Source: Escherichia phage MRostami-2023e
Reading direction: 5' to 3' (one strand)
DNA length: 64,000 nt
Sequence record: OQ031495
In this document: positions 1 through 64,000 of the stretch, in pieces
Numbering within the stretch: position 1 is the first letter of the stretch
Layout of the letters: the number at the start of each line of letters is the position of its first letter
The notes under the pieces: generated by a model
Told to the model about the DNA's origin: nothing
The model's database searches: none
What the model saw: the letters and a program-made list of their open reading frames with translations, nothing else
Program-made: the position numbers and the translations under genes

Positions 1-281
1 CAAGATGGTCTAGGAATTTAGAAGCTTGTTCAGCCAATTTTTTATCAGCTTTCTCTTCAGCATCTTCTTTAGCCTTTTCAACTTCTTCTTCGGCCTTTTC
101 GGCGATGGCTTTGATATGAGATTCAGCCAGTTTGACTGCTTCCTGCTTAACGGTGGCTTCGAATACAGTGCTGAAATTAGCTTTAACGTCCGGAGACAGT
201 TCTACTGATTCGAAAACACTATTAAGAGCAACTGAAGTCTCGATGTTCTGAGCTTCTTTCAAAAGTTGTTCTTTGATCATT
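1..281 (-). CDS. 22: Prohead scaffold core protein gp22, N-terminal part (gene runs off window start)
   Basis: Minus-strand ATG at 281; translation MIKEQLLKEAQNIETSVALNSVFESVELSPDVKANF... resembles T4 gp22 N-terminus; lies downstream of gene 21 in T4 order. Confidence 0.8.
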
Positions 282-310
282 TTAGTGTCCTGTGGTTTAG
301 ATTACATTAT

Positions 311-318
311 TATTTATA
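311..318 (-). promoter_or_regulatory. T4-type late promoter (TATAAATA) for gene 22
   Basis: tatttata on + strand = TATAAATA on - strand, ~30 nt upstream of gp22 ATG. Confidence 0.6.
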
Positions 319-955
319 ATGCTTTTAAACTCTCTGCGAGAGCTTTAAATGCTTCATCAGCACTGTTTTTGGTGATTTCCACCGAATTTTCTGATTCTGA
401 TATTTGTTTAGGAGTAACCCAAGCATCTGGAGCAGAAGGTCCCCATACGGCATCTACGCCGACGGTTAATTTAAATCCTTCGTTCACGATACGGTACCCT
501 TTATTGGTGTCGGTTAAAGAACCAAGACCACGAGAGGAAACACCTGGAATCCAACCAGCTCGTATATTAGCAGCCAATTTATCGCCGGGACCGTGGTCGC
601 CTTCAATAATTCTAGCACGTCCATATACATCGTTTCCTTTCCACCACATATCTTCAATAATGATAGCGGCTTGCATAGGGTCAACATTTGCACGAGGTGG
701 ATGGTTTAATTCTCCAAGGGCTTGTTTGGTTGCGACTTGTTCTTTAATATAGTCACTTACTGCTTTTTCCAAAACGCGTTTAGGATATAAACGTTTATTT
801 CGGTTAACAACCTCTGCCTGAAGAAAAATACCTTCTATATAAAGCCCTGGTTTTAAGCCAGAATCTTTTCCATCATGAGATTCCAACATTGGAACGCCAT
901 CAATAATCTCACCGGGTTGACCCCAAGTTTCAATAAGTAACTCGGGTTTATTCAT
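314..955 (-). CDS. 21: Prohead core protease gp21
   Basis: 213 aa; [31 protein letters not shown]... matches T4 gp21 (212 aa) as recalled. Confidence 0.92.
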   Translation of the reverse strand: MNKPELLIETWGQPGEIIDGVPMLESHDGKDSGLKPGLYIEGIFLQAEVVNRNKRLYPKRVLEKAVSDYIKEQVATKQALGELNHPPRANVDPMQAAIIIEDMWWKGNDVYGRARIIEGDHGPGDKLAANIRAGWIPGVSSRGLGSLTDTNKGYRIVNEGFKLTVGVDAVWGPSAPDAWVTPKQISESENSVEITKNSADEAFKALAESLKAL

Positions 956-1380
956 TAGCTTAATCCTAATGCTTTACGACGTTTAAGAGCCTTTTTACGC
1001 TTACGCAAGCCTTTAACTTGGCCTGAAGGGTTAGCTTTTTTAGCTTTAACGACCTTACGAGCGATTTGTCTACGTTTTGCTTTAGAAAGACCAGTTGTTT
1101 GGAACGCATTACGTTCGCGAGTTTTACGGTCTTTAGTGCGGGTGACTTCACCACGAGAAGAAACATGTTTAACAATAAACTCATTTAACTGTTCTTCATT
1201 AATAATGGAAGCCATTGCAACAGCTAAATCCGTTTCAGTTTCAAGCATGTTCTCGATAATAGTATTTATATCGTCAATATCGAGAGCAGAAGACAATGCA
1301 TCGATTCGGCCCTGTGCTTCAGGAATAAGTGCTTCGACATTTTCGAGTACTAATTCATAAGATTCAGGGATAAGATACAT
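955..1380 (-). CDS. 68: Prohead core protein gp68
   Basis: 141 aa ORF, same size and position (between 67 and 21) as T4 gp68; basic C-terminus. Confidence 0.75.
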
Positions 1381-1616
1381 TATTCATCGTCCTCATCATC
1401 TTCGTCTTCGTCGTCATCGCCTTCATCAGCGTCGTCTTCCGAAGCTTTAGCTTTCTTTTCTTCTTCAGGTTCTTCGCCTTCAATCAAAAATTGAGACGCG
1501 ATTTCTGCTTTGCGTGCTTCAATCAAACGAACCGTTTTTTCTGCCATTGCACTTTCAAAAAACTTTCGAGTAGCAACGAGGTCGTTTGATTTAATAGCTT
1601 GAATTAAATCGTCCAT
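1380..1616 (-). CDS. 67: Prohead core protein gp67 (acidic)
   Basis: 78 aa with extremely acidic C-terminus ([19 protein letters not shown]); position directly after portal gene as in T4. Confidence 0.75.
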
Positions 1617-3187
1617 TAAAAATCCTCTTGTTCTTGGTCGGGGTCTTGGAAACGAGCCTCTTTCGACTCTTCTTCAATTTGCTTAGCCTCTTGTTCAATT
1701 TCCTCGTCAGACATCTGAAGAATATCTTTCATAGCTGTTCTGTGAGAAATATATTTACCAATAAATGGTTCGGCCATCTGAAGCATATTAATGCGACGCT
1801 CCAGAATCTCAGCATCCTTTAATTCCGAGAAATAACTATCCCGATGAAATTTTATCTTAATATTATTTATTTCATCATTCCACTCATCTTCTGTAATAAT
1901 TCCTTTAAGAATTAAATTGGTTTTAAGCGGGTCTAGGAATATCTCTTCAAATTTATGTTGCAGCTCACGAATAAATTTACCAAATGACAATTCATCTCGT
2001 GTAATAGAAGTACCAGCATCAAACTGTATACCACCTTGGTCACTTGGAATACGGGTAATAGGAATACGTAAAGCCATATAAAGCGCATTACGGAACCAAC
2101 GTACATCTTCCATATTTCCGGTATTATCTGCGCCTGGTAATGTATCAACTTCTGTTACTGCTTTACCATCACGTCGTTGTAACCAATAATCTTCGGTCAT
2201 CGACATAATATGCTGCTGGTTTTTAATCTTGCCTGTAGTAGCATCATATGCAATACGGTTTTTCATCGTATTCATAACATGTTGCATATGTTCTGCTGCT
2301 TTTCTTGAAGGCATATTACCTGTATCAACGTACCATACACGACGATCGGGAGCACGAGTAATACGATAAATTACGACAGCATCTTCAAGAAGTTTTAATT
2401 GGTTCGCTGGCTTAATAGCCCGATGCAAATAACCGATGATATTTTTACCACAACAATCAACTAAACCAGAATGGGCGTAAACAATCGCGGCTTTAGGGAT
2501 TTTTATTTTTGTGCCAGCTTCATATATGCGACCATCACAAGCATAAGATTCGTGTGATGTATCATAAATGAAATATTCTTTATAACCCTTGACTATTTTA
2601 ACACCGGCTTCAGTGGTTGTAATAACTTCACGGACATATTGAACTTGACGTGGGTCTAAACGACGAAGCTCTTTAATACCTTCTTTAGGGCGTTTAGGGT
2701 CAATAATTTTATGGAAGAAAATTCGAGAATCTACATACCAACGCCTAAAATGGTCTGAACCTTTACGTTGGAAAGATAAATGATTCAACACTTCGTTAAA
2801 TTCATCCAACATCATTGATTTTATATTTGGACTAAATTTTGTGTTGTCTAAATTTATAGAAACGACTTCTGTATCATCTTCATACACGATAGCATCAGAA
2901 ACTATTTCAGAGACCGCGTTATCCACTTCATAGTTCGTCATCAAATTTCGATACGTATCGATTAATTCACGGGTTGATTTGAGCCCTGGTTCTTGACTAC
3001 CAAACATTCTCTGAAACATAGCATTATATGTTTGCTGTGCTTCATTTTCAGATACTTCGTATTCTTTAGCGCCGTCGTCTAATTTTGGTGTGGTGATAGA
3101 TTCTAAATTTTCTTTTTCTTGGTCTTTGTAATCACGTTCGTCCATTTTTGCCCATGGAGCAAACAAACTTAAGATATTAAATTTCAT
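1616..3187 (-). CDS. 20: Portal vertex protein gp20
   Basis: 523 aa ORF (T4 gp20 524 aa); conserved position upstream of 67/68/21. Confidence 0.92.
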
Positions 3188-3215
3188 TGTATTCTCCGAA
3201 TGGGAATTATAGTTA

Positions 3216-3223
3216 TATTTATA
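3216..3223 (-). promoter_or_regulatory. Late promoter (TATAAATA) for gene 20
   Basis: tatttata on + strand ~30 nt upstream of gp20 start at 3187. Confidence 0.6.
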
Positions 3224-3271
3224 TGGACTTCTCCGTCATCACGGGAAGCTGGGGATTTCTCCCCAACCAGA

Positions 3272-3763
3272 TTATTCCCACCAATCAAGAGCAAGAGTTA
3301 CTTCGAACGTTTCAATCTCGTTATTAGAATCCCAATCAAGAGATACTTCACCAACGTTAGTAGGCCACAAGCCGACAATTTCAACTTCTTTAGTGACCGT
3401 TTTAGCATCACGAGCAAATTGACGAACGATAGCAGACTTTTTATATTCAGCAGGTTTACCACCGGTAATTTCATTACCTTGTCCTGCTGCAATACCTTGC
3501 CAATCAACAAATTTCTGACGAATGCTATGAGCATCATCGTTCATTACTGTAATAGTCCAATCGTCGAATGTACGATCACCAGCCACGTTAATTTTACGGT
3601 TCATATAAGAAACAGGAACCTTTTCAACTATCGCAGCAGGAAGAGCCGTAGCACGACACTGGAAGCTAAAGTTTTGCCCAAGATAAGAGATTTCTACTTC
3701 GAACAGGTTAGGGCGAGCGAAATCACCAGATTCGAAGGCACGAGTTACGTCATCTACAAACAT
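3272..3763 (-). CDS. 19: Tail tube protein gp19
   Basis: 163 aa (T4 gp19 163 aa); between sheath and portal genes. Confidence 0.9.
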   Translation of the reverse strand: MFVDDVTRAFESGDFARPNLFEVEISYLGQNFSFQCRATALPAAIVEKVPVSYMNRKINVAGDRTFDDWTITVMNDDAHSIRQKFVDWQGIAAGQGNEITGGKPAEYKKSAIVRQFARDAKTVTKEVEIVGLWPTNVGEVSLDWDSNNEIETFEVTLALDWWE

Positions 3764-3835
3764 ATTAGCCTCTGTAGTAATATGGGCCTAGGATTAACCG
3801 GATGCCCATAGAATTAATTTTTAAACGATATAGTA

Positions 3836-3843
3836 TATTTATA
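3836..3843 (-). promoter_or_regulatory. Late promoter (TATAAATA) for gene 19
   Basis: tatttata on + strand in the 18-19 intergenic region. Confidence 0.6.
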
Positions 3844-3875
3844 TGGGCTACCGAAATAGCCCATCAGGCGTCTTA

Positions 3876-5858
3876 TTAACCACCTACAGCACCAATTAGT
3901 TCGTCGAAATCGGCACCAGTTGCTGTTGCTACAAAGTTCAATGTAATATAATTTATCGAGCGGGCAGGTTGTAAGTAGAAAGTAGCTACAAATTCATTAC
4001 GGTCGATAACTGCTGGGGTGTTATTGGTAGTATCACAAACAACTTTAAAGTTATATACACCACCGAGAGCTTTAATACCCTGTAGATATTGAGAAGTCTC
4101 TGTACGGAAAGAAGAACGGGTAAATGCGTTGTTCAATTCAAACAGGCGATATTTAGATGCTGAACCAATGTTCGTTTTAACCATATTGAACAAACGACGA
4201 ACGTTAATACGGTCAAATGGTGAAGGAACAGAAGTGGCAGTTTTATCACCGTACAGAACATACCCATCACCACCGGTACCAGTAACAGGGTTAATAGCTT
4301 CCTGATACAAACGATCACGTTGTGCTTGGCGAGTTTCAATTGCAAGCTTAATAACGTTAAGAATTTGTCCACGGTTATAACCGGCTGGAGACATCCAAGG
4401 CTGAGAAATATTGTCTGTACGAGCACAAAGTCCAGCGATATCAGCGGCTAATGGAACCCAACGATTCACATCATTATATTTGTCATATTGATATTTATAG
4501 TTACCGTCAATAGCGGCATAAGTAGAACTTACATTAAAGTTATTATCGGTGTAAGTTCCTGACGCAGTACGCCAATCAACCAGATTATCAACTGCACGAT
4601 TAACAGGAATACCGACTATAGTTGCACGTGGCGGTGAGCAAAGAACCAAGCAATCTTGACGAGAATCACCAATTGCTACAACATGTTTCTGAACTGTAGA
4701 AGCAACTTCTAAAGATTCACCTGCACAAGAACCGGCAATAAACAACTGCGCATTAACAGATTCACGGTCAGCAAACAAATCCCAAGCTTCCATTAAATCA
4801 CCAGCGTCAACCGTTTCATTAGATGATAAGCCACCACCCAGTTTGATTACGCCAGAGAAACCTTTTGGCCAACCTTGTGCAGTAGCGAAAATATAATTGC
4901 TTGCGCCTTTAGCAAAGAAATCATCAATAAAGATATTACTACCATAAATATCGCGTTCACCACGTTTAGTAGAAAGAACTACGCTCTGAACTACAGCATC
5001 GTTACGACGAACGATAATTGCATATTGGTCATCAGTTTGTGGGCCATACCCAAAGATTGCTTTAGCAGTAGATGCACGAGTACCACCATCAGGATAAATT
5101 TTTAACTGGGCTGAAGCACCTTTGTCATAGTCTGCTTTAGATACGATTTCAATTTCGAGCTGGTCGCCAAGTTCACCAGGATAAAGAGCAACTACGCCTG
5201 GGACACCATATTTTTTAATAGATTCTTGGAAAGTTAGAGAAGTAATAGCTTCTTCAGAAGTTTCAACTTCAGTTAACAGAATACCCGAATCGGTTACGAT
5301 AGAACCAATTGTAATAACGCCAGAGAGACCAGAAGAAGAACTGGCAACTTCGGCGGTCCAGTTAGAACCCAATGCCGGATATTCATTAATTTCTTTTGCA
5401 CGAGCAATAATTTTACCGGTTGGGATATAAATGTTAAGAATTTTACCATCGACATCAACTGAAGTGACATAACCATCTGCTTCAACAGTTTCGGTCAAAT
5501 ACTTAACGATAATTTTATCACCAACTGCATAGTTACTACCAGTAGCAGAGATTGTGAATTCAATATTGCCTGCTACAGGAGATGAGTTCTTAGCAGTATC
5601 ACGATCAACTGCGCGTACAACACGAAGGTCATTACCATATTGAAGGAAGTTCATAGCAGACATGAAATAATCTGCTGTATCCGTATTAGGAGTACCAAAC
5701 ATATCAACTAATGCAACTTCATCAGTGATTTGTTTAATCTGGAATGCAGGTCCCCATTGGAATTTTCCAGCCAGGGCAGCAGTACCAGTGGAGTTATTAA
5801 CTACAGTACTCTGTACGGTAGTTTCTTTGAGCTCAACGCCCGGAGAGAGAAGTGACAT
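3876..5858 (-). CDS. 18: Contractile tail sheath protein gp18
   Basis: 660 aa (T4 gp18 659 aa); MSLLSPGVELKETTVQSTVVNNSTGTAALAGKFQWGPAFQ... Confidence 0.93.
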   Translation of the reverse strand: MSLLSPGVELKETTVQSTVVNNSTGTAALAGKFQWGPAFQIKQITDEVALVDMFGTPNTDTADYFMSAMNFLQYGNDLRVVRAVDRDTAKNSSPVAGNIEFTISATGSNYAVGDKIIVKYLTETVEADGYVTSVDVDGKILNIYIPTGKIIARAKEINEYPALGSNWTAEVASSSSGLSGVITIGSIVTDSGILLTEVETSEEAITSLTFQESIKKYGVPGVVALYPGELGDQLEIEIVSKADYDKGASAQLKIYPDGGTRASTAKAIFGYGPQTDDQYAIIVRRNDAVVQSVVLSTKRGERDIYGSNIFIDDFFAKGASNYIFATAQGWPKGFSGVIKLGGGLSSNETVDAGDLMEAWDLFADRESVNAQLFIAGSCAGESLEVASTVQKHVVAIGDSRQDCLVLCSPPRATIVGIPVNRAVDNLVDWRTASGTYTDNNFNVSSTYAAIDGNYKYQYDKYNDVNRWVPLAADIAGLCARTDNISQPWMSPAGYNRGQILNVIKLAIETRQAQRDRLYQEAINPVTGTGGDGYVLYGDKTATSVPSPFDRINVRRLFNMVKTNIGSASKYRLFELNNAFTRSSFRTETSQYLQGIKALGGVYNFKVVCDTTNNTPAVIDRNEFVATFYLQPARSINYITLNFVATATGADFDELIGAVGG

Positions 5859-5885
5859 TTTAATTCCTCTTAATTTGCTTTATTT

Positions 5886-8202
<2,317 letters not shown>

Positions 8203-8211
8203 ATTTACCTC

Positions 8212-9033
8212 TTATTGTTTTCTAGGACCAGGAGGGGTTGGTGGAGTCGGGATTGGAATATCATGAGTATAAGTTTGTTCAACTTCACCATTCCAATCTT
8301 GTGCTTCAACGTCTCTCGGTTTAATTTCTGTATCAACTGATTCAAAAACGCTGGCGGCTGTTTGAAGGTCTCGTTCATTAGCATGAAAATCAAGATAAGT
8401 CGTTTTAATAAGGCCTTCAGCTGCGCCTACCGGAGGATACATCCATCCATTTACTTCAAATGTTAATGACCACTCTAAACGTCGACGAGATAAATTATCA
8501 CCGTCTATTTGTTCATCCATTGCTGCCGCCATCCATACGACTTTAATATCCCTTTCAAACGGAATATCCTGCCCATATTGCTCAATCATAGTCGTATTAA
8601 AATGCGGCTGAAAATATGGAATAATTTGCTCAACGATTTGGAACATATCATCTTCATAACGAGTAAAGATGCTCAGTTCAAAAATCATTTTAATTGGTGA
8701 TGGGTTGTATTGGTCTACAATATCCTTAGTCGATTTACTCAAAAGAGAGTTATTCAATATATTCGTTTTAAACGTTGGGTTATAAACGAAATCTACCATT
8801 TGGAGATTTATACGTGGTAGAATAGTTTCGACTTTAGCCACATCTTCTTGTGAGTTTATAGAGGTCCATTTATTAAGTTTCATCATAAAGTGCTCTTTAG
8901 ATGCATACGTAATAGGAACTCTAATTAATTTATTGCCTGTAGACAATTGACGGTTAACTTGGATATTTGAAAACAAATCGCCCATCATTGTGATATATCG
9001 CCTGAACGACGAGTTGTAAAAATAGCCAAACAT
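8212..9033 (-). CDS. 15: Tail sheath stabiliser / tail terminator gp15
   Basis: ORF 8212..9036; start taken at second Met to match T4 gp15 N-terminus MFGYFYNSSFRRY (272 aa). Confidence 0.85.
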   Translation of the reverse strand: MFGYFYNSSFRRYITMMGDLFSNIQVNRQLSTGNKLIRVPITYASKEHFMMKLNKWTSINSQEDVAKVETILPRINLQMVDFVYNPTFKTNILNNSLLSKSTKDIVDQYNPSPIKMIFELSIFTRYEDDMFQIVEQIIPYFQPHFNTTMIEQYGQDIPFERDIKVVWMAAAMDEQIDGDNLSRRRLEWSLTFEVNGWMYPPVGAAEGLIKTTYLDFHANERDLQTAASVFESVDTEIKPRDVEAQDWNGEVEQTYTHDIPIPTPPTPPGPRKQ

Positions 9034-9085
9034 CATTTCTCCTAACCGGCCTTTCGACCGGTGTTTGCTTTATCTTATCTATTTA

Positions 9086-9848
<763 letters not shown>

Positions 9849-9856
<8 letters not shown>

Positions 9857-10778
9857 NNNNNNNNNNNNNNNNNNNNNNNNNNNNNNNNNNNNNNNNNNNN
9901 NNNNNNNNNNNNNNNNNNNNNNNNNNNNNNNNNNNNNNNNNNNNNNNNNNNNNNGTAACACCGCCAGGAAGCATCATGCCTTGATGACGTGCTAAAATTT
10001 GGCCATTTAATTCTTTAGCTAAAGCTGTAGCATAGTCTTTAACCCAGCGGTTGTTATATGCGCCTTGTTTAGTTGCAGGATCTTCACCAACTCGACGTCC
10101 GACCAAATTATGGTCCGGATTATCATAACGTTCAGAAATAGACCATGAATCACGAGGACCTACTTGACCGTACCCTACTGTATTTCCTACCATCTTATGG
10201 GTCTCGATATAAGAGCGAACATACGATTCAACGATAATGACATCTTTCTGTCTAAAGTTACCCATTACTTTTAATTGCTCGTTTGCAGAGTTAAACCAAA
10301 AATCTGGAAGAGGAGCAATCATATCTTGAAGCATACCCATATAAGATACTAATTGAGAATAATACCCGAGGTCAGCGCCAAAAGCGTTCGGACCGTAGAA
10401 TTTACCACAATTACTACCCATACCACCTGAAACACCGGCCATTCCTAAAAGGAAATCAGTGAACCATGGATAAGTTGCATTACCATCCATTGAAGTAATA
10501 GAGCCAACGTTTGTTCTTATAATTCTTGTTACAGCAAATACGTTAGAACCACGCATATCAAATACGCCGTGACGGTATTTTTCTTCGTCATCAACAAAAA
10601 ATACATGGAAACCTTTATTCAACCCGTCAAAATGGTATTCGCCATAAAGTTCTAACGCTCGTGAAATACAATCATAAATTTGGTCTGTAGTTAATTCAAC
10701 ATTTACAATAGGAGCGCCTAAACGACGTAATATTACATCTTTTAATTCTTTAGGGTTTTGTGCATTATAACCTGACAT
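9849..10778 (-). CDS. 13: Neck protein gp13 (3' end inside N-masked run; end estimated)
   Basis: N-terminus [30 protein letters not shown]... matches T4 gp13 as recalled. Confidence 0.8.
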
Positions 10779-10810
10779 ATAAATCCTTTAGGGCCCGAAG
10801 GCCCTTTTCA

Positions 10811-12259
10811 TTAAGCTGTAGGAAGTTCAACCCATGCACCATCTTTGCGAACATAGAATTTACCGTCTGAAGGAGCATCTTCAATATATCCAGCGTCCTT
10901 AAGAGTTTGGATTTCAGCTTCTGCAGCGGCCAAATCAGTTTCAAGAGTAGCAATTCTAGAAGTTAAACCATTAATTGTCGTATCATGACTTTTAACTGTA
11001 GGCAATATACCGCGTTCTTCAACAGTCGAACCATTTGGGTTGGTGCCATTTATAAGAGTATTTAATGTGTTTACAGAACCCTTAATTCCTGTGGAATTAG
11101 TCCCAACATCAGTTTGAATGTTCTGAATGTCATTACTCAGCCCACCGATAGTTCCTTCAAGCTCTCGAGTACGATAAAGCAAAGAGCCGTCTGGTTCCGG
11201 TTTCCCACCTGAAGCGTCAACACCAACTACGTTATTTAACCATGACACATTAAAACGCAATCCTGACGAAGAATCAGAGCCGACAACAGTATTCAATGCT
11301 CCGATAGCATCAGTATTGAGTTTAATACGTCCTTGGATTGTAGTAGGCAAATCATCGGCGCCAATGGCAGTTTCTACTGTAGTCAAACGAGGTTTAATAC
11401 CACCAGATTGATTGAGCTCAAGATTAATGTCGTTTATTGCTGAACTATTCGCATTAGTTGTAGTAATAATAGAAGTCGTATTAGGATACCCAATAGACTG
11501 TTTAATGCCATCCAAGTCAGCATTTTGACGCGACAAAGTTAAATCAATACCGGAAAGACGACTAAACACTGGAGTAGTGAAAGAAGTGCGAGGCCCCATT
11601 TCTTCGCGCAAGTGTTCAACTTCAACAGTTAAAGAGCCGACGTCAGAATCAGCAAATTTAGTTTCCAAATCAGTTAATCGAACACCGTGGTCAACAATTA
11701 CGGAGCTATTAGTCATAATACGGCGTTTCATACCAGTGCTATCATTTCCTGGAGTAGGAACCCCATTAATATCTTGACCGGTATATTGTCCTAATTCATT
11801 TTTAATCCAAAGCAGGTCGTTACGAACCGTTCTATAAACTGAATCTGTTTCCTGATTATAAACACCAATATCGTCAGTATTCGCATCAATATGTTCATTC
11901 AAATCATTCAATTCACTGGCATGGGTTTGAACTGTGACTTTAATGACATCGATATCTTGGGTGTTCTGGCCTATCTGTGCAAGAGCATCAACATCCCCAG
12001 AAACATCTAAAATACCTTGAATAGCTTTGATATCTTCATTGGCCGTATTCAAAGAAGATGCTATAGTTTTAATATTAACATCTAACGCTTCTACGTTACG
12101 TTGAACTTCAACAATAGGACGGTTCATTACACCTTCAGAACCGTATTTTGTGTCAGCACCTGTTATTTCTTCATCGTTTTTAATCCATTCAATACGACTC
12201 TGACCCGCGTCTGGTGGGCCGTCAACATATGGTAAATCTACCAGAGTTATATCAGTCAT
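10811..12259 (-). CDS. wac: Fibritin (whisker antigen control)
   Basis: 482 aa; C-terminal foldon-like GYIEDAPSDGKFYVRKDGAWVELPTA. Confidence 0.9.
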   Translation of the reverse strand: MTDITLVDLPYVDGPPDAGQSRIEWIKNDEEITGADTKYGSEGVMNRPIVEVQRNVEALDVNIKTIASSLNTANEDIKAIQGILDVSGDVDALAQIGQNTQDIDVIKVTVQTHASELNDLNEHIDANTDDIGVYNQETDSVYRTVRNDLLWIKNELGQYTGQDINGVPTPGNDSTGMKRRIMTNSSVIVDHGVRLTDLETKFADSDVGSLTVEVEHLREEMGPRTSFTTPVFSRLSGIDLTLSRQNADLDGIKQSIGYPNTTSIITTTNANSSAINDINLELNQSGGIKPRLTTVETAIGADDLPTTIQGRIKLNTDAIGALNTVVGSDSSSGLRFNVSWLNNVVGVDASGGKPEPDGSLLYRTRELEGTIGGLSNDIQNIQTDVGTNSTGIKGSVNTLNTLINGTNPNGSTVEERGILPTVKSHDTTINGLTSRIATLETDLAAAEAEIQTLKDAGYIEDAPSDGKFYVRKDGAWVELPTA

Positions 12260-13929
12260 TATTTTACCTTAATGATATAGTTTAAAGAAATATTCCATGG
12301 GCGAGTTTCATTTCCAATTAATTCTGGACGATTCAGGGTATATTTAGAGTTACGCTGAGACGCTGGATCAATTTCATATCCATCGTTAGTAAAATACGAA
12401 CGGTTATCTTCTGGACGATTCAGGGTATATTTAGAGTTACGCTGAGACGCTGGATCAATTTCATATCCATCGTTAGTAAAATACGAACGGTTATCCCAGT
12501 CAAGTCCTTTACGAGTACCAACAAAGTTTGAACGACGAGTATTACCGAATGCTCCTGCATCGTCATGTTCACCAAAACCGCCAGCATGCTTATGATATGA
12601 CATCTGTTGTTTTTGCACCTCACCAACATATCCACCGGTACAACCTACCGCCAGACGAGGCTTACCGAATTGGTCATTACCATTAACATTAGGGTTAGTT
12701 AAATGGTTACCACGACCTGAGCCGCGAACAAATAATCCACGCATATCGGGCAAGCCTGGGTTAGAAGAACTACCACCATATCGTGTCCCAATTCTGGAAG
12801 CATATACCGGACATTCTGAAGCAGAAACGGTCCCACCGTGACAGAAACGCCAGTCCGAACTCGGCAAACTATCTGCAGCCCACATTGTAATAGCGCCAAC
12901 TGGAAGAATTCGGTCTAATTCATTTTGAGTCACAATACGATTGCCTTGAATATAACCACCGGTCATATTGACATTACCCGTTATATTAGCACCACCAGAA
13001 CCAACCGTCAACGTATTATTAATGCGAAGCGTGCCATTAATAGTTTGACCGCCTCGTTGGTGGATAACATCAGCATTCCAAGCAAGGGCAGAAGAACCAT
13101 CACCACCTGATTGGCTACCCGCTTGTGTAGTTAAACGAACAACTCCACGTAAAGAAGTTGTAGCCCCACGCCCGTTTAATGTTGCGCCGGTCACTACAAC
13201 TGAAGAGTTGTTACTATTTACTTCAGTCTGTGTCCCTAGTTTAACGACACCTTTATTAGTTTCTGATGCTACTGAATTCATAAAGGTATAAGGTGAAATT
13301 GCATAGCCTTCACGCAGGGTGCCTTGTTGTGCTTGTGCAACTGTAGCTAAACGAACAACACCTGTAATAGATTCGGTGGCGTCACTATTATTTGGAGCAA
13401 TTTGTGAAATAAGTTTAATTGCTAATTGTTGTGTTTTTAACGGGGTCATCGCCGTTGTATCGTCAGAACCAGCTAATGCCGCAGCAGAAGTTGAAATTTT
13501 AATTACACCATTTGTTGCTTCTGTTGATACTTTTGTCTGGAATACATTGTCTATTTTTTGATTCAATTTAAGCGGAGTAATTGATGCATCGTCAATAGCT
13601 CCGGCTACTGCTTCATCTTCAGTAGCATAACGAGTTAAACCATATTGAGTTTCGGTTGCATTAGGATATTGTAGACGAGCATTCAGTGATGCCGGAGTAA
13701 CAGCTTTACTATTATCTAATCCATCAATAACTTCTTGTGGAGTGGCTATTTGAATAATTCCAGGTGTAGTAGTTGTTGCTTCCGGGACGCCGTTAACACC
13801 TGAAGGAGAAATAGCAGCTAATGCGGCTTGGACATTAGTGACTGTATCTGGAAAATTCGACCCAGTAGGGTCGAATTCAACGTAAATAGATTCATTTGAA
13901 ACGTGTTGGTATGTATTGTTATTACTCAT
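12259..13929 (-). CDS. 12: Short tail fibre protein gp12 (carries an in-frame 29-aa tandem duplication)
   Basis: 556 aa vs T4 527 aa; C-terminus ...[19 protein letters not shown] as in T4 gp12. Confidence 0.9.
12322..12495 (-). repeat. Perfect 87-bp tandem direct duplication (2 copies) inside gene 12
   Basis: 12322-12408 identical to 12409-12495; encodes [29 protein letters not shown] twice. Confidence 0.9.
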
Positions 13930-14585
13930 GAGGCTCTCACAAAGTGGTAGAAAACGGTAGGAGTATCATGGTTATCAAGAGTAACCGTTTGGGCACCTAA
14001 TAAATTCCATGTTCCGTATCCGGATTTTGCTTCAGACAAAATTTCTTGCGAAATTGTTACACCAAACGAAGCATATGTTGGCAACACATGACGTTGGTTA
14101 TCTAAATATGTCACCTGAAGTTTATTACCTTCGGATGGATGGTCTTTATAAGAAGAAATAGCGATTTGATTAGCAATGGCTTCTTGTAAAGCTATACGAA
14201 CTTGTGCCGTTAATTCGTTATCAGTCATACCGATTGTTGCTTTAACAGCAAGTCCAAATACGTTAATAACGACTGGCGTTCCAGTGGTCAAAGTATCGTC
14301 TAGAACATCACCAGAAAAAGTCCAATAATCAACTTGTGCTGTACCTTCAGGCGATACGCCTGAAGTGTTTGTGACAACAGTACCAATATCAGCTCGTGCC
14401 ATATTATGGACATCATTTATTGCAGATTCTACGTTAGCATCATAAAAACCGCGAGCTAACTGAGAAATAGTCACGGAACCTACAGCTTGGTTGTTTAAAA
14501 CATCAATTTGAGCTGGATTTTTTCTGTAATTCAAAAAATCAGCATGACGGGAAATAACTCCCGCCTTTGTATTAAGTACAGTCAT
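13926..14585 (-). CDS. 11: Baseplate wedge / short tail fibre attachment protein gp11
   Basis: Start placed at internal Met to give 219 aa as in T4 gp11. Confidence 0.85.
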
Positions 14586-16390
14586 TATGCAATCCTTACC
14601 CAACGGTATACAGTTATAGATGGCTGAATATTAGTTATAGAACGCGCTGGAACATGAGATCCATTAGTCTTTGCATGGTCTTCACGATATTTAGTGTAAA
14701 TAGGACCTTCTTCATCCGGGTCATATTGGCAACCGCCTATAATTACTGTACCATTATCATCAGAAATAAGAACCTTTTCATCGGTTTGTGTAGCTGGTAA
14801 ATCAGCATTTTCTAATGTGATGGTTGTTACACCAACGGTACCACCTGCTGTATGAGTAGGGTTACCATTGACGTCAAGGTCATTATTATTTAATGCAAAA
14901 TTAGGATCGGATGCGTCGTCATTCCAACCTGCTAATACTTTGCCTTGTCCCCAAATTTTCCACAAACCAAAACCTAAATAAGTTGCCGGATTATTAGGGT
15001 TAACCGCATTTTCGTAAATAGTCCCGACAGGATAAATTGTATCAAATATTGCTGAGATAGTCGAGAATTCACGTTCATACTTAGGAACAGGTTCTACATT
15101 AGGCCATCCAATTTTATCGAAATCGGTTAATGCAACGTCACCAGTAATTTCAATGTTAGACCCTTGAGAAACATATTTCTCATCAGCGACATCAAGGATT
15201 TCTTCCATTTCAAGAAGAGTTCCTAAATCGTTATTAAACCATGTGATGGTAATAATGTCTTGGTCTTCAAATTGACGGTCAAACAGAATTGCGCTAGGGA
15301 TATTATCAGTATATTCAATCGCATAATCTGTATACGATTGAGTCCACGTCCCACCGAGATTAGCGCATGACTCTTCAGAATCAGCATCCACACCTTCACA
15401 ACGGAAAATAGGAGTTCCAACAGTACCAGCTAATTCTTGGAGAATACCATTGAAGCGAACTTCTAACGAATTAGGGTTAGGTGGTTCCGTAGGATTAATA
15501 CCAAATGCTGTAAATGGAATAGACCGGAACGTACTCAAATCAGTGACGTAAATACTTCCGTCAATAGACTTTTTAGCAGTCAATTTACTATCTAAAATGC
15601 GAACTTGGCGACGAGTATATGAACTACGCCACTGAGAAACACCATCTAGGAATGTCTCAATTTGTACAGTGTCCCCAACATTACACGGTTGGCGTAATCT
15701 AATATTAAATCCATCGAGTGCAACCAGTTCACCAGGATTAGCGCCTGGAGAACCAAAATCACTATTATCACTGAATACATCACCGTAGTACAATTCGTTG
15801 CCACGATGTTTTACGCGAATGTTGTTAACATTATAAGAGGTCCCGTTAAAAACATCCATGAAATCGGTCTGACCTTGGGTTTCAACCAGATATTCTCTAC
15901 GAGCAACGTTACTAATGTCAGAGCTAACTATTTTGTCAATTTGTTTGTTCTTGATGTATTCCCAACGTCCAGGAGCACAATAAACTAATTCTAAATCAGA
16001 GAACTGAACGTTAATTTCCACCGGAGATGAAGAACCTTTAATCGTGTCTCCGTTTGCCGGAATTAAAGTAACAGGGTTAATGTTCCAAGTTGCAAATACG
16101 TCACGGGCACGAATAACTTTATTATAGTCTGCAATTGTCCCTTTAGGAAGATTTACCGAAACTCGTCCAGAAGTAGTATTAATTGCATAAGATTTACCCC
16201 AAGCAGCCTTAAGATTAAGACCATCAGCCGCATCATAAGTCTTCCATGCACCAGCGGCATAAGGAACTTCACCATCACCTAATTCATAATAGATTTCGTC
16301 AAAGTTCTCATTTATTTTTTCACCACCTCGACGAAGGTAATCGCCTTGTCCGTCATCAACGACGTTACCAATTTTAATATTTTGTTTCAT
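14585..16390 (-). CDS. 10: Baseplate wedge protein gp10
   Basis: 601 aa (T4 gp10 602 aa); conserved order. Confidence 0.88.
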
Positions 16391-17262
16391 TATTGAGCGA
16401 CCCCAATTTTCTGAGTTGAGATAATTTTAACTGCCGAACGTAATCCAATAATATCGGATGTAATCGTCATAGTAGCAAAGTTGTTAATAATACTAAAGCT
16501 AATATTAGCAATCTCGTCGGTTTCATCTACATTACCAACTCGCATTACTGCAAATTCGGTAGAAAGAACTTCTGAGTTAATTGTATCTATTAGAATATTT
16601 ATTTCACATGTTTTTATTTTTCTGCCGTCAGCGGATTGACATGTAACAAGCAATTTAGCCATGTTATAATCTGTGCGATAAAACAGAGGAATAGAAACTG
16701 TGTTTCCTGTAAGACTCCAAGTCCCATCGACAGGAGATTCTTTCTGCCCAAACATGCTATCAGTAGAATAATTCCATACTGAAGTCGGCCCATTAATTTC
16801 AACACAACGAAGAACAACATGGGTATAAGGGGTGGAAATAACAAGATTATTAAGAACACCTTTAATTGAACCATCAGTTACTTGGATACTTAAAGGATTG
16901 TTAACAGAAATAGACCCATTAGAGTTTATGAATTCTACAGAGTCACCTAATTCAGGACGGTCAATAATAACAATCACACCACCATCAGAAGCATCAATAT
17001 CATGCATAGTGCCTGGTTTAATAGGAGTTTGATAATCGACCGCCTTTCCTTTTTGATAATAACCTGTGGCATGAATAGTTTGACCTGTAGGTCCGGTTCC
17101 ATCTGCTACGGCCATTTTACGTTGATCGCCAAATGCATTGTAAATAGCGTTGATATCGTCATTTATTTTATTACCACCGTCGAATAAGATATCACCTGTT
17201 GAGGCATTACCAATTTCGCCGGTATCGATTAATTGTTTAGGAGTTTGCTTAAAAAATGCCAT
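16390..17262 (-). CDS. 9: Baseplate wedge protein gp9 (long tail fibre socket)
   Basis: 290 aa (T4 gp9 288 aa); conserved order. Confidence 0.85.
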   Translation of the reverse strand: MAFFKQTPKQLIDTGEIGNASTGDILFDGGNKINDDINAIYNAFGDQRKMAVADGTGPTGQTIHATGYYQKGKAVDYQTPIKPGTMHDIDASDGGVIVIIDRPELGDSVEFINSNGSISVNNPLSIQVTDGSIKGVLNNLVISTPYTHVVLRCVEINGPTSVWNYSTDSMFGQKESPVDGTWSLTGNTVSIPLFYRTDYNMAKLLVTCQSADGRKIKTCEINILIDTINSEVLSTEFAVMRVGNVDETDEIANISFSIINNFATMTITSDIIGLRSAVKIISTQKIGVAQ

Positions 17263-17294
17263 AATTCTGCCTTTTGTTGTCCGATATTATATTC

Positions 17295-17302
17295 TATTTA
17301 TA
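17295..17302 (-). promoter_or_regulatory. Late promoter (TATAAATA) for gene 9
   Basis: tatttata on + strand in the 8-9 intergenic region. Confidence 0.6.
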
Positions 17303-17313
17303 GATACAAAAAT

Positions 17314-17331
17314 GGGAGCCCGAAGGCTCCC
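17314..17331 (-). terminator. Hairpin (gggagcc-cgaa-ggctccc) followed by U-run on minus strand, between genes 8 and 9
   Basis: 7-bp GC stem, tetraloop, attttt on minus strand. Confidence 0.45.
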
Positions 17332-17334
17332 TAA

Positions 17335-18339
17335 TTAAAACATAAACAAAATGTTAATTTCTTCTGTTTGGTCCATTGCCATAATAACAGGTGGTCGGTT
17401 TTCCATATAAATCATTTCACCAGAATGACGTTGCAGGTCTCTAGGGTCGTAATAATCCTTTTCTGCTTTAACATTAGGGTCATTTGGATTTTTCTTAGCT
17501 TCTAATGGGTTTGCGATAATTGATATCTGTCTAAAACCCTTGTTACCTGGCAAAGCTGCCTCAGGGAAATAAACAGAATCAAAATATGCTTTAAACCGCA
17601 TTGTATTAGCTTTAACACGATAAATCAAGCCGTAGTCGTCTTGTTGCCAAGTTAAGTTATTTTCATATCCCCAACGGGTGGGGTCTTCTTTAATTTCTTC
17701 CGGCCATGGAACTACAAGATATTCATTAGTGCAACGGTTAATTGACACATCGGCAGGAATCTCATAAAGATATTCCCAAATATATCCATCACCGGTTTCG
17801 ATAACCCCATTAGCATCGCCTCTGCCTTCAGGAGGAGACATAGAACGAACAGACGGAGTCCATTTACCACCTAATTTAAGACATTCGTCTTTATTATCTA
17901 AAGATTCTATTGAACAGAGCCCTACGTCAGGGACGTCTAAACAACGGTAAATTAACCAACCGGCTCCAACTTCTGTCGCGTTGTACGGAGCAGTATTACA
18001 TGCGACTATATCGTTAATTCTAAACGTGTAAGGGTCTGGATATCGCACATCTCCCCAATCACGTCTAGGAATAACAGAATCTAACATTGAAGGTAAAACT
18101 TTAACGGTACCCATCATGTGGGTCCACATATCAGTAACACCAAGAACAGAATCTGTAGGATAAGGTGGGGCGAAGCCCACCTCATTTTCATTTGACGCCC
18201 AAGGCTCTGAACGTCCAAACGTAATATAAATGGAGTTCTTATCATCTCCATCCCCAACTGAATTATAAAAATTCAGCATTTTCTCTGTTCTAAATTTTGA
18301 TGTAACTATTGCACGATAGATAACACTTGAATCATTCAT
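17335..18339 (-). CDS. 8: Baseplate wedge protein gp8
   Basis: 334 aa (T4 gp8 334 aa). Confidence 0.88.
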   Translation of the reverse strand: MNDSSVIYRAIVTSKFRTEKMLNFYNSVGDGDDKNSIYITFGRSEPWASNENEVGFAPPYPTDSVLGVTDMWTHMMGTVKVLPSMLDSVIPRRDWGDVRYPDPYTFRINDIVACNTAPYNATEVGAGWLIYRCLDVPDVGLCSIESLDNKDECLKLGGKWTPSVRSMSPPEGRGDANGVIETGDGYIWEYLYEIPADVSINRCTNEYLVVPWPEEIKEDPTRWGYENNLTWQQDDYGLIYRVKANTMRFKAYFDSVYFPEAALPGNKGFRQISIIANPLEAKKNPNDPNVKAEKDYYDPRDLQRHSGEMIYMENRPPVIMAMDQTEEINILFMF

Positions 18340-21300
18340 CTAATTTAACCTGTGGTGGATTCACGGGGTCTCTTGGATTTCCTACATTATCGATTAACCG
18401 CTGTTCAACCAAATCTCTAAATCTAGAGAATGTTGTTCCGGACGCATCAAATAATGGGCTCATCAGTTTACGTCGTTCCGATGGAAGTTGACCTTGAAAT
18501 ATGGAGTTATTGTTTTCAGCGTTATAATCTTCAGGTAATGGATAATCTTGACCAGCCATAGGGCCTATTTCATATATCGCTTTACCTGTAATAGGGTCAA
18601 ACTCAACATTTCCTTGTGGGTCTAATTTAGCCACTCGGTCTGCATATTTAGTCGGTAATCCAGAATCCCACTTATAGTTTTTGTATTTATTAATAATGGT
18701 TTCAACATGTTTAAGTGTTAATCCGGTGTTAATAAACATTGTGAGAAGGGTAATTGCGATAAATCCAAATCCAACCGGATGAACAAAACGTAATACGTCT
18801 GATTTCCAACGAGATGATGGAAGTTTAGATTTAATCTTCATTACGTAGTATGCTCTACCACGATTTATGTAATCGATGTTGTTCTGAGAAAGCTCTTTAC
18901 CTTTAATACCACGAACAATTTCACCTTCAAAACCAGGGAGTCTTTCAGCTTTAACTTCCTGTCCTTGGATTAAACGTCCTAAGAGGTTGTGAATTGTTAC
19001 GGTCCATTGTAATTTACCTTTAGAGTAACTTCTCTCGATATACGTCACATTACAACGTCCTGTCGCGGTGTATATGGTTTGTCCGACCAAATCTTCTGTC
19101 AACGAATCAGATTCAATGATGATATCATATTCGGTCCCAGAACTAGATTCAATTTCAATTTCAACATCTTCGTTATAAAGCACTTTAAACAAGAATTTAT
19201 ATGATGCTTCAGTTCCTTTAGTTGAATAGAAGTCATAACTTCTTGATTCAAAGAAACGAGCCACTAAATCGCGTTTTTCGGCGTTTAAGTAAATGTTTCG
19301 TTTATAAATCTCGGACCATAAATATTCCCACGCATGTTCTTCGCGCGGATATTGATTTTTAATAAGATTTAAAAGGTTGTTATAATGGGTCCCATAACCG
19401 TCAGAAAGATACTGAATATAAGCCTCGCAGAATGCTTCGAAGTTTGTATTATCTAAAAGATAAGACTCCGGCATCATTGTAGTGAGCAATGGTCGTAAAT
19501 CTGGGTCCGCAATACCATTCTCTTCCACAGGAGTCCATGTGGTATCTTTTTCTTGGTTTTGTAACGATGCTGTTAAGAATACATTAGTAGGCTTCCAAAT
19601 TATAGAAACATTATCTCTAACACGGTAACTAAAATCATAATAAGAAATAATCTCACCTGATGCTTTATAGAAAATCATGCCAGATGCATATTTTTTAAAT
19701 CCGGTGAAATCTACGTTAGGCATCACTATTGTACAGTCACCGTCCTTCCAATATTCATGAACTTCACGGTCTGAAGAACTAAGTGGATGATTCTCAATAA
19801 CCTTAGTGTAAAGTAAATCAGAATAAATTACAACGGCCTTGTCTGAGTTATTAATCCAACAACGAGTACCAGACTTTCTAGAATAACTAAAGAATGGCTC
19901 AGCATAGTATTCCATTGGTTGAGGAGTGAACGATTCCCATTGAGAGTCTTCAGTTGAAATAAATGCCATCATATGATAATGTTTATCAGCCAACCATTCG
20001 CGAGGATACTCATATTTAACAGCACCGATTAAACCGTACTTGATTTGTGTTTTTGGGTCATCAACAATATCTGATTCTAAAAATTTAAAATTACTAGATG
20101 AAATAGATAACTCAACACCATCAGTAGACATACTGGTGTACCCAGGTTCAATACGACGGCGTTCTTCTTCAGTATTACCAAACACACGTTTAAATGTGCC
20201 AGCATCATGGTCTAGAACGTAAACACCCTTATCAGCAGAATCAACAATAGGAGTGGTCCTCGGGTCGTCATTAAGATTAACAACTTCACCGATAATCAGT
20301 GCAAATATTTTACCACCGACAGAATCCATTTTATAGCAAACTGCCTTAGGGTTACCTGTGATGTTAAATGTTTCTTGTTCAAACAAACGTTCGGAATATG
20401 TCGGAGATAACGGGTCTGAATCAATAGGGGCATTACTAGTTTTAATAAAACGAACTTTATCTCGAGCAGCAACGTATACATAATCGTCATTGCAAACGAT
20501 AGCTTCTGCAATACGTGATACGTTAGCAGGTAATGATGCATAGTTACCAAATATTTCTACATCATATCCTAAATTTAACTGGTCACCAATTTTAGCAAAT
20601 GTTATATCTTGAGAACTAAATCTCACATCATCAGCAGACCAACGAACGTCAGTTGATTTACGGCCGTAAAATAATTTATCGTACCCAAGAACATACGTGG
20701 TGTAATCTGTCTGGTAATACACTGTTCTTGATACAGGGTACCCTACACGGTCATTAAACAATTTAACTGATTTCCAGGTTTGTCCCTTATCATTAGAGAC
20801 TTTAACCACAGGCTGATACCGTTCAAACAAATAAAGAATTCCTTCGGATTCCATCAAATAAACACGGTTTATATCATGACACACCTGTTGAATCGAACCT
20901 TGAATTTCATGATACTCATTTTCGCCAATAATGAAATTTTTAATAGATGAAATATCCGCATAAGCAGGGCTAAATTGGAACGATTCATTCATTAGAGCTG
21001 CCATTATAGTGTCGTTATTAAAATCAACATAAGCCATGTTGTTATTTGTAAATTTTTCTCTAATAAAAGTGTTAGCCAATTGCATTTCAATCATATGTTG
21101 AAATGTATACGCGTTAGTCTGAAATGATTCAAATATTTCGGTATATACCCAATCAGATCTCTCAAAGCCTTCGGCGGCAGTTGATACACGAATAATATAA
21201 GAAGTTAATGGGTCTAAGCTATTTTCGAACCAGTTGCTATTAGGAGTATATCCTAAATTTATCCATCTGTAGCTGGCAGGGGGAATTATTCCACCGTCTG

Positions 21301-21430
21301 CCGTTTTAGTCTCAGCGATTTCTACGAAATAGTAGAAATTAGCACCAACGTCATCCCAGCGTATTTGAACTTGGTTAGCGGACAACTTGGATATTCTGAG
21401 ACTTGTGACTGCTGGCGCTTTTACTGTCAT
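18332..21430 (-). CDS. 7: Baseplate wedge protein gp7
   Basis: 1032 aa (T4 gp7 1032 aa). Confidence 0.9.
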   Translation of the reverse strand: MTVKAPAVTSLRISKLSANQVQIRWDDVGANFYYFVEIAETKTADGGIIPPASYRWINLGYTPNSNWFENSLDPLTSYIIRVSTAAEGFERSDWVYTEIFESFQTNAYTFQHMIEMQLANTFIREKFTNNNMAYVDFNNDTIMAALMNESFQFSPAYADISSIKNFIIGENEYHEIQGSIQQVCHDINRVYLMESEGILYLFERYQPVVKVSNDKGQTWKSVKLFNDRVGYPVSRTVYYQTDYTTYVLGYDKLFYGRKSTDVRWSADDVRFSSQDITFAKIGDQLNLGYDVEIFGNYASLPANVSRIAEAIVCNDDYVYVAARDKVRFIKTSNAPIDSDPLSPTYSERLFEQETFNITGNPKAVCYKMDSVGGKIFALIIGEVVNLNDDPRTTPIVDSADKGVYVLDHDAGTFKRVFGNTEEERRRIEPGYTSMSTDGVELSISSSNFKFLESDIVDDPKTQIKYGLIGAVKYEYPREWLADKHYHMMAFISTEDSQWESFTPQPMEYYAEPFFSYSRKSGTRCWINNSDKAVVIYSDLLYTKVIENHPLSSSDREVHEYWKDGDCTIVMPNVDFTGFKKYASGMIFYKASGEIISYYDFSYRVRDNVSIIWKPTNVFLTASLQNQEKDTTWTPVEENGIADPDLRPLLTTMMPESYLLDNTNFEAFCEAYIQYLSDGYGTHYNNLLNLIKNQYPREEHAWEYLWSEIYKRNIYLNAEKRDLVARFFESRSYDFYSTKGTEASYKFLFKVLYNEDVEIEIESSSGTEYDIIIESDSLTEDLVGQTIYTATGRCNVTYIERSYSKGKLQWTVTIHNLLGRLIQGQEVKAERLPGFEGEIVRGIKGKELSQNNIDYINRGRAYYVMKIKSKLPSSRWKSDVLRFVHPVGFGFIAITLLTMFINTGLTLKHVETIINKYKNYKWDSGLPTKYADRVAKLDPQGNVEFDPITGKAIYEIGPMAGQDYPLPEDYNAENNNSIFQGQLPSERRKLMSPLFDASGTTFSRFRDLVEQRLIDNVGNPRDPVNPPQVKLDE

Positions 21431-23400
21431 TGTGAAATAGGCTCCAAATCTATAGTTAAGTACTGAGGACGTAAGTCATTTTCGAATACGATTAAAGAAC
21501 CGTCCTTTGTAAAAATAATATCATCTGCAGGGTCTGAATAAAGTTCAATTGTTTGAACTTCAAAACGGTCTGAAGTGAGGTCAATTTTAGCAATGTTCCA
21601 ATAAATCGAATCGGCGGGATAATTCACTTCACCAATTGAATAGTATTTGTTTCGTCCGTCAGTAACAGTAAGTTTATTAAAATCATTACCTGTATAAGGT
21701 TGTATATTTTCGTTTTCAACAACATCACCGTCTGCAAATGGACCAATAATAACTTGACCTATGCCACGGTCATTACGGTCAGAAGATACTATGCGAACAC
21801 CGTATTTAATAGTTTCGTTTGCATTTTCTGGATTAGGTCTGTGTGAATCAAACGAGAATATATTAGATTCCATCGATCTATCTTTAATCTGATTATTGTA
21901 TTTAATACCGGCCTCAGGCGTTTTATAGAAGTTTTGTACTTCGCGAACCATTTGAATAGTAGCTGAAGAACCAATAATAGAAATATCTGCATCATCGACA
22001 TAAGTTAGCATTTTAGATTTTGCAAACGATGAGTTAAAAATTTCTACATCTTCGATATAATATCGGTCTATTTTATTAATAATCTGCCCTTCAAGATATT
22101 GTTCTGATTCTTGGAGTTTATTCAACGCGTATGTAACCTTGATATTCATTTTGATAAACAAATAATCAGGCGAAATAACAACAGGTGTAATAGTCCCTAA
22201 GTTATAATCATTTAAATAGTTTTTGATATCATCGCGTTGGACAGAAGTTAAATACAGACCTGATTTAGGTTTAGCAGCAATAAATGCATAACCGGGTTTA
22301 GTAGAATCAGTGAACGTCTGAACCGCTTGAATAATAGAACCAAACCGCTCAGAGACGAATGTGTCATAGTCGGAAGCGGTTACACAACGTTGTTGAGTTT
22401 CGCGTTTAATTGTGCCTAATTCGCGGATACGTTCAATATCTTCAGGGTCACCACCACCATCAGCCCCGACAAAGTCTGGGTTATTGCTAGGGTTCTCGTT
22501 AATATCGATTACCGTGATATTAGCTAATGTATCAGCATAAGAAAATCCTACAGCACCGTTAGCATCTGCGCCATTAGTAGAAATATACTCAATTACGATT
22601 TTAGAACCCTGAACAGGTTTAAGGCCACCAATATAGTTAGATGTTAACGCACCTTCTGATGTGTTAATAGAGATTTCGCCTTCACCAAAATAAAATTCGG
22701 TGTTCCCATCAACTGTTTCACGCATATAATAGATTGTTGACGTAGAACCAGCGTGAACCATCGACTTACGAGTCCAGTTAATCCATTCTGCTCCGTCAAC
22801 ATACAACTTAACCAAATTACGGTCAATATTCTTATCACGAATAATGATAGGTTTTAATCTATCAAATGTTAATTCAGTGCGAACAATACGTCCTTGAGCT
22901 AATCGAAGACGTGGAAAATATTGGTTATTTTTGTCTTTAACTACAATGACATCTTCAGTAGAAACAAAGTTATACGGGTTAACAGAAGTATCTTTAGCGT
23001 ATGCTAAGAAACGAGTGCCACGTGGAATGGTGATATAGTTTCTATTTAATGCATCCGTACATGTGAGCATAATTTCTGTTTGTGCTGCTGATTTAGATGA
23101 AGGCAGATATCCGTTATCTTGAGCCGCTTGTACAACAGAACTACGCAAGTTTGCAGTACGCATAAAACTTTCATACACTGCACTATTACTGAACTGTTGG
23201 ATGTAAAGAGTGTTATATGCTAAAAGGTCGCACAATACGTTTAAGCGTGAACCTTCAAAATCATAATCAAGAAATTCATTCTGCCCATTAAGCCATTCGA
23301 TAATGTTCTGTTTGATTTCGGCAAATGTGCCCCCGATAAAAATCTCGGGAATAGCATTCGCTGTTCGGGTTAATTGATAATTTACAGGAGTGTTTGCCAT
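21427..23400 (-). CDS. 6: Baseplate wedge protein gp6
   Basis: Start at MANTPVNYQLTRTANAIPEIF... (T4 gp6 N-terminus as recalled); ~658 aa. Confidence 0.88.
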   Translation of the reverse strand: MANTPVNYQLTRTANAIPEIFIGGTFAEIKQNIIEWLNGQNEFLDYDFEGSRLNVLCDLLAYNTLYIQQFSNSAVYESFMRTANLRSSVVQAAQDNGYLPSSKSAAQTEIMLTCTDALNRNYITIPRGTRFLAYAKDTSVNPYNFVSTEDVIVVKDKNNQYFPRLRLAQGRIVRTELTFDRLKPIIIRDKNIDRNLVKLYVDGAEWINWTRKSMVHAGSTSTIYYMRETVDGNTEFYFGEGEISINTSEGALTSNYIGGLKPVQGSKIVIEYISTNGADANGAVGFSYADTLANITVIDINENPSNNPDFVGADGGGDPEDIERIRELGTIKRETQQRCVTASDYDTFVSERFGSIIQAVQTFTDSTKPGYAFIAAKPKSGLYLTSVQRDDIKNYLNDYNLGTITPVVISPDYLFIKMNIKVTYALNKLQESEQYLEGQIINKIDRYYIEDVEIFNSSFAKSKMLTYVDDADISIIGSSATIQMVREVQNFYKTPEAGIKYNNQIKDRSMESNIFSFDSHRPNPENANETIKYGVRIVSSDRNDRGIGQVIIGPFADGDVVENENIQPYTGNDFNKLTVTDGRNKYYSIGEVNYPADSIYWNIAKIDLTSDRFEVQTIELYSDPADDIIFTKDGSLIVFENDLRPQYLTIDLEPISQ

Positions 23401-23408
23401 TTTAATTC

Positions 23409-23702
23409 CTATTTTATAAAGACTTTTGACGAGGCCTGAGAAACAGTATCCCCGCATGAAATTGGGTCGGCCATTTGAACGGCCTTTTTACCGGTGACGT
23501 ATACTTTAGATGTACGAGGTTCAGTAACACCTCCATGAGTCTCGTATGGTTTTTTAATTTCTGTATGAGGTGTTATTTGGTCTCCTGCCACAAGAACAGG
23601 AATGCCGCCGGTGAACACTTTAGATTGGGAAGCATTTATTACAGTAGGAGGCCATGCTTCATGACCTGTTGTAACGCACTTGTCGTAACTTAAGCCAGAC
23701 AT
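23409..23702 (-). CDS. 5.4: PAAR-repeat spike tip protein gp5.4
   Basis: 97 aa from [21 protein letters not shown]...; same size as T4 gp5.4; Cys/His residues near N- and C-termini. Confidence 0.8.
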
Positions 23703-23704
23703 TT

Positions 23705-24220
23705 TCACGGCCTCACATAAACATAGTTTCGTAATTGATGAGCCCATTTGCTCCAATTTCCTACTATAGTTTTTGTATAAACCTTAGTAAGAGTTTTTTG
23801 TACTGGAGCCGGTGGAGGTTCTGTACCAGAGTCACTTCTAGAACCGCCTGATGAACTTTCTTCTTGGTAGTTATAAATCATTTCAACCGTATAACTAAAC
23901 ACTTTACGAAGATTCTGAGGAGCTCTCCACAAATATAACTGTGTGGACTCATCTTTTGGTAAATCATCCCATGAAGATGCGGTTTCAAAATCATCATTTA
24001 ATCGGTATTTCAATGCATCCGAAGAAAAGCTAAACACACTTTCATATGTTCCATATAAACGATTACCATCTACCGTAATGCCTTGTGTCGGTTCATAATC
24101 TATTATATTTATTGACACTAAAGTTTCGGTTGTTTCTAACTGTGGAGTAAAAAGGACGTCAATAGACGCCCCTTCCATGTCTTCTCCTAAGTCGGTATTT
24201 AAAGGAAGTATTTGTGCCAT
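23705..24220 (-). CDS. Hypothetical baseplate-region protein (gp5.1-like position)
   Basis: 171 aa ORF between gene 5 and the PAAR gene. Confidence 0.6.
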
Positions 24221-24223
24221 ATA

Positions 24224-25957
24224 TTACCCAATATCAATACGAGATCCATCAACAGTGTATTGTCCTGAAGCTACTGAGCTCATTGTAGACATTGTTTCTG
24301 CCCAATCCCCAGCAACAGTCATATCAACATTACCGTTAACGGTCCATTTAACGTTTCCGTTGACAGTGTAATCATGATTCCCTTCGACCTGAGTTTTGGC
24401 ATCACCTTTAACAAGAATATCTGCATTTCCGTCAACAACTATTTTTATATTACCCTTAACGTAAAGAGTTCCATCGCCTTCAACAGTTTTAGATTGGTTA
24501 CCGCGAATAAAGATTGTGTCATTGCCGTCTATTTGATGGAGGCGGTCTGCCATGTTATAATATATTTCATTAGCACCAACGTTAACAAGCTTATCGCCAG
24601 AAATCAAGAAGTTACCATCGCCATTAGTGATGTCAAAAAGGTCTTCTACAGTTTTACGAGTACGACGCCCAGACGGAGAAACTTCCTCATATGACCCTGT
24701 TGGATGAACTAAGCGATAACGTTCATTACCTGGAGTATCGTCAAATTCTTGGATATGACCGCTTTCTGTTTCCATAGCATGAACATATGGGTACTCACCA
24801 CGATAACTTGATTCCGGTTCTTTAAAAAGGATGCGTGAATCTAATGGAACAGGAGGACCAGCCGGGTCTTCTGAATCGGTATTTCTAGTAACTAAATCAG
24901 CACCAACTCCTGGTGAAGGCGGTGTTTTAACAGGAACACCGTATGATTCCATGTTACCGGTTAAAATAATTGTTGTTACACGTGAAGCGCGTCCTTTAGT
25001 CTGTTGGAACCATAATGAATCGCGCCCAGATTTGTATGCAGTTTTCCAATCACCTTCGGCCATTGCTTTAAGCATAGTATTGAATTTTGCTACACCACCA
25101 ACGCCCATCTGGAAGCACATGTTTTCTAATGCCATTTGGCGAGATCTGTTCATTTTAGCATAAACAGGACCCACTTTAGAATTAGAACGAATGTCTTTCT
25201 GCATCTTAGCAAGGTCCTTCTCAAATAACGCTGTTGCTTCTTCTAATGTAATAGTCCCGGGATTTCCTGTTACTTCACGCCCTACTTGATCGGATAACAA
25301 TTTATTAATTCGAGACATATCTCGGGTTTTTTCCATTACTATAAGGTGTCCAATACCTACTGTAGGATACCCGAGATGGTCCCAATACACTTTATCACGA
25401 AGACCTTCGTCACGACGTAACATTTCTGTTATTGTAAAATTAGGGTCGTCATCTTCTGGAATATTTGCTAAATCTGTATCGTCTGGGTTTATACCATAAT
25501 CTAAGTTGTTATCTTGAATTACGTTAGAGTTCGAATAATAACCAGCTTCACCACCTTGGTTTAATACGTTCGTATCATTACCTAAACGTCGCGGATACTG
25601 GCCCGTCGGGTCTGAAAAACCTTCAAGTCTATTAGGCTTTTCACGTACGATTCCGCCGTATGTACCAAGTACAATCCCGTTTGTTTTCCATTTGTCTAAG
25701 AAATGACCATATACTCGAGTTCCTTCAACAGGACCTGTAACAGAACCACCAATACCTGACATTGATGCAGACGTAATAGGTTGAATAACAGTCATCCATG
25801 GAAGTTTTTCTGTAGGAATACCCTGCACGTCGCCTTGTACTCTCTGTGCGGGATGAAGTCCAACTACTCGCACTCGAACTCGCCCTTGTTTTAATGGGTC
25901 CATTCTGTCCTCGACAACACCCACGAACCAATTAAGGCTACTGCTAATCATTTCCAT
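24224..25957 (-). CDS. 5: Baseplate hub + tail lysozyme gp5
   Basis: 577 aa (T4 gp5 575 aa); lysozyme segment GLRDKVYWDHLGYPTVGIGHL; C-terminal VxGxxxxx beta-helix repeats. Confidence 0.93.
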   Translation of the reverse strand: MEMISSSLNWFVGVVEDRMDPLKQGRVRVRVVGLHPAQRVQGDVQGIPTEKLPWMTVIQPITSASMSGIGGSVTGPVEGTRVYGHFLDKWKTNGIVLGTYGGIVREKPNRLEGFSDPTGQYPRRLGNDTNVLNQGGEAGYYSNSNVIQDNNLDYGINPDDTDLANIPEDDDPNFTITEMLRRDEGLRDKVYWDHLGYPTVGIGHLIVMEKTRDMSRINKLLSDQVGREVTGNPGTITLEEATALFEKDLAKMQKDIRSNSKVGPVYAKMNRSRQMALENMCFQMGVGGVAKFNTMLKAMAEGDWKTAYKSGRDSLWFQQTKGRASRVTTIILTGNMESYGVPVKTPPSPGVGADLVTRNTDSEDPAGPPVPLDSRILFKEPESSYRGEYPYVHAMETESGHIQEFDDTPGNERYRLVHPTGSYEEVSPSGRRTRKTVEDLFDITNGDGNFLISGDKLVNVGANEIYYNMADRLHQIDGNDTIFIRGNQSKTVEGDGTLYVKGNIKIVVDGNADILVKGDAKTQVEGNHDYTVNGNVKWTVNGNVDMTVAGDWAETMSTMSSVASGQYTVDGSRIDIG

Positions 25958-26532
25958 TATGCAATCTCCATCTCACGAATCAAATCTGTGATAAACGAGT
26001 TTATATCTTCTTTTGCAACAATTTTTATTTTACGAAGTTTTTCATTATCTAATACTGCCGCTTCATAAGTATCTACTGCAGCTAAAGGTCCTTTATATTG
26101 CGGATACTTACGAGCTTCATCACCTTTATCGTACCACACTAAAGGCTCGTCTGGATATGAAACCAAATTGTAAAATTTCTCACGGTTCTCGTTAATATGG
26201 TAAAGAATTTGGTCTCCACCAGCATTTGCATATTTCTGAATAGACGCTTGATACGCTGCTTCCTGAGATGTAATCCAACCATAATACGGGTCGTAGTTAT
26301 CGTTGCACATCAAAAGAACCCAGTATAATTGCGGGTTACCATAAATGATATTCGCTAGTTCTTCAGGACGCGGAGAGCCTTTAATATAATAAGAACGTAA
26401 TCTATAATTGGCAGCAACACGCTTAAAGTACTCTTTATAGTTACGAAATATGTCTGTCATAGGAATAGTAGGTGCGTTCTTATTAACTGTTTTAGCACTA
26501 TATCCTATTGGGTCGAAGAATGTAAATAACAA
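25957..26532 (-). CDS. 53: Baseplate wedge protein gp53
   Basis: 191 aa (T4 gp53 196 aa); first gene of the minus-strand late module. Confidence 0.85.
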   Translation of the reverse strand: MLFTFFDPIGYSAKTVNKNAPTIPMTDIFRNYKEYFKRVAANYRLRSYYIKGSPRPEELANIIYGNPQLYWVLLMCNDNYDPYYGWITSQEAAYQASIQKYANAGGDQILYHINENREKFYNLVSYPDEPLVWYDKGDEARKYPQYKGPLAAVDTYEAAVLDNEKLRKIKIVAKEDINSFITDLIREMEIA

Positions 26533-26559
26533 GATAGTCTCCTTCCAATATGAAATTGG

Positions 26560-26567
26560 TATAAATA
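26560..26567 (+). promoter_or_regulatory. Late promoter TATAAATA on + strand (gene 4 side)
   Basis: exact tataaata 27 nt upstream of gene 4 ATG. Confidence 0.55.
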
Positions 26568-26574
26568 ATAATAC

Positions 26575-26582
26575 TATTTATA
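26575..26582 (-). promoter_or_regulatory. Late promoter TATAAATA on - strand (gene 53 side)
   Basis: tatttata on + strand, ~40 nt upstream of gp53 start. Confidence 0.6.
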
Positions 26583-26593
26583 AGGAGGACAAC

Positions 26594-27043
26594 ATGGCCT
26601 ACTCTGGTAAATGGGTCCCGAAAAATTTAAAAAAATACCGTGGAGACCATACCAAAATAACGTATCGTTCAAACTGGGAAAAATTCTTTTTCGAATGGTT
26701 GGATAAAAATCCGGAAATTATTGCATGGGGTAGTGAAACAGCAGTAATTCCATATTTTTGTAATGCTGAAGGTAAGAAACGTCGATACTATATGGACATA
26801 TGGATGAAAGATGCATCAGGTCAAGAGTTCTTTGTAGAAATAAAACCAAAGAAAGAAACTCAACCACCTATTAAGCCTGCAAATCTTACTACCGCAGCAA
26901 AGAAACGTTATATGAATGAAATATACACCTGGTCTGTGAACTGCGACAAATGGAAAGCTGCTTCTGCTGTCGCAGAAAAGAGAAATATAAAATTTCGAGT
27001 TCTAACCGAAGATGGTCTTAGAAAACTCGGATACAAGGGGTAA
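26594..27043 (+). CDS. 4: Head completion protein gp4
   Basis: [40 protein letters not shown]... matches T4 gp4 as recalled; SD aaggagg upstream. Confidence 0.9.
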
Positions 27044-27045
27044 TT

Positions 27046-27867
27046 ATGAGCATATTCCAAATTATATCTGAAGGCGTACAAGCCCCTAAGATTGCTCAGT
27101 CTATGAATGAAAGAAAATGGATTGAGATAGGATTAGAATACAAGAAAGCTAAAGAGAAAGGAATCACTGCAAAAGCATTTGCAGAATCAAAAGGAATAAA
27201 ATACTCGTCGTTTACATCTGCAATGTCTAGATATGCATCATCTATTAAGACCGCACAGAAAATTGAAACGCTTGAATCTAAACCTAAAAATAAACTCAAT
27301 AAGCAAGAACGTCAACTTCTGATGATAAACTCGTTTCGCAGTTCAATACGAGAAAAGATTAGAAATGAAGGCGCAGCAGTAAACAACAAATCATCTAAGT
27401 GGTTTGTTGAAACAATTAAGAAAAGTGTAAAAGGTCATAAAGTAGTCAAGCCTACGCCAGGCAAAATTTATACTTACGTGTATGATGCTAAACATAAAGA
27501 TACTCTGCCATATTGGGACAGATATCCTTTGATTATTTATTTAGGATTAGGTAAACATAATTTGATGTATGGGTTAAACTTGCACTATATCCCACCTAAA
27601 GCACGTCAACAGTTTCTTGAAGAATTGCTGAAGCAATATGCTAGCACAACTACTATTACTAATAACACAAAGTTGAAGATAGACTGGAGCAAGGTGAAAG
27701 GATTTCAAGGTGCTGACAAAATGATTAAAGCATATCTGCCAGGCCACATTAGAGGAACAATAACAGAAATAGCTCCTAAAGACTGGGCTAACATAATCAT
27801 GTTACCTACTCAGCAGTTTATGTCAAAAGGAAAACGTTTCTCTGCGAATACTGTTTGGAAATCTTAA
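27046..27867 (+). CDS. 2: DNA end protector protein gp2
   Basis: 273 aa (T4 gp2 274 aa); conserved order 4-2-3. Confidence 0.85.
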
Positions 27868-27969
27868 TTCTATTCTCTTCCGTTCTTCTGATATTCTGTT
27901 GAACCAGATTAATGGAAGAGACCTAAAACCATTATACTGCATTTTTATTAAAGCGTTTTTGAGGTGCTT

Positions 27970-28554
27970 ATGACTCGTCCAGCGAGACAGATTTTTAACC
28001 AAACAAATATAACAAACTTTGTTGTGGATATCCCAGATAGTACACGAACTTCAGGTTTTGTGCTCAATGCCCAAACGGCTCCATTGCCAGGTGTGAGAAT
28101 TCCTGTTGTTGAAACTGTTACAGGCACAATGGGGTTAGGACGTGCAATGCGTGCAGGCACCACATTTGAATATGACCCTTTTGTTGTACGATTTATAGTT
28201 GATGAAGACATGACGTCCTGGATGAACATGTATAAATGGATGCTCAGCACTAATAACTATATAACCGGACATAATACGGCCCACTCCGATGGTCCTGAGT
28301 TTGTTACTTTGCACATTTTAAACAACAATAAGACTGAAGTCGTTTTGACGGCAAATTTCTATAAACCATGGATTTCTGATTTGAGCGAAATTGAATTTAG
28401 TTACACTGAAGATTCTGATCCTGCCGTTACGTGCGTAGCAACTATTCACTACGCGTATATGACGATAGAAAAAGACGGCGAAGTCATTGTATCTCAACAG
28501 CCTCGTCAAGCAGCCGAATCTAAATCCATTTCTAGACACCCTTCCTTGCGTTAA
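27970..28554 (+). CDS. 3: Tail completion / sheath stabiliser protein gp3
   Basis: Position between genes 2 and 1; start at ATG 27970. Confidence 0.75.
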   Translation: MTRPARQIFNQTNITNFVVDIPDSTRTSGFVLNAQTAPLPGVRIPVVETVTGTMGLGRAMRAGTTFEYDPFVVRFIVDEDMTSWMNMYKWMLSTNNYITGHNTAHSDGPEFVTLHILNNNKTEVVLTANFYKPWISDLSEIEFSYTEDSDPAVTCVATIHYAYMTIEKDGEVIVSQQPRQAAESKSISRHPSLR

Positions 28555-28607
28555 TCGCTTCTAGCTCCGTATGTTATAATCACTCATAAATTATATGAGG
28601 AAAACCT

Positions 28608-29342
28608 ATGGAGCTAATCTTTTTAAGCGGCATCAAACGTAGTGGTAAAGACACCACTGCTGATTACATCAATTCAAACTTTAAATCCGTAAAATACCAA
28701 TTGGCATATCCGATTAAAGACGCTCTAGCAATAGCCTGGGGACGTAAACATGCTGAAAACCCTGATGTATTCACTGAGTTGAAATATGAATACTTTGAAG
28801 GTGTTGGATACGACCGTGAAACGCCATTAAATATCAATAAGTTGGATGTTATTGAATTAATGGAAGAAGCGCTAATTTATTTACAAAGTCAATATTTACC
28901 AATTAATAATGTTAAAGTATTATCATCCTTAGAAGGTGGATATTCATATCTAGATATTAAACCATATGAAGCCCTGCGTGAAGCTATAAATAATATCAAC
29001 GACACATGGTCAATCCGCCGTCTTATGCAAGCCCTCGGTACGGATGTTGTCGTTAATTTATTTGACCGTATGTATTGGGTTAAACTTTTTGCATTAAACT
29101 ATATGGATTATATTGGAAGTGATTTCGATTACTATGTTGTAACTGATACACGCCAAGTCCATGAAATGGAAACCGCTAGAGCGATGGGTGCTACAGTTAT
29201 TCATGTGGTTCGCTCTGGTACGGAATCCACCGATAAACATATTACAGAAGCTGGGTTGCCTATTGAAGAAGGCGATTTAGTTATTACAAACGACGGCTCT
29301 TTAGAAGAGCTTTATTCTAAAATTGAAACAATCTTAAGGTAA
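28608..29342 (+). CDS. 1: Deoxynucleoside monophosphate kinase gp1
   Basis: 244 aa; P-loop LSGIKRSGKDTTADYI; matches T4 gp1 as recalled. Confidence 0.9.
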   Translation: MELIFLSGIKRSGKDTTADYINSNFKSVKYQLAYPIKDALAIAWGRKHAENPDVFTELKYEYFEGVGYDRETPLNINKLDVIELMEEALIYLQSQYLPINNVKVLSSLEGGYSYLDIKPYEALREAINNINDTWSIRRLMQALGTDVVVNLFDRMYWVKLFALNYMDYIGSDFDYYVVTDTRQVHEMETARAMGATVIHVVRSGTESTDKHITEAGLPIEEGDLVITNDGSLEELYSKIETILR

Positions 29343-29346
29343 TAAA

Positions 29347-30032
<686 letters not shown>

Positions 30033-30045
30033 TTTTCACAAAACA

Positions 30046-30075
30046 GTTTACATAAGGATGATGGTGTGATACTAT
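30046..30075 (+). promoter_or_regulatory. Early promoter (GTTTAC -35, TACTAT -10) upstream of ipI
   Basis: gtttac N18 tactat; -10 sits inside inverted repeat aggatgat/atcatcct. Confidence 0.6.
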
Positions 30076-30109
30076 CATCCTATCAAATAAACAACCTCAA
30101 GGAAATAAA

Positions 30110-30397
30110 ATGAAAACATATCAAGAATTTATNNNNNNNNNNNNNNNNNNNNNNNNNNNNNNNNNNNNNNNNNNNNNNNNNNNNNNNNNNNNNNNNNNNN
30201 NNNNNNNNNNNNNNNNNNNNNNNNNNNNNNNNNNNNNNNNNNNNNNNNNNAAAGGTACTGTTTACCTAGGTGATGGGTGGTCTGCTAAAAAGGATGGTGC
30301 TACAATCGTTATCTCTCCTGCCGAAGAAACTGCGTTGTTTAAAGCTAAACACATTTCTGCAGCACATCTCAAGATTATTGCTAAAAATCTTTTGTAA
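30110..30397 (+). CDS. ipI: Internal protein I (capsid-targeted, injected; interior masked by N)
   Basis: Starts MKTYQEF (capsid-targeting sequence); C-terminal part KGTVYLGDGWSAKKDGATIVISPAEETALFKA... as T4 IPI from memory. Confidence 0.75.
   Translation: MKTYQEFXXXXXXXXXXXXXXXXXXXXXXXXXXXXXXXXXXXXXXXXKGTVYLGDGWSAKKDGATIVISPAEETALFKAKHISAAHLKIIAKNLL
30133..30250. other. N-masked run (118 nt) inside ipI
   Basis: run of n. Confidence 1.
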
Positions 30398-30457
30398 NNN
30401 NNNNNNNNNNNNNNNNNNNNNNNNNNNNNNNNNNNNNNNNNNNNNNNNNNNNNNNNN
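30398..30457. other. N-masked run (60 nt)
   Basis: run of n. Confidence 1.
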
Positions 30458-30467
30458 GGAGAATAAA

Positions 30468-30653
30468 ATGAAACGCGCTGAACTGATTCGTAATGTTGCT
30501 GTAGTAATTGCTTCAATGGCTTTTAGTTTTTCGATGTTTGTAGGATTCATTTGTGGACTACTGACAACAACTGAAAACTCTATCTCATTGGTAGTAGCAT
30601 TTCTAATCGGCTTAATCGCTATCGTTATGGATAAAATTGCAAAAGGTGAGTAA
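30468..30653 (+). CDS. Small hydrophobic membrane protein (61 aa)
   Basis: SD ggag then ATG; MKRAELIRNVAVVIASMAFSFSMFVGFICGLL... Confidence 0.6.
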   Translation: MKRAELIRNVAVVIASMAFSFSMFVGFICGLLTTTENSISLVVAFLIGLIAIVMDKIAKGE

Positions 30654-31016
30654 ATGAAATATCATGTATATGCAGATTTTGAAGCAAATCCTTCTAAAGA
30701 CCATGATTGTCGTTTGATACGCAGACCATTTGATTCAGCAGCTCAAGCCTGGGCTTGGATTAAAACTTGTACTCCTTCTTACACTTTCTTTGAAGTGGTA
30801 GACGATAACGGTGTTCTGCATCCAGAACCTACAGAAACTATTAATTTCCTTCTGTTTGCTGGTTACGACTGTTATCCTCTTGGTGGTATTGACGACCTTG
30901 TTGCTACAGGAAAAACTGTTGAGGCTCTTCGCGAAATTTATAAAAACGCAGAAGAAAATTTTGACTGGTATCATATTGTTGATGCTCATACCTTTGAAAT
31001 GGTGGAACATTCATGA
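30654..31016 (+). CDS. Hypothetical protein (120 aa)
   Basis: ORF track, ATGA-coupled to neighbours. Confidence 0.6.
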   Translation: MKYHVYADFEANPSKDHDCRLIRRPFDSAAQAWAWIKTCTPSYTFFEVVDDNGVLHPEPTETINFLLFAGYDCYPLGGIDDLVATGKTVEALREIYKNAEENFDWYHIVDAHTFEMVEHS

Positions 31017-31303
31017 TTCTTTATGCTAAGGTAAAATCCGTTGAGAATGGATATGAAAGCGACCGAGCTGCAGCTAAAGCACTAGTCGATTACTATGGTA
31101 TTTTGACTAACTTTGAAGTTGAAAAGGTTTACGTCGACCGTTCATCTTCACAGGTTAAATTACTTTGGGAAGACCGCAAATTTAATAGTGTGAACTTTGA
31201 TTTCTTTATTGAAACAGAAAAAGGTCCTCTTGAATATGATATTTTCAAGAATCCTTTGAAATTACGTTGCATTGAATATAATTACATTAATATGGTACGG
31301 TGA
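31013..31303 (+). CDS. Hypothetical protein (96 aa)
   Basis: ORF track. Confidence 0.55.
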   Translation: MILYAKVKSVENGYESDRAAAKALVDYYGILTNFEVEKVYVDRSSSQVKLLWEDRKFNSVNFDFFIETEKGPLEYDIFKNPLKLRCIEYNYINMVR

Positions 31304-31307
31304 GTAA

Positions 31308-31823
31308 ATGAATATTTGTTTAGGCAGTACAATTCCTAAGGGTTACGTAATTGATGTCACTACTTGGGAAAATGACGGCGACAACTATAAAACTAAAACG
31401 TTGTTTGGTGTAGAAGAGCATGAGCTCCAACAGTTTAAATATCTTTTGAAGAAATTTAAGAGCCGTCATTCCAGCACTAAAGCTGAACGTTACTGTGGTA
31501 ATACACTATTCAGTGATTGTTCGCTTTTAATCTATGAATACTTGGTTGAAGGATTGTTCTCAGACCAGCTTTATCCAGAATTCATTAAAAAGGTCTTTGA
31601 TATTGAAGTCGACCTTGGTAATAAATCTGAAGAAGACGAATCACGTGTATTTGACCTGTTCCGTGAGAATGGATATTTGGTATCAGAAGGTCTCACTGAT
31701 ATTCTTGGCCATGCTTCTGAATATTATGATTATGATTTCTTGCGTGTAGTTGAATGTGTTGAATTTGCTTATATTGAAGAAGAAATCGTTTTGCCAACTG
31801 TTAAAATGATTGATTTGCTTTAA
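31308..31823 (+). CDS. Hypothetical protein (171 aa)
   Basis: ORF track. Confidence 0.6.
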   Translation: MNICLGSTIPKGYVIDVTTWENDGDNYKTKTLFGVEEHELQQFKYLLKKFKSRHSSTKAERYCGNTLFSDCSLLIYEYLVEGLFSDQLYPEFIKKVFDIEVDLGNKSEEDESRVFDLFRENGYLVSEGLTDILGHASEYYDYDFLRVVECVEFAYIEEEIVLPTVKMIDLL

Positions 31824-31902
31824 GAATTATGTGTTATTATTAATTCATACCCTCTATTACCAAAGGTGCTCTAAAGTGCCTTTCATAATAGAAAGTTATT
31901 TA

Positions 31903-31977
31903 GGCCCTGTAGCTCAATGGGAGAGCTGTCAGCTCATAACTGATAGGTAGCTGGATCGAAACCAGCCAGGGTCACCA
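31903..31977 (+). tRNA. tRNA with anticodon CAU (Ile2-type or Met)
   Basis: Hand-folded cloverleaf: acceptor ggccctg/cagggtc, D stem gctc/gagc, anticodon loop cuCAUaa, T stem gctgg/ccagc, encoded CCA. Confidence 0.75.
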
Positions 31978-31980
31978 ATC

Positions 31981-32057
<77 letters not shown>

Positions 32058-32075
32058 ACTTCAAGTGAGGAAAAT

Positions 32076-32420
32076 ATGAAAGGTAATGTTTACTTAGTAG
32101 TTCATGATTTAACGTTTTATTTTAACGAACATGATACAGTTATTTCAGACCGATTGATTAATTTGTTATACCAACACGCAGATTACATCTATGTTCAAAA
32201 TGAATTCGGCCATTGGAAGTTCATTAAAAATCGTTCTGGGTTAACTAGTTTTGAATACTTTGATCGTAAAGACCTTTTAAACGAAATCCCATTGCAACAT
32301 CGGTTCCAGAAACGCGAATCATTATATTATTGCCGTCATATACCAAACGCCGAATGTGTTAATGAAGCGATTAATCTATGGAGACGGCGTCGAGAGCAAA
32401 TTGATGATATGCCAAAATAA
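32076..32420 (+). CDS. Hypothetical protein (114 aa)
   Basis: ATG with SD gaggaaaat just after tRNA-Arg; longer ORF-track start would overlap the tRNA. Confidence 0.6.
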   Translation: MKGNVYLVVHDLTFYFNEHDTVISDRLINLLYQHADYIYVQNEFGHWKFIKNRSGLTSFEYFDRKDLLNEIPLQHRFQKRESLYYCRHIPNAECVNEAINLWRRRREQIDDMPK

Positions 32421-32700
32421 GAAGCCGGGTCGCTACCGGTAAGTCGTCGGACTGATGTTCCCTGAGTAAGGACTGGTCTTAATAAATCTTTACGATTTGT
32501 TAATATCCCCTTACACCACAGCAGAAACGGCGCACCGAATTATCGATTCGAGGAAATATCTTTGCCGTAAGCCGAGTAGCGTTTTTGACGGAACGTTCGG
32601 ATATGGTCGAGATATGGCCTTTTAAAAATATTGAGTAGCGTCAACTACTTAATAACCGGGTTCAAATCCCGGCGTTTCGTACAAACACTTGCCTTAGCAG
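32421..32700 (+). ncRNA. Non-coding, relatively GC-rich region with tRNA-like T-arm; candidate stable RNA(s) (compare T4 rnaC/rnaD)
   Basis: No ORF >=60 aa on either strand; ccggg-ttcaaat-cccgg at 32656-32672; could not fold a canonical cloverleaf by hand. Confidence 0.3.
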
Positions 32701-32722
32701 GTGGAACCCCGACAAGGTATAT

Positions 32723-32752
32723 AGCCCCTTCCGAAAGGTTGGGGCTTTTTTG
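32723..32752 (+). terminator. Rho-independent terminator
   Basis: agcccc...ggggct stem followed by tttttt. Confidence 0.7.
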
Positions 32753-32760
32753 TATAAATA
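32753..32760 (+). promoter_or_regulatory. Late promoter TATAAATA upstream of the 32796 gene
   Basis: exact tataaata 36 nt upstream of ATG. Confidence 0.55.
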
Positions 32761-32795
32761 TAGTAAACAATAAACCCACTTTCTAAGGACCATCA

Positions 32796-33428
32796 ATGTA
32801 TACTTTTAATGAATTTTTAGCCGAAACGGAAGTAATCACCGAAGCCGGCGTACGTATGACAAAAGAGAAATGGCAAGCTGCTTACGATGCTATTTCTGGT
32901 ACAAAAACTAGTACAGAGTTTTTCAAAAACGTTCAAGCCATGTACGGTATCGACACTTCCAGCCAAAAAGAATATTACAGAGCTTCTAAAGCATTCAAAG
33001 ATATTGTTAGTGGTGGTGTTTCTGCTAAATCGGGTTCGCCTAAAGTAAAACCTGCTCCTACCATTCCTAAACCTGCGACCCCTAAAGCAATAGCAAAACC
33101 TGAGCCTAAGCCTAAGCCTGAAGTAAAAGCAACTCCTAAAGCTCCTGCTCTTAAGTTTGATACTTCTAGCCTGGAAAAAAAATATAAACAACTATCTTCG
33201 CTTGTTCGCGATATTGAATCCGATACATCTTCACTCGTTCGTGAATTCAATAGTCTTCGTAATGGCCAACATATCAACAACCTTGATACCCCAGACCTTT
33301 ATCGTCTTTATTTGACTATCGAAGGTTTGAAGTATACTCAACCACTTCATGATGAGATTAAAGAAAAACTTCGTCAGGCAGGTCGTTTGGCTGCTGACGC
33401 TGCTCAGTATGCAAAAACTCGTAAGTAA
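32796..33428 (+). CDS. Lys/Pro-rich protein with CTS-like N-terminus (MYTFNEFLAE); candidate virion internal protein
   Basis: 210 aa; N-terminus resembles MKTYQEFIAE; PK-rich linker; own late promoter and terminator. Confidence 0.65.
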   Translation: MYTFNEFLAETEVITEAGVRMTKEKWQAAYDAISGTKTSTEFFKNVQAMYGIDTSSQKEYYRASKAFKDIVSGGVSAKSGSPKVKPAPTIPKPATPKAIAKPEPKPKPEVKATPKAPALKFDTSSLEKKYKQLSSLVRDIESDTSSLVREFNSLRNGQHINNLDTPDLYRLYLTIEGLKYTQPLHDEIKEKLRQAGRLAADAAQYAKTRK

Positions 33429-33433
33429 AGAAT

Positions 33434-33452
33434 GGGGACTTCGGTCCCCTTT
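33434..33452 (+). terminator. Terminator-like hairpin (ggggac-ttcg-gtcccc, short U-run)
   Basis: GC stem-tetraloop directly after stop codon. Confidence 0.5.
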
Positions 33453-33480
33453 AGGGGGTCTATAACTTACTGAAAAAGTT

Positions 33481-33509
33481 GTTTACTTCTTCCCTAGATG
33501 TGTTACTAT
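33481..33509 (+). promoter_or_regulatory. Early promoter (gtttac N17 tactat)
   Basis: -35/-10 match to T4 early consensus; RBS catgaggagaatattATG shared with 38765 copy. Confidence 0.55.
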
Positions 33510-33537
33510 AGACCCATCAAAACATGAGGAGAATATT

Positions 33538-33798
33538 ATGAGTCTTTACACTGAACTGAATAAAAAATCTGAAGAATCTGCTGAAACTATTTTTAAAAAC
33601 GTGCAAAAGCGTATTTTAGAAAAGATGTATAACACTGCAGCTAAAGGTGAAAAATCTTGCCGGTTCCCGATGAGGTGTTCTTCTGATTTATGCGCAAATA
33701 CTATTGAATGGCTGGAAAGTGAAGGTCTTACGGTAGAGAAAAACCCGGCGATTTCTATTGACAGTGAATCATATATTAGTATTTCTTGGGATAAATCA
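33538..33798 (+). CDS. Hypothetical protein (3' end masked)
   Basis: ORF track; runs into N-masked run. Confidence 0.55.
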
Positions 33799-33827
33799 NN
33801 NNNNNNNNNNNNNNNNNNNNNNNNNNN
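33799..33827. other. N-masked run (29 nt)
   Basis: run of n. Confidence 1.
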
Positions 33828-33912
33828 AAATTTGAAAAATTAAAAATAAATGATGTACAAACGCCAAGGACGGTGATACTATAGACTTATCAACTACAGA
33901 GGAGTAAACAAA

Positions 33913-34077
33913 ATGACTACTTTAATTATTTGGTTCGATGAAAATGAAGAAACATACTGTGTGAATATTGGTGAAAGTCCAATGCCCGAATTTGAATCCT
34001 CAGATAAAAACTCTGTTGTATCTTGGGCTGAAGGTTATAAAGCAGCTAAAGGTGACGTTGAAATAATTTACATCTAA
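33913..34077 (+). CDS. Small hypothetical protein (54 aa)
   Basis: ATG with SD gaggag; promoter-like gtacaa...tactat upstream; below ORF-track size cut-off. Confidence 0.45.
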   Translation: MTTLIIWFDENEETYCVNIGESPMPEFESSDKNSVVSWAEGYKAAKGDVEIIYI

Positions 34078-34123
34078 GTAAGTTTATGTTATAGTAATCA
34101 CATCAAATCAAGAGGAAAACAAA

Positions 34124-34351
34124 ATGGCTAAAGTTAGTATTGATGTCGTTGATTATGAATACACAGAAGAAGTTATTCGCAACCGTCACCCTGAAGTTCG
34201 TATCGATTCAGTACAAGATTCCAAGTTCTGGACAACCGAGCTTAATCTGAGTGGTCCTTATGAAGCTGTTAAGAAGTTCATGGTTGAAGAATACTGCGAA
34301 GGCATGCACCCCGAAGACGCCAAGTTTTATGTCAATTTGATTAAAAAATAA
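34124..34351 (+). CDS. Hypothetical protein (75 aa)
   Basis: ORF track; SD gaggaaaacaaaATG. Confidence 0.55.
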   Translation: MAKVSIDVVDYEYTEEVIRNRHPEVRIDSVQDSKFWTTELNLSGPYEAVKKFMVEEYCEGMHPEDAKFYVNLIKK

Positions 34352-34380
34352 TTTACAAACTCTTGAGAGCAGAGTATAAT
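34352..34380 (+). promoter_or_regulatory. Early promoter (tttaca N17 tataat) with -10 in loop of gagagc/gctctc inverted repeat
   Basis: seen in sequence. Confidence 0.55.
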
Positions 34381-34421
34381 GCTCTCGTTGGATAATAAAC
34401 CACCAATTGAAAGGTAATAAT

Positions 34422-35015
34422 ATGAACACACTGAAGAAACTTGTTGAATTCATCCGCACTAAACTGGGTACTGCTATGGCTAAAAATCTGACTGTCGAAG
34501 AACAGTATAACGCAGCTGCAGATAAGTTGATTACCCAAATCAAAGAACTAAAAACGGCTTCTGTTAAATCTATTAATGAAGAAAAACGTATTCGCGAACT
34601 TGTTAATGAAAAGAACAAGCAAGCCGCTTCTAAGGAACGTGAAATTCGTAAGCTCCTGGCCGAAGGACAAGATGTTACCATGCATGCTAAGCTTGGTCTT
34701 CTGTATCGTCGAACTGCCGAACAACTTAATACAAAAGCTGACGGGTATGCCGCTATGCGAATTGAAATTGCTCGTAAGGTGGTTGAACTTGACGATGCTC
34801 GTCAGAACCTGGCAATCAAACTCGAATACATTCGCGAAACTCGAGCAGCTAATGCCCTTGGTATCTCTACGGCCGATGATGTAATTGAAATCGCTGCACT
34901 GACTAAGGTTGATATCGAAGACACTCTGACTCGTGTTGAAACGTTCAATGGCACTCCAGCTGGTGTCGAAACCACTTCTGCTGATGTACAAGAATATATT
35001 AACTCTTTGAAATAA
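34422..35015 (+). CDS. Coiled-coil protein (197 aa)
   Basis: ATG with SD aaagg; heptad-rich sequence. Confidence 0.6.
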
Positions 35016-35023
35016 AATAATAC

Positions 35024-35045
35024 GGAGGACTCCGGTCCTCCTTTT
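35024..35045 (+). terminator. Rho-independent terminator
   Basis: ggaggac-tccg-gtcctcc followed by tttt. Confidence 0.7.
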
Positions 35046-35064
35046 GGATAATAAAGGAGTTAAC

Positions 35065-35667
35065 ATGCGAAACCAAAATAATGATATTGACTCAATGTTC
35101 GAAGAGTTCCGAGATAAGGTAAATCCACCTACGTCTTTAGTTGATTCATTACGATATGTTGCAACTGGGCGTAAATGGTACTGGTCGTCTTCTTATGAGA
35201 CTACTGAGAAAACAGCTAGCCATAGCAGAAAATCTTTATTAGCCCCAGGTATTATGATTCATGATATCGGAGCTATTGCTAAACTAGTTGCAGACCATGA
35301 TATTAGATTCACCGATTTCGTTGCTCCTACATGGTCTGTTTGTTGTTTAAACACCGAATGGGAATATATCAGCGAACGCTCTAAAGATTATTATGGTTTT
35401 AGAGATAAGCTTTTAAGGTCTAACATGTTTTATATTGATACAGAAGTTCTGGTCAATAATAAAAAATACTACTTCACTTTAATCGTCGATTCTGAAACTA
35501 TGTATGAAGGCAAGCCTTTGCTTAAAAGAGTTGATGCTTTAAGTGCTATTGATGCGCTTTATGAAACTATGGTTGTTAGTCCTAATTTCACTAACAATTT
35601 AATCCTTGAGCAATTTATTATGGAATGTAGAGAATATGTCAAAGCCAACCCTATACATGCCAAGTAA
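35065..35667 (+). CDS. Hypothetical protein, C-terminal FIMECR motif (family member 1, soluble)
   Basis: ATG with SD aaaggag; ends ...EQFIMECREYVKANPIHAK. Confidence 0.6.
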   Translation: MRNQNNDIDSMFEEFRDKVNPPTSLVDSLRYVATGRKWYWSSSYETTEKTASHSRKSLLAPGIMIHDIGAIAKLVADHDIRFTDFVAPTWSVCCLNTEWEYISERSKDYYGFRDKLLRSNMFYIDTEVLVNNKKYYFTLIVDSETMYEGKPLLKRVDALSAIDALYETMVVSPNFTNNLILEQFIMECREYVKANPIHAK

Positions 35668-36031
35668 GCCCTGGGCATACGAATACAAACGTAAATTAAT
35701 CCCAAACGAAGTACTATTTGGCCCTATTTTAGCTTTAGCATTTTTAATCTTTATGATTATAGGAGCTGTTTTAGATTCCAATAAAGTTATATCGTCCGAT
35801 GCAGCGTTTTCATTAATGTTCGTCGCACCACTTATTGTACCGTTTTTATTAATGCCTATTAATTGGGTAGGATATTGGCACCAAGGCCGTCATCACAGAG
35901 CTCGAGTTCGTGAGTGGAAAGTTCAGTGCGCAAAAGCCCAAGCTCAGTATGATGAAGCTGTTAAAAAGTATGAATATGAAGAAGCTATGGAATTCGTTAA
36001 GGAGATAAGATGCAAAAGCCACAACTCTTAA
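35636..36031 (+). CDS. Two-TM membrane protein, C-terminal FVKEIR motif (family member 2)
   Basis: Two hydrophobic segments; ends ...AMEFVKEIRCKSHNS; overlaps upstream gene. Confidence 0.6.
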   Translation: MSKPTLYMPSKPWAYEYKRKLIPNEVLFGPILALAFLIFMIIGAVLDSNKVISSDAAFSLMFVAPLIVPFLLMPINWVGYWHQGRHHRARVREWKVQCAKAQAQYDEAVKKYEYEEAMEFVKEIRCKSHNS

Positions 36032-36369
36032 CCGTATGGCCTTCTCTTGGTGAGAACATTCTAATTTTTATTATGAGTATTGGCATGGGATTTGCCTTTG
36101 GATTAGTTGGATTTCTTATTGACGGCGTTGTGTTAGGATTTATAGGGAACACTGGTGGATTCACAGACCAATGGCAGGACTTACGGTATACCCAAGCCTT
36201 TGCATCCATCGCATCCTTTTGTACTGTAGTCTATTTTTACTACGATTTTATAAACCGTAACAAGAAAAATAAAAAGGTTTACGCTTCTCAAATGGTTAGT
36301 TATAATGAACTCCTAGCTAGACGTGAAAATGAAACAATCGAAAACTTTATTAAGGAATGTAGAAAATGA
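36010..36369 (+). CDS. Two-TM membrane protein, C-terminal FIKECR motif (family member 3)
   Basis: SD aaggag; ends ...IENFIKECRK. Confidence 0.65.
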   Translation: MQKPQLLTVWPSLGENILIFIMSIGMGFAFGLVGFLIDGVVLGFIGNTGGFTDQWQDLRYTQAFASIASFCTVVYFYYDFINRNKKNKKVYASQMVSYNELLARRENETIENFIKECRK

Positions 36370-36671
36370 GTAAGATTATTGAAATTAAAGTACCAGAGTT
36401 TAATGATGCCAAATCCGCTTCAGACGCAATTTATAAACTTCTGAATCAAGCTGAACGTATCGAAGAAGAAGCAACAAAGATCGCAGACCAATATGCCGTA
36501 TCATTTTCTGTAGGTGATTATGGTAGCGGTCGTACTTATTATCCTAAGGGTGAAATCGTATCCCAGTGGATGAAAGATGAAATTGAAAATAATGGTGGCG
36601 ATGTTAAGCGTGAAGGTAATGGTTACGTTATTACTGAAGGTGCTTGGGTTTCGTCTTCTGCGTTGTGCTAA
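36366..36671 (+). CDS. Hypothetical protein, paralog A (C-terminus GAWVSSSALC)
   Basis: ORF track; ATGA-coupled. Confidence 0.6.
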   Translation: MSKIIEIKVPEFNDAKSASDAIYKLLNQAERIEEEATKIADQYAVSFSVGDYGSGRTYYPKGEIVSQWMKDEIENNGGDVKREGNGYVITEGAWVSSSALC

Positions 36672-36680
36672 GGAATCATT

Positions 36681-36953
36681 ATGTCTAAAGAACAAACCGA
36701 ACTGGCTGAAGCTGTAGCAAAAATCTATGCAGCTATTGAGGCTGCCAAAGAAATTGCTGATAAACAAAACACAACATTCAACTTGTACCCAGCTTATGGT
36801 ATGGGTGGAACCTATCATTCACCCGGACAGCTTAAAGCCGATCTTGAACGTTGTACAAAAAACGGCTATGCTGAATGGGCCGACGTTTACCAATACGACT
36901 ACAACCTGAGCCTCGAAACTGGTGGTTGGGTTGCATCTTCTCACACTTGCTAA
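36681..36953 (+). CDS. Hypothetical protein, paralog B (C-terminus GGWVASSHTC)
   Basis: ORF track. Confidence 0.6.
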   Translation: MSKEQTELAEAVAKIYAAIEAAKEIADKQNTTFNLYPAYGMGGTYHSPGQLKADLERCTKNGYAEWADVYQYDYNLSLETGGWVASSHTC

Positions 36954-36962
36954 GGAAACCAT

Positions 36963-37160
36963 ATGTCTCGTGAATTGGATTGTGCTGTACGTACGGCAGT
37001 AGCTGCTCTGGAAAACCTGTTCCAAATTGCAACAGAAGAACGCGAAGAAGTTACATTATGGATTGAAGATAACGCAGGTCTGAATCTCCAGGACGCGATC
37101 TCATTATCCCACAATAGTATCACTGTTCAAGGCTGGGTATCATCTAGTTATTCTTGCTAA
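36963..37160 (+). CDS. Hypothetical protein, paralog C (C-terminus QGWVSSSYSC)
   Basis: ORF track. Confidence 0.55.
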   Translation: MSRELDCAVRTAVAALENLFQIATEEREEVTLWIEDNAGLNLQDAISLSHNSITVQGWVSSSYSC

Positions 37161-37164
37161 AACA

Positions 37165-37202
37165 GTTTACAACAAGATAGGGCTATGTTATAGTAGTCCT
37201 AT
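37165..37202 (+). promoter_or_regulatory. Early promoter cassette (gtttac ... tatagt) with near-perfect inverted repeat atagggcta/tagtcctat bracketing the -10
   Basis: seen in sequence. Confidence 0.6.
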
Positions 37203-37222
37203 CAAATTAAATGGAGTTCACA

Positions 37223-37462
37223 ATGATTTATTACGAAAGTATCGGAACCGAAGTAGTTGCTAAAACTATTACTCGTGAAAAGTTTGCAAAGATATTCGAT
37301 ATGCGTTATAAAAAATCTGAACACAAAGGCATCCGATTCGAAGATGCGCACTGTACAATTTGCCCTTATAATGAAGACATAAACGGTACAATCGTTCCAT
37401 TGGTAGAGGCTTCACATGTCGACCTCTGGGATGAATATGATATCGCATGTCGTGAAATTTAA
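37223..37462 (+). CDS. Hypothetical protein (79 aa)
   Basis: ATG with SD ggag. Confidence 0.55.
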   Translation: MIYYESIGTEVVAKTITREKFAKIFDMRYKKSEHKGIRFEDAHCTICPYNEDINGTIVPLVEASHVDLWDEYDIACREI

Positions 37463-37490
37463 GTTAATGAATTAATCCGAGGAAAATATT

Positions 37491-38447
37491 ATGATGTTAG
37501 TTATTGGTTCTCGTGCACTTCACTATCACGGTCTTATTGATTCTAGCGCTATCAAAAATAGTGATTGGGACTTTATTGCGGACCAATGTTCTTGGAATGC
37601 ATTCAAAAATCAAATGATGGGTGTATATGTCCACCAAGATAACCCTGATGTCCAAGTTTTCAAATGCTTCCATAATGGACGCGAAACTCATTTTGAAGCA
37701 TATATTGTTCCGGCAATCACTAACGTTCGCGAACTAGTCGGTGAACTCACTCCTGAAGATTTCACGTCTTCTTATGACCTTTTAAAATACGCCAAGAAAA
37801 ATTTGACTAAAGACCGTTTGAACGGGTTTTACTGGGCAACTCCCGAGATATGTCTTGCAATTAAGATGTCTCATCGTTTCAAGAAAAATAATCCATTCTT
37901 TTTAAAGACTATGAACCATATTCAGTATCTTCGTGGTAAAGGTGTTACACTGAACGATGAACTTACTGAAATTATGCTGAAACGCCAGAAAGAAACCTTG
38001 AACTATGCTCACCCAGTTCTTGACACTTCTAAAAGTGCGTTCTTTAAAGATGACATCTATACATATGACCATGATACTATTCACGAAGCCATTGCGTTAA
38101 CAGGCCGCCCAGCGTATACATTTTATATGAAAGACGGTTCTGAAGTCATGACCTCACGTGAGAAGTTCGAATCGTTACCAGAAATGGTCAAATTGGCCGG
38201 TGTATATGAAGAATCATGTGTACTAGCATTAGAACGTTCTCAGATTCCTAATGACTTTAAAATTAACCCTGAAGCCAGTTTCATGATGGCATTAGAAAAA
38301 GTCTGCACAAGCATCACCTCCGGTTGGTTCCGTGAATACGCATACGAGAACTACAGCAAAGTTGTAAGTATGTATCATAAGCTCGGCAAAAATGATTACA
38401 TTAAACGGTTTAAAGAAAATTTTCATATGGTGAAACCTTTCAAATAA
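37491..38447 (+). CDS. Hypothetical protein (318 aa) with N-terminal G-S...D-x-D signature suggestive of a pol-beta-type nucleotidyltransferase fold
   Basis: VIGSRALHYHGLIDSSAIKNSDWDF; tentative motif-level call only. Confidence 0.5.
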   Translation: MMLVIGSRALHYHGLIDSSAIKNSDWDFIADQCSWNAFKNQMMGVYVHQDNPDVQVFKCFHNGRETHFEAYIVPAITNVRELVGELTPEDFTSSYDLLKYAKKNLTKDRLNGFYWATPEICLAIKMSHRFKKNNPFFLKTMNHIQYLRGKGVTLNDELTEIMLKRQKETLNYAHPVLDTSKSAFFKDDIYTYDHDTIHEAIALTGRPAYTFYMKDGSEVMTSREKFESLPEMVKLAGVYEESCVLALERSQIPNDFKINPEASFMMALEKVCTSITSGWFREYAYENYSKVVSMYHKLGKNDYIKRFKENFHMVKPFK

Positions 38448-38466
38448 CTTCACAAAACTGTTTACA

Positions 38467-38728
38467 NNNNNNNNNNNNNNNNNNNNNNNNNNNNNNNNNN
38501 NNNNNNNNNNNNNNNNNNNNNNNNNNNNNNNNNNNNNNNNNNNNNNNNNNNNNNNNNNNNNNNNNNNNNNNNNNNNNNNNNNNNNNNNNNNNNNNNNNNN
38601 NNNNNNNNNNNNNNNNNNNNNNNNNNNNNNNNNNNNNNNNNNNNNNNNNNNNNNNNNNNNNNNNNNNNNNNNNNNNNNNNNNNNNNNNNNNNNNNNNNNN
38701 NNNNNNNNNNNNNNNNNNNNNNNNNNNN
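38467..38728. other. N-masked run (262 nt), flanked on both sides by gtttaca promoter elements
   Basis: run of n. Confidence 1.
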
Positions 38729-38766
38729 GTTTACACAATTATAGGACTATGTTATAGTAGTCCTAT
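38729..38766 (+). promoter_or_regulatory. Early promoter cassette with perfect 9-bp inverted repeat ataggacta/tagtcctat around the -10
   Basis: gtttac ... gttatagt; RBS catgaggagaatattATG. Confidence 0.6.
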
Positions 38767-38786
38767 TAAAACATGAGGAGAATATT

Positions 38787-39092
38787 ATGAAATTAACAGA
38801 AACCAATCGAATTGGTCTTTTAACAATACTTGCATCACCTTTTTACGCAACTCTTTCTGTTGCGGTATTACAAAAGGCTTACAGTATGGATGGTGTTCCT
38901 GGTTGTATATTTTTATCACCATTTTTGCTATTCGTTGGAGCTTTGTTATTATATGCCACGTCTGGTTTCGACAATAATGTCTGGGTCAATTATAAACGTA
39001 AATTGTCTGAAGAAGAACACGCAGAAGCTCGTAAAAAAGCTATTGAATCTACCAATCTAGAAAATTTCATTAAAGAATGTCGAGGAAAATAA
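38787..39092 (+). CDS. Two-TM membrane protein, C-terminal FIKECR motif (family member 4)
   Basis: ends ...NLENFIKECRGK. Confidence 0.65.
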   Translation: MKLTETNRIGLLTILASPFYATLSVAVLQKAYSMDGVPGCIFLSPFLLFVGALLLYATSGFDNNVWVNYKRKLSEEEHAEARKKAIESTNLENFIKECRGK

Positions 39093-39093
39093 T

Positions 39094-39780
39094 ATGAATA
39101 GTTCTAAAGTGTTTAATAGTCAAGCTCGTGCAGTAGGTGGTTTTGCTCATGCGATTAAAAACGACCAGATTAAAAACGAGCCTATGTTCTTCAACTGTAG
39201 TTTAGAATTTGCTTATAATAACGGCGGTCCTATTACTCGCAGCTTCATCATGAACTTGCCAGATGATTGGAACACCGACCAGGTTGTATTTGATTCACGA
39301 GTCCACATGCTGATGCCTGGTTGGTACCCTGCTATCCCAGGTTATCACCATGACGATGTACCACGCCCGGATATTCCGGTTGGTCAACACTTTATTACTG
39401 CAGGACAACCTGACTATGACAATCCTCGCTATTTGTCTGAACATATTCTTGGTCTTGTTAACGCTGATGTGTGTCCTACTCATTTTGCAACAGGAACTGC
39501 AGAGTTCAGTCAGATTCCTGATGGCGAACTTATCTATCGTCAGTGGCACAAAGAAGTCCTCGAAAAAATTGAAAAAGGCGAACTAGAGAAATGGGAAGCT
39601 CCAGATCGTACTCTTCTTCAGTTTGATTGGCAAACATGGCACACTGGTTCTCGTGCAATTAGTAACGGATGGCGTTGGTTCGGACGTGTATCTCGTAATA
39701 CAGACCGAGTTAAAAAGATTACCAATGAAATTCGTGTCAATGCCCAAGTTTATCTGGAATTCCCTATGGAAGGCTGGTAA
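39094..39780 (+). CDS. Hypothetical protein (228 aa)
   Basis: ORF track. Confidence 0.6.
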   Translation: MNSSKVFNSQARAVGGFAHAIKNDQIKNEPMFFNCSLEFAYNNGGPITRSFIMNLPDDWNTDQVVFDSRVHMLMPGWYPAIPGYHHDDVPRPDIPVGQHFITAGQPDYDNPRYLSEHILGLVNADVCPTHFATGTAEFSQIPDGELIYRQWHKEVLEKIEKGELEKWEAPDRTLLQFDWQTWHTGSRAISNGWRWFGRVSRNTDRVKKITNEIRVNAQVYLEFPMEGW

Positions 39781-40271
39781 TGATTAACAAAACATATTGG
39801 TCTAATATAGACGATGGCAACGAAGGTATTTCATACTATTCAGTAGATTGGTCAGGATGTCCATCCTACTTAGTGAAGCATATTTGCCAAGAATTTAAAA
39901 TCGACCAGCCAGCAGGTATTATCGTGAACAGATACATTAATGGATATCAACCTATCGATGAAGTAATACGAACAACTCAAGCTGAGCTTGAAAAGTTTTT
40001 CAATAAGTGCCAATGGATAACAGGATGGATTATATTTGTACCGTCGGTATGGTTTTTTAGTACTAAGGTGAGTTCTTTCGGTTTTGTTGATATTATTGCT
40101 ATCTTATTAGCATCTACTATCGTAAGTATTATTGGTGGCATCATTGGCGGCGGTACCGCCGCCATCATTATTAATCTTGTTAAAAGTAGTTTACAGGAAC
40201 GTAAAGACAGGATAAAGGCCAAGAATAATGAAGTTGAACGTTTTATTACCGAATGCAGGAATTTGAGATGA
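39780..40271 (+). CDS. Two-TM membrane protein, C-terminal FITECR motif (family member 5)
   Basis: ends ...VERFITECRNLR. Confidence 0.65.
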   Translation: MINKTYWSNIDDGNEGISYYSVDWSGCPSYLVKHICQEFKIDQPAGIIVNRYINGYQPIDEVIRTTQAELEKFFNKCQWITGWIIFVPSVWFFSTKVSSFGFVDIIAILLASTIVSIIGGIIGGGTAAIIINLVKSSLQERKDRIKAKNNEVERFITECRNLR

Positions 40272-40504
40272 GTATAGCAATTTACATTAAATCAGAATCA
40301 TGTGATAGTTATCTATACACATACGATAAAGATGTGTCAGAAGAAAAAATCAAAGACGACCTTAATATGGACCTTGATATGTTCTGTCCTATTGCAGATT
40401 ACAAACTTGCGGTCTCTAATAGTGAAAGTCCATCTAAAGAAACGCGCATTGAAGAATTTATGTCCGAATTAATGGCCAAATCATGGGACCGAGATGATGA
40501 GTAA
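40268..40504 (+). CDS. Hypothetical acidic protein (78 aa)
   Basis: ATG overlapping previous stop region. Confidence 0.5.
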   Translation: MSIAIYIKSESCDSYLYTYDKDVSEEKIKDDLNMDLDMFCPIADYKLAVSNSESPSKETRIEEFMSELMAKSWDRDDE

Positions 40505-40952
40505 GAAAAATAAAGTGAAAGAACTATCAGCCGGTATTATTTTCCTTACCGAAGATAAAGAATTATTCATGGGGCGTGTAACTGGTTCTCGTCCTAAAGG
40601 TTCTTTAGCTCATCGGTGGGATATTCCTAAAGGACGTGTCGAGCCCGGTGAATCTCCTATCGAAGCCGCTATTCGCGAATGCGAAGAAGAAACTGGGTTT
40701 ACACAATATGACCCTGCCTTCCTGAAAGACCTAGGTGAACATCATTACTCAGACAATAAGAATATTCATCTGTTCCTATATACCATCCCTGTAGAGCACG
40801 AGCAATTCAGAAACAGTGTTTGTAATTCCTATCATACGTTCCCAGACGGACGTCAGATTCCTGAATTTGATGCATTCGCTTTAATTAAACCTTCTCAATG
40901 GGAATATGTAATGGGCAAATCATTATATAAGGTGCTCACTACCCTCCTATAA
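40494..40952 (+). CDS. nudE: Nudix hydrolase NudE (T4 e.1)
   Basis: Nudix box GRVEPGESPIEAAIRECEEETGF; directly upstream of lysozyme gene. Confidence 0.85.
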   Translation: MMSKKNKVKELSAGIIFLTEDKELFMGRVTGSRPKGSLAHRWDIPKGRVEPGESPIEAAIRECEEETGFTQYDPAFLKDLGEHHYSDNKNIHLFLYTIPVEHEQFRNSVCNSYHTFPDGRQIPEFDAFALIKPSQWEYVMGKSLYKVLTTLL

Positions 40953-40959
40953 GTAATAA

Positions 40960-40985
40960 ATACCTCCTATAAACGTGGGAGGTAT
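40960..40985 (+). promoter_or_regulatory. Hairpin sequestering the lysozyme SD (atacctcc / ggaggtat), late-promoter-like tataaacg in loop
   Basis: 8-bp inverted repeat; ggagg SD in right arm, ATG at 40987. Confidence 0.55.
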
Positions 40986-40986
40986 T

Positions 40987-41475
40987 ATGAATATATTTGA
41001 AATGCTTCGTAATGACGAAGGTCTTAGACTGACTTTATACAAAGACACTGAAGGCTTTTGGACGATTGGCATAGGCCATTTAGTAACAAAGAACCCGTCT
41101 TTAGCCGTAGCTAAAGCTGAACTTGACAGAATGATCGGACGTAAATGCAACGGTACAATTACCCTTGATGAGGCCGAAAAGCTATTTAATGAAGACGTTG
41201 ATAAAGCCGTTCGCGGAATCTTGGGTAATGCTAAACTTAAACCGGTATATGATTCTTTAGATGCGGTTCGTCGTTGTGCATTGGTCAATATGGTCTTCCA
41301 AATGGGTGTAGCAGGCGTCGCCGGTTTTACTAATTCTCTTCGTATGCTTCAACAGAAACGTTGGGATGAAGCGGCAGTAAATCTAGCCCAATCTAAATGG
41401 TATCGTCAGACACCTAATCGCGCGAAACGCGTAATCTCAACATTTAAAACAGGAACTTGGAAAGCGTATATATGA
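40987..41475 (+). CDS. e: Endolysin (T4 lysozyme, gene e)
   Basis: [32 protein letters not shown]... matches T4 lysozyme as recalled; 162 aa. Confidence 0.95.
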
Positions 41476-41753
41476 AAACATATAGTGAATTTTTATCAGA
41501 ATCTATTCTTAACGAAGCTACTGACACATTTGCAACTAAGCTAGGTGCAGCTTTGGTTGAAGCCGAAAGTCTACTAGCACGTATTTCTGAACTTGCTAGT
41601 AAGATAGATACTCGCAAATTTGAACGTACTAGCGATATCGCTAAGCTTGAAGCCTTGTTACGTATGTGCAATAAACCGGAAGAAATCGCTAAGAACGGCT
41701 CGCTGATGAAACAACGTCTTGAAAAATATATTTCAGGCGCTTCAGAAAAATAG
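41472..41753 (+). CDS. Internal-protein-like gene with capsid-targeting sequence ([10 protein letters not shown])
   Basis: ATGA overlap with e stop; CTS N-terminus; position of T4 ipIII. Confidence 0.65.
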
Positions 41754-41811
41754 TGTTTACTTCCTCCAAGGGTTTTGATACTATACATTCATCAACTACT
41801 TGGAGGAAATT

Positions 41812-42348
41812 ATGACTCGTATCAATTTAACACTTGTTTCTGAACTGACCGACCAACATCTTATGGCTGAGTATCGTGAATTACCACGCGTATTTGGTGC
41901 AGTCCGTAAACATGTTCAAAACGGTAAACGTGTAAAGGATTTTAAAATCTCTCCAACATTTATCTTAGGCACAGGTCACGTAACATTCTTTTACGACAAA
42001 CTTGAATTTTTACGTTTAAGACAAATCGAGCTAATCGCTGAATGTTTGAAACGTGGTTTCAAAATCAAGGACACGACAGTCCAGGATATTTCCGACATCC
42101 CTGCCGAATTTCGTAATAATTATGTCCCGTCCGAAGCGTCCATTGCGATAAGTCAAGCACGCTTAGATGAAAAAATTGCTCAACGTCCGACTTGGTACAA
42201 ATACTATGGTAAATCAATTTACCAAGGAAAAATGAAAATGTATCAAGAATTTATCATTGAAGCAGATGCCAAAGGTCCTAAAGTAGATGTTGACGATATT
42301 GGATACGATTTTAACAACTTCGGAATTATTTCTGGCGGTAAAGCTTAA
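41812..42348 (+). CDS. denV: Endonuclease V (pyrimidine-dimer DNA glycosylase) with C-terminal in-frame extension into a CTS-bearing mini-ORF
   Basis: First ~136 aa match T4 DenV as recalled; ORF lacks a stop at the expected position and continues ...[17 protein letters not shown]... to 42348. Confidence 0.85.
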
Positions 42349-42351
42349 ATT

Positions 42352-42381
42352 GTTTACGCTTAAGTATTAATATGGTATAAT
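42352..42381 (+). promoter_or_regulatory. Early promoter (gtttac N18 tataat)
   Basis: seen in sequence. Confidence 0.6.
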
Positions 42382-42411
42382 TACTCTATCAAAACAAACA
42401 AGGAAACAAAA

Positions 42412-42729
42412 ATGAAAACATATAAAGAATTTATCGCCGAATCTGCTGCAGGACAACGTGTAGAAGGTGGTTATATCTGGATTGAACAAGTTGAGCCGCC
42501 AAGTCGCACTTCTACAGGTAAATGGAAAATCACTGTTGATGGTCCTGGTGGTAAACGTAGGACTCTTAAAGAAATTAATGGGTACTATGAAGAAGCTCTT
42601 TCTGACGCGGGTACTTATATGATGCAAATCATGATTAAAAACCCAGAAAATCGTTTTGCGGCTAGAGTTTTCCGCCGTATTGGAAATAAGCTTTATGATG
42701 CATATTCTAAAAACTTCCCTAAAGAATAA
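42412..42729 (+). CDS. Internal-protein-like gene with capsid-targeting sequence (MKTYKEFIAE)
   Basis: 105 aa; CTS N-terminus; own promoter. Confidence 0.65.
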   Translation: MKTYKEFIAESAAGQRVEGGYIWIEQVEPPSRTSTGKWKITVDGPGGKRRTLKEINGYYEEALSDAGTYMMQIMIKNPENRFAARVFRRIGNKLYDAYSKNFPKE

Positions 42730-42745
42730 AAATTAAAGGAAACAT

Positions 42746-42777
42746 ATGAAAACATATCAAGAATTTATTACTGAAGC
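42746..42777 (+). CDS. Start of another CTS gene (MKTYQEFITE), remainder N-masked
   Basis: 10 readable codons then N-masked run. Confidence 0.5.
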
Positions 42778-43217
42778 NNNNNNNNNNNNNNNNNNNNNNN
42801 NNNNNNNNNNNNNNNNNNNNNNNNNNNNNNNNNNNNNNNNNNNNNNNNNNNNNNNNNNNNNNNNNNNNNNNNNNNNNNNNNNNNNNNNNNNNNNNNNNNN
42901 NNNNNNNNNNNNNNNNNNNNNNNNNNNNNNNNNNNNNNNNNNNNNNNNNNNNNNNNNNNNNNNNNNNNNNNNNNNNNNNNNNNNNNNNNNNNNNNNNNNN
43001 NNNNNNNNNNNNNNNNNNNNNNNNNNNNNNNNNNNNNNNNNNNNNNNNNNNNNNNNNNNNNNNNNNNNNNNNNNNNNNNNNNNNNNNNNNNNNNNNNNNN
43101 NNNNNNNNNNNNNNNNNNNNNNNNNNNNNNNNNNNNNNNNNNNNNNNNNNNNNNNNNNNNNNNNNNNNNNNNNNNNNNNNNNNNNNNNNNNNNNNNNNNN
43201 NNNNNNNNNNNNNNNNN
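42778..43217. other. N-masked run (440 nt)
   Basis: run of n. Confidence 1.
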
Positions 43218-43381
43218 TATTTACATTCAAATAACATGGGAACAACCTGGACCTCATGATTCTATGAGGGATTCCCGCCAACCTGTAATAAGGTCGAGCC
43301 CAAGTGCGGTAATGGGTTTACATAGCGAGTCGAAGGACCTAACATGTGCCACGGAATGGCCCAAACCTTAAGAGAAATAAT
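43218..43381 (+). ncRNA. Non-coding, noticeably GC-richer segment with several short hairpins; candidate structured RNA (5' part masked)
   Basis: No credible ORF; cctcatg-attct-atgagg hairpin; composition unlike flanking AT-rich intergenic DNA. Confidence 0.3.
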
Positions 43382-43921
43382 ATGAGAACATTTTTAACTG
43401 GACCTTATCTATCCCTGATGAATGCTTTTACACACCATTCTGATGCTAGAGTAGAAGAAATTTGTAAGAACGGATATGTCCCACCATTTGAAGACGTACT
43501 CAAGCAGTACTGTACACTTCGTTTAGACGGCGGCCGACAATCAGGTAAATCAATTGCTGTGACTAACTTTGCTGCTAATTGGCTGTATGATGGTGGAACG
43601 GTTATTGTTCTTTCTAATACTTCAGCTTATGCTAAAATTTCTGCTGGCAACATTGAAAAAGAATTTTCTCGTTATTCTAGCGACGATATTCGATTCCGTT
43701 TATTTACTGATTCTGTTCGTAGTTTTATTGGCAATGAAGGTTCTAAATTCCGTGGATTAACGCTTTCTCGTATTCTGTATATAATTGACGAGCCTATTAA
43801 AGCTCCTGATATGGATAAGATTTACAATGTCCATATTAAAACAGTACAGTACTGCTGTAAAAGCAAATATTGCATCGGCGGTAATGCTCGTCCTCAATTT
43901 TTTGTGATTGGAATGCAATGA
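43382..43921 (+). CDS. Small P-loop NTPase-like protein (180 aa)
   Basis: Walker A GGRQSGKS, Walker-B-like LYIIDEP. Confidence 0.55.
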   Translation: MRTFLTGPYLSLMNAFTHHSDARVEEICKNGYVPPFEDVLKQYCTLRLDGGRQSGKSIAVTNFAANWLYDGGTVIVLSNTSAYAKISAGNIEKEFSRYSSDDIRFRLFTDSVRSFIGNEGSKFRGLTLSRILYIIDEPIKAPDMDKIYNVHIKTVQYCCKSKYCIGGNARPQFFVIGMQ

Positions 43922-44226
43922 TGACCACTATTGAAGTTTTTGAATATTGTTATAACAGTCCAGTATGCAATAAAAGGGCCCTTGTAGAAAATTACGAGAT
44001 TTACCATTTTAAACCTAAACGATATCGTTTGACTAAAGGTCCGTTCGCAGGGCAGCAGGTTCTTTGTACTGCTCCTAATGCACGACTGATGACTAGTATT
44101 CCACATTTCAAAATGGAATTTATTGATGGGCCATTTAAGGGATTAATCACTCAAAGTTTAATGGCGTTTAATTCCGTCCCATTTTTGATTAAAGAAAAAA
44201 CTTGGATAAATTTATTTTCTAATTGA
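43918..44226 (+). CDS. Hypothetical protein (102 aa)
   Basis: ORF track; ATGA-coupled. Confidence 0.55.
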   Translation: MMTTIEVFEYCYNSPVCNKRALVENYEIYHFKPKRYRLTKGPFAGQQVLCTAPNARLMTSIPHFKMEFIDGPFKGLITQSLMAFNSVPFLIKEKTWINLFSN

Positions 44227-44232
44227 GGTTAT

Positions 44233-44595
44233 ATGAAAGCATATCAAATTCTTGAAGGCACACACAAAGGCACTATTTATTTTGAAGACGGTACTCAAGC
44301 CCGGATTATTGTCTCTAAGACTTTTAAAGAAGACGCTATTGTAGACCCGGAAATTTTCTACGGTTTGCATGCCCGTGAAATTGAAATTGAACATCAACCT
44401 AAAGTTAAAATTGAAGGTGGTCAACATCTGAACGTTAACGTTCTGCGTCGTGAAACTCTGGAAGATGCAGTTAAGCATCCAGAAAAATATCCGCAGTTGA
44501 CCATCCGTGTATCCGGTTATGCAGTTCGCTTTAACTCTCTGACTCCGGAACAGCAGCGCGACGTTATCGCTCGTACCTTTACTGAGAGTCTATAA
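44233..44595 (+). CDS. Autonomous glycyl-radical cofactor (GrcA/YfiD-like; T4 Y06I-type)
   Basis: C-terminal half ...[60 protein letters not shown] matches E. coli GrcA as recalled, including RVSGY glycyl-radical motif. Confidence 0.9.
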
Positions 44596-44819
44596 TGGCT
44601 AAATTGATTATAGAAGGGTCTGAAGATGTTTTAAAATGTTTTGCCGCCTGGTTTAGTTGCTCAGGCGAGCAATCATTCATTGAAGCATTTAGAATGGGTG
44701 ATATTACTGGAAACTATCCGGCAACTGATATCACTGTACGTGGATATGGTATTAATGAGCCTATCCAATTGGTCGAATATGACCTTGCCACCGATGAGGA
44801 AATTCCTTATGTCGATTGA
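44595..44819 (+). CDS. Hypothetical protein (74 aa)
   Basis: ORF track. Confidence 0.5.
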   Translation: MAKLIIEGSEDVLKCFAAWFSCSGEQSFIEAFRMGDITGNYPATDITVRGYGINEPIQLVEYDLATDEEIPYVD

Positions 44820-45075
44820 AGATATTAAAGGCTACAAGCCACATACCGACGATAAAATCGGTAAAGTGAACGCTATTAAAGATGCAGAAGTCCGTCTTGG
44901 ATTGTTGTTTGATGCTCTGATTGAAGAAGCATATATCTTGAAAGAAAATGAAACAGAGCAACAAACCAAAGAAGATATGGATGCAGTACAGGCTCTTAAG
45001 TATGCTAAGCAACATCTAAAAGAAGCCAGCATGTGGGCCTGTCGTGCAGTATTTCGACCTGAGGAAAAATACTAA
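44809..45075 (+). CDS. Hypothetical protein (88 aa)
   Basis: Internal ATG of ORF 44641..45075 chosen to avoid overlap with upstream gene. Confidence 0.45.
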   Translation: MSIEDIKGYKPHTDDKIGKVNAIKDAEVRLGLLFDALIEEAYILKENETEQQTKEDMDAVQALKYAKQHLKEASMWACRAVFRPEEKY

Positions 45076-45080
45076 TGGCT

Positions 45081-45282
45081 NNNNNNNNNNNNNNNNNNNN
45101 NNNNNNNNNNNNNNNNNNNNNNNNNNNNNNNNNNNNNNNNNNNNNNNNNNNNNNNNNNNNNNNNNNNNNNNNNNNNNNNNNNNNNNNNNNNNNNNNNNNN
45201 NNNNNNNNNNNNNNNNNNNNNNNNNNNNNNNNNNNNNNNNNNNNNNNNNNNNNNNNNNNNNNNNNNNNNNNNNNNNNNNNNN
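45081..45282. other. N-masked run (202 nt); an ATG at 45075 opens a masked gene
   Basis: run of n. Confidence 1.
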
Positions 45283-45293
45283 ATCAAAGAGTA

Positions 45294-45344
45294 GTTTACT
45301 TCTCCTCTAGTTGTGTTACTATAGACCTGTCAACTAGAGGAGAA
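45294..45344 (+). promoter_or_regulatory. Early promoter cassette with perfect 14-bp inverted repeat (ttctcctctagttg / caactagaggagaa) spanning the -10 and the SD
   Basis: gtttac N17 tactat; right arm contains gaggag SD of downstream gene. Confidence 0.6.
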
Positions 45345-45350
45345 ATCAAA

Positions 45351-45809
45351 ATGACTATCAATTCAGACGTTTTTATCCGCCGTAATAAACTCCGTCGAAT
45401 CTTTGAAACGGAGTTCCGCAAAATAAATGCCAGTATAAAAGATGCTGCAAAGTCTCTTGGACTACCAGGCTTTCATATCAAGTATTCTCAACATCTCTTA
45501 GATCGTGCCATCCAGAGAGAAATAGATGAGAATTACGTTTTTGAATTATTTCGTAAAGTAAAAAATCATGTTAAAGAAGTTGCAGAATTTTTATCAATGC
45601 CGGCACGTCCAGATGTTGATGAAGATTTTGTCGAAGGCGTCGAATATCGCCCAGGCCGTTTAGAAATAACTGATGGAAATCTTTGGTTAGGACTTACAGT
45701 CTGTCGCGAAAATCCAGCATTCAAAATGAAGACTCTTCAATGCAGAATGGCTATTATTAACAGTAAACGACTACCAGGAAAAGCTTCTAAAGCCGTGATT
45801 AAAATCTAG
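45351..45809 (+). CDS. regB: RegB-like endoribonuclease (tentative)
   Basis: 152 aa (T4 RegB 153 aa); E19, H48, R52 at positions I recall as catalytic in T4 RegB; unverified. Confidence 0.5.
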   Translation: MTINSDVFIRRNKLRRIFETEFRKINASIKDAAKSLGLPGFHIKYSQHLLDRAIQREIDENYVFELFRKVKNHVKEVAEFLSMPARPDVDEDFVEGVEYRPGRLEITDGNLWLGLTVCRENPAFKMKTLQCRMAIINSKRLPGKASKAVIKI

Positions 45810-45817
45810 AGGTAAAC

Positions 45818-46360
45818 ATGAGAAAAGCACTACTCGCTGGTCTATTTGCTCTTTCATTATCAGCACATAGCTCCGAGCATACTTTTAGTAATGTCCAACT
45901 CGATAACTTGAATTATGCTTATCAGTTTGGGGAACAGTTTTCTAAGGATGGAAAATTTAAAACGCATGAAAATATGCATAAGAAAGGACTTGGATACATA
46001 ATGGCCGCAATACTATGGCAAGAATCATCTGCCGGTATTAATCTTAAAGATAAGAAAGGTCACCATGCGTATGGAATGTTCCAAAATTATCTACCAACAA
46101 TGAGGGCAAGAATTAACCAGCTTGGTTACAATATGACTGATGCCCAAATTAAGAAAATGCTATCTAAGCGGTCTAATTCAGCCAGATGGGCTTATATAGA
46201 ATTTTCTTATTGGTTAAATATACATAACGGGGATATAAGAAAAGCTATATCCTCATATAATGCGGGATGGAAGACAAGTGCTGGAAGTAAATATGCTTCT
46301 GAAGTCCTAGAAAAGGCTAATTACCTTAAATCAAATAAACTACTGGAAATAAAAGAATGA
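45818..46360 (+). CDS. Secreted protein with lytic-transglycosylase-like motif (ES...YGMFQ)
   Basis: Signal peptide MRKALLAGLFALSLSAHS; WQESSAG...AYGMFQ. Confidence 0.5.
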   Translation: MRKALLAGLFALSLSAHSSEHTFSNVQLDNLNYAYQFGEQFSKDGKFKTHENMHKKGLGYIMAAILWQESSAGINLKDKKGHHAYGMFQNYLPTMRARINQLGYNMTDAQIKKMLSKRSNSARWAYIEFSYWLNIHNGDIRKAISSYNAGWKTSAGSKYASEVLEKANYLKSNKLLEIKE

Positions 46361-46704
46361 CCAAAATGTTGGCTTTAATAGTTGGCTTGGTTTCATTTAA
46401 CGCTCTTGCTAATACTACATATACTGATGTAACGGAGTATACAAACAGAACGGCGTCTGATTATTGTGGTAAAAGTCAAGAGTGTAAAGTAGATTTTTCA
46501 CAAAAATTGTTATATGCGTATAAAGACGGAGAAAAAGATGGGGCGTCTAGTAGGTTCAAGGCGTCTACCTTAATTAAAAGATACTATAAAAAATGGCAAA
46601 TATTAGAATGCTCGGTGGCGGAACCTAAAGATAAGGCAGCATGCAATTCTATGGTGGACCGTCTAGTTGACTCTTATAATAGAGGACTTGCAGCAAGTGA
46701 TTAA
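46357..46704 (+). CDS. Secreted Cys-containing protein (115 aa)
   Basis: Signal peptide MTKMLALIVGLVSFNALA. Confidence 0.55.
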   Translation: MTKMLALIVGLVSFNALANTTYTDVTEYTNRTASDYCGKSQECKVDFSQKLLYAYKDGEKDGASSRFKASTLIKRYYKKWQILECSVAEPKDKAACNSMVDRLVDSYNRGLAASD

Positions 46705-47154
46705 AAACTATATCAAGGGCGATATTGTCGCCCTGTTTTCTAAAGGTAATAATATTGCTCATGGGTGTAATTGTTTTCATACAATGGGCGCCGGTGTAGC
46801 AGGCCAATTAGCAAAGGCTTATCCAAAAATTTTAGAAGCCGATAAACTTCAAACTGCATATGGAGACGAGTCTAAACTCGGGTCTTATTCGGTTTATGAA
46901 AAATATTTTAAGACCCATAAAGCTTATTGCTTTAATCTTTATACGCAGTTTGAGCCTGGACCTAATTTTGAGTACTCTGCTTTAATGAATTGTATAATAG
47001 AATTAAATGAATTCGGAAAGAATAAGATAACAAAGCCTGTAATTTATATGCCAAGAATTGGTGCCGGTATTGGTGGTGGAAACTGGGATGTCATCGAAGA
47101 GATTTTAGATACGTATTCCACTAAACTAGAAATTGTGATTGTTGATTGGGAACC
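46667..47154 (+). CDS. Macro-domain protein (3' end masked; start codon uncertain, possibly TTG/GTG)
   Basis: NNIAHGCNCFHTMGAGVAGQL and RIGAGIGGGNW resemble macro-domain ADP-ribose-binding loops. Confidence 0.6.
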
Positions 47155-47416
47155 NNNNNNNNNNNNNNNNNNNNNNNNNNNNNNNNNNNNNNNNNNNNNN
47201 NNNNNNNNNNNNNNNNNNNNNNNNNNNNNNNNNNNNNNNNNNNNNNNNNNNNNNNNNNNNNNNNNNNNNNNNNNNNNNNNNNNNNNNNNNNNNNNNNNNN
47301 NNNNNNNNNNNNNNNNNNNNNNNNNNNNNNNNNNNNNNNNNNNNNNNNNNNNNNNNNNNNNNNNNNNNNNNNNNNNNNNNNNNNNNNNNNNNNNNNNNNN
47401 NNNNNNNNNNNNNNNN
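47155..47416. other. N-masked run (262 nt)
   Basis: run of n. Confidence 1.
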
Positions 47417-47560
47417 ATGGACTGTTTTTTTTACTTTATGTAACGATGAAATGATATGTGATTTTGATTATTGGTGTTATTGCTATTGATACAATAAAGG
47501 ATGTACAAATCATACAGGTGAAGGTTTCTATTCCGGGTTTCAACCGTATCCAGACTTTGT

Positions 47561-47568
47561 NNNNNNNN
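47561..47568. other. N-masked run (8 nt)
   Basis: run of n. Confidence 1.
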
Positions 47569-47578
47569 GTGAACCTAA

Positions 47579-47761
47579 ATGAAATTAACTAAAGAAGAGA
47601 AAGCTAAACTGTTCGAACTTATCCATGACCTATTGGACGAGCAAGCAGCCACCAATGCGTACGATGAATATGCTCCTTTAACAGATGAAGAATATCAAGC
47701 ATTGATGGAATCATTTGACAGGAAAGAACAAGAACTCATTGACTACGTGAATTCACTATAA
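47579..47761 (+). CDS. Hypothetical acidic protein (60 aa)
   Basis: ORF track. Confidence 0.5.
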   Translation: MKLTKEEKAKLFELIHDLLDEQAATNAYDEYAPLTDEEYQALMESFDRKEQELIDYVNSL

Positions 47762-47770
47762 GGGACTCTT

Positions 47771-48352
47771 ATGGCTAGTTTAATTTTTACATATGCCGCT
47801 ATGAATGCTGGTAAGTCTGCTTCATTACTTACTGCCGCACATAACTATAAAGAACGTGGCATGGGTGTATTAGTTCTTAAACCGGCTATTGATACTCGCG
47901 ATTCAAAAGGTGAAATAGTCTCTCGTATTGGTATTCGTCAGGATGCCAATATAATTACAAAAGACATGGATATCTTTGAATTCTATAAATGGGCTGCAGC
48001 ACAAAAGGATATTCACTGTGTATTTGTTGACGAAGCTCAGTTCTTAACTACTGAAAAGGTGTATCAACTTAGTCGTATTGTTGACGTATACAATGTGCCG
48101 GTAATGGCATATGGACTACGAACAGATTTTAAAGGTAATCTATTTGAAGGTTCTCAAGCATTAATGGCTATTGCCGATAAGCTTGTTGAACTTAAAGGTG
48201 TCTGTCATTGTGGTAAAAAGGCCACAATGGTAGCTAGAGTCACGGAAGACGGACTTCCAATTACAGATGGCAGTCAAATTGAAATTGGTGATACCGATAG
48301 ATATGTGTCATTATGCCGGAAGCATTGGAATGATTTGACAGGGTTGTTATAA
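47771..48352 (+). CDS. tk: Thymidine kinase
   Basis: 193 aa (T4 Tk 193 aa); P-loop AMNAGKSASLL. Confidence 0.9.
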   Translation: MASLIFTYAAMNAGKSASLLTAAHNYKERGMGVLVLKPAIDTRDSKGEIVSRIGIRQDANIITKDMDIFEFYKWAAAQKDIHCVFVDEAQFLTTEKVYQLSRIVDVYNVPVMAYGLRTDFKGNLFEGSQALMAIADKLVELKGVCHCGKKATMVARVTEDGLPITDGSQIEIGDTDRYVSLCRKHWNDLTGLL

Positions 48353-48379
48353 ATACTAATATCTAACCAAGAGGTATAT

Positions 48380-48592
48380 ATGCAGCAATTAAACGAAAGA
48401 CAACTTCGTAATCTTACTGTAACCCAATTGGATGAAATCCGAAGAGAATTAGGACATTCTATTTCTCATTTAAACGAGGATATCCGTCAAACTGGTTCTA
48501 AAGCTGATTATACACGCAAGCGCAAGCTGGAAAAATACCTCACAGATGTTAAGGCCGTCCAAAGGCGAAAAATAAATACTGGCCAAAATTAA
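48380..48592 (+). CDS. Hypothetical protein (70 aa), between tk and rI
   Basis: SD gagg; ORF track. Confidence 0.55.
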
Positions 48593-48604
48593 CAGGAGGC
48601 CTAT

Positions 48605-48907
48605 ATGGCCTTAAGAGCGATAGCTGTCATGGCGATGCTGGGGTTTTTTGCAGCAACAACTCCTAACGTTGGTACTGCATATGTTGACCCATATTTTGAT
48701 AACTTTATGGAATCAGGGATTAAAAACGTATATACTTTGTTTGAAATTCAAAATGTCGAGAATTCTGAAAAATTCTATAAGTATATGGCAAAGCATTACA
48801 AAAATAGCCCCTGTGATGATGCATTTGAATGTCATGAACAAGGCATAAAAACTGCCAGACAATTTGCCGAGTTCATGAAAATAAAATTAGAGCCTACATC
48901 TATCTAA
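48605..48907 (+). CDS. rI: Lysis-inhibition antiholin RI
   Basis: MALRAIAVMAMLGFF...VDPYFDNFMESGIKNVYTLFE... matches T4 RI as recalled; signal-anchor N-terminus, 100 aa. Confidence 0.8.
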   Translation: MALRAIAVMAMLGFFAATTPNVGTAYVDPYFDNFMESGIKNVYTLFEIQNVENSEKFYKYMAKHYKNSPCDDAFECHEQGIKTARQFAEFMKIKLEPTSI

Positions 48908-48913
48908 TTTACT

Positions 48914-48941
48914 AGCCCCTTCCTTATGGTTGGGGCTTTTT
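48914..48941 (+). terminator. Rho-independent terminator after rI
   Basis: agcccc...ggggct stem then ttttt. Confidence 0.7.
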
Positions 48942-48952
48942 GGCATCTATCA

Positions 48953-48981
48953 GTTTACTTCTCCTCAGGTTGTGTTATAGT
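48953..48981 (+). promoter_or_regulatory. Early promoter cassette (gtttac ... tatagt) with SD-complementary left arm
   Basis: ttctcctc in spacer complementary to gaggagaa SD downstream. Confidence 0.55.
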
Positions 48982-49008
48982 AAACCTTACTTACTAGAGG
49001 AGAACGTT

Positions 49009-49188
49009 ATGACACGTAAAGAAAAAATTTCTAAGTTAATGTTTTTGATTGAAGAGTACGCTAATGCGGTATCTGATTGGGAAAATGCTCATGGTTGCGA
49101 AGATGGAGACATCGACATTAACAGAGCTATGAAAAAGATGGCTGACGCCCACACCGAATTGCAAATGTATGTTAACGAGATTATGTGA
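49009..49188 (+). CDS. Hypothetical protein (59 aa)
   Basis: ATG with SD gaggag. Confidence 0.5.
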   Translation: MTRKEKISKLMFLIEEYANAVSDWENAHGCEDGDIDINRAMKKMADAHTELQMYVNEIM

Positions 49189-49195
49189 GGATATT

Positions 49196-49288
49196 ATGCT
49201 TTACGATTATACTGGAAAATCTGAAGACGGTGTACTTGAACTTTTACCTGAAAGCGCTGAAGATGATGATATGGTGGTGATGTTTTGT
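49196..49288 (+). CDS. Hypothetical protein, 5' part only (rest N-masked)
   Basis: ATG with SD gagga; runs into N-masked run. Confidence 0.4.
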
Positions 49289-49628
49289 NNNNNNNNNNNN
49301 NNNNNNNNNNNNNNNNNNNNNNNNNNNNNNNNNNNNNNNNNNNNNNNNNNNNNNNNNNNNNNNNNNNNNNNNNNNNNNNNNNNNNNNNNNNNNNNNNNNN
49401 NNNNNNNNNNNNNNNNNNNNNNNNNNNNNNNNNNNNNNNNNNNNNNNNNNNNNNNNNNNNNNNNNNNNNNNNNNNNNNNNNNNNNNNNNNNNNNNNNNNN
49501 NNNNNNNNNNNNNNNNNNNNNNNNNNNNNNNNNNNNNNNNNNNNNNNNNNNNNNNNNNNNNNNNNNNNNNNNNNNNNNNNNNNNNNNNNNNNNNNNNNNN
49601 NNNNNNNNNNNNNNNNNNNNNNNNNNNN
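49289..49628. other. N-masked run (340 nt)
   Basis: run of n. Confidence 1.
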
Positions 49629-49669
49629 CAAGTTGAAGAACTTTATCGACATTTAAAACACAATCGGTA

Positions 49670-49699
49670 GTTTACATCTTGGTAGGATTATGTTATAGT
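49670..49699 (+). promoter_or_regulatory. Early promoter cassette (gtttac ... tatagt, partial inverted repeat)
   Basis: seen in sequence. Confidence 0.55.
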
Positions 49700-49727
49700 A
49701 GTCCTATCAAAACGAACGGAGACCAAA

Positions 49728-49838
49728 ATGAAACTTTTGCTTATCGCTTATGTTGTAGTACAATATAATTATCCGATGTTTACTTATAACATGGTAAACG
49801 GCATAGTGAATCTTATTGAAACGAGTATGGTAAAATGA
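49728..49838 (+). CDS. Small hydrophobic peptide (36 aa)
   Basis: ATG 7 nt after ggagac; below ORF-track cut-off. Confidence 0.35.
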   Translation: MKLLLIAYVVVQYNYPMFTYNMVNGIVNLIETSMVK

Positions 49839-50014
49839 CCCGTGAACAAGCTAATAAATTGATGGACCTTATCCGTGACTTACGTGAAGCCGATTCAGAT
49901 TTGAATGATGTAGCTTATCATGCGGTAAATGATAACGGAGATTTTTATGAAAATCAGGTTGACGCTTGCCAGAATGCTTTGGTGAATTTTGTTGAAACTT
50001 TAATTGGTGAATAA
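49835..50014 (+). CDS. Hypothetical protein (59 aa)
   Basis: ATGA-coupled; below ORF-track cut-off. Confidence 0.4.
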   Translation: MTREQANKLMDLIRDLREADSDLNDVAYHAVNDNGDFYENQVDACQNALVNFVETLIGE

Positions 50015-50015
50015 T

Positions 50016-50546
50016 ATGAAAACTGTAATTGAAACAACCGAGTTGTTTGGCGATTTATGTATCGAAAAACGTGGTTATGCTTACGTTCTGACACAAGAAG
50101 ATGATGCTGTTACTATTCTTCCTATGGAACTGGACAAGATTTTGAAACTCAATCCGCCCGGCCATGCATCTGTAATTAACATTGATGAAGACCTTCAAGT
50201 TCGTTTTTATCACGGTCTTTATAGTGGGGTTAATATCGAAACAGAAGATGAATGCCTTTCTATCAATAATTGGAAAACATTCGTCACTAAGGTGAAAGAA
50301 TTCATAGAATCTGAAACTGCCAAAAAGGCCAAACTTCAATGGGCTAAATGCCGTAATGCTTTTATTACAAATCAGGACCGCCCTGACTATACAACAGTCC
50401 TAGGCGTTAATCCTTCTTATGAAGACGGTGATGTCGTAGTTATTCGCCAAATTGATGACCTTCGTCAACATATCATTACATTAGACAAAGATGAGGCAGT
50501 TGCTCTTAAAGCTTATCTCGATTCTATTATCCCAACTTTGAAATAA
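50016..50546 (+). CDS. Hypothetical protein (176 aa)
   Basis: ORF track, start at ATG 50016. Confidence 0.6.
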   Translation: MKTVIETTELFGDLCIEKRGYAYVLTQEDDAVTILPMELDKILKLNPPGHASVINIDEDLQVRFYHGLYSGVNIETEDECLSINNWKTFVTKVKEFIESETAKKAKLQWAKCRNAFITNQDRPDYTTVLGVNPSYEDGDVVVIRQIDDLRQHIITLDKDEAVALKAYLDSIIPTLK

Positions 50547-50555
50547 GGAATTATT

Positions 50556-51029
50556 ATGATTATCAATGAAAACTCTTGGCACTTTAAACTTTATGCAGCG
50601 TTCAATAGTACATGGAATCGCCCGAAAACATTATGTGCTTATTTTTGGAAAACGTTAATCCCAGTATTGGCTGTTTCAATTATTGGATTTGCGATTTTAG
50701 CAGCAGTCACAATTATTGGCCAGGAAATTTTAACTAGATTCTTTGTTTTTAGCAGTCTATGGACATTAGTTCCGGCCTCAATTGGCGTAGGCATTTTAAT
50801 GGTAGCAGTCATGGCTTTTATTTCTGTAGGGTTGGTAATTGGCCCGTCTTGGTTGTTAGACAAATATAACGACAGAAAATATTATAAAGAAATTGAGTTC
50901 ATTGCACAAAACCAAGAACGAATTAAAAATGGACTTGAACCTATTGAACGTAAGAAATCATTAATAGGTGAATACCTTAAAGCTCGTAAAGAAAAAGTCT
51001 GTCCTACTCTTGAATATAAGGCTAAATGA
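50556..51029 (+). CDS. Multi-TM membrane protein (157 aa)
   Basis: hydrophobic segments; ORF track. Confidence 0.6.
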   Translation: MIINENSWHFKLYAAFNSTWNRPKTLCAYFWKTLIPVLAVSIIGFAILAAVTIIGQEILTRFFVFSSLWTLVPASIGVGILMVAVMAFISVGLVIGPSWLLDKYNDRKYYKEIEFIAQNQERIKNGLEPIERKKSLIGEYLKARKEKVCPTLEYKAK

Positions 51030-52015
51030 TGAAAACAATTATGAAAGGCTACTTTGGTAGTCACCTTTATGGAACGTCCACTCCTGAATCTGACGTCGAT
51101 TTTAAAGAAATTTATGTCCCTCATGCTCGTGATATCTTGACCGGTAACGTTAAAGAACACATGAGCAAGAACACGAATAACACATCTTCTAAGAACACAA
51201 AAGACGACGTGGACCATGAGTTGTATAGTCTCAAATATTTCTTTAAACTAGCTGCGGATGGTGAAACTGTCGCATTAGATATGCTTCACACTCCACCAAG
51301 CCTAGTAGTTAAATCTGATTTGCCTGATGTATGGAAGTATATTCAAGATAACAGGTCTCGTTTCTATACCACTAACATGAAATCTTATTTAGGGTATGTC
51401 CGTAAGCAAGCTTCTAAATACGGTGTCAAGGGTTCTCGACTGGCTATTCTTCGACAAGCCCTTAAACGTTCTAATGAATGGGGACAATACTTTGATAATG
51501 GTGCAGTAATTCGTTTATCACATATGAAGAATGTTCTGCCTGTAGGTGAATTTGCTTCGTGGGTTGAAACCGAAAACGAGAAAACAGGTAAGCAAACATT
51601 CTATAATCTGTTGGACCGTAAATTCCAAGACACGTTAACCAATAAAGAGTTCAATGCCATCCTGGTTAAACTGGAAGAGAACTACGGTGAACGTGCTCGT
51701 AAGGCAGAAGCTAACGAAGGTATTGACTGGAAAGCATTGAGTCATGCGTGTCGTGGTGGACTTCAATTATTGGAAATTTACAAAACCGGCGACCTGGTTT
51801 ACCCACTTCAGGATGCTCCATTTATTCTCGATGTTAAGCTTGGTAAACATACGTTTAAAACTGTACAAGAATTCCTAGAAGATATCGTTGACCAAGTTGA
51901 ACATGCATCGGAACAAGCCGCTAAGAACGGTATGCAACAAAAAGTAGATATGAGTTTCTGGGATGATTTCCTTGAGCAAGTCTATCTCGAAAATCATAAT
52001 TCTTACTATAAATAA
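51026..52015 (+). CDS. Nucleotidyltransferase-fold protein (pol-beta superfamily signature)
   Basis: GSHLYGTSTPESDVDF = G-S-x(n)-D-x-D motif near N-terminus; 329 aa. Confidence 0.6.
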   Translation: MMKTIMKGYFGSHLYGTSTPESDVDFKEIYVPHARDILTGNVKEHMSKNTNNTSSKNTKDDVDHELYSLKYFFKLAADGETVALDMLHTPPSLVVKSDLPDVWKYIQDNRSRFYTTNMKSYLGYVRKQASKYGVKGSRLAILRQALKRSNEWGQYFDNGAVIRLSHMKNVLPVGEFASWVETENEKTGKQTFYNLLDRKFQDTLTNKEFNAILVKLEENYGERARKAEANEGIDWKALSHACRGGLQLLEIYKTGDLVYPLQDAPFILDVKLGKHTFKTVQEFLEDIVDQVEHASEQAAKNGMQQKVDMSFWDDFLEQVYLENHNSYYK

Positions 52016-52046
52016 ATAGATAAATAACCATTAACTTGAGGTAAAT

Positions 52047-52325
52047 ATGAAAAAATTAGTAATTGGTTTATTCGCAGTAATGATGGCATTCTCTGTTGGT
52101 GCTACCACGGGTGCAGCCAGCGGTGCAGGAGCTGGTGGTAACCAGTCTTCTGGGCCTTCCAATGGTTCGGTAAATGCATCACATTCTCAAGGTATTGAGA
52201 ACATTAAATCAAGCTATATTAATAGCACGGCCGGACAAGCAACTGAAGCATGGTCAAAGGGTCGAGTAGTTACTCACTCCGTATTCTGTGATATGCCTAA
52301 TTATGTTGCTAAGTGCGATAAGTAA
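52047..52325 (+). CDS. Secreted Gly/Ser-rich small protein with two C-terminal Cys
   Basis: Signal peptide MKKLVIGLFAVMMAFSVGA; tataaata at 52007-52014; terminator-like hairpin downstream. Confidence 0.6.
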   Translation: MKKLVIGLFAVMMAFSVGATTGAASGAGAGGNQSSGPSNGSVNASHSQGIENIKSSYINSTAGQATEAWSKGRVVTHSVFCDMPNYVAKCDK

Positions 52326-52329
52326 ATGT

Positions 52330-52349
52330 GGGGACCTTCGGGTCCCTTT
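52330..52349 (+). terminator. Terminator-like hairpin (gggacc-ttcg-ggtccc, short U-run)
   Basis: seen in sequence. Confidence 0.5.
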
Positions 52350-52443
52350 AGGGGGTTAAAATATTTTTAAAAAGTAGTGTACATGCTTTTAGGATATGTT
52401 ATTATAGACCTATCGAAACGAAATGAGTAAATTGGAGAATAAA

Positions 52444-53424
52444 ATGTTCAACGTTCAAATCAAAAAAGGTATCTATCGTAATAACGAAATCTCTGGTTCT
52501 TATGTTGCCACAAAGACCTGGTTCCCAGCAAAGCTTAATCCTGAATGTTCCCACTTAGGTGACGGTAAAATTTTCGTTATGATTGATGGTTCTGAACGTG
52601 GAGTATGGGTCTTCAAATCAGACATCGTAATGGAAGGAGTTGAGACATCACCAGTTGCAGTTGTTGAAAGCACTGAAGATATGAAAACTCGTATCAACAA
52701 ACGCTTTAAAGTAATGAACATGATGACGAATGGCATTATCGATGGCAAAATTCGTTCACTCATTATTTCAGGTGCAGCCGGTATTGGTAAGACGTATTCT
52801 CTGGATAAAGCACTTAATAATGCTAATGATAATGGTTTCATCAAATACAAAAGCATTAATGGTAAAATCTCTGGTATTGGCCTTTACGAACAACTTTGGC
52901 TCAACCGTGATGCAGACAGCGTTCTCTTAATCGATGACGTTGACGTATTCTCAGATATGGACATCTTGAATCTTCTTAAAGCAGCATTAGATACTGGAGA
53001 TAAACGCAAAGTTTGTTGGAGCACTGCGTCATCTTATCTCGATGATAAGGGTATTGATAAAGAATTTGAGTTTGAAGGTACTATCGTTTTCATTACAAAC
53101 GTTGATATCGATAAAGAGTTAGAACGCGGTTCGAAACTTGCTCCACACCTTCAAGCTTTAGTATCTCGCTCAGTGTATCTCGACCTTGGAGTACACTCTA
53201 ATGAAGAGATTATGGTTCGAGTTGAAGATGTAATATTATCTACTGACATGATGCAGAAACGTGGTCTGACTGATGCAGAAACGTATAAAGCATTGTCCTG
53301 GATGAAGGCTAATGTATCTCGTCTTCGCAATGTATCATTACGTACCGCTCTTTATGTAGCAGATTTTATTTCAACTGATAAAGATGGTTGGGAGGAAATC
53401 TCTGAAGTAACTTTACTGAAATAA
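52444..53424 (+). CDS. AAA+/P-loop ATPase (326 aa)
   Basis: Walker A GAAGIGKTYS, Walker B VLLIDDVD; start at ATG with SD ggag. Confidence 0.65.
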   Translation: MFNVQIKKGIYRNNEISGSYVATKTWFPAKLNPECSHLGDGKIFVMIDGSERGVWVFKSDIVMEGVETSPVAVVESTEDMKTRINKRFKVMNMMTNGIIDGKIRSLIISGAAGIGKTYSLDKALNNANDNGFIKYKSINGKISGIGLYEQLWLNRDADSVLLIDDVDVFSDMDILNLLKAALDTGDKRKVCWSTASSYLDDKGIDKEFEFEGTIVFITNVDIDKELERGSKLAPHLQALVSRSVYLDLGVHSNEEIMVRVEDVILSTDMMQKRGLTDAETYKALSWMKANVSRLRNVSLRTALYVADFISTDKDGWEEISEVTLLK

Positions 53425-53562
53425 GCTTATAGGAAGTTCTGAGGTAACAAAAGCCATAAAGATGAATAATCATATGGCTTACCTCAAAGAAGGACACCAG
53501 GAACCTACTGAGGGCATAGAAATATTTAAAAATAATGATGTACAAATCAAAGAGGATATGTT

Positions 53563-53850
53563 ATGGATTTTATGCAAAAAATTAAAGCCGCAGTCGAACT
53601 CTATGCTCATCGTATGGTTAGTTCTACAATGCAATATAGCGAGGAGGTTCGCCAGGACTCTTCCTTGAAAGGAAAAACTAAAGCCTTAATTACCTTAGAC
53701 CGTTTGCAAAAGAATGCCATAGAGATGCTCCAGTACGACAAGGGTGTATATAAGAAAGAACTGGAAGAGAAACTTAAATCTGAAAAATTACAAAAAATCC
53801 CGAAGTCTGTTTGGTTCAGTGGAAAAAATACCGAAAAAAGTTTCTTTTAG
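53563..53850 (+). CDS. Hypothetical protein (95 aa)
   Basis: ORF track. Confidence 0.5.
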   Translation: MDFMQKIKAAVELYAHRMVSSTMQYSEEVRQDSSLKGKTKALITLDRLQKNAIEMLQYDKGVYKKELEEKLKSEKLQKIPKSVWFSGKNTEKSFF

Positions 53851-53853
53851 TTG

Positions 53854-53888
53854 TTTACAAGGTCTATAGTTATGTTATTATAGACCTA
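53854..53888 (+). promoter_or_regulatory. Early promoter cassette with perfect 9-bp inverted repeat aggtctata/tatagacct around the -10
   Basis: gtttac ... tattat. Confidence 0.6.
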
Positions 53889-53908
53889 TCAACTACTGGA
53901 GGTAAAAC

Positions 53909-54436
53909 ATGAACGCTAAAGATATTTTCAACCTGGTAAATTATAACGACGGTAAATTTAAATCTGAAGCACAAAGCAAGTTCTTTAATGACGTTGCTTA
54001 TGGTAACGAGATTACCGTGGACGGAGGTCAGATTTTCAAATCTCGCTGGAATTGGATTGTTATCATCGATTCAGTTGGAATTGTGGAAGTCTACAAAAAC
54101 ACTAACAAAAAACGTACATTATTCTGGTCTCGTGAAACTAACGAGCAGTACAAAAAGGATAAAGCATCTCGTTTATCCAAAGTAACCCAGGAAGATATCG
54201 AGTTTATCAAGAAAGATATCGAGATGTACGAAAATTTAATCGCTGAAGACCAGGCCGTACTCGATAAGTTTGATGAAATTAAAGCTTCTCGTGAAATCCC
54301 TGACTTCATGAAAGAAACAGTAAACGAACGATACGCTCTCACTTCAGAACGTATTGCAAACTATACAAAACAGAAAGCAGAACGTATTAGTACTCTTCGG
54401 AAATTTGAAGAACGTTTAAAGACGGTTCACGCATAA
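53909..54436 (+). CDS. Hypothetical protein (175 aa)
   Basis: ORF track; SD ggagg. Confidence 0.6.
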   Translation: MNAKDIFNLVNYNDGKFKSEAQSKFFNDVAYGNEITVDGGQIFKSRWNWIVIIDSVGIVEVYKNTNKKRTLFWSRETNEQYKKDKASRLSKVTQEDIEFIKKDIEMYENLIAEDQAVLDKFDEIKASREIPDFMKETVNERYALTSERIANYTKQKAERISTLRKFEERLKTVHA

Positions 54437-54463
54437 ACGCTTTACCCAAGGACGGGTTATAAT
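54437..54463 (+). promoter_or_regulatory. Candidate MotA-dependent middle promoter (GCTTTA box ~12-13 bp upstream of TATAAT)
   Basis: aaacgcttta ... tataat. Confidence 0.45.
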
Positions 54464-54498
54464 GGTTCTGAGTTCCAATTCAATCTGAGGAAATAGTT

Positions 54499-55494
54499 AT
54501 GAGCATTACATCTGATGCGGTAAAACATGAAATTAACGGTTTATGTGCTTCACAGATTAAAGTGTGGTTTAAAGACCATAACGATCGCAGAGCACTTAAT
54601 TATGAACAAATTGCTATCCAAGTTCATCAATTACTGGTTAGTAAATTTGATTTTCATATGCCGTCTGAAATCTATACTAATCTGCCGCGAGCACTTATTA
54701 AAGCGTGTAAAGGTTATGGAAAATCAATGGCTGATGGAATCTTCAGCGCGCTGAATAAACTTAACGTTCTGTCGATGATTAACTCTAACAACATCCTGCG
54801 TAATCTAGGACGTACTGATTTGTTCGGTCGTGAACAGTGTAAAATGCCTTTGAAATGGATTGTTGCTCATCTTAACGAGAACCAAACACGTTTTATGGCC
54901 GTAACAGCACGCTTACAAATGGGCCTAGATCGTCAGATGAACTTTAAAACTCATCCACGTTATTCAGGTTCAACTGACTTTTATAAATGTGAGCTTCAAA
55001 AGGTTGCAGGTAAAACTGTCTTAGTAGTTCGTGTAACGTTTGAAGGACGACGTCAAGGATATTTTGACATAATCGGCTCCGGGCTTAAACATTGCGGATT
55101 TATCGACGAAGTTGATATCAAGCGAGACGGCACCGGATATCGTATTGGGTATGTTTGTACTCTTAAAGAAGAGATTTCAGGACCAGCACCAGGACTAAAA
55201 GACGTTAGATATAAAGACGAGCTCGTTGAAGAAATAAAAGAAGTTGAATATGATATCAACCAAGAAGATGCTCTTAAAGACCTTATTGATGAACTGAACC
55301 AAGACGTTATTCCTGTTCAGAAATTTGAATCAAAACATGCTGAGCAAATCAAATACTTTGAAGCTTTGATTAACGAACTTAATGTAACTATTCAACAGAC
55401 TGACGATGAAATCTCACGATTAGCAGGCTTAAATGGTAAAAATAAAACAGAACGAGCTAATCTTATTCAGGTAGTAAAACTTCTTAAGGAATGA
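54499..55494 (+). CDS. Hypothetical protein with C-terminal coiled coil (331 aa)
   Basis: ORF track. Confidence 0.6.
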   Translation: MSITSDAVKHEINGLCASQIKVWFKDHNDRRALNYEQIAIQVHQLLVSKFDFHMPSEIYTNLPRALIKACKGYGKSMADGIFSALNKLNVLSMINSNNILRNLGRTDLFGREQCKMPLKWIVAHLNENQTRFMAVTARLQMGLDRQMNFKTHPRYSGSTDFYKCELQKVAGKTVLVVRVTFEGRRQGYFDIIGSGLKHCGFIDEVDIKRDGTGYRIGYVCTLKEEISGPAPGLKDVRYKDELVEEIKEVEYDINQEDALKDLIDELNQDVIPVQKFESKHAEQIKYFEALINELNVTIQQTDDEISRLAGLNGKNKTERANLIQVVKLLKE

Positions 55495-55495
55495 T

Positions 55496-55523
55496 GTACA
55501 ACCAAGGATGGTTGGAGTATAAT
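55496..55523 (+). promoter_or_regulatory. Early promoter cassette (gtacaaccaaggatggttggagtataat), copy 1
   Basis: near-identical to cassette at 56490. Confidence 0.6.
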
Positions 55524-55549
55524 AAATTTTTCAACATGAGGAATATAAA

Positions 55550-56485
55550 ATGGCTTTTATTACACGTAAAGAACTTATCAAAGAATTTACCTCGAACGCA
55601 TATACTCCAGGACCTAATCCTATCCGTATGCCTGTAAAGACTCCTGAAGAGATTGAGGAAGTCTGTTCATATTATGGGATTACTTCTCGTAAGTTTACTC
55701 AATTTGAATGCGTTACTAACACACCCGTTAAAGAGTTCATTAAAAATGGTGAGTTCAGCCGTTTATTAGCCAAACAGAAACTTCGTAATTTTTGTATTGG
55801 CGGTGAAGGACAATATTTCGCTAAGCAGTTCCGGAATAACCTTAACAATCTGATGGCCATTGCTTCTCGTATTCGTCCTCAAGCAATTAACATGAAACAT
55901 TTGAAATATACTTACGATAAGTTGGAAATCATGGTTATCAGTGAGAATGAGTTCACTCTTACGTATAAACCTAAGAATGATAACGTTGCTCGTGTATTTC
56001 ACCAAGCGTTGGAAGTTTTAGGTGATAATATCCACCAGATTAAAGCAATTTATTCACGTGAGCTTAATATTATCAACCCCATCAAGAATAAGGGTCATAT
56101 TGCTATCCAGGCTCGTGTATCTATTGGTAAAAAGGTTCCTGCGCCATGGTGGCACAAAGACTCTGAATACTATCAAAATCTTAAAAAGGAAAATGCATTG
56201 TTTGAAGCATCGCTTACTGGAACCCCAATTGAACAGGCCGAAGTCCTAAGTGCTTATTCTACTTCTNNNNNNNNNNNNNNNNNNNNNNNNNNNAAACTAA
56301 AAGTTTCTAATGACCTTCTTCCGGCCGAAGATTACCATTACAATCAAATCAAGGCCACTATGGACCAACTGTCTGTTGAACTTGACAAAGCACAAGCTAA
56401 GCTTCGTGATGCTCAAAGTGTTGTAACGAATCTCCAGTTGCAGTATTCTAAACTTTTTAACGCAATGAATGCATTAAAATCATAA
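55550..56485 (+). CDS. Hypothetical protein with C-terminal coiled coil (311 aa; 27 nt masked)
   Basis: ORF track. Confidence 0.6.
   Translation: MAFITRKELIKEFTSNAYTPGPNPIRMPVKTPEEIEEVCSYYGITSRKFTQFECVTNTPVKEFIKNGEFSRLLAKQKLRNFCIGGEGQYFAKQFRNNLNNLMAIASRIRPQAINMKHLKYTYDKLEIMVISENEFTLTYKPKNDNVARVFHQALEVLGDNIHQIKAIYSRELNIINPIKNKGHIAIQARVSIGKKVPAPWWHKDSEYYQNLKKENALFEASLTGTPIEQAEVLSAYSTSXXXXXXXXXKLKVSNDLLPAEDYHYNQIKATMDQLSVELDKAQAKLRDAQSVVTNLQLQYSKLFNAMNALKS
56267..56293. other. N-masked run (27 nt)
   Basis: run of n. Confidence 1.
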
Positions 56486-56489
56486 AATA

Positions 56490-56519
56490 GTTTACAACCA
56501 AGGATGGTTGGAGTATAAT
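56490..56519 (+). promoter_or_regulatory. Early promoter cassette (gtttacaaccaaggatggttggagtataat), copy 2
   Basis: 26-nt identity with cassette at 55496. Confidence 0.6.
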
Positions 56520-56547
56520 GAATCTATCTTAACGAGAGGAAAATATT

Positions 56548-57498
56548 ATGACACGTTCACATTACATTGAATACTTTGCAGGTCTTATCGCTAACGTTCA
56601 CGCCCAACGTGCTTCTGGTGCACTAGGATTTGATGTTCCACACCGAGATGTAGTAAGTGGTATTCTTCGCGATTTTGGTACATACATAGGCCAAGAAAAT
56701 CATATCTGTAAAGATACTCAAAATGCGTATTCTCATTCGTTAGGGACGTTGCTTCAATGGTTCAAACGTTCTCGTTTATTATCTTCTACTGTAGCTCGCG
56801 ATAACATTAAAAACTTTATGAAACCGAGCTTTATTAAATCTGTGACATCTAAAACTGATTTGGTTGAATTCACTATTGTTAATGATGTTAAAAAGACTCA
56901 TTTGGCTGATTGGTTATCTACCATTCCTGAAACTAAATTTGCTGATAAATTTGCTTGTGAATTCAATAACCAAGTGAATATGCTTTTTAAACATTCTCGT
57001 AAATTATTCACAGGCGGCGATGATCGTACAAATAAAGTTCATGTTAAAGATTGGGTTACTGCAGTATTCAAACCAACCGGTAATGGTAACGCATCATTAT
57101 CAATTGATATCCAGGTTCCTTATTACTACTCACGTAATCTCGGTACCATGAAAGCCGAAGAAATTAATAAGCGCAACAAAACCATTCGTTCGCTGTCTTA
57201 TAAACTTCGCATGATGTTAAGAATCATGGACGTGGTAGAAATGTATGATGAAACCGAAGATAATGGTTCAATGTTATACAGTTCTCGCATTCAAATTAAG
57301 TTGAAGAACCCTAACGAGTATAAGCCTAAGCCTATTAAAGAACCTAAAGTAGAAAAAGTTGATAACTTAAGAGAAGAACGCGAATATCTCAAATCTCGTC
57401 TGAAAGAAGTCGAAGCCCAGATTGCAGAACAAACTAAATCGTTAAAAGCTCTGAATGCGAAAGCGGATGGTTTACGAAATGCCATTGAGGTGTTATAA
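56548..57498 (+). CDS. Hypothetical protein with C-terminal coiled coil (316 aa)
   Basis: ORF track. Confidence 0.6.
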   Translation: MTRSHYIEYFAGLIANVHAQRASGALGFDVPHRDVVSGILRDFGTYIGQENHICKDTQNAYSHSLGTLLQWFKRSRLLSSTVARDNIKNFMKPSFIKSVTSKTDLVEFTIVNDVKKTHLADWLSTIPETKFADKFACEFNNQVNMLFKHSRKLFTGGDDRTNKVHVKDWVTAVFKPTGNGNASLSIDIQVPYYYSRNLGTMKAEEINKRNKTIRSLSYKLRMMLRIMDVVEMYDETEDNGSMLYSSRIQIKLKNPNEYKPKPIKEPKVEKVDNLREEREYLKSRLKEVEAQIAEQTKSLKALNAKADGLRNAIEVL

Positions 57499-57803
57499 TG
57501 AAACTACGTCTTTTAGAGGATATTGATATGAGCACTAATCATGGCTTGGTTAAGTTTATTGACGATAGTTCAAAGATCGAATTTGTTCAGCGAGATAAAA
57601 TCCACGGTGAAGAAGAGTTCGTTCCTCCGGCATGGAACGAAATAATGAAAATGGTTGAACGACGTGAAAATGCTGCCAAATCGGCAGCAAAACATCCATG
57701 TCCGGAATGTGGAACTATCCAAGTCCAACTGGTTAACTGGACCAGTGATAACTTGAAATTGAAATGCCGTAAATGCTTCCACAAATTTGAGAGAACATTA
57801 TAA
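57498..57803 (+). CDS. Small Cys4 zinc-ribbon-like protein (101 aa)
   Basis: CPEC ... CRKC. Confidence 0.55.
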   Translation: MKLRLLEDIDMSTNHGLVKFIDDSSKIEFVQRDKIHGEEEFVPPAWNEIMKMVERRENAAKSAAKHPCPECGTIQVQLVNWTSDNLKLKCRKCFHKFERTL

Positions 57804-58216
57804 TGAGATATAGCCTTCGTTGTTTTATCGCAGCTTTAGTTTTTGCTATTATTCCATTCATTTGGAACAGCCAGAATACTTACATGGAAACTAAAGTAAT
57901 TCCTGTGGAGGTAGTGGAATTAATTTCAGGTCAATCTACAGGAAAATATTCTAAATTAGAATTTATTGCAGTTTATAAAGATGAGCAAGGACGAGTTTTT
58001 GACAGGCGTGTATCTCCATCATTTTATACGCTTCTGAATAAAGGTGATACGATAGCTATAGAAATTCGTGAGATGGATATCAAACAAACTACTAAAGATA
58101 ACTTGATTTGGTTCTTTGGTACAGTGTTGTTGGTTTCTATCTGTATCACAGGTTTTATTACATGTATTGTATTTGGCATTGCATATTTAATCGATGAAAG
58201 GAAAAATAATGTTTAA
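57803..58216 (+). CDS. Membrane protein (137 aa)
   Basis: N- and C-terminal hydrophobic segments. Confidence 0.55.
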   Translation: MRYSLRCFIAALVFAIIPFIWNSQNTYMETKVIPVEVVELISGQSTGKYSKLEFIAVYKDEQGRVFDRRVSPSFYTLLNKGDTIAIEIREMDIKQTTKDNLIWFFGTVLLVSICITGFITCIVFGIAYLIDERKNNV

Positions 58217-58472
58217 AGTGTACGGGTATGACTCTACTATTCATAAATGCATTTATTGTGATAATGCGAAACGATTGCTGGCTGTTAAGAAACAGCCGTT
58301 CGAATTCATTAATGTTATGCCAGAAAAAGGTGTTTTTGATGATGAGAAAATTGCTGAGCTTCTGGTTAAGCTTGGACGTGAATCACAAGTCGGATTGACT
58401 ATGCCTCAAGTGTTTGCTCCTGATGGAACTTCGATCGGTGGCTTTGACCAACTACGAGAATATTTTAAATGA
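58209..58472 (+). CDS. nrdC: Thioredoxin/glutaredoxin NrdC
   Basis: MFKVYGYDSTIHKCIYCDNAKRLL... matches T4 NrdC (87 aa) as recalled. Confidence 0.9.
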   Translation: MFKVYGYDSTIHKCIYCDNAKRLLAVKKQPFEFINVMPEKGVFDDEKIAELLVKLGRESQVGLTMPQVFAPDGTSIGGFDQLREYFK

Positions 58473-58825
58473 CATATTCATTAAATCTTAAAGATTTCCA
58501 AGATGTATACGAAGTTTGTGCCAATGAACTTGGTCCTGATGCTCCAACTATTATTGAAGTTTTAAATGTGCTCCCTTCATCATTAGCTTACGAAGCCAAA
58601 TCATGGGGTTGGAACGACACTGTCGTTCGTGATGACCTTTACGTCCTGATGAACGATATGATGGTTAAAAAGGCAGAACCGGTTGCACCAATGGTTACCA
58701 TTACCGTTGAAGAATATAATCGCCTGCAAGCCATTGAAGAGCTTCTGTGGAATATTGAATGTGACCTGCCGTCAGGGCTAGAATCCTGGATTGATTATGA
58801 AGAGCTCAATAAACTCCGGGGTTAA
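58469..58825 (+). CDS. Hypothetical protein (118 aa)
   Basis: ORF track. Confidence 0.55.
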   Translation: MTYSLNLKDFQDVYEVCANELGPDAPTIIEVLNVLPSSLAYEAKSWGWNDTVVRDDLYVLMNDMMVKKAEPVAPMVTITVEEYNRLQAIEELLWNIECDLPSGLESWIDYEELNKLRG

Positions 58826-58874
58826 ACCGTGGTATTCTGCTCGTTGGGAGACTGTCGAGCCAGACGTTGAAACA

Positions 58875-58904
58875 GTTTACAACGACGAAGAAACGTGTTA
58901 TGAT
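58875..58904 (+). promoter_or_regulatory. Early promoter (gtttac N18 tatgat)
   Basis: seen in sequence. Confidence 0.5.
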
Positions 58905-58953
58905 GAACCTTCAATAAATGAATTAATTGATATGGAAATGGGAAGAGATTATT

Positions 58954-59124
58954 ATGCAAGTTAAATTATTGTACCGTTTATTAAAAAATGGCAAACATGA
59001 TTGGTATTTGCTTATTAAAACCGATCCGAATTTTTTCTCTGGACAACCATTTACAGTTCGTCCTACTAAACGTCAGCTTCGCAAAGCTAAACGTTCTCAT
59101 CGTAACTTTTATAGAGAATATTGA
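58954..59124 (+). CDS. Small basic protein (56 aa)
   Basis: internal ATG of ORF 58927..59124. Confidence 0.4.
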   Translation: MQVKLLYRLLKNGKHDWYLLIKTDPNFFSGQPFTVRPTKRQLRKAKRSHRNFYREY

Positions 59125-59125
59125 T

Positions 59126-59539
59126 ATGAATATTTCTGAAACTCGCGGTAAATGGTTCAAGATTGTTAAAGAAGATGAAGAACTACAAGTCAAGTTTCCT
59201 GAATTAAAGAAAGATACGATCATCAAGGTAATTGGTACTACTACCGAAGATGGTTATGGCGACCATGGCATTATCGAAGTGATGTTGAACACAGGTGAGA
59301 AACTTTGCATCTATGACCGTGATACTTCTCTTTGGTGCTTCTGGGAATCCCATTCAATAGATGAACTCGAAGAAATTGACCAAGTAGTTTGTGATGGTGG
59401 ACTTGGCGAATTCGAAGGTGAACGTATTTCTTATGCTTTAGCTAAATTAGCCGGACAAGAAAATAACGACGGCTATGAAGGTAACCTGATGCAAGCAGCC
59501 GCAGAATACATTGAATATTTAGAAAGACGTTTAAGTTAA
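59126..59539 (+). CDS. Hypothetical protein (138 aa)
   Basis: ATG after previous stop; in-frame part of ORF 58988..59539. Confidence 0.55.
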   Translation: MNISETRGKWFKIVKEDEELQVKFPELKKDTIIKVIGTTTEDGYGDHGIIEVMLNTGEKLCIYDRDTSLWCFWESHSIDELEEIDQVVCDGGLGEFEGERISYALAKLAGQENNDGYEGNLMQAAAEYIEYLERRLS

Positions 59540-59724
59540 NNNNNNNNNNNNNNNNNNNNNNNNNNNNNNNNNNNNNNNNNNNNNNNNNNNNNNNNNNNNN
59601 NNNNNNNNNNNNNNNNNNNNNNNNNNNNNNNNNNNNNNNNNNNNNNNNNNNNNNNNNNNNNNNNNNNNNNNNNNNNNNNNNNNNNNNNNNNNNNNNNNNN
59701 NNNNNNNNNNNNNNNNNNNNNNNN
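59540..59724. other. N-masked run (185 nt) flanked by identical 9-mers ttaagttaa
   Basis: run of n. Confidence 1.
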
Positions 59725-59730
59725 TTAAGT

Positions 59731-59763
59731 TAATAAATACCCTTATCTATTTAAGGTAAGGGT
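59731..59763 (+). promoter_or_regulatory. Late-promoter-like taataaata plus hairpin (accctta / taagggt) over the gene 49 initiation region
   Basis: 7-bp inverted repeat with SD-like aagg in loop, ATG at 59769. Confidence 0.45.
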
Positions 59764-59768
59764 TTATC

Positions 59769-60242
59769 ATGTTATTATCAGGCGCAAAATATAAAGAAGA
59801 AAAACAAAAATTTTATGATGCACAGAACGGTAAGTGTCCTATTTGCCACCGTGAATTAGACCCTGATGTTCAAGGTAACCATCTTGACCACGACCATGAA
59901 TTAAACGGGCCAAAAGCCGGTAGAGTTCGTGGATTACTCTGTAATCTGTGCAACGCAGCAGAAGGTCAAATGAAGCATAAGTTCAACCGTTCTGGTCTTA
60001 AAGGCCGTGATGTCGACTACCTAGAATGGCTTGAAGCTCTTCTCGCTTATTTGAAACAAGATTATTCTGATAATAATATCCATCCTAATTTTGTTCCAGA
60101 CAAAACTAAAGAGTTCTCAAGACTAGGTAAAGAGGAAATGATGACCGAGATGCTTCAAAGAGGATTTGAATATAATGAATCAGATACTAAAACACAATTA
60201 ATAGCTTCATTCAAAAAGCAGCTTAGAAAGAGTTTAAAATGA
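59769..60242 (+). CDS. 49: Endonuclease VII (Holliday junction resolvase) gp49
   Basis: 157 aa; MLLSGAKYKEEKQKFYDAQNGKCPICHRELDPDVQGNHLDHDHELNGPKAG... matches T4 EndoVII as recalled. Confidence 0.92.
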   Translation: MLLSGAKYKEEKQKFYDAQNGKCPICHRELDPDVQGNHLDHDHELNGPKAGRVRGLLCNLCNAAEGQMKHKFNRSGLKGRDVDYLEWLEALLAYLKQDYSDNNIHPNFVPDKTKEFSRLGKEEMMTEMLQRGFEYNESDTKTQLIASFKKQLRKSLK

Positions 60243-62056
60243 AAATTGAAAAAGAAATTGAAGGATTAATTCATAAAACTAATAAAGACCTTTTAAACGA
60301 GAATGCTAATAAAGATTCTCGTGTTTTTCCAACTCAACGGGACCTTATGGCTGGTATTGTGTCTAAGCACATTGCCAAAAATATGGTCCCGTCTTTTATT
60401 ATGAATGCGCATGAAAGCGGAATCATTCACATGCATGATATTGATTATTCTCCTGCTCTTCCATTTACTAATTGCTGTTTAGTCGATTTAAAGGGGATGC
60501 TTGAGAATGGATTTAAATTAGGCAATGCTCAAATTGAAACGCCTAAATCTATTGGCGTTGCTACTGCAATTATGGCACAAATTACCGCACAAGTTGCTTC
60601 ACACCAATATGGCGGAACTACATTTGCGAATGTCGATAAAGTTCTTTCTCCTTATGTTAAACGCACATACGCTAAACATATTGAGGACGCAGAAAAATGG
60701 CAAATCGCTGATGCGTTGAATTATGCCCAATCTAAAACAGAAAAAGACGTATACGATGCATTCCAAGCTTATGAATATGAAGTAAATACTCTCTTTAGTT
60801 CAAACGGACAGACTCCTTTTGTAACAATTACATTTGGTACAGGAACCGACTGGACTGAACGAATGATTCAGAAAGCAATTCTTAAAAACCGCATTAAAGG
60901 CCTTGGTCGTGATGGAATAACTCCTATTTTCCCTAAGCTTGTTATGTTCGTTGAAGAAGGTGTTAATCTTTATAAAGACGATCCGAACTATGATATTAAG
61001 CAGCTTGCTTTAGAATGTGCAAGCAAAAGAATGTATCCTGACATCATTTCGGCTAAGAACAATAAAGCTATCACCGGCTCATCTATTCCTGTTTCTCCAA
61101 TGGGTTGCCGTAGTTTCTTGAGCGTATGGAAAGATTCAACTGGCAATGAAATTCTTGATGGACGCAATAATCTTGGCGTTGTAACACTGAATCTTCCTCG
61201 TATTGCGTTAGATTCTTATATTGGAACACAATTCAATGAACAGAAATTTGCCGAATTGTTCAATGAACGAATGGACCTGTGTTTTGAAGCTTTGATGTGT
61301 AGAATTAGTTCCTTAAAAGGAGTTAAAGCGACTGTTGCTCCTATTCTTTACCAAGAAGGTGCATTTGGGGTTCGTCTTAAACCTGACGACGATATAATTG
61401 AGTTATTTAAAAACGGTAGAAGTTCAGTGTCTTTAGGATACATCGGTATTCATGAATTGAATATTCTTGTCGGCCGTGATATTGGACAAGAAATTTTAAC
61501 TAAAATGAATGCTCATCTTAAACAGTGGACTGAAAGAACCGGTTTTGCTTTTAGCTTGTATTCTACTCCTGCTGAAAACCTGTGCTATCGCTTCTGTAAA
61601 CTTGATACTGAAAAATATGGAAGTGTAAAAGATGTTACTGATAAAGGCTGGTACACTAACAGTTTCCATGTTTCAGTAGAAGAAAATATTACTCCGTTTG
61701 AAAAGATTTATCGCGAAGCCCCATATCATTTCATTTCGNNNNNNNNNNNNNNNNNNNNNNNNNNNNNNNNNNNNNNNNNNNNNNNNNNNNNNNNNNNNNN
61801 NNNNNNNNNNNNNNNNNNNNNNNNNNNNNNNNNNNNNNNNNNNNNNNNNNNNNNNNNNNNNNNNNNNNNNNNNNNNNNNNNNNNNNNNNNNNNNNNNNNN
61901 NNNNNNNNNNNATTTGTTTGTTCTATGTGTGGAGAAACTGATCCTAAAAAGATGAACACAATAAGAAGAACGTGTGGTTATCTTGGAAACCCGAACGAAC
62001 GCGGATTTAATCTAGGCAAAAATAAAGAAATCATGCATAGGGTTAAACACCAATGA
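60239..62056 (+). CDS. nrdD: Anaerobic ribonucleotide reductase NrdD (uninterrupted; 173 nt masked)
   Basis: 605 aa; C-terminal glycyl-radical motif RRTCGYLGNP. Confidence 0.9.
   Translation: MKIEKEIEGLIHKTNKDLLNENANKDSRVFPTQRDLMAGIVSKHIAKNMVPSFIMNAHESGIIHMHDIDYSPALPFTNCCLVDLKGMLENGFKLGNAQIETPKSIGVATAIMAQITAQVASHQYGGTTFANVDKVLSPYVKRTYAKHIEDAEKWQIADALNYAQSKTEKDVYDAFQAYEYEVNTLFSSNGQTPFVTITFGTGTDWTERMIQKAILKNRIKGLGRDGITPIFPKLVMFVEEGVNLYKDDPNYDIKQLALECASKRMYPDIISAKNNKAITGSSIPVSPMGCRSFLSVWKDSTGNEILDGRNNLGVVTLNLPRIALDSYIGTQFNEQKFAELFNERMDLCFEALMCRISSLKGVKATVAPILYQEGAFGVRLKPDDDIIELFKNGRSSVSLGYIGIHELNILVGRDIGQEILTKMNAHLKQWTERTGFAFSLYSTPAENLCYRFCKLDTEKYGSVKDVTDKGWYTNSFHVSVEENITPFEKIYREAPYHFISXXXXXXXXXXXXXXXXXXXXXXXXXXXXXXXXXXXXXXXXXXXXXXXXXXXXXXXXXXFVCSMCGETDPKKMNTIRRTCGYLGNPNERGFNLGKNKEIMHRVKHQ
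61739..61911. other. N-masked run (173 nt) inside nrdD
   Basis: run of n. Confidence 1.
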
Positions 62057-62520
62057 ATTATGATAGAATTTATCCTTGTGATTTTGTGAATGGCCCTGGT
62101 TGCAGGGTCGTTCTTTTCGTTACAGGTTGTTTGCATAAATGTGAAGGGTGTTATAATAAATCAACATGGAATGCTAGAAATGGTATTCCATTCACTGGTG
62201 AAACACTAAAACAATTAATTGAAATTTTGAATAATGATTAAATAGAAGGATTAACTATAACTGGAGGAGACCCTCTCTATCCTGATAACCGAGATGTTAT
62301 TCATTGCATTGTTCAAACTATTAAAAATCTTTATCCCAATAAAAGCATTTGGTTGTGGACAGGATATAAGTTTGAAGATATTAAACAACTAGAAATGCTT
62401 AAATATGTTGATGTTATTATTGATGGGAAGTATGAGAAAAATCTTCCGACCAAAAAGATATGGCGAGGATCAGATAATCAGCGACTTTGGTCAAATACCG
62501 ATGGGGTGTGGAAACATGAT
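62053..62520 (+). pseudogene. nrdG: Anaerobic RNR activase NrdG interrupted by in-frame TAA at 62239-62241
   Basis: N-terminal 62 aa with CxxxCxxC-type cluster motif (CLHKCEGC) then TAA; downstream same-frame sequence IEGLTITGGDPLYP...RGSDNQRLWSNTDGVWKHD continues the NrdG homology. Confidence 0.75.
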
Positions 62521-62633
62521 TAAATTGAATTATATTATGGATACTATAAATGATATGATTTTTCGTTTTGGTCCAGAATTTTATTCCCAATATAGTTTAG
62601 TGCTTATCAATGCTTAGTTAATTAAGGGTAAAT

Positions 62634-62849
62634 ATGTATAAATTTCGTAAAGGTTTAGCTGATTTTCTTACAACTGTAACGTTCTTTTTGTTTATGGCAG
62701 TTGGAGCTATTTTTCTTATTCCTTTTACTGGAGTATTTTTCGTGATTAGTTTAATTTCTCCAGAAAAGGGTTTATCCTCCAGCGAATTCAATGAACGTTT
62801 GGACAAAATTACTAATAAACTGAATTCTGTTCTTGATAAAAAGGCTTAA
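62634..62849 (+). CDS. Small membrane protein (71 aa)
   Basis: ORF track. Confidence 0.5.
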   Translation: MYKFRKGLADFLTTVTFFLFMAVGAIFLIPFTGVFFVISLISPEKGLSSSEFNERLDKITNKLNSVLDKKA

Positions 62850-62851
62850 TT

Positions 62852-63169
62852 ATGATTAGTTTTGAGCGGTATGTGGTAGAGAGTTGGAAAGGTTTTGATA
62901 TGTTCGGTAATGACTATTATTTCTATGAATGTAGTCTAAATCCTAGTTTTTGGGCTGGACGTGAACGAGATCTCGAAGAAATTAATGCTCGTGCCGAATT
63001 GTTAGGTGAATTGCCTACGGTTTATTTTACCTTTGATGAGTCTGGATTTGTTATCCAGGTTTATTTTCCTGAAGAAAACTCTGGTGAGGATTCTGTTAAT
63101 CCTCCTTATTGGGCTTACCAAGGAATTATTTCTCGTGGAACAAAACTCGAACTTAAAGAACAAGATTGA
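62852..63169 (+). CDS. Hypothetical protein (105 aa)
   Basis: ORF track. Confidence 0.55.
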   Translation: MISFERYVVESWKGFDMFGNDYYFYECSLNPSFWAGRERDLEEINARAELLGELPTVYFTFDESGFVIQVYFPEENSGEDSVNPPYWAYQGIISRGTKLELKEQD

Positions 63170-63458
63170 AATCTATGGCATCCCTGAAGAAGTAGGACGT
63201 TGTCCAGGATGTTATGCTGTTACAAAACTTTTAAAGGAGCTCAATGCTCCTTATACATTTTATAAAGTCCTCACTAATAATGGTAAGATTGAATATGACC
63301 GTCCTTTAATCGTATCTCTGGCTAAACGTGCAGGATTCACTTCACTTAATATTCGTTATCCTGTCATATTTTTAAATGATAAGAAACAAAAGAATATTGC
63401 AGAGTTTAAAAAGTCCTTGATTTCATTAGGATATGACTCTGATATCATAGAAGATTGA
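63165..63458 (+). CDS. nrdH: Glutaredoxin/NrdH-like redoxin; no canonical start codon in frame (possible ATT start or local sequence error)
   Basis: ...IEIYGIPEEVGRCPGCYAVTKLL... redox CxxC motif; reading frame has no ATG/GTG/TTG near the 5' end. Confidence 0.45.
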   Translation: MEIYGIPEEVGRCPGCYAVTKLLKELNAPYTFYKVLTNNGKIEYDRPLIVSLAKRAGFTSLNIRYPVIFLNDKKQKNIAEFKKSLISLGYDSDIIED

Positions 63459-63566
63459 CCAGGTGCCGCCTGGTCTTCTTTATCTCATTTCTAATATAAT
63501 CCATTGGAATCTTCACTTCATTATCTCCTTGTGCCCCTCTCAAATCAAAAATATTTTCATAAAACA

Positions 63567-63595
63567 GTTTACATCCTCGATAGATATGTTAAGAT
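63567..63595 (+). promoter_or_regulatory. Early promoter (gtttac N17 taagat)
   Basis: seen in sequence. Confidence 0.5.
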
Positions 63596-63624
63596 TAGCA
63601 CCATCTACCACAGAGGAAAACAAA

Positions 63625-63807
63625 ATGACAATTGAAGATAAAGAAATTAAGGTTGACCAGTACTATTCTGTCAATGGTAATGCCATACAGATAACCAGAG
63701 TTTCAAGCCTGGATGTTTGGTACCGTTCAATCAAATATCCAGAAATTGGTGAAATGCTTTGTGACCGTGGTATCTTCTGTTCAATTGCGAAGGAAATTAA
63801 GCCATGA
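63625..63807 (+). CDS. Hypothetical protein (60 aa)
   Basis: ATG with SD gagg. Confidence 0.5.
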   Translation: MTIEDKEIKVDQYYSVNGNAIQITRVSSLDVWYRSIKYPEIGEMLCDRGIFCSIAKEIKP

Positions 63808-64000
63808 TTAGTTTAGATTCAAAGAAAGTTGTTCTAACCCTTAAAGTTGATGACGAGCGTCTGGTATTCGTTACCATTTCCGATTTGCATGTTGAAATTG
63901 CTAATGGCGTTCGTACTTATCAAGCAAATAAAACTCAATGGGATTATATCCCGATGTTGACGCTTACTCAGCGTTTAGAATCAATCGGTCTTAAAGACCT
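63804..64000 (+). CDS. Hypothetical protein, 5' part (runs off window end)
   Basis: ATGA-coupled start; open to window end. Confidence 0.45.
   Translation, partial: MISLDSKKVVLTLKVDDERLVFVTISDLHVEIANGVRTYQANKTQWDYIPMLTLTQRLESIGLKD

Follow-up and report, generated by a model that had tools for sequence, protein, structure and literature searches.

A conserved C-terminal peptide shared by five proteins of the e gene cluster in T4-like phages

Five proteins encoded in the T-even 'e' cluster share a C-terminal motif that is real at the protein level and confined to this cluster; it is kept across genera and is predicted to be helical. The motif is probably a shared docking tag. The reading that we favor, to which we assign a probability of roughly 0.55, is that the proteins share a cytoplasmic amphipathic helix at the C-terminus through which they either dock on the same partner or associate with one another in a single helical bundle. 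The e genes themselves are already annotated; for a common motif linking them, no record was found in the sources that could be searched here.

The five genes and their neighborhood

The stretch of DNA analyzed, a 64-kb window, belongs to Mosigvirus and is RB69-like, with phage vB_EQ1 being 100% identical. The five ORFs starting at 35065, 35636, 36010, 38787 and 39780 are all present on the + strand. The preliminary description did not recognize the family; however, sequence similarity and gene order identify the genes as orthologues of T4 e.5, e.4, e.3 and full-length e.2 together with a small membrane protein gene found only in Mosigvirus (RB69ORF133c-like), all being early accessory genes of the 'e' cluster. 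The direct orthologues in T4 (e.5, e.4, e.3, e.2) and RB69 (e.5, e.4, e.3, ORF133c, e.2) follow the same order between e.6 and nudE/e. In databases these genes are listed as unrelated hypothetical proteins in separate PHROGs (2607, 2604, 2330, 9798, 2203), and all PHROG matches are labeled 'unknown function' or generic 'membrane protein'.

The e.5 orthologue (35065..35667, +; 200 aa) lies directly downstream of e.6 and is similar to T4 e.5 over its full length (47% identity over 199 aa, E=3e-65; phrog_2607, 6e-96; precomputed PF26876), which places it in the e.5 family. Its maximum Kyte-Doolittle value is only 1.56, so a TM segment appears to be lacking, in agreement with its earlier description as soluble. 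The e.4 orthologue (35636..36031, +; 131 aa) belongs to the e.4 family (54% identity to T4 e.4 over 130 aa; phrog_2604, 9e-65), and its start at 35636 is backed by a conserved N-terminal LY[LM]PSKP. Its hydrophobic hairpin at approximately aa 20-80 (nt 35693-35875, +), consisting of two segments with Kyte-Doolittle peaks of 2.67 and 2.25, is followed by a charged tail. The e.3 orthologue (36010..36369, +; 119 aa) is likewise assigned to its family by full-length similarity (35% identity to T4 e.3, E=6e-22; phrog_2330, 3e-49), carries a hydrophobic region at approximately aa 15-81 (nt 36052-36252, +), ends in ...ENFIKECRK* and has an ATGA overlap with the next gene (36366). The e.3 family is narrow, with only 5 representatives among 1.84 billion proteins.

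The RB69ORF133c-like gene (38787..39092, +; 101 aa; tail ...ENFIKECRGK*) was found by tblastn in 149 records, every one of them Mosigvirus-type. Its product contains a hairpin at approximately aa 9-61 (nt 38811-38969, +) and matches phrog_9798 and, weakly, the e.2 family phrog_2203 (E=0.0015); it resembles e.2 in hairpin and tail only, the N-terminal domain being absent. The last gene (39780..40271, +; 163 aa; tail ...ERFITECRNLR*), annotated as e.2 in RB69, matches phrog_2203 at 4e-55 (precomputed PF26896) and shows the arrangement of the e.2 family, i.e., an N-domain W..DDG..GI....VDW.xC, then the hairpin, then the tail. The N-terminal soluble domain of about 75 aa is conserved (W7, D11, D12, G16, I17, V22, D23, W24, C27) and precedes a hydrophobic region at approximately aa 77-135 (nt 40008-40184, +); when e.2 sequences from 4-5 genera are aligned, the columns without any change cluster in this domain and in the motif. 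Of the hydrophobic hairpins previously attributed to four of the proteins, that of e.2 is not N-terminal but follows the soluble domain. The term 'two-TM' is a reasonable prediction for these four, with the second hydrophobic segments of e.3 and e.2 falling below the Kyte-Doolittle threshold of 1.6.

None of the five proteins had relatives in Pfam, NCBIfam, PADLOC or PDB, the Pfam set searched being one without PF26876, PF26873 and PF26896. These three appear as precomputed ids on the matches (PF26876 on e.5, PF26873 on the e.4/e.2 chimera, PF26896 on e.2), and PF26873 would seem to belong to e.4. Superinfection exclusion and membrane-level anti-defence were put forward as candidate roles in the preliminary description; no sequence similarity to the Imm/Sp exclusion proteins or to known anti-defence and defence families was detected in Pfam, NCBIfam, PADLOC or PHROG. 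T4 Imm, Sp and Ac are likewise small, non-essential, early-expressed predicted membrane proteins residing in plastic genome regions; however, they have no Pfam or PHROG cross-matches with the five proteins, and we know of no exclusion phenotype for the e genes.

Upstream of the cluster, the e.6 orthologue (34422..35015, +; 197 aa) is considered here as a context gene and candidate partner only. It was found in 1101 phage records (tblastn), directly upstream of an e.5-like gene in all genomes inspected, and gave no Pfam or PDB match. A terminator-like hairpin (35024..35041, +) lies between e.6 and e.5, and equivalent GC hairpins are present 3' of e.6 in 9 genomes. An early-type promoter-like site, TTTACA-17-TATAGT (38730..38758, +), is located just upstream of the RB69ORF133c-like gene, and similar sites occur at 34352-34380, before e.6, and at 37166-37194; all three are consensus matches only.

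The motif and its conservation

The five copies, all on the + strand, are FIMECR in e.5 (35614..35631), FVKEIR in e.4 (35993..36010), FIKECR in e.3 (36346..36363) and in the RB69ORF133c-like gene (39066..39083), and FITECR in e.2 (40242..40259). The last base of the Arg codon in e.4 is also the A of the e.3 ATG. A six-frame translation of the window contains the pattern F[IV]xE[CI]R five times and no more, always inside these genes, against a chance expectation of 0.13 (maximum 2 in 300 residue shuffles), and the C-terminal motif noticed in the preliminary description is thus confirmed. The endings quoted there are correct for the last three proteins, while the ORFs of e.5 and e.4 run 10 and 5 residues past the quoted ends. 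Beyond the motif Arg, e.5 has 11 more residues before the stop (EYVKANPIHAK) and e.4 has 6 (CKSHNS), because these genes overlap the next one by 32 nt, as also seen in T4, and by 22 nt, respectively. T4 itself has F[IV]xxC[RK] only three times in its whole genome, in e.5, in e.3 and in the e.2 tail, and no other T4 ORF contains it. The T4 tails read ...KFVKECREYVK..., ...KFVKESRCKSQS and ...EFVIDCRKIK, and intact e.2 alleles read ...NFITECRKLK. Each of the 40 instances among orthologues is separated from the C-terminus by 0-25 residues, and the shared peptide approximates Phi-x-x-F-[IV]-x-x-[C or aliphatic]-[R/K].

The motif is retained by T4-like phages of about ten genera, either in an orthologue or in a gene at the corresponding position (Mosig-, Tequatro-, Gapriver-, Dhaka-, Kanagawa-, Marfa-, Moon-, Biquarta- and Pseudotevenvirus, and one Klebsiella phage). 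The C-terminal conservation that had been suggested as a check on homologues in other T-even genomes was thus found, with Phe, Ile/Val, Cys and Arg being kept. Among 12 aligned membrane-protein sequences Phe never varies and Arg hardly does; the alignments of e.2 and of e.5, which apart from close Mosigvirus relatives contain sequences 20-37% identical to the window protein, have invariant F, C and R in the motif. Between Mosigvirus and Gaprivervirus e.5, BLASTP finds only the last 24 aa to be shared. Position 4 varies among orthologues (E/D/Q/N/G/H/Y/S/L), Glu being the least conserved named position, and the e.4 lineage has I/S/V/M in place of Cys; the number of constrained positions thus comes down to about four, which is thin for a specific docking site.

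Alternative origins of the shared tails

Concerning the 'family of five' proposed earlier, the shared motif stands but common descent was overstated. By hhalign, e.3 and e.4 align over their full length with 91% probability; with the motif trimmed the value is 31% (E=5e-4), a weak signal, and all other pairs remain below 1%, although shallow alignments give this comparison low power. The RB69ORF133c-like protein matches the C-terminal half of e.2 at 87%, while the profiles of e.5 and e.2 align over the 10 motif columns only. These comparisons support homology beyond the motif for e.3/e.4 and, more weakly, for the RB69ORF133c-like protein and e.2. In addition, e.3 and e.4 both start with M[SQ]KPxL and their junctions are similar at the DNA level, one protein (P0073) is a natural chimera of an e.4 N-terminus and an e.2 C-terminus, and in Dhakavirus-type phages e.5 appears to run straight into the e.4 tail end.

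It could be argued from these data that the tails are a relic of common descent through tandem duplication and module shuffling, each being kept for the folding or stability of its own protein, for example for helix termination next to the membrane, with no shared partner. The tandem-paralogue appearance of e.3 and e.4, the resemblance of the RB69ORF133c-like protein to half of e.2 and the chimeras and deletions that join these genes are in line with this. However, soluble e.5 has nothing but the motif columns in common with e.2, the motif is conserved while the flanking tail sequence is not, and proteins with as little as 13-25% identity still have the same four residues, as do those of Aeromonas and RB43-type phages, which lack membrane paralogues. 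We consider such a relic unlikely, and a constraint common to all appears to explain the pattern of conservation better than a separate structural role for each protein. Gains, losses and chimeras of genes, which occur at the repeated junctions of tail and start site or close by, also recall the hyperplastic regions of T4-type genomes, in which PeSL-type cassettes mediate module shuffling at conserved gene boundaries; those cassettes are promoter-stem-loop elements, whereas the element repeated here encodes protein and is selected for its amino acids.

Among 30 distinct DNA versions of the motif, Arg is encoded by AGA (9), AGG (4), CGA (3), CGG (2) and CGT (8), Phe by TTT (19) and TTC (9), and Cys by TGT (12) and TGC (9). 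The use of five codons for Arg and of both codons for Phe and Cys points to selection on the peptide, and agrees with the third-position variation and protein-level conservation already noted in the preliminary description. The e.3 and RB69ORF133c-like copies, both ENFIKECR, differ at four synonymous and zero non-synonymous sites.

The motif might instead be a by-product of the translation-initiation region of the next gene (Shine-Dalgarno sequence, spacer or coupling signal) read as amino acids. For each of the five genes in the window, the distance from the motif to the next ATG is -1 to +10 nt, and the best anti-Shine-Dalgarno match is inside motif codons (AAGGAG or AAGGAA, i.e., Lys-Glu; CGAGGA; AGGAA). 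Furthermore, the distance from motif to ATG is tighter than that to the stop codon, because e.5 and e.4 overrun the next start, and by our count a nearby downstream start codon goes with a higher frequency of Glu at position 4. However, synonymous sites are free, with Arg codons from both families and varying Ile and Val codons, and the Shine-Dalgarno-like element keeps no fixed register, its position among the motif codons changing from gene to gene. Codons for Phe, Ile/Val and Cys add nothing to a Shine-Dalgarno sequence, and RNA structure at the junctions is unremarkable (z -1.05 to +1.42). In e.5 of Gaprivervirus and Kanagawavirus the motif and the next ATG are 22-31 nt apart, the interval containing a Shine-Dalgarno sequence of its own, and the e.5-like gene of Aeromonas phage avDM5 keeps FVDYCR followed by a 67-nt intergenic spacer and no adjacent gene, so the motif is not a by-product of the next ribosome-binding site. 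The possibility, raised at the outset, of a conserved overlapping nucleotide element is not borne out; as the sole cause of the motif it is largely refuted, and we regard this origin as very unlikely. Some nucleotide-level contribution is possible, since the motif almost always adjoins the following start codon: a ribosome-binding site inside or just after the motif may bias positions 3-4 to Lys-Glu (AAG GAR) and explain part of the preference.

A nascent-chain regulatory peptide, tuning coupled translation by ribosome pausing or arrest at the ORF end in the manner of SecM or MifM, would suit the location of the motif at the very end of the ORF, with the last hydrophobic segment about 20-40 residues upstream and a coupled start codon directly after. 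It appears extremely unlikely, given that e.5 is soluble and that its motif is found 5-25 residues before the stop in several genera, in one case followed by a spacer and not by a coupled gene; to our knowledge the motif has no similarity to arrest sequences.

The earlier analogy with the capsid-targeting sequence of T4 internal proteins, in which the gp21 prohead protease would cut at I-x-E or the head-assembly machinery would recognize the tail, is not supported and appears extremely unlikely: F-I-x-E does resemble in four residues the ...EF(I/L)xE end of that sequence, and the start of one internal-protein gene in the window speaks for the analogy, but the capsid-targeting sequence is N-terminal, after the initiator Met, while all 40 instances here are C-terminal, the Glu needed at P1 of (L/I)-x-E is the variable position 4 while the kept residues include Cys and Arg, which have no bearing on gp21, and a cut would take off only 2-12 residues. 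Timing and compartment differ as well, as gp21 acts late, inside proheads, while four of the five proteins are predicted to be membrane-anchored and the genes lie behind early-type promoter-like sites. With regard to the 'processing or recognition signal' suggested before, processing by gp21 finds no support, while the protein-level conservation is recognition-like.

A candidate docking helix

An alpha-helix is predicted to end with the motif peptide; on this helix the hydrophobic residue at -3, Phe, Ile/Val and Cys would form one face with Glu and Arg flanking it. In AF2 models the motif lies inside a terminal helix (residues 179-194 in e.5 and 102-161 in e.2), with low confidence (pLDDT 57-59) that lends weak support to the helix and to any packing. 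The tails are rich in Lys/Arg (8-11 K+R), and by the positive-inside rule those of the membrane proteins would face the cytoplasm, where soluble e.5 should also reside.

Under the docking reading, the same short peptide, selected at the amino-acid level in all five proteins, would bring them to one partner or into one bundle. A comparable situation is known from T4, where the C-termina of gp43, gp33 and gp55 have in common a tail that binds the gp45 sliding clamp, i.e., otherwise unrelated proteins of one phage present the same end peptide to one partner. However, the sequences are wholly different, and the gp45-binding proteins act in replication and transcription, are soluble and have a known partner, whereas four of the five proteins here are membrane proteins. 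The first candidates for a partner would be e.6, the e.5 core, the N-domain of e.2 or a host protein.

The e.2 gene is frameshifted in T4, the reference e.2 being a truncated allele without the tail, a phiE142-like contig has lost e.3, and Dhakavirus-type phages lack e.4. The e genes are thus individually dispensable in nature, and any common function would be accessory. We believe that through this tag a variable set of small inner-membrane proteins may present the same handle as the older and more widespread soluble e.5.

Occurrence of the motif and identity of its genes

Six-frame translation of the 64-kb window contains exactly five matches to F[IV]xE[CI]R, all on one strand, at most 17 residues from a stop codon and within the five genes g1-g5, against a chance expectation of 0.13 on average and 2 at most (residue shuffling, 300 trials). 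In the complete T4 genome, read in all frames, the looser form F[IV]xxC[RK] is found three times, namely in e.5, e.3 and the e.2 tail. Given these counts, the motif is real and specific to the e cluster, and the sharing noticed in the preliminary description is borne out. A sixth candidate in the window (28318-28539, minus strand, ending WFIEICRQ...) is antisense to a real gene and was discarded as spurious.

The 5.3 kb around the five genes are 100% identical to Escherichia phage vB_EQ1 and 96-98% identical to many Mosigvirus (RB69-like) genomes, and in annotated relatives the region sits between tRNA genes and nudE, e (lysozyme) and denV. The preliminary description did not recognise the genes, but comparison with T4 identifies them as known ORFs, though all are annotated as hypothetical. 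On the plus strand, g1 (35065-35667) corresponds to e.5 (47% identity to the T4 protein), g2 (35636-36031) to e.4 (54%), g3 (36010-36369) to e.3 (35%) and g5 (39780-40271) to the full-length form of e.2, while g4 (38787-39092, also plus strand) matches RB69ORF133c, with 149 records confined to Mosigvirus-type genomes. Some details had to be corrected. The g1 and g2 proteins run 11 and 6 residues past the motif Arg (10 and 5 past the endings first quoted), and their genes overlap the next ones by 32 and 22 nt, respectively. The g5 hairpin is not N-terminal, since it comes after a conserved soluble domain of about 75 residues. The two-transmembrane hairpins attributed to g2-g5 are a reasonable prediction, the second hydrophobic segments of g3 and g5 being weak by simple hydropathy.

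In Pfam, NCBIfam and PADLOC scans, neither the five proteins nor their neighbours had any match above threshold, and PHROGs divides the proteins among many unrelated families, all of 'unknown function'. Precomputed Pfam identifiers in the protein database are PF26876 on e.5 matches and PF26896 on e.2 matches, whereas an e.4/e.2 chimera carries PF26873 plus PF26896. Sequence searches of the PDB with e.6 (the gene directly upstream of g1) and with e.5 and e.2 profiles found nothing significant; Foldseek gave no PDB match at E<=0.001, and its sole matches among viral models were uncharacterised e.5-like proteins. The e.3 family is narrow (five phmmer matches among 1.84 billion representatives), and a viral-contig scan with e.4 alone found only two near-identical loci. 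Promoter-like sites of the early type lie before e.6, before the middle block and before g4, and there is a terminator-like hairpin downstream of e.6. The window contains 13 runs of masked N (2257 bases in total, e.g. 33799-33827, 38467-38728 and 42778-43217), which leave the five genes untouched; the run at 38467-38728, which falls within the range of the finding, hides a small gene equivalent to APCEc01_170 together with the sequence immediately 5' of the promoter-like site before g4.

A module under protein-level constraint

The preliminary description treated g1-g5 as a family, and this holds only partly. Profile-profile comparison of e.3 with e.4 gave 91% probability over the full length, with a shared start M[SQ]KPxL, and g4 matched the C-terminal half of e.2 at 87% (phrog_2203 match, E=0.0015), which supports e.3/e.4 as paralogues and, more weakly, a g4/e.2 link. 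When the motif was trimmed, however, e.3/e.4 kept a weak signal (31%) and all remaining pairs vanished. The alignment of e.5 and e.2 profiles is limited to ten motif columns, and BLASTP similarity between Mosigvirus and Gaprivervirus e.5 is confined to the last 24 residues; very distant homology of the e.5 bodies is suggested by the multiple alignment and by the Foldseek matches to e.5-like proteins. Since these profile, trimming and BLASTP comparisons leave little beyond the motif, it appears to behave as a module on otherwise dissimilar proteins. Alignments tell of its conservation: in e.2 from four or five genera, most members being 26-37% identical to g5, invariant columns occur only in the N-terminal domain and the motif, and in e.5, at 20-25% identity, F, C and R are among just seven invariant columns. 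That the motif is a relic of duplication, its carriers having no common partner, is in our opinion unlikely, albeit worth bearing in mind.

It may also be asked whether the motif is a by-product of an overlapping nucleotide element, an outcome against which the preliminary description had set its protein-level reading. In all five window genes the following start codon is found at -1 to +10 nt relative to the end of the motif, and the strongest anti-Shine-Dalgarno match falls inside the motif codons (AAG GAG, AAG GAA, CGA GGA, AGG AA), which at first glance seems to favour such an element. Four results nevertheless argue against it. Synonymous sites are free across the 30 distinct DNA versions obtained from 40 motif instances in 12 of the ~670 phage genomes with these genes, where Arg is encoded by AGA (9), AGG (4), CGA (3), CGG (2) and CGT (8), Phe by TTT (19) and TTC (9), and Cys by TGT (12) and TGC (9), and the Ile and Val codons are likewise variable; g3 and g4, both ENFIKECR, differ by four synonymous and zero non-synonymous changes. 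The ribosome-binding element has no fixed register, occupying motif codons 2-4/5 in g1-g3, 5-6 in g4 and 4-6 in g5. Furthermore, the motif is kept where it is unable to serve as a ribosome-binding site. In e.5 it lies 22 nt (Gaprivervirus) or 28-31 nt (Kanagawavirus) before the next ATG, with a separate AAAGAGG or AAAGGAG in between, and in Aeromonas phage avDM5 the e.5-like protein ends ...FVDYCRRTASKK, followed by a 67-nt spacer with a promoter-like GTTTACA. Finally, nothing stands out in RNA structure at the five junctions (z from -1.05 to +1.42).

A nucleotide by-product is thus very improbable, and conservation at the protein level, as first proposed, is upheld. The embedded ribosome-binding site may partly explain the Lys-Glu preference at positions 3-4 (counted from Phe), and by our count Glu is more frequent where the next start codon is near. 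We see little chance that the motif is a nascent-chain regulatory peptide. The suggested analogy with gp21 or capsid-targeting processing can practically be set aside, as the motif is C-terminal and the targeting position N-terminal, its Glu varies more than any other named position, whereas Cys and Arg are retained, and neither expression class nor membrane anchoring fits.

Distribution, plasticity and neighbouring genes

Distant T4-like phages were surveyed downstream of e.6, which served as the anchor gene (1101 phage records). In most of the surveyed genomes e.6 is followed by a soluble e.5-like protein with F-[IV]-x-x-C-[RK] near its end and, in enterobacterial phages, by one to three small hydrophobic proteins with [FW]-[IVL]-x-x-[C/I/V/M]-[RK]. 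The e.5-like ending and those of the hydrophobic proteins that follow are FIKHCRE and FLKEIRK in Klebsiella phage Marfa, FINLCRD and then FVMEMRK and FIENCKNEK in Citrobacter phage Merlin, and FIKYCRE and then FIKEVRRK, WIRSCRK and WIKEMK in Klebsiella phage Roth21. The Roth21 locus, with four consecutive motif-variant genes (3265-4797 of sequence L015), is the largest tandem set seen, two of the four carrying Trp for Phe. In Serratia phage WSPA the corresponding position bears a degenerate IIHQARTRV. No following hydrophobic proteins were seen in Aeromonas phage avDM5 (FVDYCRR) or in RB43 (FIHSCKK, 25 residues before the stop). Because Aeromonas-type and RB43-type phages thus have the e.5 version of the motif and lack the membrane paralogues, the e.5 helix is suggested to be the older element.

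The cluster is plastic. The T4 reference e.2 (102 aa) is a one-base-deletion allele that has lost one A from an A-run (ATAAAAA[A]TCC); the remainder of the coding sequence is preserved in a different frame within the annotated e.2-nudE gap (T4 NC_000866, 67472-67651), up to ...NNFITECRKLK and the stop, and intact 162-aa alleles are common in other Tequatroviruses. The ATG of the annotated T4 nudE start (MQEIKM...) arises from the Glu-Cys codons of the e.2 tail, and this start may be mis-called. In a phiE142-like IMG/VR contig (around 6375-6490), an internal deletion in e.3 removes the hydrophobic hairpin and shifts the frame, while the tail-coding DNA is kept. Dhakavirus-type e.5 proteins (P0085-P0107, 178-180 aa) end ...EYAKEVQNGTA, an ending also given as ...FIAECREYAKEVQNGTA before the stop, which looks like an e.5 tail joined to the last e.4 codons (...FIKEVRNGTA); these protein tails, on which the point rests, suggest that e.4 was lost precisely, through recombination between its start region and the similar one of e.3. 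In addition, a 106-aa protein of Escherichia phage vB_EcoM-UFV05 (P0073) is a natural in-frame chimera of e.4 residues 1-30 and the e.2 hairpin and tail, which implies that e.3 was deleted together with parts of e.4 and e.2. It follows that e.2, e.3 and e.4 are individually dispensable; the cluster behaves as accessory, possibly arms-race, genes, and the losses and chimeras fit recombination at the repeated junctions.

Among the neighbours, e.6 (34422-35015; homologues in loci L007, L009 and L011-L016) is among the region's most widespread genes. Its ending, ...ADVxEY[IL]xSLK at the stop, is strongly conserved and followed by a GC-rich terminator hairpin in 9 of the 9 genomes inspected. This C-terminus was considered as a sixth, degenerate motif copy and rejected, the likeness (aromatic, aliphatic, x, x, aliphatic, basic, stop) being too loose. 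Pfam and PDB hold no relatives of e.6, and its interpretation as a PspA/ESCRT-III-like partner of the membrane proteins, which finds no support there, was dropped. Directly after g3, three paralogous small soluble proteins (36366-36671, 36681-36953 and 36963-37160) form a second family with a C-terminal motif (...GAWVSSSALC, ...GGWVASSHTC and ...QGWVSSSYSC), Cys always being the last residue. They match PHROGs 899 and 4882, both of unknown function, and nothing in Pfam; Marfa, Merlin, IME523 and Serratia WSPA have proteins with this ending in the equivalent position, and none lies between T4 e.3 and e.2. A 318-aa protein (37491-38447) with DUF7277 (E=1e-27) and DUF7275 (E=1e-77) is kept in the same block of Gapriver-, Kanagawa-, Marfa- and Moonvirus genomes. 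A 228-aa protein of phrog_1843 (39094-39780; unknown function), ending ...VYLEFPMEGW, is encoded directly 5' of e.2 with an ATGA start/stop overlap in Mosig-, Gapriver-, Kanagawa- and Moonvirus, and a homologue in Marfa is cut at the locus end. A small hydrophobic protein precedes this gene in the window (g4), IME523 and Marfa, and the IME523 (...GFAGEIKK...) and Marfa (...NFAKELR) endings are possible degenerate motif copies.

A putative docking helix

AlphaFold2 models of e.2 (pLDDT 57) and e.5 (pLDDT 59, pTM 0.56) are of low confidence, and both put the motif in a terminal alpha-helix; they were considered too weak for structural conclusions, which were set aside. On a helical wheel, Phe (position 1), Ile/Val (2) and Cys or an aliphatic residue (5), together with the hydrophobic -3 residue, would fall within about 140 degrees, with Glu and Arg placed by the geometry at the edges of this hydrophobic arc. 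Lys and Arg abound in the tails and N-termini of the membrane proteins but not in the inter-segment loops, and on this account an N-in/C-in topology is predicted, with tails in the cytoplasm like the soluble e.5. Several proteins of one cluster would then expose the same selected helical peptide in one compartment, where it could dock onto a common partner or the helices could assemble mutually. Because several different proteins of the cluster present the same selected peptide in one compartment, a docking element of this kind is the best-supported reading, to which we assign a probability of roughly 0.55. Candidate partners are the invariably adjacent e.6, the core of e.5, the N-domain of e.2 or a host protein.

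More tentatively, the motif could be a portable C-terminal plug, by which e.5 and a variable membrane set (e.4, e.3, e.2, g4 and their counterparts in Klebsiella, Citrobacter and Enterobacter phages) engage one target and constitute an unrecognised early membrane module. Its proposed order would be e.6, then e.5, then the tail-bearing membrane proteins, with e.5 conserved, soluble and early, and the membrane set small, fast-evolving and variable in copy number. During takeover or counter-defence, such a module might, for example, tether some factor of host or phage origin to the inner membrane or sequester it there.

Even in T4, the reference among lytic phages, e.2-e.6 remain ORFs without assigned function. 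The genes themselves are known and annotated; what links them is a short C-terminal motif of interaction type uniting several phage ORFans. A literature search with gene names and the Pfam identifier found no mention of the motif or of gene function, in a coverage thin for subscription journals, so that an earlier description is possible. The observation is solid and offers T4 biologists a concrete handle, the docking role being putative. A selected, cluster-specific peptide makes four or five unrelated-looking hypothetical proteins one testable unit. Should no partner bind, this would still be a clean case of a motif at the protein level embedded in translation-coupling junctions. Discovery of a partner would give a function to a module that hundreds of sequenced T-even phage genomes contain, and would show phages diversifying membrane anchors around a fixed docking handle.

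Follow-up and report, generated by a model that had tools for sequence, protein, structure and literature searches.

Pol-beta-fold nucleotidyltransferases carry out reversible protein nucleotidylylation in the GlnD-PII and GlnE-glutamine synthetase systems, and GlnD removes the group by means of an added HD domain. In MntA-HepT, a type VII toxin-antitoxin system, a minimal nucleotidyltransferase AMPylates a small partner protein. CitX and MdcG, enzymes of the nucleotidyltransferase class, attach a nucleotide-derived prosthetic group to a serine of a small acidic carrier protein, namely the acyl-carrier proteins of citrate lyase and malonate decarboxylase.

Within the window (the whole 64-kb stretch of DNA that we analysed), three small genes, ORF1, ORF2, and ORF3, lie upstream of a gene encoding a protein with the Pfam domains DUF7277 and DUF7275, here called the partner gene. 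What is new is the conserved pairing of such small-gene arrays with a DUF7277-DUF7275 gene, which looks like an undescribed two-part phage module. As in the GlnD and GlnE systems, a nucleotidyltransferase-like head is joined to an alpha-helical domain with a His/Asp cluster; as in PII, the small phage protein has about 100 aa, a nearly invariant Tyr in a Gly-rich YG-x-GG-T-Y loop, and an invariant Ser. However, no sequence or profile similarity ties the phage proteins to GlnD, GlnE, or PII, the small protein has a different fold, and the putative phage-encoded system differs in its C-terminal Trp/Ser/Cys hallmark and its multi-copy arrays. The arrangement of a nucleotidyltransferase-like gene with one or more small genes adjoining it on the same strand is shared with MntA-HepT, but the small phage protein is not a HEPN protein: it has neither the all-alpha fold nor the R-x4-6-H motif, consists of a helix and a beta-sheet with an acidic linker, occurs in one to six copies in lytic phages, and has no PADLOC or Pfam match. 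A very acidic small protein with an invariant Ser, encoded beside a nucleotidyltransferase-like gene, also resembles the CitX and MdcG systems, and a thiol-carrier role would fit; yet homology is lacking, the thiol would be the phage protein's own terminal Cys, and metabolic partner genes are absent. Finally, in being strongly acidic and encoded in an early accessory region, the small proteins resemble the mimics Ocr, Arn, and ArdA, although they have no sequence or fold similarity to them and those mimics are not known to have a conserved C-terminal Cys motif or an obligate enzyme neighbour.

The small genes and their family

The locus comprises the following features, the promoter-like sites being sequence patterns and the repeats taken from DNA alignment.

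36278..36306, + strand: promoter-like GTTTACG-17-TATAAT inside the e.3-like gene, upstream of ORF1
36366..36671, + strand: ORF1, 101 aa, phrog_899; N-terminal helix, YGSGRTYYP loop, tail GAWVSSSALC
36642..36671, + strand: tail-coding repeat, copy 1 (A-W-V-S-S-S-A-L-C and stop)
36681..36953, + strand: ORF2, 90 aa, phrog_899; YGMGGTYH loop, tail GGWVASSHTC
36924..36953, + strand: tail-coding repeat, copy 2
36963..37160, + strand: ORF3, 65 aa, phrog_4882, truncated subtype; N-terminal helix, tail QGWVSSSYSC, no YG-x-G loop
37131..37160, + strand: tail-coding repeat, copy 3
37166..37194, + strand: promoter-like GTTTACA-17-(TG)TATAGT, between ORF3 and the downstream genes
37211..37462, + strand: 83-aa ORF, phrog_3723, between the array and the partner gene; syntenic in JS98-like phages
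37491..38447, + strand: partner gene, 318 aa, DUF7277 and DUF7275 (phrog_2141), from Pfam, alignment, and model

The window is T4-like Mosigvirus DNA with 100% identity to Escherichia phage vB_EQ1. An earlier note on this DNA had given the coordinates, lengths, and C-termini of the three ORFs and had placed them head-to-tail with short spacers; all of this was borne out, with gaps of 9 nt between neighbours on the + strand. In each spacer, the TAA stop of the preceding ORF is embedded in an AAGGA ribosome-binding site (TGC TAA GGA A..ATG), and the ATG of ORF1 shares nucleotides with the stop of the e.3-like gene before it. A regex search in six frames across the whole 64 kb, with W[VILAM][SAT][SAT][SAT]..C as the pattern, returned only three sites, the ends of ORF1, ORF2, and ORF3. 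Likewise, a family HMM compared with all window ORFs of at least 35 aa matched ORF1 (E 1.7e-24), ORF2 (1.4e-22), ORF3 (0.03), and no others. GenBank records of relatives, more than 100 genomes in number, annotate each of the three as a CDS. Within Mosigvirus, synonymous differences exceed nonsynonymous ones in ORF1 (11:1), ORF2 (26:12), and ORF3 (28:2), indicating purifying selection on the proteins. The three are genuine genes, diverged paralogues in a widespread, uncharacterised phage protein family.

We defined that family by an exhaustive profile search (E<=1e-3), which gave 199 cluster representatives. Its short members (75-120 aa for the representatives, about 65-120 aa for the family at large) are very acidic alpha+beta proteins. 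Their net charge averages about -8 for a length of about 89 aa, and D, E, G, S, and W abound in the linker. Alignment columns W94, S97, and C101 are invariant, and conservation reaches 90% or more at Y52, G53, G55, Y58, and S98. As working criteria for membership we used (i) a C-terminal W-x-[SAP]-S-[ST]-x-x-C at most 2 residues from the stop codon, (ii) an N-terminal helix that closes with A-[DE]-x-x-x-x-x-F-x-F and then a loop of the form [YW]G-x-G-x-x-Y, and (iii) a DUF7277-DUF7275 gene on the same strand, no more than a few kb downstream. The tail is present in all three ORFs, and the window has the downstream gene. The loop reads YGSGRTY in ORF1 and YGMGGTY in ORF2; ORF3, the weak match to the family HMM, has the helix (IATEE) without the YG-x-G loop. 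Only 6 matches, all in metagenome-assembled genomes, were found among 185,579 bacterial species genomes, and the family is essentially phage-restricted.

The sequences of ORF1-3 had already been catalogued, as they are matched by phrog_899 and phrog_4882; these PHROG entries, however, assign no function, split the family in two, and record neither the tail motif nor a link to phrog_2141 or DUF7277-DUF7275. In the literature library searched, we found no paper naming PHROG 899, PHROG 4882, phrog_2141, DUF7277-DUF7275, or the RB69 ORF names, and searches on nucleotidyltransferases, AMPylation, and anti-defence likewise found none. Several candidate identities were set aside. Matches of ORF1-3 in Pfam, NCBIfam, and PADLOC were sub-threshold chance hits (Peptidase_S78_2, 0.007; E217_Gp32, 0.01; PDC-S49, 0.01). 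Two family-search matches of 1446 and 953 aa were spurious coiled coils that lack the motifs, and the longer family members revealed no informative domain fusions. The label "RraB regulator" on one protein (P0230) has no backing from Pfam, and where related records read "sulfurtransferase" or "host specificity protein", the genes so labelled are the e.4-like and e.6-like ones, which lie outside the module.

The likeness between ORF1 and ORF2 extends past the tail: BLASTP aligns them over 54 aa (E 1e-4), including YG-x-G-x-TY, and the phrog_899 profile, at positions 134-221, matches residues 3-101 of ORF1 (E 1.3e-22) and residues 3-90 of ORF2 (E 1.4e-18). ORF3 is matched over its full length by a separate PHROG, phrog_4882 (E 7.7e-37), and its detectable similarity to ORF1 and ORF2 lies only in the last ~14-37 residues. 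The paralogy proposed in the earlier note is thus upheld, ORF1 and ORF2 being clear homologues and ORF3 having the hallmark tail and N-terminal helix in common with them; similarity is not confined to the last ten residues, and homologues were found widely. Alignment of the copies as DNA is still possible only over the 30 nt of the tail, 48 nt around a gene junction, and 25 nt encoding YG-x-G, with 70-76% identity. Because other T4-like genera keep the same array of distinct subtypes (with five such genes in JS98-like phages), the duplication predates these genera and is ancient rather than recent. The note's phrase "local duplication and divergence" is misleading as to age.

The W-x-S-S-S-x-x-C tail, whose fuller form is W-x-[S/A]-S-S-x-x-C-COOH, was found in 141 of the 151 short family representatives, with W, S, and C fixed. 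Members of the ORF3 type retain little beyond the N-terminal helix and the tail. Inside the acidic linkers of some members, W-x-[SN]-S-x-C repeats occur far in excess of expectation (24 observed vs 0.6 expected), and a further subtype combines a W-x-x-S-S-C end with an internal DWLNSSC. The internal copies and the tail-retaining ORF3 type favour a recognition motif over an element of the fold. The earlier suggestion that the tail is a shared interaction or modification site appears to have been a good guess, one to which the near-invariant tail, the ORF3 type, the linker copies, and the adjoining enzyme-like gene lend indirect support at the level of sequence.

The AlphaFold (AF2) model of ORF1 (pLDDT 93.6) consists of a helix and a beta-sheet. 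The tail lies within this fold, as a strand (93-96) followed by a helix (97-100), so that it could be structural rather than a free docking peptide. A fold search with the model found no match among solved structures and no likeness to known mimics, and in BFVD it found uncharacterised homologues only. Profile matches of the small proteins to PDB sequences were to designed helical bundles, on the N-terminal helix only, and were discarded. We also rejected a ubiquitin-like or sulfur-carrier (ThiS, MoaD) identity, which calls for a beta-grasp fold with a C-terminal Gly-Gly that the small proteins lack, and a HEPN identity, against which stand the modelled helix and beta-sheet, the lack of a conserved Arg/His, and the empty Pfam and PADLOC searches.

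The partner gene and its linkage to the small genes

The partner protein matched DUF7277 (E 1.3e-27, 96.8 bits) and then DUF7275 (E 1.4e-77, 260.3 bits), with gathering cut-offs of 27, and both domains were present in 13/13 diverse homologues. In the N-terminal domain, G6, S7, D25, and D27 are invariant (D25-x-D27) and E69 is at least 90% conserved. In the model (pLDDT 91.1), these residues are carried by predicted b1-a-b2-a-b3-b5 elements, on strand E2-5 and the following turn, strand E26-31, and strand E64-73. Three signatures of a Pol-beta-type enzyme were looked for: h-G-[GS] in the turn that follows strand 1, [DE]-h-[DE]-h carried by strand 2, and one more carboxylate, the third, on a strand further along. 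The N-terminal domain has them all, in a predicted beta-alpha-beta topology. The C-terminal domain is all-alpha, with K125, H128, R129, H194, D195, H198, E240, E241, E248, and R249 invariant. Among these, H128, H194-D195, H198, and E240/E241/E248 might correspond to the H...HD...D metal-binding motif of HD phosphohydrolases, although this domain had no profile match to HD families among PDB sequences or in Pfam. Nor did the whole protein have a profile match to PDB sequences at E<=10, or to the nucleotidyltransferase families of Pfam, NCBIfam, and PADLOC. Judged by its motifs and predicted secondary structure and topology, the partner looks like a Pol-beta-type nucleotidyltransferase; because no profile match to a characterised member was found, we call it nucleotidyltransferase-like rather than a member. 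Partner homologues are labelled "putative nucleotidyltransferase" in some GenBank records. Other names given to them, "biotin operon repressor" and "HdeA-like", have no backing from Pfam.

In the window, 331 nt separate the stop of ORF3 (37160) from the start of the partner gene (37491). When loci from IMG/VR were seeded with the partner protein, 71 of 80 carried one to six family genes, and two further loci had divergent copies. All 147 family genes at these loci lie on the partner's strand, and all but one (146/147) lie upstream of it. After clustering of the partner at 60% identity, small genes were present in 16 of 20 clusters. The spacing between small genes and partner ranges from 1 to 1607 nt (median 545), and unrelated ORFs can intervene. 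In the reverse test, seven of eight small-protein loci had a partner gene within 1.3 kb downstream; the exception is a small gene on a 305-kb contig with no partner gene inside 4 kb. The pairing was seen in Straboviridae, Phapecoctavirus, Otagovirus, Busanvirus, Menderavirus, a 366-kb Erwinia phage, and uncultivated contigs, with flanking genes that differ from lineage to lineage. The adjacency persists across these non-syntenic lineages, and on this genomic ground we regard the array and the partner gene as the two functionally linked parts of one module.

Each component is also found by itself, or is missing altogether. Shorter DUF7277-DUF7275 proteins occur in Streptomyces, Gordonia, Vibrio, and Curvibacter phages with no small partner detectable nearby, suggesting that the enzyme can work without the small proteins, and a few loci with the long form, such as that of CC31, likewise have no small genes. 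In T4, homologues of both the small proteins and the partner were missing from the 125 kb scanned. The array is located in the hypervariable e-tRNA accessory region, and the promoter-like site at 36278..36306 resembles the T4 early-promoter type; this location and the promoter-like sites suggest early expression and a non-essential role.

Proposed function and alternative readings

We lean, with little more than even confidence, toward a module in which the paralogue array serves a linked enzyme, the small proteins being its partners, likely substrates or adaptors by way of the tail, with an early accessory role. The DUF7277-DUF7275 protein would be the enzyme, with its Pol-beta-type nucleotidyltransferase head and an all-alpha domain bearing a His/Asp/Glu cluster, and would most likely have the small proteins as substrates or substrate-adaptors. 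To this enzyme the small proteins would offer the W-S-S-S-C tail, a short linear motif for docking or modification. Three residues are candidate acceptors: the Ser of the tail, which is invariant; the Tyr of the YG-x-GG-T-Y loop, which is nearly so; and the Cys at the terminus. The variable acidic loops may give each paralogue a different specificity. Expressed early, such a module would probably not be essential but would aid host take-over or counter-defence. A bolder version, which we hold only as a speculation and think rather improbable, is that the small proteins are a new class of phage protein substrate, acidic effectors covalently modified by the enzyme at the tail and the internal copies and deployed early against host targets, as a phage-specific modification system with a new fold. 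The modification might be nucleotidylylation of the tail Ser or the terminal Cys, perhaps followed by an intramolecular Ser-Cys thioether.

About as doubtful as this bolder version is the idea of acidic effectors that stand alone: the small proteins would mimic DNA or protein to inhibit a host nucleic-acid-binding or defence protein, and the enzyme would be only co-regulated or in the same pathway, with no contact between the two. Their tail could then be structural, as a beta-sheet cap, in dimerisation, or in metal binding through the terminal Cys. Their small size, net charge, D/E/G/S/W-rich linker, and early accessory location suit this idea, as do the placement of the tail inside the ORF1 model and the genomes in which the enzyme lacks small genes or, in one case, a small gene lacks the enzyme. 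Co-regulation alone, however, would hardly produce strict same-strand upstream adjacency in unrelated lineages; the internal motif copies and the ORF3 type favour recognition, and the fold does not resemble that of known mimics. Somewhat less probable still is a regulatory role, in which the small proteins would not be substrates and, as antitoxin-like inhibitors, activators, or chaperones, would restrain or tune a possibly toxic nucleotidyltransferase, with paralogues for graded or condition-specific control. Nucleotidyltransferases do occur in toxin-antitoxin pairs (MntA-HepT, AbiEi-AbiEii, and MenA-MenT), and small genes just upstream of the enzyme on its strand, with the adjacency statistics given above, recall such pairs. 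Copy numbers of one to six, variable spacing, and unrelated intervening ORFs are nonetheless unlike 1:1 toxin-antitoxin operons. The lytic phage genomes, the handful of bacterial matches, and the lack of matches to PADLOC or toxin-antitoxin families also speak against regulators, and an inhibitor would have no need of an invariant Ser-Ser...Cys terminus.

We consider it very unlikely that the small proteins are RiPP-type precursors, in which a Ser of the S-S-S-x-x-C tail or the internal W-x-S-S-x-C would be activated by the enzyme and cross-linked; one example of a route is O-nucleotidylation of Ser, elimination to dehydroalanine, and closure of a lanthionine-like ring by the Cys thiol. RiPPs are ribosomally synthesised and post-translationally modified peptides, whose core is altered covalently by an enzyme before the mature product leaves its leader. 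RiPP clusters classically combine multiple precursor genes with a modifying-enzyme gene, and the arrays, in which a single modifying-enzyme-like gene directly follows several diverged genes resembling precursors, could be multi-precursor clusters of this kind. The Ser(i)...Cys(i+3/4) spacing and the repeated motif are compatible with thioether-forming motifs. Yet the idea derives purely from the motif, the small proteins are predicted to be well folded instead of leader-plus-core peptides, no recurrent cyclase, protease, or exporter gene was found in the neighbourhoods examined, and we know of no dehydration driven by a nucleotidyltransferase. As for the possibility that ORF1-3 are chance frames or decaying, functionless duplicates with a coincidental common ending, a frameshift in ORF1 of the RB69 reference genome and the shortness of ORF3 might seem to invite it, but the data already refute it: the motif ends these three ORFs and nothing else in 64 kb, hundreds of homologues have the same tail, synonymous changes are in strong excess, and the genes have ribosome-binding sites and the CDS annotation described above.

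Significance for phage biology

In large lytic phages, T4-like ones among them, functions in host take-over and counter-defence are encoded mainly in the accessory early regions, where the majority of genes lack annotation. Three anonymous ORFs of such a region now belong to a defined, directly testable two-component module. Hundreds of sequenced phages that infect Escherichia, Klebsiella, Enterobacter, Aeromonas, Acinetobacter, Pseudomonas, Stenotrophomonas, and Erwinia carry this module, and Mosigvirus and Phapecoctavirus isolates of therapeutic type are among them. The pairing also provides a first functional handle on DUF7277 and DUF7275. Should the tail prove to be modified by the enzyme, the module would represent a protein modification system and a small-protein fold that are both new; otherwise, the family would still be a sizeable group of acidic effectors whose invariant Cys motif at the C-terminus is unusual.

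Three small paralogues from a large phage family

The three small head-to-tail genes described in the earlier note were recovered with the same coordinates, lengths and C-terminal endings:

ORF1, 36366-36671, 101 aa, ends GAWVSSSALC
ORF2, 36681-36953, 90 aa, ends GGWVASSHTC
ORF3, 36963-37160, 65 aa, ends QGWVSSSYSC

Spacers of 9 nt separate the ORFs, with the preceding TAA stop embedded in an AAGGA ribosome-binding site, and the ORF1 ATG overlaps the stop codon of an e.3-like gene. In a six-frame scan of the entire window, the C-terminal W-x-S-S-S-x-x-C ending (the tail) was found solely at the ends of these ORFs, and a profile of the small proteins (the family HMM) matched only ORF1, ORF2 and ORF3 (E 1.7e-24, 1.4e-22 and 0.03). 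ORF1 and ORF2 both match phrog_899 and align by BLASTP over 54 residues, YG-x-G-x-TY included (E 1e-4); as judged from sequence, they are homologous past the tail. ORF3, which falls in a separate PHROG (4882), resembles them only over the last 14-37 residues and in a comparable N-terminal helix. At the DNA level, three alignable stretches are left at 70-76% identity: 30 nt coding for the tail, 48 nt at a junction and 25 nt at YG-x-G. The proposal of local duplication and divergence stands as to paralogy, but the duplication is ancient rather than recent. Synonymous and nonsynonymous differences within Mosigvirus number 11:1 (ORF1), 26:12 (ORF2) and 28:2 (ORF3), and purifying selection acts on all three proteins. 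The RB69 reference (locus L019, AY303349; 4235-4541, equivalent to window 36366-36671) has a single indel at position 204 of ORF1, which is thereby broken into RB69ORF139c (71 aa) and RB69ORF138c, with ORF2, ORF3 and the downstream enzyme gene all intact; either (i) ORF1, if not the others, is dispensable, or (ii) the RB69 record contains an error.

A word-indexed search retrieved close relatives only. A six-sequence profile, searched exhaustively with HMMER, yielded 199 cluster representatives (E<=1e-3), nearly all of 75-120 aa and aligned to their very C-terminus. The tail, as W-x-[S/A/P]-S-[S/T/N]-x-x-C within 2 residues of the stop, was present in 141 of 151 short hits. W94, S97 and C101 are invariant in a 133-sequence alignment, in which A40, Y52, G53, G55, Y58 and S98 reach 90% conservation or more. 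The consensus begins with a helix ending (A)E-x-IADE-x-G-[VL]-x-F-x-F and a YGMGGTYYP loop, followed by a variable linker rich in Asp/Glu/Gly/Ser/Trp and then G-x-W-x-S-S-S-x-x-C. Members average a net charge of about -8 over ~89 residues. A profile search of a 5.8-billion-sequence set gave 412 clusters, almost all on phage-sized metagenomic contigs and none with a Pfam domain or informative name. By tblastn, there are ORF1 relatives, every one annotated hypothetical, in 486 GenBank phage records (hosts Escherichia, Aeromonas, Klebsiella, Enterobacter, Pseudomonas and others), and ORF3 relatives in 251. ORF1-3 are real paralogous genes within a large phage family.

The AlphaFold2 model of ORF1, built from the 133-sequence alignment, is confident (pLDDT 93.6, pTM 0.79) and predicts a small sheet with a long helix (15-43) packed against it, the tail forming a strand (93-96) and a short helix (97-100). 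Foldseek against the full PDB gave no match under E 0.28, BFVD returned uncharacterised homologues only, and profile searches of Pfam, NCBIfam, PADLOC and PDB sequences with the small proteins gave no significant match. When the family HMM was run on T4 ORFs only, Tk.1 (62 aa; gene tk.1, locus L114, NC_000866 11347-11535) matched weakly (E 0.006) across the helix and F-x-I...YG...TYY region, without a W-S-S-C tail; it could be a distant tail-less relative or a chance match.

The small genes are linked to a DUF7277-DUF7275 gene

Two distant family members each have a gene for a ~310-aa DUF7277+DUF7275 protein just downstream. The window holds exactly this architecture, 331 nt past ORF3:

37491-38447, putative enzyme gene (the enzyme gene), encoding a 318-aa protein (the partner; phrog_2141) with DUF7277 (E 1.3e-27) and DUF7275 (E 1.4e-77)

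With 13 diverse homologues of the enzyme aligned, a pattern-and-tblastn scan of IMG/VR gave 80 loci, and both flanks of the enzyme gene were searched over equal lengths. Because the family HMM misses the ORF3 type and a W-x-x-S-S-C subtype, the small-gene counts are lower bounds: it was positive in 71 of the 80 loci (1-6 matches per locus), and two further loci hold divergent copies whose tails read NWDSSTC and DWDSSSANC. With the enzyme clustered at 60% identity, small genes occurred in 16 of 20 clusters, at least two of them in 10. The small-gene strand was that of the enzyme in 147/147 cases, 146 upstream and 1 downstream, with a median gap of 545 nt. Conversely, seven of eight small-protein representatives, picked solely for lying on long contigs, had a same-strand DUF7277-DUF7275 gene no more than 1.3 kb downstream; the single exception was on a 305-kb contig.

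Cultured phages with the pairing, and their small-gene copies
phiPsa347 (Otagovirus): up to five
nepoznato (Phapecoctavirus): two
AM101 (Acinetobacter Lazarusvirus): three
Yut3 (Stenotrophomonas Menderavirus): two, downstream in this phage
ACP17 (Busanvirus): one
Hallingskeid (366-kb Erwinia phage): one

What flanks the module varies by lineage, with genes for replication, ribonucleotide reductase and NAD salvage among those found, so inherited synteny cannot explain the adjacency. The genomic linkage between the small genes and one enzyme-like gene is robust in both directions, and a functional link between array and enzyme gene is very probable.

Related T4-like genera carry larger arrays, with five tail-bearing genes in JS98-like phages; three to five tail-bearing small genes lie upstream of the enzyme in L031 (phage JS98; 2691-3933) and in phage loci L026 (3083-4655), L034 (3858-4627) and L025 (3913-4956). 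The W-x-x-S-S-C subtype, found in other T4-like genera and absent from the window, is ~72-94 aa long with an internal DW[LM]NSSCYGE (e.g., DWLNSSCYGE). Neither enzyme nor tail-bearing member was found in 1-76 kb and 119-169 kb of T4, which hold all early and middle regions, and short enzyme forms (~250-275 aa) of Streptomyces, Gordonia, Vibrio and Curvibacter phages had no detectable small partner nearby. When one genome from each of 185,579 species of bacteria and archaea was scanned with two stringent peptide patterns, only six matches appeared, all in metagenome-assembled genomes, and in four the small genes adjoin the enzyme gene. Within the reach of those two patterns, the module is essentially phage-specific.

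Among the 13 homologues the partner has invariant G6, S7, D25, D27, K125, S127, H128, Y192, H194, D195, H198, E240, E241, E248 and R249, to which a 46-sequence alignment adds near-invariant E69 and a long KVCTSITSGWFRE block. Its AlphaFold2 model (pLDDT 91.1) runs from strand 2-5 through a G-S turn, helix 7-12, strand 26-31 with D25-x-D27, and helix 32-42 to strands 45-47, 54-61 and 64-73, the last bearing E69; residues 118-309 form an all-alpha domain bearing the His/Asp/Glu cluster. The order strand, G-S turn, D-x-D and later carboxylate is a signature of Pol-beta-type nucleotidyltransferases, and some GenBank records of Acinetobacter phages label the partner 'putative nucleotidyltransferase'. 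Profile searches of PDB sequences, Pfam, NCBIfam and PADLOC returned only DUF7277 and DUF7275. The partner is probably a nucleotidyltransferase-fold enzyme, an assignment drawn from motifs and predicted topology rather than from demonstrated membership. In a single instance, an uncultivated T4-like contig (locus L102, 6507-7496), the DUF7277-DUF7275 gene is followed, two genes further downstream, by another gene of the Pol-beta family (Pfam RlaP); RlaP is associated with RNA repair.

Genome setting

The region is 100% identical in Escherichia phage vB_EQ1 and 96-99% identical in many genomes of Mosigvirus, the RB69 group of T4-like phages. Annotation transfer places the array in an accessory block with lysozyme gene e on one side and the tRNA cluster on the other; T4 has nothing at the equivalent position. 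Genes for tRNA-Met (cat) and tRNA-Arg (tct) at 31903-32057, ~4.3 kb upstream, put the module in a tRNA-proximal accessory region, comparable to the T4 e-segB block, and a tRNA cluster also adjoins the short-form enzyme gene of Gordonia phage Lozinak. Promoter-like sites of the type GTTTAC-17-TATAAT (36278-36306 and 37166-37194), together with location in a hypervariable early block, suggest early expression.

A second paralogue family, mostly small membrane proteins, surrounds the array and comprises e.2-, e.3-, e.4- and e.5-like genes and one extra:

35044-35667, family member
35606-36031, family member
36010-36369, T4 e.3 homologue by annotation transfer, on the ORF1 side of the array
38787-39092, family member
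39780-40271, e.2-like gene by annotation transfer, on the opposite flank of the array and enzyme gene

These share (N/E)-F-[IV]-[KT]-E-C-R near the C-terminus, in the versions FIKECRK, FIKECRGK, FITECRNLR, FIMECREYV and FVKEIRCKSHNS, and T4 e.3, e.4 and e.5 have the motif likewise. A 228-aa ORF (39094-39780; phrog_1843, no Pfam match) is kept in Mosigvirus between two FIKECR-type membrane genes. The window contains 13 N-runs totalling 2257 bases (e.g., 38467-38728, 42778-43217 and 49289-49628); the run at 38467-38728, of 262 N, begins 20 nt past the enzyme-gene stop, where the otherwise identical vB_EQ1 has only a 70-nt spacer, so the window has an extra masked stretch.

Possible roles of the tail

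The favoured reading is that the small proteins are protein partners of the enzyme, with the W-S-S-S-C terminus as the element that it would recognise and perhaps modify; a shared site in the tail, as the earlier note suggested, is plausible. A linear recognition or modification motif is favoured over a purely structural tail because (i) no family feature is more conserved, (ii) the ORF3 type keeps the tail though the YG-x-G loop is lost, (iii) short copies, W-x-[S/N]-S-x-C, are repeated within the acidic linker (24 occurrences in 20 of 233 members; shuffling expects 0.6, with a maximum of 4), and (iv) a separate subtype has an internal and a terminal copy. A series of diverged small genes in front of a single enzyme gene is the arrangement found with enzymes that take sets of related proteins or peptides as substrates. 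Differences among the acidic loops might send each paralogue to its own host target. We would tentatively have the tail dock to the enzyme; covalent modification of the small proteins is unlikely, and it is equally doubtful that the module is a new protein-modification system.

Less probable alternatives make the small proteins stand-alone acidic mimics with a structural tail, regulators of the enzyme that are not its substrates, or RiPP-like cross-linked precursors.

The closest mechanistic analogues are systems in which a nucleotidyltransferase-fold enzyme acts on a small protein: GlnD-PII, MntA-HepT, and CitX/MdcG with the respective carrier proteins. The small proteins here show no profile similarity to any of these; unlike HepT they have neither HEPN motif nor HEPN fold, and they lack a beta-grasp fold with a Gly-Gly end. 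PHROGs 899, 4882 and 2141 and Pfam DUF7277 and DUF7275 are already catalogued, all without function, and the literature searched made no mention of them. The finding reaches beyond three ORFs to a two-part phage module, undescribed and widespread, in which an array of small acidic W-x-S-S-S-x-x-C proteins accompanies a nucleotidyltransferase-like DUF7277-DUF7275 protein.

What the first reader, a model, noticed from the sequence alone, without database searches (positions are those of the whole stretch)
37491..38447. Second candidate nucleotidyltransferase-fold protein in the hyperplastic region
The N-terminus VIGSRALHYHGLIDSSAIKNSDWDF carries the same G-S...D-x-D arrangement as the 51026 protein but is otherwise unrelated. 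It sits among the membrane-protein family and is followed by a masked segment flanked by promoter elements.
Basis: inference. Interest (0 to 1): 0.45.

Follow-up and report, generated by a model that had tools for sequence, protein, structure and literature searches.

The report
Phage AbiEii/MenT-like nucleotidyltransferase with small partners
This RB69-type phage gene encodes a real but uncharacterised nucleotide-transferring enzyme related to bacterial MenT/AbiEii toxins, and in most related phages it sits directly downstream of a family of small acidic proteins that all end in the motif W-x-S-S-S-x-x-C.

Summary
The ORF at 37491..38447 (+, 318 aa) is real. It equals RB69ORF134c and the vB_EQ1 protein XPQ48263, both annotated as hypothetical.

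- A high-confidence AlphaFold model (pLDDT 91.9) has a Pol-beta nucleotidyltransferase (NTase) core.
- G6, S7, D25, D27 and E69 are conserved, and D25 and D27 are invariant in every homologue aligned.
- 6 of 78 family members match Pfam AbiEii directly.

Pfam files the protein only as DUF7277 + DUF7275. The family is phage- or prophage-borne wherever I could see its context (735 of 50,697 phage records, plus giant viruses).

The unexpected result is the gene context. In 80 of 85 related loci, 1-5 tandem genes for small acidic proteins lie directly upstream. These proteins end in ...G-W-x-S-S-S-x-x-C. The count is 219 copies upstream, 0 downstream and 2 on the opposite strand. A reverse search, starting from the small proteins, finds the enzyme next to them every time. 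A second clade, in phages of actinobacteria and Vibrio, has a different small partner.

The acceptor of the nucleotide is unknown. My estimates are an RNA 3' end (about 0.35) or the partner protein (about 0.3-0.35). I rate this a new variant of a known kind, of moderate interest.

The parts
37491..38447 (+). CDS of the 318-aa NTase-fold protein (RB69ORF134c homologue; Pfam DUF7277 + DUF7275; phrog_2141)
   Evidence: ORF and translation. Annotated as a CDS in vB_EQ1 and RB69. Pfam and PHROG hits. AlphaFold model with pLDDT 91.9.
37494..37793 (+). N-terminal lobe (aa 2-101, DUF7277): the minimal Pol-beta NTase alpha/beta core
37506..37574 (+). Catalytic motif G6-S7-x17-D25-W-D27-F28
   Evidence: D25 and D27 are invariant and G6 and S7 nearly invariant in 78 sequences covering both clades. 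The motif is rare by chance.
37695..37697 (+). E69, the putative third metal-binding carboxylate, on strand 64-73
   Evidence: E in 78 and D in 7 of 89 homologues. Position in the model.
37848..38405 (+). C-terminal helical lobe (aa 120-305, DUF7275). Universally invariant residues: K125, H128, K139, H194, D195, H198, E240, E241, E248, R249.
   Evidence: Pfam match with E 1.4e-77. Invariant columns. K125 lies 98-100 residues after the DxD motif, the same spacing as the motif III lysine of MenT1/3/4 and AbiEii. This mapping is my inference from residue numbers given in PMC7450476, PMC11375011 and PMC3985639.
36366..36671 (+). Partner gene 1 (101 aa, acidic, ends ...GAWVSSSALC; phrog_899)
   Evidence: The homologous gene is split into ORF138c and ORF139c in the RB69 reference.
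36681..36953 (+). Partner gene 2 (90 aa, ends ...GGWVASSHTC; phrog_899)
   Evidence: AlphaFold model with pLDDT 87: a long N-terminal helix plus a small sheet that includes the GGWVA strand.
36963..37160 (+). Partner gene 3 (65 aa, ends ...QGWVSSSYSC; phrog_4882)
37211..37462 (+). 83-aa ORF directly upstream of the NTase gene (phrog_3723). It is found only in close relatives, and whether it belongs to the module is unclear.
37166..37194 (+). Promoter-like site TTTACA-17-TATAGT (with TG), resembling a T4-type early promoter, ahead of the 83-aa ORF and the NTase gene
   Evidence: Consensus scan only. Not evidence of function.
38467..38728 (.). Masked run of 262 N. It is an insertion relative to vB_EQ1 and RB69, flanked by the 7-bp direct repeat GTTTACA.
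38730..38758 (+). Promoter-like site TTTACA-17-TATAGT just after the masked run, ahead of the 101-aa membrane-protein gene
   Evidence: Consensus scan only.

Best explanation
The gene encodes a catalytically competent nucleotidyltransferase of the Pol-beta superfamily, on the AbiEii/MenT (DUF1814) branch.

**Proposed mechanism (inferred).** G6-S7 and the carboxylates D25, D27 and E69 in the N-terminal lobe bind Mg2+ and an NTP. K125 and the conserved basic residues of the C-terminal lobe hold the triphosphate and the acceptor. An NMP is then transferred to a hydroxyl group of the acceptor.

**Module.** The enzyme works as part of a two-component module with small partner proteins encoded next to it. 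In this phage the partners are the three proteins ending in W-x-S-S-S-x-x-C at 36366..37160.

**What is shown.** The fold, the conserved catalytic residues, the sequence link to AbiEii and the gene coupling.

**What is inferred.** The chemistry and the acceptor. My estimates for the acceptor are:
- The 3'-OH of an RNA, such as a tRNA acceptor end as for MenT, with the small proteins acting as MenA1-like modulators: about 0.35.
- A conserved Ser of the partner protein itself: about 0.3-0.35.
- A small molecule: about 0.1.
- The remainder: something else.

The confidence given below applies to the general statement (an active AbiEii/MenT-lineage NTase that works with its small partners), not to any one acceptor.

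For: **Catalytic residues.** D25, D27, K125, H128, H194, D195, H198, E240, E241, E248 and R249 are invariant in 78 sequences. These sequences span the gamma-proteobacterial-phage clade and the actinophage/Vibrio-phage clade, at 26-75% identity to the window protein.

**Sequence link.** P0436 matches Pfam AbiEii at 32.7 bits, above the 22.5-bit cut-off. 6 of 78 members match AbiEii. The GS-x17-DxD spacing is long, as in DUF1814 (x15, PMC3985639).

**Coupling.**
- 80 of 85 loci have 1-5 W-x-S-S-S-x-x-C genes directly upstream on the same strand. The counts are 219 upstream, 0 downstream and 2 on the minus strand.
- Five distant partner homologues were found by a profile search that did not use the enzyme. 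All have a DUF7275 gene 0.5-1.5 kb downstream wherever the contig reaches that far.
- The 75 kb of T4 that I examined, including the syntenic e.2/e.3 junction, lacks both genes.
- The actinophage clade has a different small partner directly downstream, often with overlapping stop and start codons.

**Precedents.**
- Small, unrelated antitoxins encoded upstream of MenT toxins (PMC11375011).
- Adjacent-gene protein AMPylation by the MntA NTase (from my own knowledge, not checked here).
- Phage NTases that restore RNA ends (PMC7824862).
Against: - No biochemical data exist for any member of the family.
- The window protein itself does not match Pfam AbiEii.
- DUF1814 motif IV (+DxxD) is not present as written.
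- The Ser/Thr phospho-acceptor two residues before the first Asp (MenT1 T39, MenT3 S78) is not conserved here; it is N23.
- The enzyme is near neutral (family median pI 6.3), which is not typical of an RNA-binding enzyme.
- The partner's terminal motif is predicted to be part of a small fold rather than a free tail. That makes it a less obvious substrate.
- Up to five partner paralogues per genome does not look like an ordinary antitoxin.
- Giant-virus homologues exist, and I could not inspect their context.
- Gene coupling could in part reflect shared descent.
Confidence: 0.7

Rival explanations
1. RNA-end nucleotidyltransferase (sub-hypothesis A). Like MenT1/3/4, the enzyme adds nucleotides to the 3' end of tRNAs or other RNAs. 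It could do this to shut off host translation or, together with phage RNA-repair enzymes, to restore damaged 3' ends. The small acidic proteins would be regulators or inhibitors, analogous to MenA1, and not substrates.
For: - The closest structures and the only Pfam sequence link are tRNA-modifying DUF1814 toxins (PMC7450476; PMC10435456, abstract).
- The gene order, small helical partner upstream of the NTase, matches menA1-menT1. MenA antitoxins are diverse and unrelated to one another (PMC11375011), as are the two partner families found here.
- RNA-repair or tRNA genes lie nearby in several lineages. These are RNA ligase / Pnk / RNA ligase in Streptomyces phage Circinus, a tRNA cluster in Gordonia phage Aphelion, PNKP and a ligase in jumbo-phage-like contigs, and an RNA ligase in an Actinoplanes prophage.
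- Phages are known to carry NTases that restore RNA ends (PMC7824862).
Against: - The enzyme is near neutral overall.
- DUF1814 motif IV and the regulatory Ser/Thr are missing.
- The large invariant set H194-D195-H198 / E240-E241 / E248-R249 has no counterpart in MenT, judged from MenT1's length. This suggests a different acceptor site.
- The RNA-repair neighbours are inconsistent, and they sit in gene-dense early regions where chance proximity is likely.
- The partner's only invariant residues are W, S and C of the terminal motif, not residues of the helix.
Confidence: 0.35
2. Partner-protein nucleotidyltransferase (sub-hypothesis B). The enzyme transfers an NMP onto a conserved Ser, or the Cys, of the W-x-S-S-S-x-x-C motif of the co-encoded small proteins. 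In the actinophage clade the target would be a Ser/Tyr of the GYYxSYxGSxWDG motif. This would resemble MntA AMPylating HepT. The product would be a set of modified small acidic effectors, or the modification could activate the Ser for further chemistry.
For: - The coupling is strict and holds in both search directions.
- The only invariant residues of the partner family are W83, S86 and C90 of the terminal motif.
- 28 of 195 partners carry the motif twice.
- The structural relatives ANT(2'') and LnuA catalyse O-nucleotidylation of hydroxyl groups.
- Both unrelated partner families have an invariant Ser in an aromatic- and Gly-rich motif.
- Clade-A-invariant residues R129, R165, H174, C272, S277 and R281 are all replaced in the three homologues that lack such partners.
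Against: - AlphaFold places the motif inside a small fold with pLDDT about 76-86, not in a flexible tail.
- The residue correlation is confounded by phylogenetic distance.
- No member of the DUF1814 branch is known to modify proteins other than itself.
- No docking or complex prediction could be run.
Confidence: 0.32
3. Small-molecule nucleotidyltransferase. Like ANT(2'') or LnuA, the enzyme nucleotidylates a hydroxyl group of a small molecule, for example an antibiotic-like compound, a nucleotide or an immune signal. The neighbouring small proteins would be unrelated cargo of a variable genome region.
Against: This does not explain the near-universal, direction-specific coupling to small proteins in two clades. 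There is no match to any resistance or defence family (NCBIfam and PADLOC both empty).
Confidence: 0.1
4. Non-catalytic NTase-fold protein, acting as a structural protein, a binding protein or a pseudo-enzyme.
For: No activity has been shown. One database record calls a homologue 'prohead assembly scaffold protein'.
Against: All catalytic carboxylates, the GS motif and the motif III lysine are invariant at 26-75% identity. Pseudo-enzymes normally lose these. The scaffold name is isolated, and nothing in the domain hits or structural matches here supports it.
Confidence: 0.04

Closest known systems
MenT1/MenT3/MenT4 and AbiEii (DUF1814, Pfam PF08843): NTase toxins of type IV/VII toxin-antitoxin and abortive-infection systems
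   Same: - Two-lobed build, with an NTase core followed by a helical lobe.
- Long GS-to-DxD spacing (x17 here, x15 in DUF1814).
- An invariant Lys about 100 residues after the DxD motif, in a hydrophobic context and with a basic residue at +7, like motif III KLxAaxxR.
- A small partner gene next door.
- Some family members pass the Pfam AbiEii threshold.
   Different: - The window protein itself does not match PF08843.
- Motif IV (+DxxD) is replaced by K139-T-M.
- There is no conserved Ser/Thr phospho-acceptor before the first Asp.
- An extra stretch of about 120 residues carries the invariant H194-D195-x-x-H198, E240-E241 and E248-R249.
- The family is carried by lytic phages and prophage replication modules, not by cellular toxin-antitoxin loci.
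- The partners are new families and come in up to five copies.
ANT(2'')-Ia (AadB) and LnuA: antibiotic O-nucleotidyltransferases
   Different: No sequence similarity. They are much smaller (158-175 aa). They have no conserved partner genes and no phage association.
MntA-HepT (MNT-HEPN) type VII toxin-antitoxin systems
   Same: A minimal NTase encoded next to a small protein, which it modifies by AMPylation. This is a working analogy for sub-hypothesis B and comes from my own knowledge.
   Different: The partners here have no HEPN Rx4-6H motif and are unrelated to HepT. The enzyme is on the DUF1814 branch, not the MNT branch. No modification has been shown.
RlaP / T4 NrdC.11 (Pfam PF10127): the other NTase in this window, at 51026..52015
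   Same: A phage-borne Pol-beta NTase with GS...DxD at the N-terminus. It is predicted to act in RNA repair (PMC7824862; PMC12776372).
   Different: No detectable sequence similarity. A different Pfam family. It is present in T4, whereas this family was not found in the 75 kb of T4 examined.

Membership tests
Pol-beta nucleotidyltransferase superfamily (fold level) | An alpha/beta core with h-G-[GS] at the junction of strand 1 and helix 1 | tested here: met
   I5-G6-S7 lies between strand 2-5 and helix 7-12 of the model. G6 and S7 are nearly invariant.
Pol-beta nucleotidyltransferase superfamily (fold level) | [DE]-h-[DE]-h on the next strand, plus a third carboxylate on a neighbouring strand | tested here: met
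   D25-W-D27-F lies at the start of strand 26-31 and is invariant. E69 lies in strand 64-73 and is E or D in 85 of 89 sequences.
Pol-beta nucleotidyltransferase superfamily (fold level) | Structural similarity to solved NTases | tested here: met
   [not shown]
Pol-beta nucleotidyltransferase superfamily (fold level) | Nucleotidyl-transfer activity | not testable with these tools
   This needs biochemistry.
DUF1814 / AbiEii / MenT (Pfam PF08843) | Match to the family profile above its threshold | tested here: inconclusive
   The window protein has no match even at E <= 10. However, homologue P0436 scores 32.7 bits against a cut-off of 22.5, and 6 of 78 family members match at E <= 0.01.
DUF1814 / AbiEii / MenT (Pfam PF08843) | Motifs I and II with extended spacing, hG[GS]x15DhD (PMC3985639) | tested here: met
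   IGS-x17-DWD.
DUF1814 / AbiEii / MenT (Pfam PF08843) | Motif III: a Lys in a hydrophobic context, KLxAaxxR, about 100 residues after the DxD motif | tested here: inconclusive
   A-I-K125-M-S-H-R-F-K-K132. K125 is invariant, sits 98-100 residues after D25/D27 (MenT1 96, MenT4 102, AbiEii about 105, MenT3 109) and has a basic residue at +7. The equivalence rests on spacing only. I had no coordinates for a superposition.
DUF1814 / AbiEii / MenT (Pfam PF08843) | Motif IV: the +DxxD pentad 15-22 residues after the motif III Lys | tested here: not met
   The corresponding stretch is K139-T-M-N-H in the window protein and K-H-M-x-D in the actinophage clade. The first Asp is absent.
DUF1814 / AbiEii / MenT (Pfam PF08843) | A Ser/Thr phospho-acceptor two residues before the first catalytic Asp (MenT1 T39, MenT3 S78) | tested here: not met
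   The position is N23 here and varies across the family.
DUF1814 / AbiEii / MenT (Pfam PF08843) | Adjacent cognate antitoxin of a known family (AbiEi/COG5340, MenA) | tested here: not met
   The neighbouring small proteins have no Pfam match and only PHROGs of unknown function. They form new families.
Pfam DUF7277 + DUF7275 (phrog_2141) | Match to both profiles above their thresholds | tested here: met
   96.8 and 260.3 bits against cut-offs of 27. phrog_2141 E 1.5e-148.
HD / PDE-type phosphohydrolase (considered for the C-terminal lobe because of H128 ... H194-D195-x-x-H198) | HD-domain fold or profile match | tested here: inconclusive
   [not shown]

The most novel reading that the evidence does not exclude
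The NTase and the tandem W-x-S-S-S-x-x-C proteins form a phage-encoded protein-modification system that has not been described.

The enzyme would nucleotidylate a Ser, or the Cys, of the conserved C-terminal motif on a diversified set of small acidic proteins. It would do this either to make nucleotide-tagged effectors or to activate the Ser for elimination and thioether formation with the nearby Cys.

One enzyme would then serve up to five paralogous substrates per genome. An analogous but unrelated substrate family would play the same role in actinophages.
Probability: 0.3. Interest if true: 0.8.

Novelty: new variant of a known kind. Interest (0 to 1): 0.55.

Why it matters
DUF7275/DUF7277 is a large family with no assigned function: about 1.4% of sequenced phage genomes, 1,235 clusters at 50% identity, and also giant viruses.

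Placing it on the AbiEii/MenT branch means that lytic phages and prophages carry relatives of bacterial anti-phage and toxin NTases. That gives a concrete chemistry to test: transfer of an NMP to a hydroxyl group.

The strict pairing with small proteins that share an invariant W...S...C end supplies a candidate partner or substrate. It turns two sets of 'hypothetical proteins' in the variable region of RB69-type phages into one testable module.

Depending on the acceptor, the module could be a host-shutoff tool, an RNA-repair tool or a new kind of protein modification.

Tried and rejected
1. **Sequence searches against solved structures** found nothing. I tried the single sequence, a 50-sequence profile and the homologue that matches AbiEii.
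2. **NCBIfam and PADLOC** gave no hits.
3. **Literature searches** for DUF7275, DUF7277, RB69ORF134c, the protein accession and the PHROG ids found nothing relevant. A search for phage-encoded RiPPs (ribosomally made, post-translationally modified peptides) also found nothing relevant.
4. **The afdb50 fold library** was not available. The viral library returned only members of the same family.
5. **'The family is strictly viral.'** The genome scan found only 5 MAG (metagenome-assembled genome) contigs, but that scan reaches only close relatives. A later profile search found chromosomal copies in Actinoplanes, Streptosporangium and Rhodococcus. These turned out to sit in prophage-like replication and nucleotide-metabolism modules. 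The family is therefore phage-associated in every context I saw, not proven absent from cells.
6. **'The W-x-S-S-S-x-x-C segment is a disordered RiPP-like core peptide.'** This is weakened: AlphaFold folds it into the small domain.
7. **'The two partner families are remote homologues.'** Rejected by hhalign, probability 0.1.
8. **Fusions of partner and enzyme** (a Rosetta-stone test): none were found among the longer homologues.
9. **Other recurrent neighbours** include a metallophosphatase, a ligase, SIR2, RNR, ThyX and the 228-aa phrog_1843 protein. Each is confined to particular lineages, so I did not treat them as part of the module.
10. **A fused enzyme-linker-partner structure prediction** was considered and not run.
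11. **The T4 control** covers only 75 kb (5001-80000) of the 169-kb genome.
Full report
**What the window is.** The window is about 100% identical to Escherichia phage vB_EQ1 (PQ516281.1, reverse strand) and about 95% identical to RB69, so it comes from a Mosigvirus. The region is the variable stretch between the lysozyme gene e / nudE and the tRNA genes. In T4 the genes e.2 and e.3 are adjacent. RB69-type phages carry an extra cassette between them: three or four small genes, an 83-aa ORF, the 318-aa ORF studied here, a 101-aa membrane protein and a 228-aa protein.

**Checking the observation.**
- The ORF 37491..38447 (+) is 318 aa. It has a GAGGA ribosome-binding site 7 nt upstream and is annotated with the same length in both reference genomes.
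It occurs in 0.4% of shuffles of this protein.
- The protein at 51026 is a Pfam RlaP NTase (the T4 nrdC.11 type). It shows no similarity to this one.
- The neighbours are the e.2/e.3/e.4 membrane-protein family.
- The masked run is 38467..38728. It has GTTTACA on both sides, and a promoter-like TTTACA-17-TATAGT follows it.

**Fold.** Pfam places the protein in two domains of unknown function: DUF7277 (aa 2-101) and DUF7275 (aa 120-305). PHROGs places it in phrog_2141, also of unknown function. NCBIfam, PADLOC and PDB sequence searches return nothing.

AlphaFold2 with a 50-sequence alignment gives a confident model (pLDDT 91.9, pTM 0.86). Its N-terminal lobe has the canonical Pol-beta NTase order of elements:
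- strand 1, then G6-S7 at the start of helix 1;
- D25/D27 at the start of strand 2;
- E69 on a later strand.

**Sequence link to AbiEii.** The window protein does not match Pfam AbiEii. A profile built from three distant homologues (Streptomyces phage Circinus, Gordonia phage Aphelion, Vibrio phage ValKK3) recovers a second clade of about 250-aa proteins (1,084 hits). One of these passes Pfam's AbiEii threshold (32.7 bits against 22.5, E 9.6e-8). Of 78 sequences spanning both clades, 6 match AbiEii at E <= 0.01.

The GS-x17-DxD spacing is long, like the x15 that defines DUF1814 (PMC3985639). The invariant K125 sits 98-100 residues after the DxD motif. The motif III lysines of MenT1, MenT3, MenT4 and AbiEii sit 96-109 residues after theirs. 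This mapping rests on spacing only.

Two DUF1814 features are missing: motif IV (+DxxD) and the Ser/Thr phospho-acceptor. In their place the family has its own invariant set further along the C-terminal lobe: H128, K139, H194-D195-x-x-H198, E240-E241 and E248-R249. I considered an HD/PDE-like metal site for these residues and could not test it.

**Distribution.**
- 2,126 homologues in the clustered protein collection, and 1,235 representatives at 50% identity.
- 735 of 50,697 phage records. Hosts include Escherichia, Acinetobacter, Aeromonas, Pseudomonas, Vibrio, Klebsiella, Gordonia and Streptomyces.
- Predicted structures of the same family in giant viruses, Sylvanvirus and Satyrvirus.
- Chromosomal copies in actinobacteria that lie among prophage-type replication and nucleotide-metabolism genes.
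- Neither the gene nor its partners in the 75 kb of T4 that I examined.

**The gene coupling.** I collected 85 loci that hold a homologue (39-96% identity, contigs of 2-370 kb) and clustered all their ORFs.

The only neighbour conserved across divergent loci is a family of small proteins of 52-172 aa, median 90, with median pI 4.4. The genes lie directly upstream on the same strand in 1-5 tandem copies. Every copy ends in ...G-W-x-S-S-S-x-x-C followed by the stop codon.
- Counts: 219 such ORFs upstream, 0 downstream and 2 on the opposite strand. 80 of 85 loci have at least one, and the median gap from the nearest copy to the enzyme gene is 353 nt.
- 186 of the 195 distinct proteins link into one BLAST superfamily. 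They therefore form a real protein family (phrog_899 and phrog_4882) and not merely a shared tag.
- The only invariant residues are W, one S and the terminal C. 28 of the proteins carry the motif twice.
- In the window the copies are at 36366..36671, 36681..36953 and 36963..37160. No other ORF in the 64 kb has this ending.
- Reverse test: a profile of the small proteins found 62 homologues. For five distant ones, the contigs that encode them carry a DUF7275 gene 0.5-1.5 kb downstream wherever there is enough flank.

AlphaFold models the 90-aa copy with pLDDT 87. It shows a long N-terminal helix and a small sheet into which the GGWVA strand is built. The motif is therefore probably not a floppy tail.

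**The second clade has a different partner.** In actinophages and prophages the enzyme gene is followed at once, often with overlapping stop and start codons, by a gene for a 96-158-aa protein. That protein ends in YFRKtGYYxSYxGSxWDG...KTITVY. In Vibrio phage ValKK3 the same family lies directly upstream. It is not homologous to the first partner family (hhalign probability 0.1).

Diverse, unrelated small partners next to a DUF1814-type NTase are also the pattern of the MenAT systems (PMC11375011).

**Mechanism.**
- *Shown:* the NTase fold, the intact catalytic residues, homology to AbiEii/MenT, and the coupling to small partner genes.
- *Inferred:* Mg2+-dependent transfer of an NMP from an NTP to a hydroxyl group.

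I cannot decide the acceptor.

The case for an RNA 3' end (about 0.35) rests on the closest relatives, on the MenA1-like gene arrangement, and on scattered RNA-repair or tRNA neighbours. It fits the known use of NTases by phages to restore RNA ends (PMC7824862). Against it are the near-neutral charge of the enzyme and the family-specific C-terminal lobe.

The case for the partner protein as acceptor (about 0.3-0.35) has three parts:
- the partners' only invariant residues are nucleophiles in a fixed motif;
- the partners come in multiple copies;
- residues that are invariant in the partner-associated clade (R129, R165, H174, C272, S277, R281) are all replaced in the three homologues without such partners.

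That correlation is confounded by evolutionary distance. The AlphaFold model of the partner also argues mildly against this reading.

A small-molecule acceptor (about 0.1) does not explain the coupling. A non-catalytic role (about 0.04) is unlikely given the conservation.

**Novelty.** The protein family is catalogued, but only as DUFs. One GenBank record (Acinetobacter phage Octan) already says 'putative nucleotidyltransferase'. I found no paper on the family, on its link to AbiEii/MenT or on the partner proteins. I rate it a new variant of a known kind: a phage-borne, structurally extended offshoot of the DUF1814 NTases with its own partner families.

**Limits.**
- I had no model coordinates, so the motif III/IV equivalences and any metal site are inferences from spacing and conservation.
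- No complex prediction was possible.
- The locus set is biased towards relatives that share two conserved peptides.
- The T4 control covers 45% of that genome.
- The masked 262 nt after the gene cannot be read.

Noticed in passing
window 38467-38728 and 47155-47416; also 49289-49628 and 59540-59724: Several masked N-runs are insertions relative to the otherwise roughly 100% identical genome vB_EQ1. Two of them are exactly 262 N long. The one at 38467 is flanked by a 7-bp direct repeat, GTTTACA, which matches the -35 element of a T4-type early promoter. The reference has a 70-nt spacer with a single copy of that sequence. In related phages the same junction carries extra genes, for example a protein of about 216 aa that looks like a homing endonuclease, in L018, L026 and L041. 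The content of the masked runs is unknown.
   Followed up: partly
window 12323-12494 (junction at 12408/12409): The window repeats about 86 bp relative to vB_EQ1. The alignment jumps back from record position 47937 to 48023 at this point.
   Followed up: no
window 35606-36031, 36010-36369, 38787-39092, 39780-40271: The e.2/e.3/e.4-type membrane-protein paralogues around the cassette share a C-terminal tail of the type (N/R)F(I/V)xECR followed by a few residues: EFVKEIRCKSHNS, NFIKECRK, NFIKECRGK, RFITECRNLR. Related loci show the same ending, for example L029 with ENFIRMCRKN. This is a second family in the region defined by a conserved C-terminal end containing Cys.
   Followed up: no
window 39094-39780: A 228-aa protein (phrog_1843, RB69ORF132c) recurs 0.5-1.5 kb downstream of the NTase gene in 23 loci. 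These include Aeromonas phage-like contigs whose other genes differ. It has no Pfam or PDB match. It contains a GYHHDD ... WHTG pattern that might be a metal site.
   Followed up: partly
L089 5747-6076, L090 4618-5375, L091 4360-4653, L108 6777-7121, L109 6823-7299, L110 6768-7157: There is a second, unrelated small-protein family, ending YFRKtGYYxSYxGSxWDG...KTITVY. It is coupled, often with overlapping stop and start codons, to the actinophage/Vibrio-phage clade of the NTase. It has no Pfam family.
   Followed up: partly
L002 3366-3672 (RB69 ORF139c and ORF138c): In the RB69 reference, the first W-x-S-S-S-x-x-C gene is annotated as two short overlapping ORFs of 216 and 102 nt. In vB_EQ1 and in the window it is a single 306-nt gene. 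This is a frameshift or a sequencing or annotation difference.
   Followed up: no
A December 2025 preprint reports biochemical and structural characterisation of that family (PMC12776372).
   Followed up: partly
L049, L050, L052, L080 (IMG/VR contigs): These are four of the five loci that have the NTase gene but no W-x-S-S-S-x-x-C gene within 5 kb upstream. In them the enzyme has substitutions at otherwise conserved positions: D193 to Q or E in all four, and W279 to R where I read the C-terminus (L049 and L080).
   Followed up: no

Follow-up and report, generated by a model that had tools for sequence, protein, structure and literature searches.

Why does a T-even phage carry several short genes whose products begin alike and are otherwise dissimilar, most of them crowded around denV, and do these genes form a reservoir of injected proteins that counter host defences? 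The window (the whole 64-kb stretch of DNA analysed here) belongs to an RB69/JS09-like T-even phage of the Mosigvirus type. A six-frame scan of the window for MK.Y.[ED][FLIV], the start of the capsid-targeting sequence (CTS) of T4 internal proteins (IPs), finds five ORF starts and no more, each of them on the + strand (30110, 41472, 42232, 42412 and 42746; Table 1). An earlier note on this DNA had counted at least five, and its count holds; its start at 42235 has to be moved, as MKMYQEF begins at 42232. M-K-[T/M]-Y-x-E-F is present in all five ORFs, and the stricter pattern MK[TM]Y.EF, observed five times in the window, has a mean of 0.0 in 200 shuffles.

The leader also keeps the residues that matter for function. 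Targeting and processing of T4 IPIII are governed by residues 4 (Y), 7 (F), 8 (L/I) and 10 (E), and every readable copy in the window retains Y4, F7, L/I8 and E10. The prohead protease gp21 cleaves after L/I-x-E, and such a site occupies residues 8–10 in the four readable copies (LSE↓S, IIE↓A, IAE↓S and ITE↓A), the ipI copy being N-masked past residue 7. In all-against-all BLASTP, the CTS proteins are alike only across their first 12–19 residues, so that their mature parts are unrelated, as the earlier note had maintained.

Table 1 Features of the two internal-protein loci in the window
Feature	Coordinates	Strand	Remarks
ipI orthologue, 95 aa, partly N-masked	30110..30397	+	starts MKTYQEF; first IP locus, downstream of genes 1, 57A, 57B
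93-aa CTS protein, predicted cleavage before S	41472..41753	+	PHROG 3499 'internal head protein', E=5e-46
denV (endonuclease V), 178-aa frame	41812..42348	+	canonical 137 codons end at 42222; Pfam Pyr_excise (PF03013), PHROG 1183
38-aa CTS mini-ORF (RB69ORF125c equivalent), predicted cleavage before ADAK	42232..42348	+	PHROG 35655, E=2e-30
Putative T4-early/sigma-70-like promoter ahead of Ip10	42353..42381	+	TTTACG-17-TATAAT, extended TG, 10/12 matches; consensus match only
Ip10, 105 aa, MKTYKEFIAE↓SAAG...	42412..42729	+	96% identical to CAA84455 'Ip10 [Enterobacteria phage Pol]', same 90% cluster; PHROG 3966
Fifth CTS gene, MKTYQEFITEA...	42746..43217	+	body hidden by N-mask 42778-43217
Conserved non-coding block, right boundary of IP cassette region	43218..43381	+	precedes vs.8 (ATG 43382)

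Set against the T4 annotation, the gene order of the window fits both T4 IP loci, 57B–ipI and e...denV...vs.8. At the first, the order 1–57A–57B–ipI is the same as in T4, and the unmasked C-terminal 48 residues of the 30110 product match PDB 2JUB, 'Internal protein I' (E=7.4e-27), which bears out the assignment of this gene as ipI. At the second, the ATG of the 93-aa protein overlaps the stop codon of the lysozyme gene e (ATGA), and the JS09 and ST0 orthologues of this protein are internal head proteins in the RefSeq annotation. Other annotated equivalents of the IP genes are ip10 and ipIV in PP01 and RB69ORF124c/125c in RB69. All CTS-protein families of the window are already represented in databases; the 93-aa and Ip10 families are both narrow (3 and 5 clusters at 90% identity, respectively), and the exact Ip10 sequence occurs in 42 contigs, Tequatrovirus phages among them. 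The T4 late promoter TATAAATA has no exact match near the IP genes. Bearing the CTS and its cleavage motif, lying in the two classical IP loci, including homologues of named IPs and touched by a recent cassette swap (see below), the CTS ORFs are very probably the internal-protein genes of a Mosigvirus-type T-even phage, working by the following mechanism.

The 10-residue N-terminal CTS would dock each protein on the scaffolding core of the prohead, gp21 would cut after L/I-x-E at Glu10, and tens to hundreds of copies of the mature 3–11 kDa protein would remain in the head until they entered the cell along with the DNA. There, ahead of any phage gene expression, the protein would at once inhibit, in stoichiometric fashion, a host nuclease directed against sugar-modified hydroxymethylcytosine DNA (GmrSD-family type IV restriction), with one enzyme subtype per IP family. 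Recombination in conserved CTS-coding DNA and in conserved flanking blocks would change the IP repertoire. Packaging, cleavage, injection and an anti-restriction role are ascribed to the window proteins by analogy with work on T4. Likewise, gp21 and the gp22 scaffold are presumably encoded in this genome, in a head-gene module beyond the 64-kb window, since both belong to the core genes of all relatives.

For each of the T4 proteins Ip1, Ip2 and Ip3 a separate GmrSD type IV enzyme is the target, and there is no cross-protection (Silas et al. 2025); RB69 IPI counters GmrSD attack on RB69 (Thomas et al. 2018), whose arabinosyl-hmC DNA is cut by GmrSD. With the T4 proteins (Bair 2007; Rifat 2008; Silas 2025) the window shares an ipI orthologue, the CTS and L/I-x-E motif and, possibly, an IpII orthologue beneath the mask at 42746. 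Homology to Ip1–3 in the mature part is found for the 30110 gene, through 2JUB, and the 42746 gene is masked. In contrast, the 93-aa protein, Ip10 and the 86/38-aa family to which the mini-ORF belongs resemble Ip1–3 in the CTS only, with no likeness beyond it detectable by BLASTP. The DNA context probably differs as well, being glucosyl-hmC in T4 and, to judge from the relationship to RB69, arabinosyl-hmC here.

A further difference concerns activity. When Ip4–10 were screened against 15 synthesised GmrSD groups, none of the groups was reproducibly inhibited (Silas 2025), a result suggesting either that the target of Ip10 may be something other than GmrSD or that the right subtype or DNA modification was absent from the screen. 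That the defences inhibited by Ip10 and the 93-aa protein lie outside GmrSD is a tentative possibility, doubtful in itself and still more probable than the packaging of DenV considered below. Structure prediction offers no clue to the function of either protein. With shallow alignments, the AlphaFold2 model of Ip10 is unusable (pLDDT 48), and that of the 93-aa protein is all-helical (pLDDT 72.5, pTM 0.36) and has no Foldseek match in the PDB. Sequence searches of the PDB find nothing for the 93-aa protein and only sub-threshold hits for Ip10 (filamin and CsgH, E ~0.1–0.4); NCBIfam returns nothing for either protein, and Pfam gives only sub-threshold hits for the IP ORFs (CsgH at E=0.089, and DUF7412). 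We leave the recurring CsgH hint uninterpreted.

The same lack of anti-GmrSD activity from Ip4–10 would be expected if the CTS proteins were mainly structural or physicochemical, that is, basic counter-ions aiding the condensing, packaging or ejection of DNA, their diversity reflecting weak constraint and no arms race. Mature Ip10 (95 aa, pI 9.6) and IpII-type proteins are indeed basic (pI 9.6–9.7, 16–18 Lys+Arg), and in T4 heads solid-state NMR places IP lysines against DNA phosphates, with ~1000 IP molecules embedded in the DNA. Such bulk charge is nevertheless not shared by the 93-aa and 86/38-aa families: the mature part of the 93-aa protein (83 aa) has a near-neutral pI of 7.8 and that of the mini-ORF (28 aa, 2.9 kDa) an acidic pI of 4.3, both unlike the basic T4 IPs, a difference that also tells against the main reading. 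Moreover, all three T4 IPs have specific GmrSD targets without cross-protection, and genomes that are otherwise identical swap whole unrelated folds as cassettes, in keeping with selection that acts on specificity and not on bulk charge. We consider the counter-ion explanation improbable and retain injected inhibition of host defences as the preferred reading.

A comparison with phage vB_EQ1 brings such an exchange into view. The two genomes are 100% identical over 40494–42231 and 43230–44230; between these flanks, the window carries Ip10 and the masked IP, whereas vB_EQ1 carries an IpIII-like gene and the full 86-aa IP. The left junction lies inside CTS-coding DNA, with identity to vB_EQ1 stopping about 27–29 bases into the Ip10 CTS block, past which the sequence is 100% of the Tequatrovirus A6-6 type. 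These sequence comparisons document a recent exchange of IP cassettes between the genera Tequatrovirus and Mosigvirus, with its junction in CTS-coding DNA.

The gene at 42746 belongs to this cassette, and its relatives narrow down what the mask may hide. An apparent 162-aa ORF (42746–43234) is an artefact of the N-mask, its stop falling inside the conserved non-coding block. The ATG of the gene and the TATTTAC block are 472 nt apart, precisely the spacing seen in JS09, and the JS09 gene at this fifth position is 93% identical to T4 IpII. The 3' end of Ip10, the spacer and the start of the 42746 CTS are, for their part, 100% identical to A6-6, where ipIV comes after ip10. There are thus two candidates. 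On the JS09 pattern the gene would be an orthologue of IpII (T4 Ip2), 100 aa long, with a truncated second denV behind it; on that of PP01 and A6-6 it would be IpIV-like. BLAST across the mask finds no record with equal spacing (spans of 625, 663 and 788 nt, where the window has 678 nt), and complete E. coli genomes offer no match.

On the right, the cassette region ends at the non-coding block, which is 100% identical to that of vB_EQ1 despite the differing IP genes upstream. A structured RNA-like core at 43276–43318 is conserved in 1088 phage records, and a promoter-like site lies at 43317–43345. The outer P1 helix of the core covaries around an invariant two-hairpin core, and a covariance model scores 73 bits and finds a single copy in the window. 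RNAalifold gives only a weak consensus for the core, its single-sequence fold is no more stable than shuffles (z=0.23), an Rfam search with it returns nothing at E≤10 and a full-text literature search for its sequence finds no relevant paper. The core is not a leader specific to vs.8, as it precedes an unrelated gene in rV5-like phages. The arrangement recalls PeSL cassettes (Arbiol 2010; Comeau 2014), in which conserved intergenic blocks with early-promoter motifs likewise flank variable genes and match recombination boundaries. By contrast with those cassettes, the left junction here is in CTS-coding sequence and not in an intergenic PeSL; a PeSL is a simple G/C stem-loop with ~50 repeats per genome, whereas this block holds a three-helix element with an invariant core; and the element is also found in unrelated, non-T4 phage families. 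A promoter-like site is adjacent, but with one copy in the window we do not class the block as a PeSL cassette.

The remaining CTS start, at 42232, had been described as lying inside an extension of denV. It is in frame with denV; the extension, however, amounts to nothing more than a lost stop codon. A single-base change has converted TAA, the codon in JS09 and ST0, into CAA at 42223–42225, so that the frame runs on through the CTS mini-ORF to 42348, and the product has 178 aa in place of the usual DenV form (~137–138 aa, ...YGK[AS]IY[A]-stop). The protein is 91% identical to T4 DenV, with its catalytic domain intact. This read-through depends on one base, found in only 1 of 194 GenBank relatives (vB_EQ1) and, by exact scan for the junction, in no IMG/VR contig, as might be the case if it were a sequencing or assembly error and the 38-aa ORF of the real phage stood apart from a normal DenV of 137 aa. 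We judge such an error very unlikely, as vB_EQ1 is an independent deposit with different downstream gene content, annotated with a 226-aa DenV fusion. Nor need the loss of the denV stop do harm, since the mini-ORF has lost neither its own ATG nor its AAGGA ribosome-binding site.

What the mini-ORF itself does is a separate matter. Alignment with ST0 indicates that an 86-aa IP became the 38-aa form by losing 144 bp internally and in frame, a deletion that JS09 has too; in its undeleted form the protein hits PHROG 2667, 'internal head protein', at E=3e-19. The 38-aa product is most likely a decaying remnant. We find it somewhat probable that it is a non-functional leftover of a deleted IP gene, with no part in any functional reservoir: the deletion takes out 48 of the 76 mature residues, and the mini-ORF has no matches in Pfam or NCBIfam. 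Its persistence speaks for some function, in that the deletion is in frame and common to JS09, RB69 and enough phages to form a PHROG of its own, and that the CTS is retained, along with the ribosome-binding site and the last 23 residues. Small internal peptides do stay in T4 heads.

The fused frame also permits a bolder idea, in which the internal CTS of the DenV–CTS–IP fusion (178 aa here, 226 aa in vB_EQ1) would carry DenV into the prohead, gp21 would free DenV after ...QEFIIE, and DenV would be injected with the DNA. The idea supposes that a CTS can act away from the N-terminus; the T4 Alt protein, by way of example, carries a C-terminal propeptide that gp21 removes. We think this extremely unlikely. 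If true, phage genomes damaged by sunlight would receive a pre-packaged repair enzyme, and with DenV a DNA-repair enzyme would for the first time be seen to serve naturally as an internal protein of a T-even phage.

The cluster of CTS genes is real and already known, being the well-known hypervariable IP locus of T-even phages. Polymorphic IP loci, with Ip1–Ip10, were described by Repoila, Tétart, Bouet and Krisch (EMBO J 1994). With these loci, as later papers present them, the window agrees in their positions (beside 57B and between e and vs.8/denV), in a conserved leader of ~10–11 aa joined to unrelated mature parts, in conserved flanking DNA blocks and in the 105-aa gene, which is Ip10 itself; the difference is not one of kind and lies in the window's own cassette mix, in which a Tequatrovirus-type Ip10 allele sits in a Mosigvirus backbone, and in the lost denV stop. 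A junction within the CTS is likewise the exchange mechanism already proposed in 1994. Calling the cluster expanded is apt by comparison with T4, which has two IP genes here, but not with the Mosigvirus phages JS09 and ST0, which carry the same four CTS genes around denV; four is normal for Mosigvirus. T4-like denV loci in IMG/VR hold 1–5 CTS ORFs, commonly on both sides of denV, and 36 such loci comprise at least 15 unrelated CTS families.

The proposal that the locus is a reservoir of uncharacterised injected anti-defence proteins accords with the published view, reviews describing IPs as diverse injected, defence-countering proteins with the CTS alone in common. Its implied novelty does not stand, given that the polymorphism was known in 1994, that Ip10 has been named and that Ip4–10 have been screened. 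More broadly, the IP loci constitute a real, mostly unexplored and not new store of injected anti-defence proteins and, because only Ip1–3 have known targets, each further IP family offers a candidate against some defence not yet known. The window genome and vB_EQ1 form a near-isogenic natural pair, and any divergence in host range between the two could lead to what Ip10 or the IpIII-like protein targets.

A six-frame regular-expression scan of the window returned exactly five starts carrying the 10-residue capsid-targeting sequence (CTS) of internal proteins (IPs), at 30110, 41472, 42232, 42412 and 42746, against a mean of 0.0 in shuffled sequence. The earlier note's count of five therefore stands, although the MKMYQEF start that it placed at 42235 begins at 42232. 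In T4 IPIII, residues 4 and 7 govern targeting and residues 8 and 10 processing, with the prohead protease gp21 cutting after L/I-x-E (Kuhn & Thomas 2022); Y4, F7, L/I8 and E10 are retained in all readable copies (LSE/S, IIE/A, IAE/S and ITE/A, the slash marking cleavage). The mature portions are dissimilar, as had been claimed, with resemblance in an all-against-all BLASTP limited to the first 12-19 residues. Together, the scan against shuffles, the retained key residues and the N-terminal confinement of similarity sustain the CTS assignment.

The description of this cluster as 'expanded' holds against T4, whose annotated order at the equivalent place is e-ipIII-ipII-denV-vs.8, but not against JS09 and ST0, each of which has the same four genes around denV. 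Window 40900-42778 is ~96% identical to JS09, ST0, JK36 and APCEc01, members of Mosigvirus, the genus of RB69-like T-even phages that infect E. coli. More broadly, 36 T4-like denV loci from IMG/VR hold 1-5 CTS ORFs each, commonly on both sides of denV and falling into at least 15 unrelated families, and the window's readable CTS genes all belong to recurrent families. Thirteen N-runs mask 2257 bases of the window (9804-9954, 30133-30250, 30398-30457, 33799-33827, 38467-38728, 42778-43217, 45081-45282, 47155-47416, 47561-47568, 49289-49628, 56267-56293, 59540-59724 and 61739-61911); because two of them cover most of ipI and the entire body of the fifth CTS gene, mechanical ORF calls across N-runs are unreliable.

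Features of the internal-protein locus and its surroundings (window positions)
Feature	Position	Strand	Remark
ipI	from 30110		T4-like order: genes 1, 57A, 57B, then ipI
nudE	40494-40952	+
Lysozyme e	ends 41475	+
IP93, 93-aa CTS ORF	41472-41753	+
denV	from 41812	+
38-aa CTS mini-ORF	42232-42348	+
Ip10, 105-aa CTS ORF	42412-42729	+
Fifth CTS ORF	from 42746	+	enters N-mask 42778-43217
Conserved non-coding block			between fifth CTS ORF and vs.8
RNA-like element	43262-43372	+	core 43276-43318; between IP genes and vs.8
vs.8	43382-43921	+	followed by vs.7 and GrcA-like vs.6

Most of the individual genes can be placed. The unmasked C-terminal 48 residues of the 30110 product match 2JUB, the T4 internal protein I structure solved by NMR (E=7e-27). 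IP93 falls in PHROG 3499, 'internal head protein' (E=5e-46), as its JS09 and ST0 orthologues are also annotated in RefSeq; the family is narrow, and its predicted structure, all-helical, matched none of the solved structures. The IP93 ATG overlaps the e stop codon (ATGA), which suggests translational coupling to e. Ip10 shares a 90% cluster with CAA84455, 'Ip10 [Enterobacteria phage Pol]' (96% identity), is annotated ip10 in PP01, and occurs as the exact 105-aa sequence in 42 contigs, mostly Tequatrovirus. The 38-aa mini-ORF corresponds to RB69ORF125c (PHROG 35655); aligned with ST0, it is the 86-aa IP86 (PHROG 2667) minus 144 bp, in frame, with the CTS and the final 23 residues still present.

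Comparison with phage vB_EQ1 (PQ516281) suggests how such a locus changes. Identity is 100% across nudE, e, IP93 and denV (40494-42231) on one flank and over 43230-44230 on the other. The genes in between differ: IP86 is full-length in vB_EQ1 and is followed by an IpIII-like gene (92% identical to T4 IpIII), whereas in the window IP86 carries its deletion and Ip10 and the masked gene come next. Identity to vB_EQ1 persists past the intergenic promoter and into the CTS-coding sequence of the next gene, of which the first 27 nt are shared; beyond them the window becomes A6-6-type Ip10 (100%) and vB_EQ1 continues as IpIII. The left junction thus lies within the conserved CTS-coding block, and on the right the cassette is bounded by the conserved block that starts with TATTTACATTCAAATAA. 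On these alignments, the difference is a recent cassette swap, spanning Tequatrovirus-type and Mosigvirus-type genomes, and represents shuffling of the kind attributed to Repoila et al. (1994), who are credited with recombination through conserved leader and flanking sequences.

The same pair shares a change in denV. Its terminator, TAA in JS09 and ST0, is CAA in the window at 42223-42225, so the denV frame continues via GK into the in-frame mini-ORF, fusing DenV to a CTS-bearing peptide and bearing out the claim of a CTS start within a denV extension. Among 194 GenBank phages matching the 61-nt stretch, vB_EQ1 alone is identical, and no CAA variant was found in IMG/VR; the two independent deposits nevertheless argue against a sequencing error. 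In vB_EQ1 the read-through product, DenV joined to the undeleted 86-aa IP, carries the annotation of a 226-aa endonuclease V. The mini-ORF still has an AAGGA ribosome-binding site of its own, so it can be translated separately despite the read-through.

The content of the masked fifth gene can be judged from its edges. A 162-aa ORF at 42746-43234 was rejected as spurious, a product of translation through N's; the block holding its 'stop' is non-coding in vB_EQ1. From the 42746 ATG to the TATTTAC block is 472 nt, exactly as in JS09, where the corresponding stretch holds IpII (93% identical to T4 IpII), then a promoter and a denV fragment of 45 codons, from the N-terminal end. By contrast, the Ip10 3' end, spacer and fifth-gene CTS start are identical over 138/138 nt (100%) to Tequatrovirus A6-6, and in A6-6 and PP01 ip10 is followed by ipIV (157 aa); the window's spacing across the mask was found in no database record. 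Weighing the spacing against the A6-6 identity, we somewhat favor JS09-like over IpIV-like content. The second, truncated JS09 denV (4705-4842 of L002, the JS09 sequence) matches the T4 DenV N-terminus at 80% identity over its first ~36 codons. An early-promoter-like sequence of its own accompanies it, and it sits immediately after IpII, in the order ipII-denV known from T4. It looks like the scar of an earlier cassette insertion, and by colinearity a counterpart possibly lies at masked window ~43097-43234.

Between the IP genes and vs.8 lies a conserved, RNA-like element that is apparently structured. Its core, ACCUGU-NNN-AAGGUC-NAGC-N4-6-GCG-GUAA, is enclosed by a short, covarying outer helix, P1, of 3-5 bp with a bulged G. 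BLAST places the element in about 1088 phage records. The T4-like ones are phages of Escherichia, Klebsiella, Yersinia, Enterobacter and Vibrio; unrelated families are represented as well, by rV5-like Vequintavirus, the 146-kb Shigella phage SF1-1 and a 44-kb coliphage. None of 5,426 E. coli genomes contains it. It is always intergenic, on the strand of its flanking genes, and usually immediately upstream of a sigma-70/T4-early-like promoter. In T4-likes the core is nearly invariant although downstream Vs.8 falls to 34-46% identity, and in rV5-likes the following gene differs. Across 38 distinct sequences three P1 pairs covary strongly (AU19/UA10/CG3/UG3/GC2, CG22/GC7/UA5/AU2/GU1 and CG30/GC8), scoring 0.316 versus 0.082 when shuffled (0/500 reach 0.316) and at most 0.079 in slid registers. 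The inner helices are invariant, so that covariation neither supports nor contradicts them, and single-sequence folding gives a stability that is not unusual (z=0.23). A covariance model finds a single copy in the window (73 bits), Rfam returned no match even at E≤10, and no paper containing the sequence was found in the searched literature. Unlike published PeSL stem-loops, the element here is single-copy, has three helices and is common to several phage families. Possible roles are to delimit a transcript, to mark a processing site or to serve as a binding site for a phage or host factor.

Two T4-like IMG/VR contigs, L015 (~3979-4170) and L024 (~4438-4600), carry the element as two tandem, diverged copies, one with a compensatory inner-hairpin change (GCCU...AGGC for ACCU...AGGU). 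T4 vs.8 is annotated as 219 aa, its 5' 40 codons overlying the element (T4, NC_000866, 64786-64919 versus window 43235-43381), whereas in the window and most relatives Vs.8 starts at a downstream ATG (MRTFLTGPYL...); the T4 start is thus probably over-extended. A 35-aa 'hypothetical protein' is annotated across the element in vB_EQ1. The Vs.8 translation contains a Walker-A-like motif, GGRQSGKS, so the gene next to the IP locus on its downstream side may encode an uncharacterised P-loop NTPase.

By T4 precedent, the CTS would dock each IP onto the scaffolding core, gp21 would cut it off after Glu10, and the mature protein would stay in the head to be injected with the DNA. T4 Ip1, Ip2 and Ip3 each inhibit one subtype of the type IV restriction system GmrSD, without cross-protection (Silas et al. 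2025), and RB69 DNA, which carries arabinosyl-hmC and is cut by GmrSD, is protected by RB69 IPI (Thomas et al. 2018). These precedents support the earlier note's reading of the cluster as a plausible reservoir of injected anti-defence proteins and, by analogy, the uncharacterised IPs would most likely inhibit other modification-dependent nucleases. By contrast, none of 15 synthesised GmrSD groups was reproducibly inhibited by Ip4-10 (Silas et al. 2025), and mature IP93 is near-neutral and non-basic (pI 7.8) and the 38-aa remnant acidic (pI 4.3), which together are real evidence against a simple extension of the Ip1-3 role. Candidate targets include GmrSD variants that act specifically on arabinosylated DNA and defences of other kinds.

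Published work already covers this type of locus, its polymorphism, how it is proposed to change and its significance for anti-restriction, and the individual IP families are already named or catalogued. Small additions to this picture are that denV has lost its stop codon, that the mini-ORF can be recognised as what a deletion left behind, and that the window forms a near-isogenic pair with vB_EQ1. As two near-isogenic phages, the window phage and vB_EQ1 could act as a natural experiment for finding the targets of these proteins.
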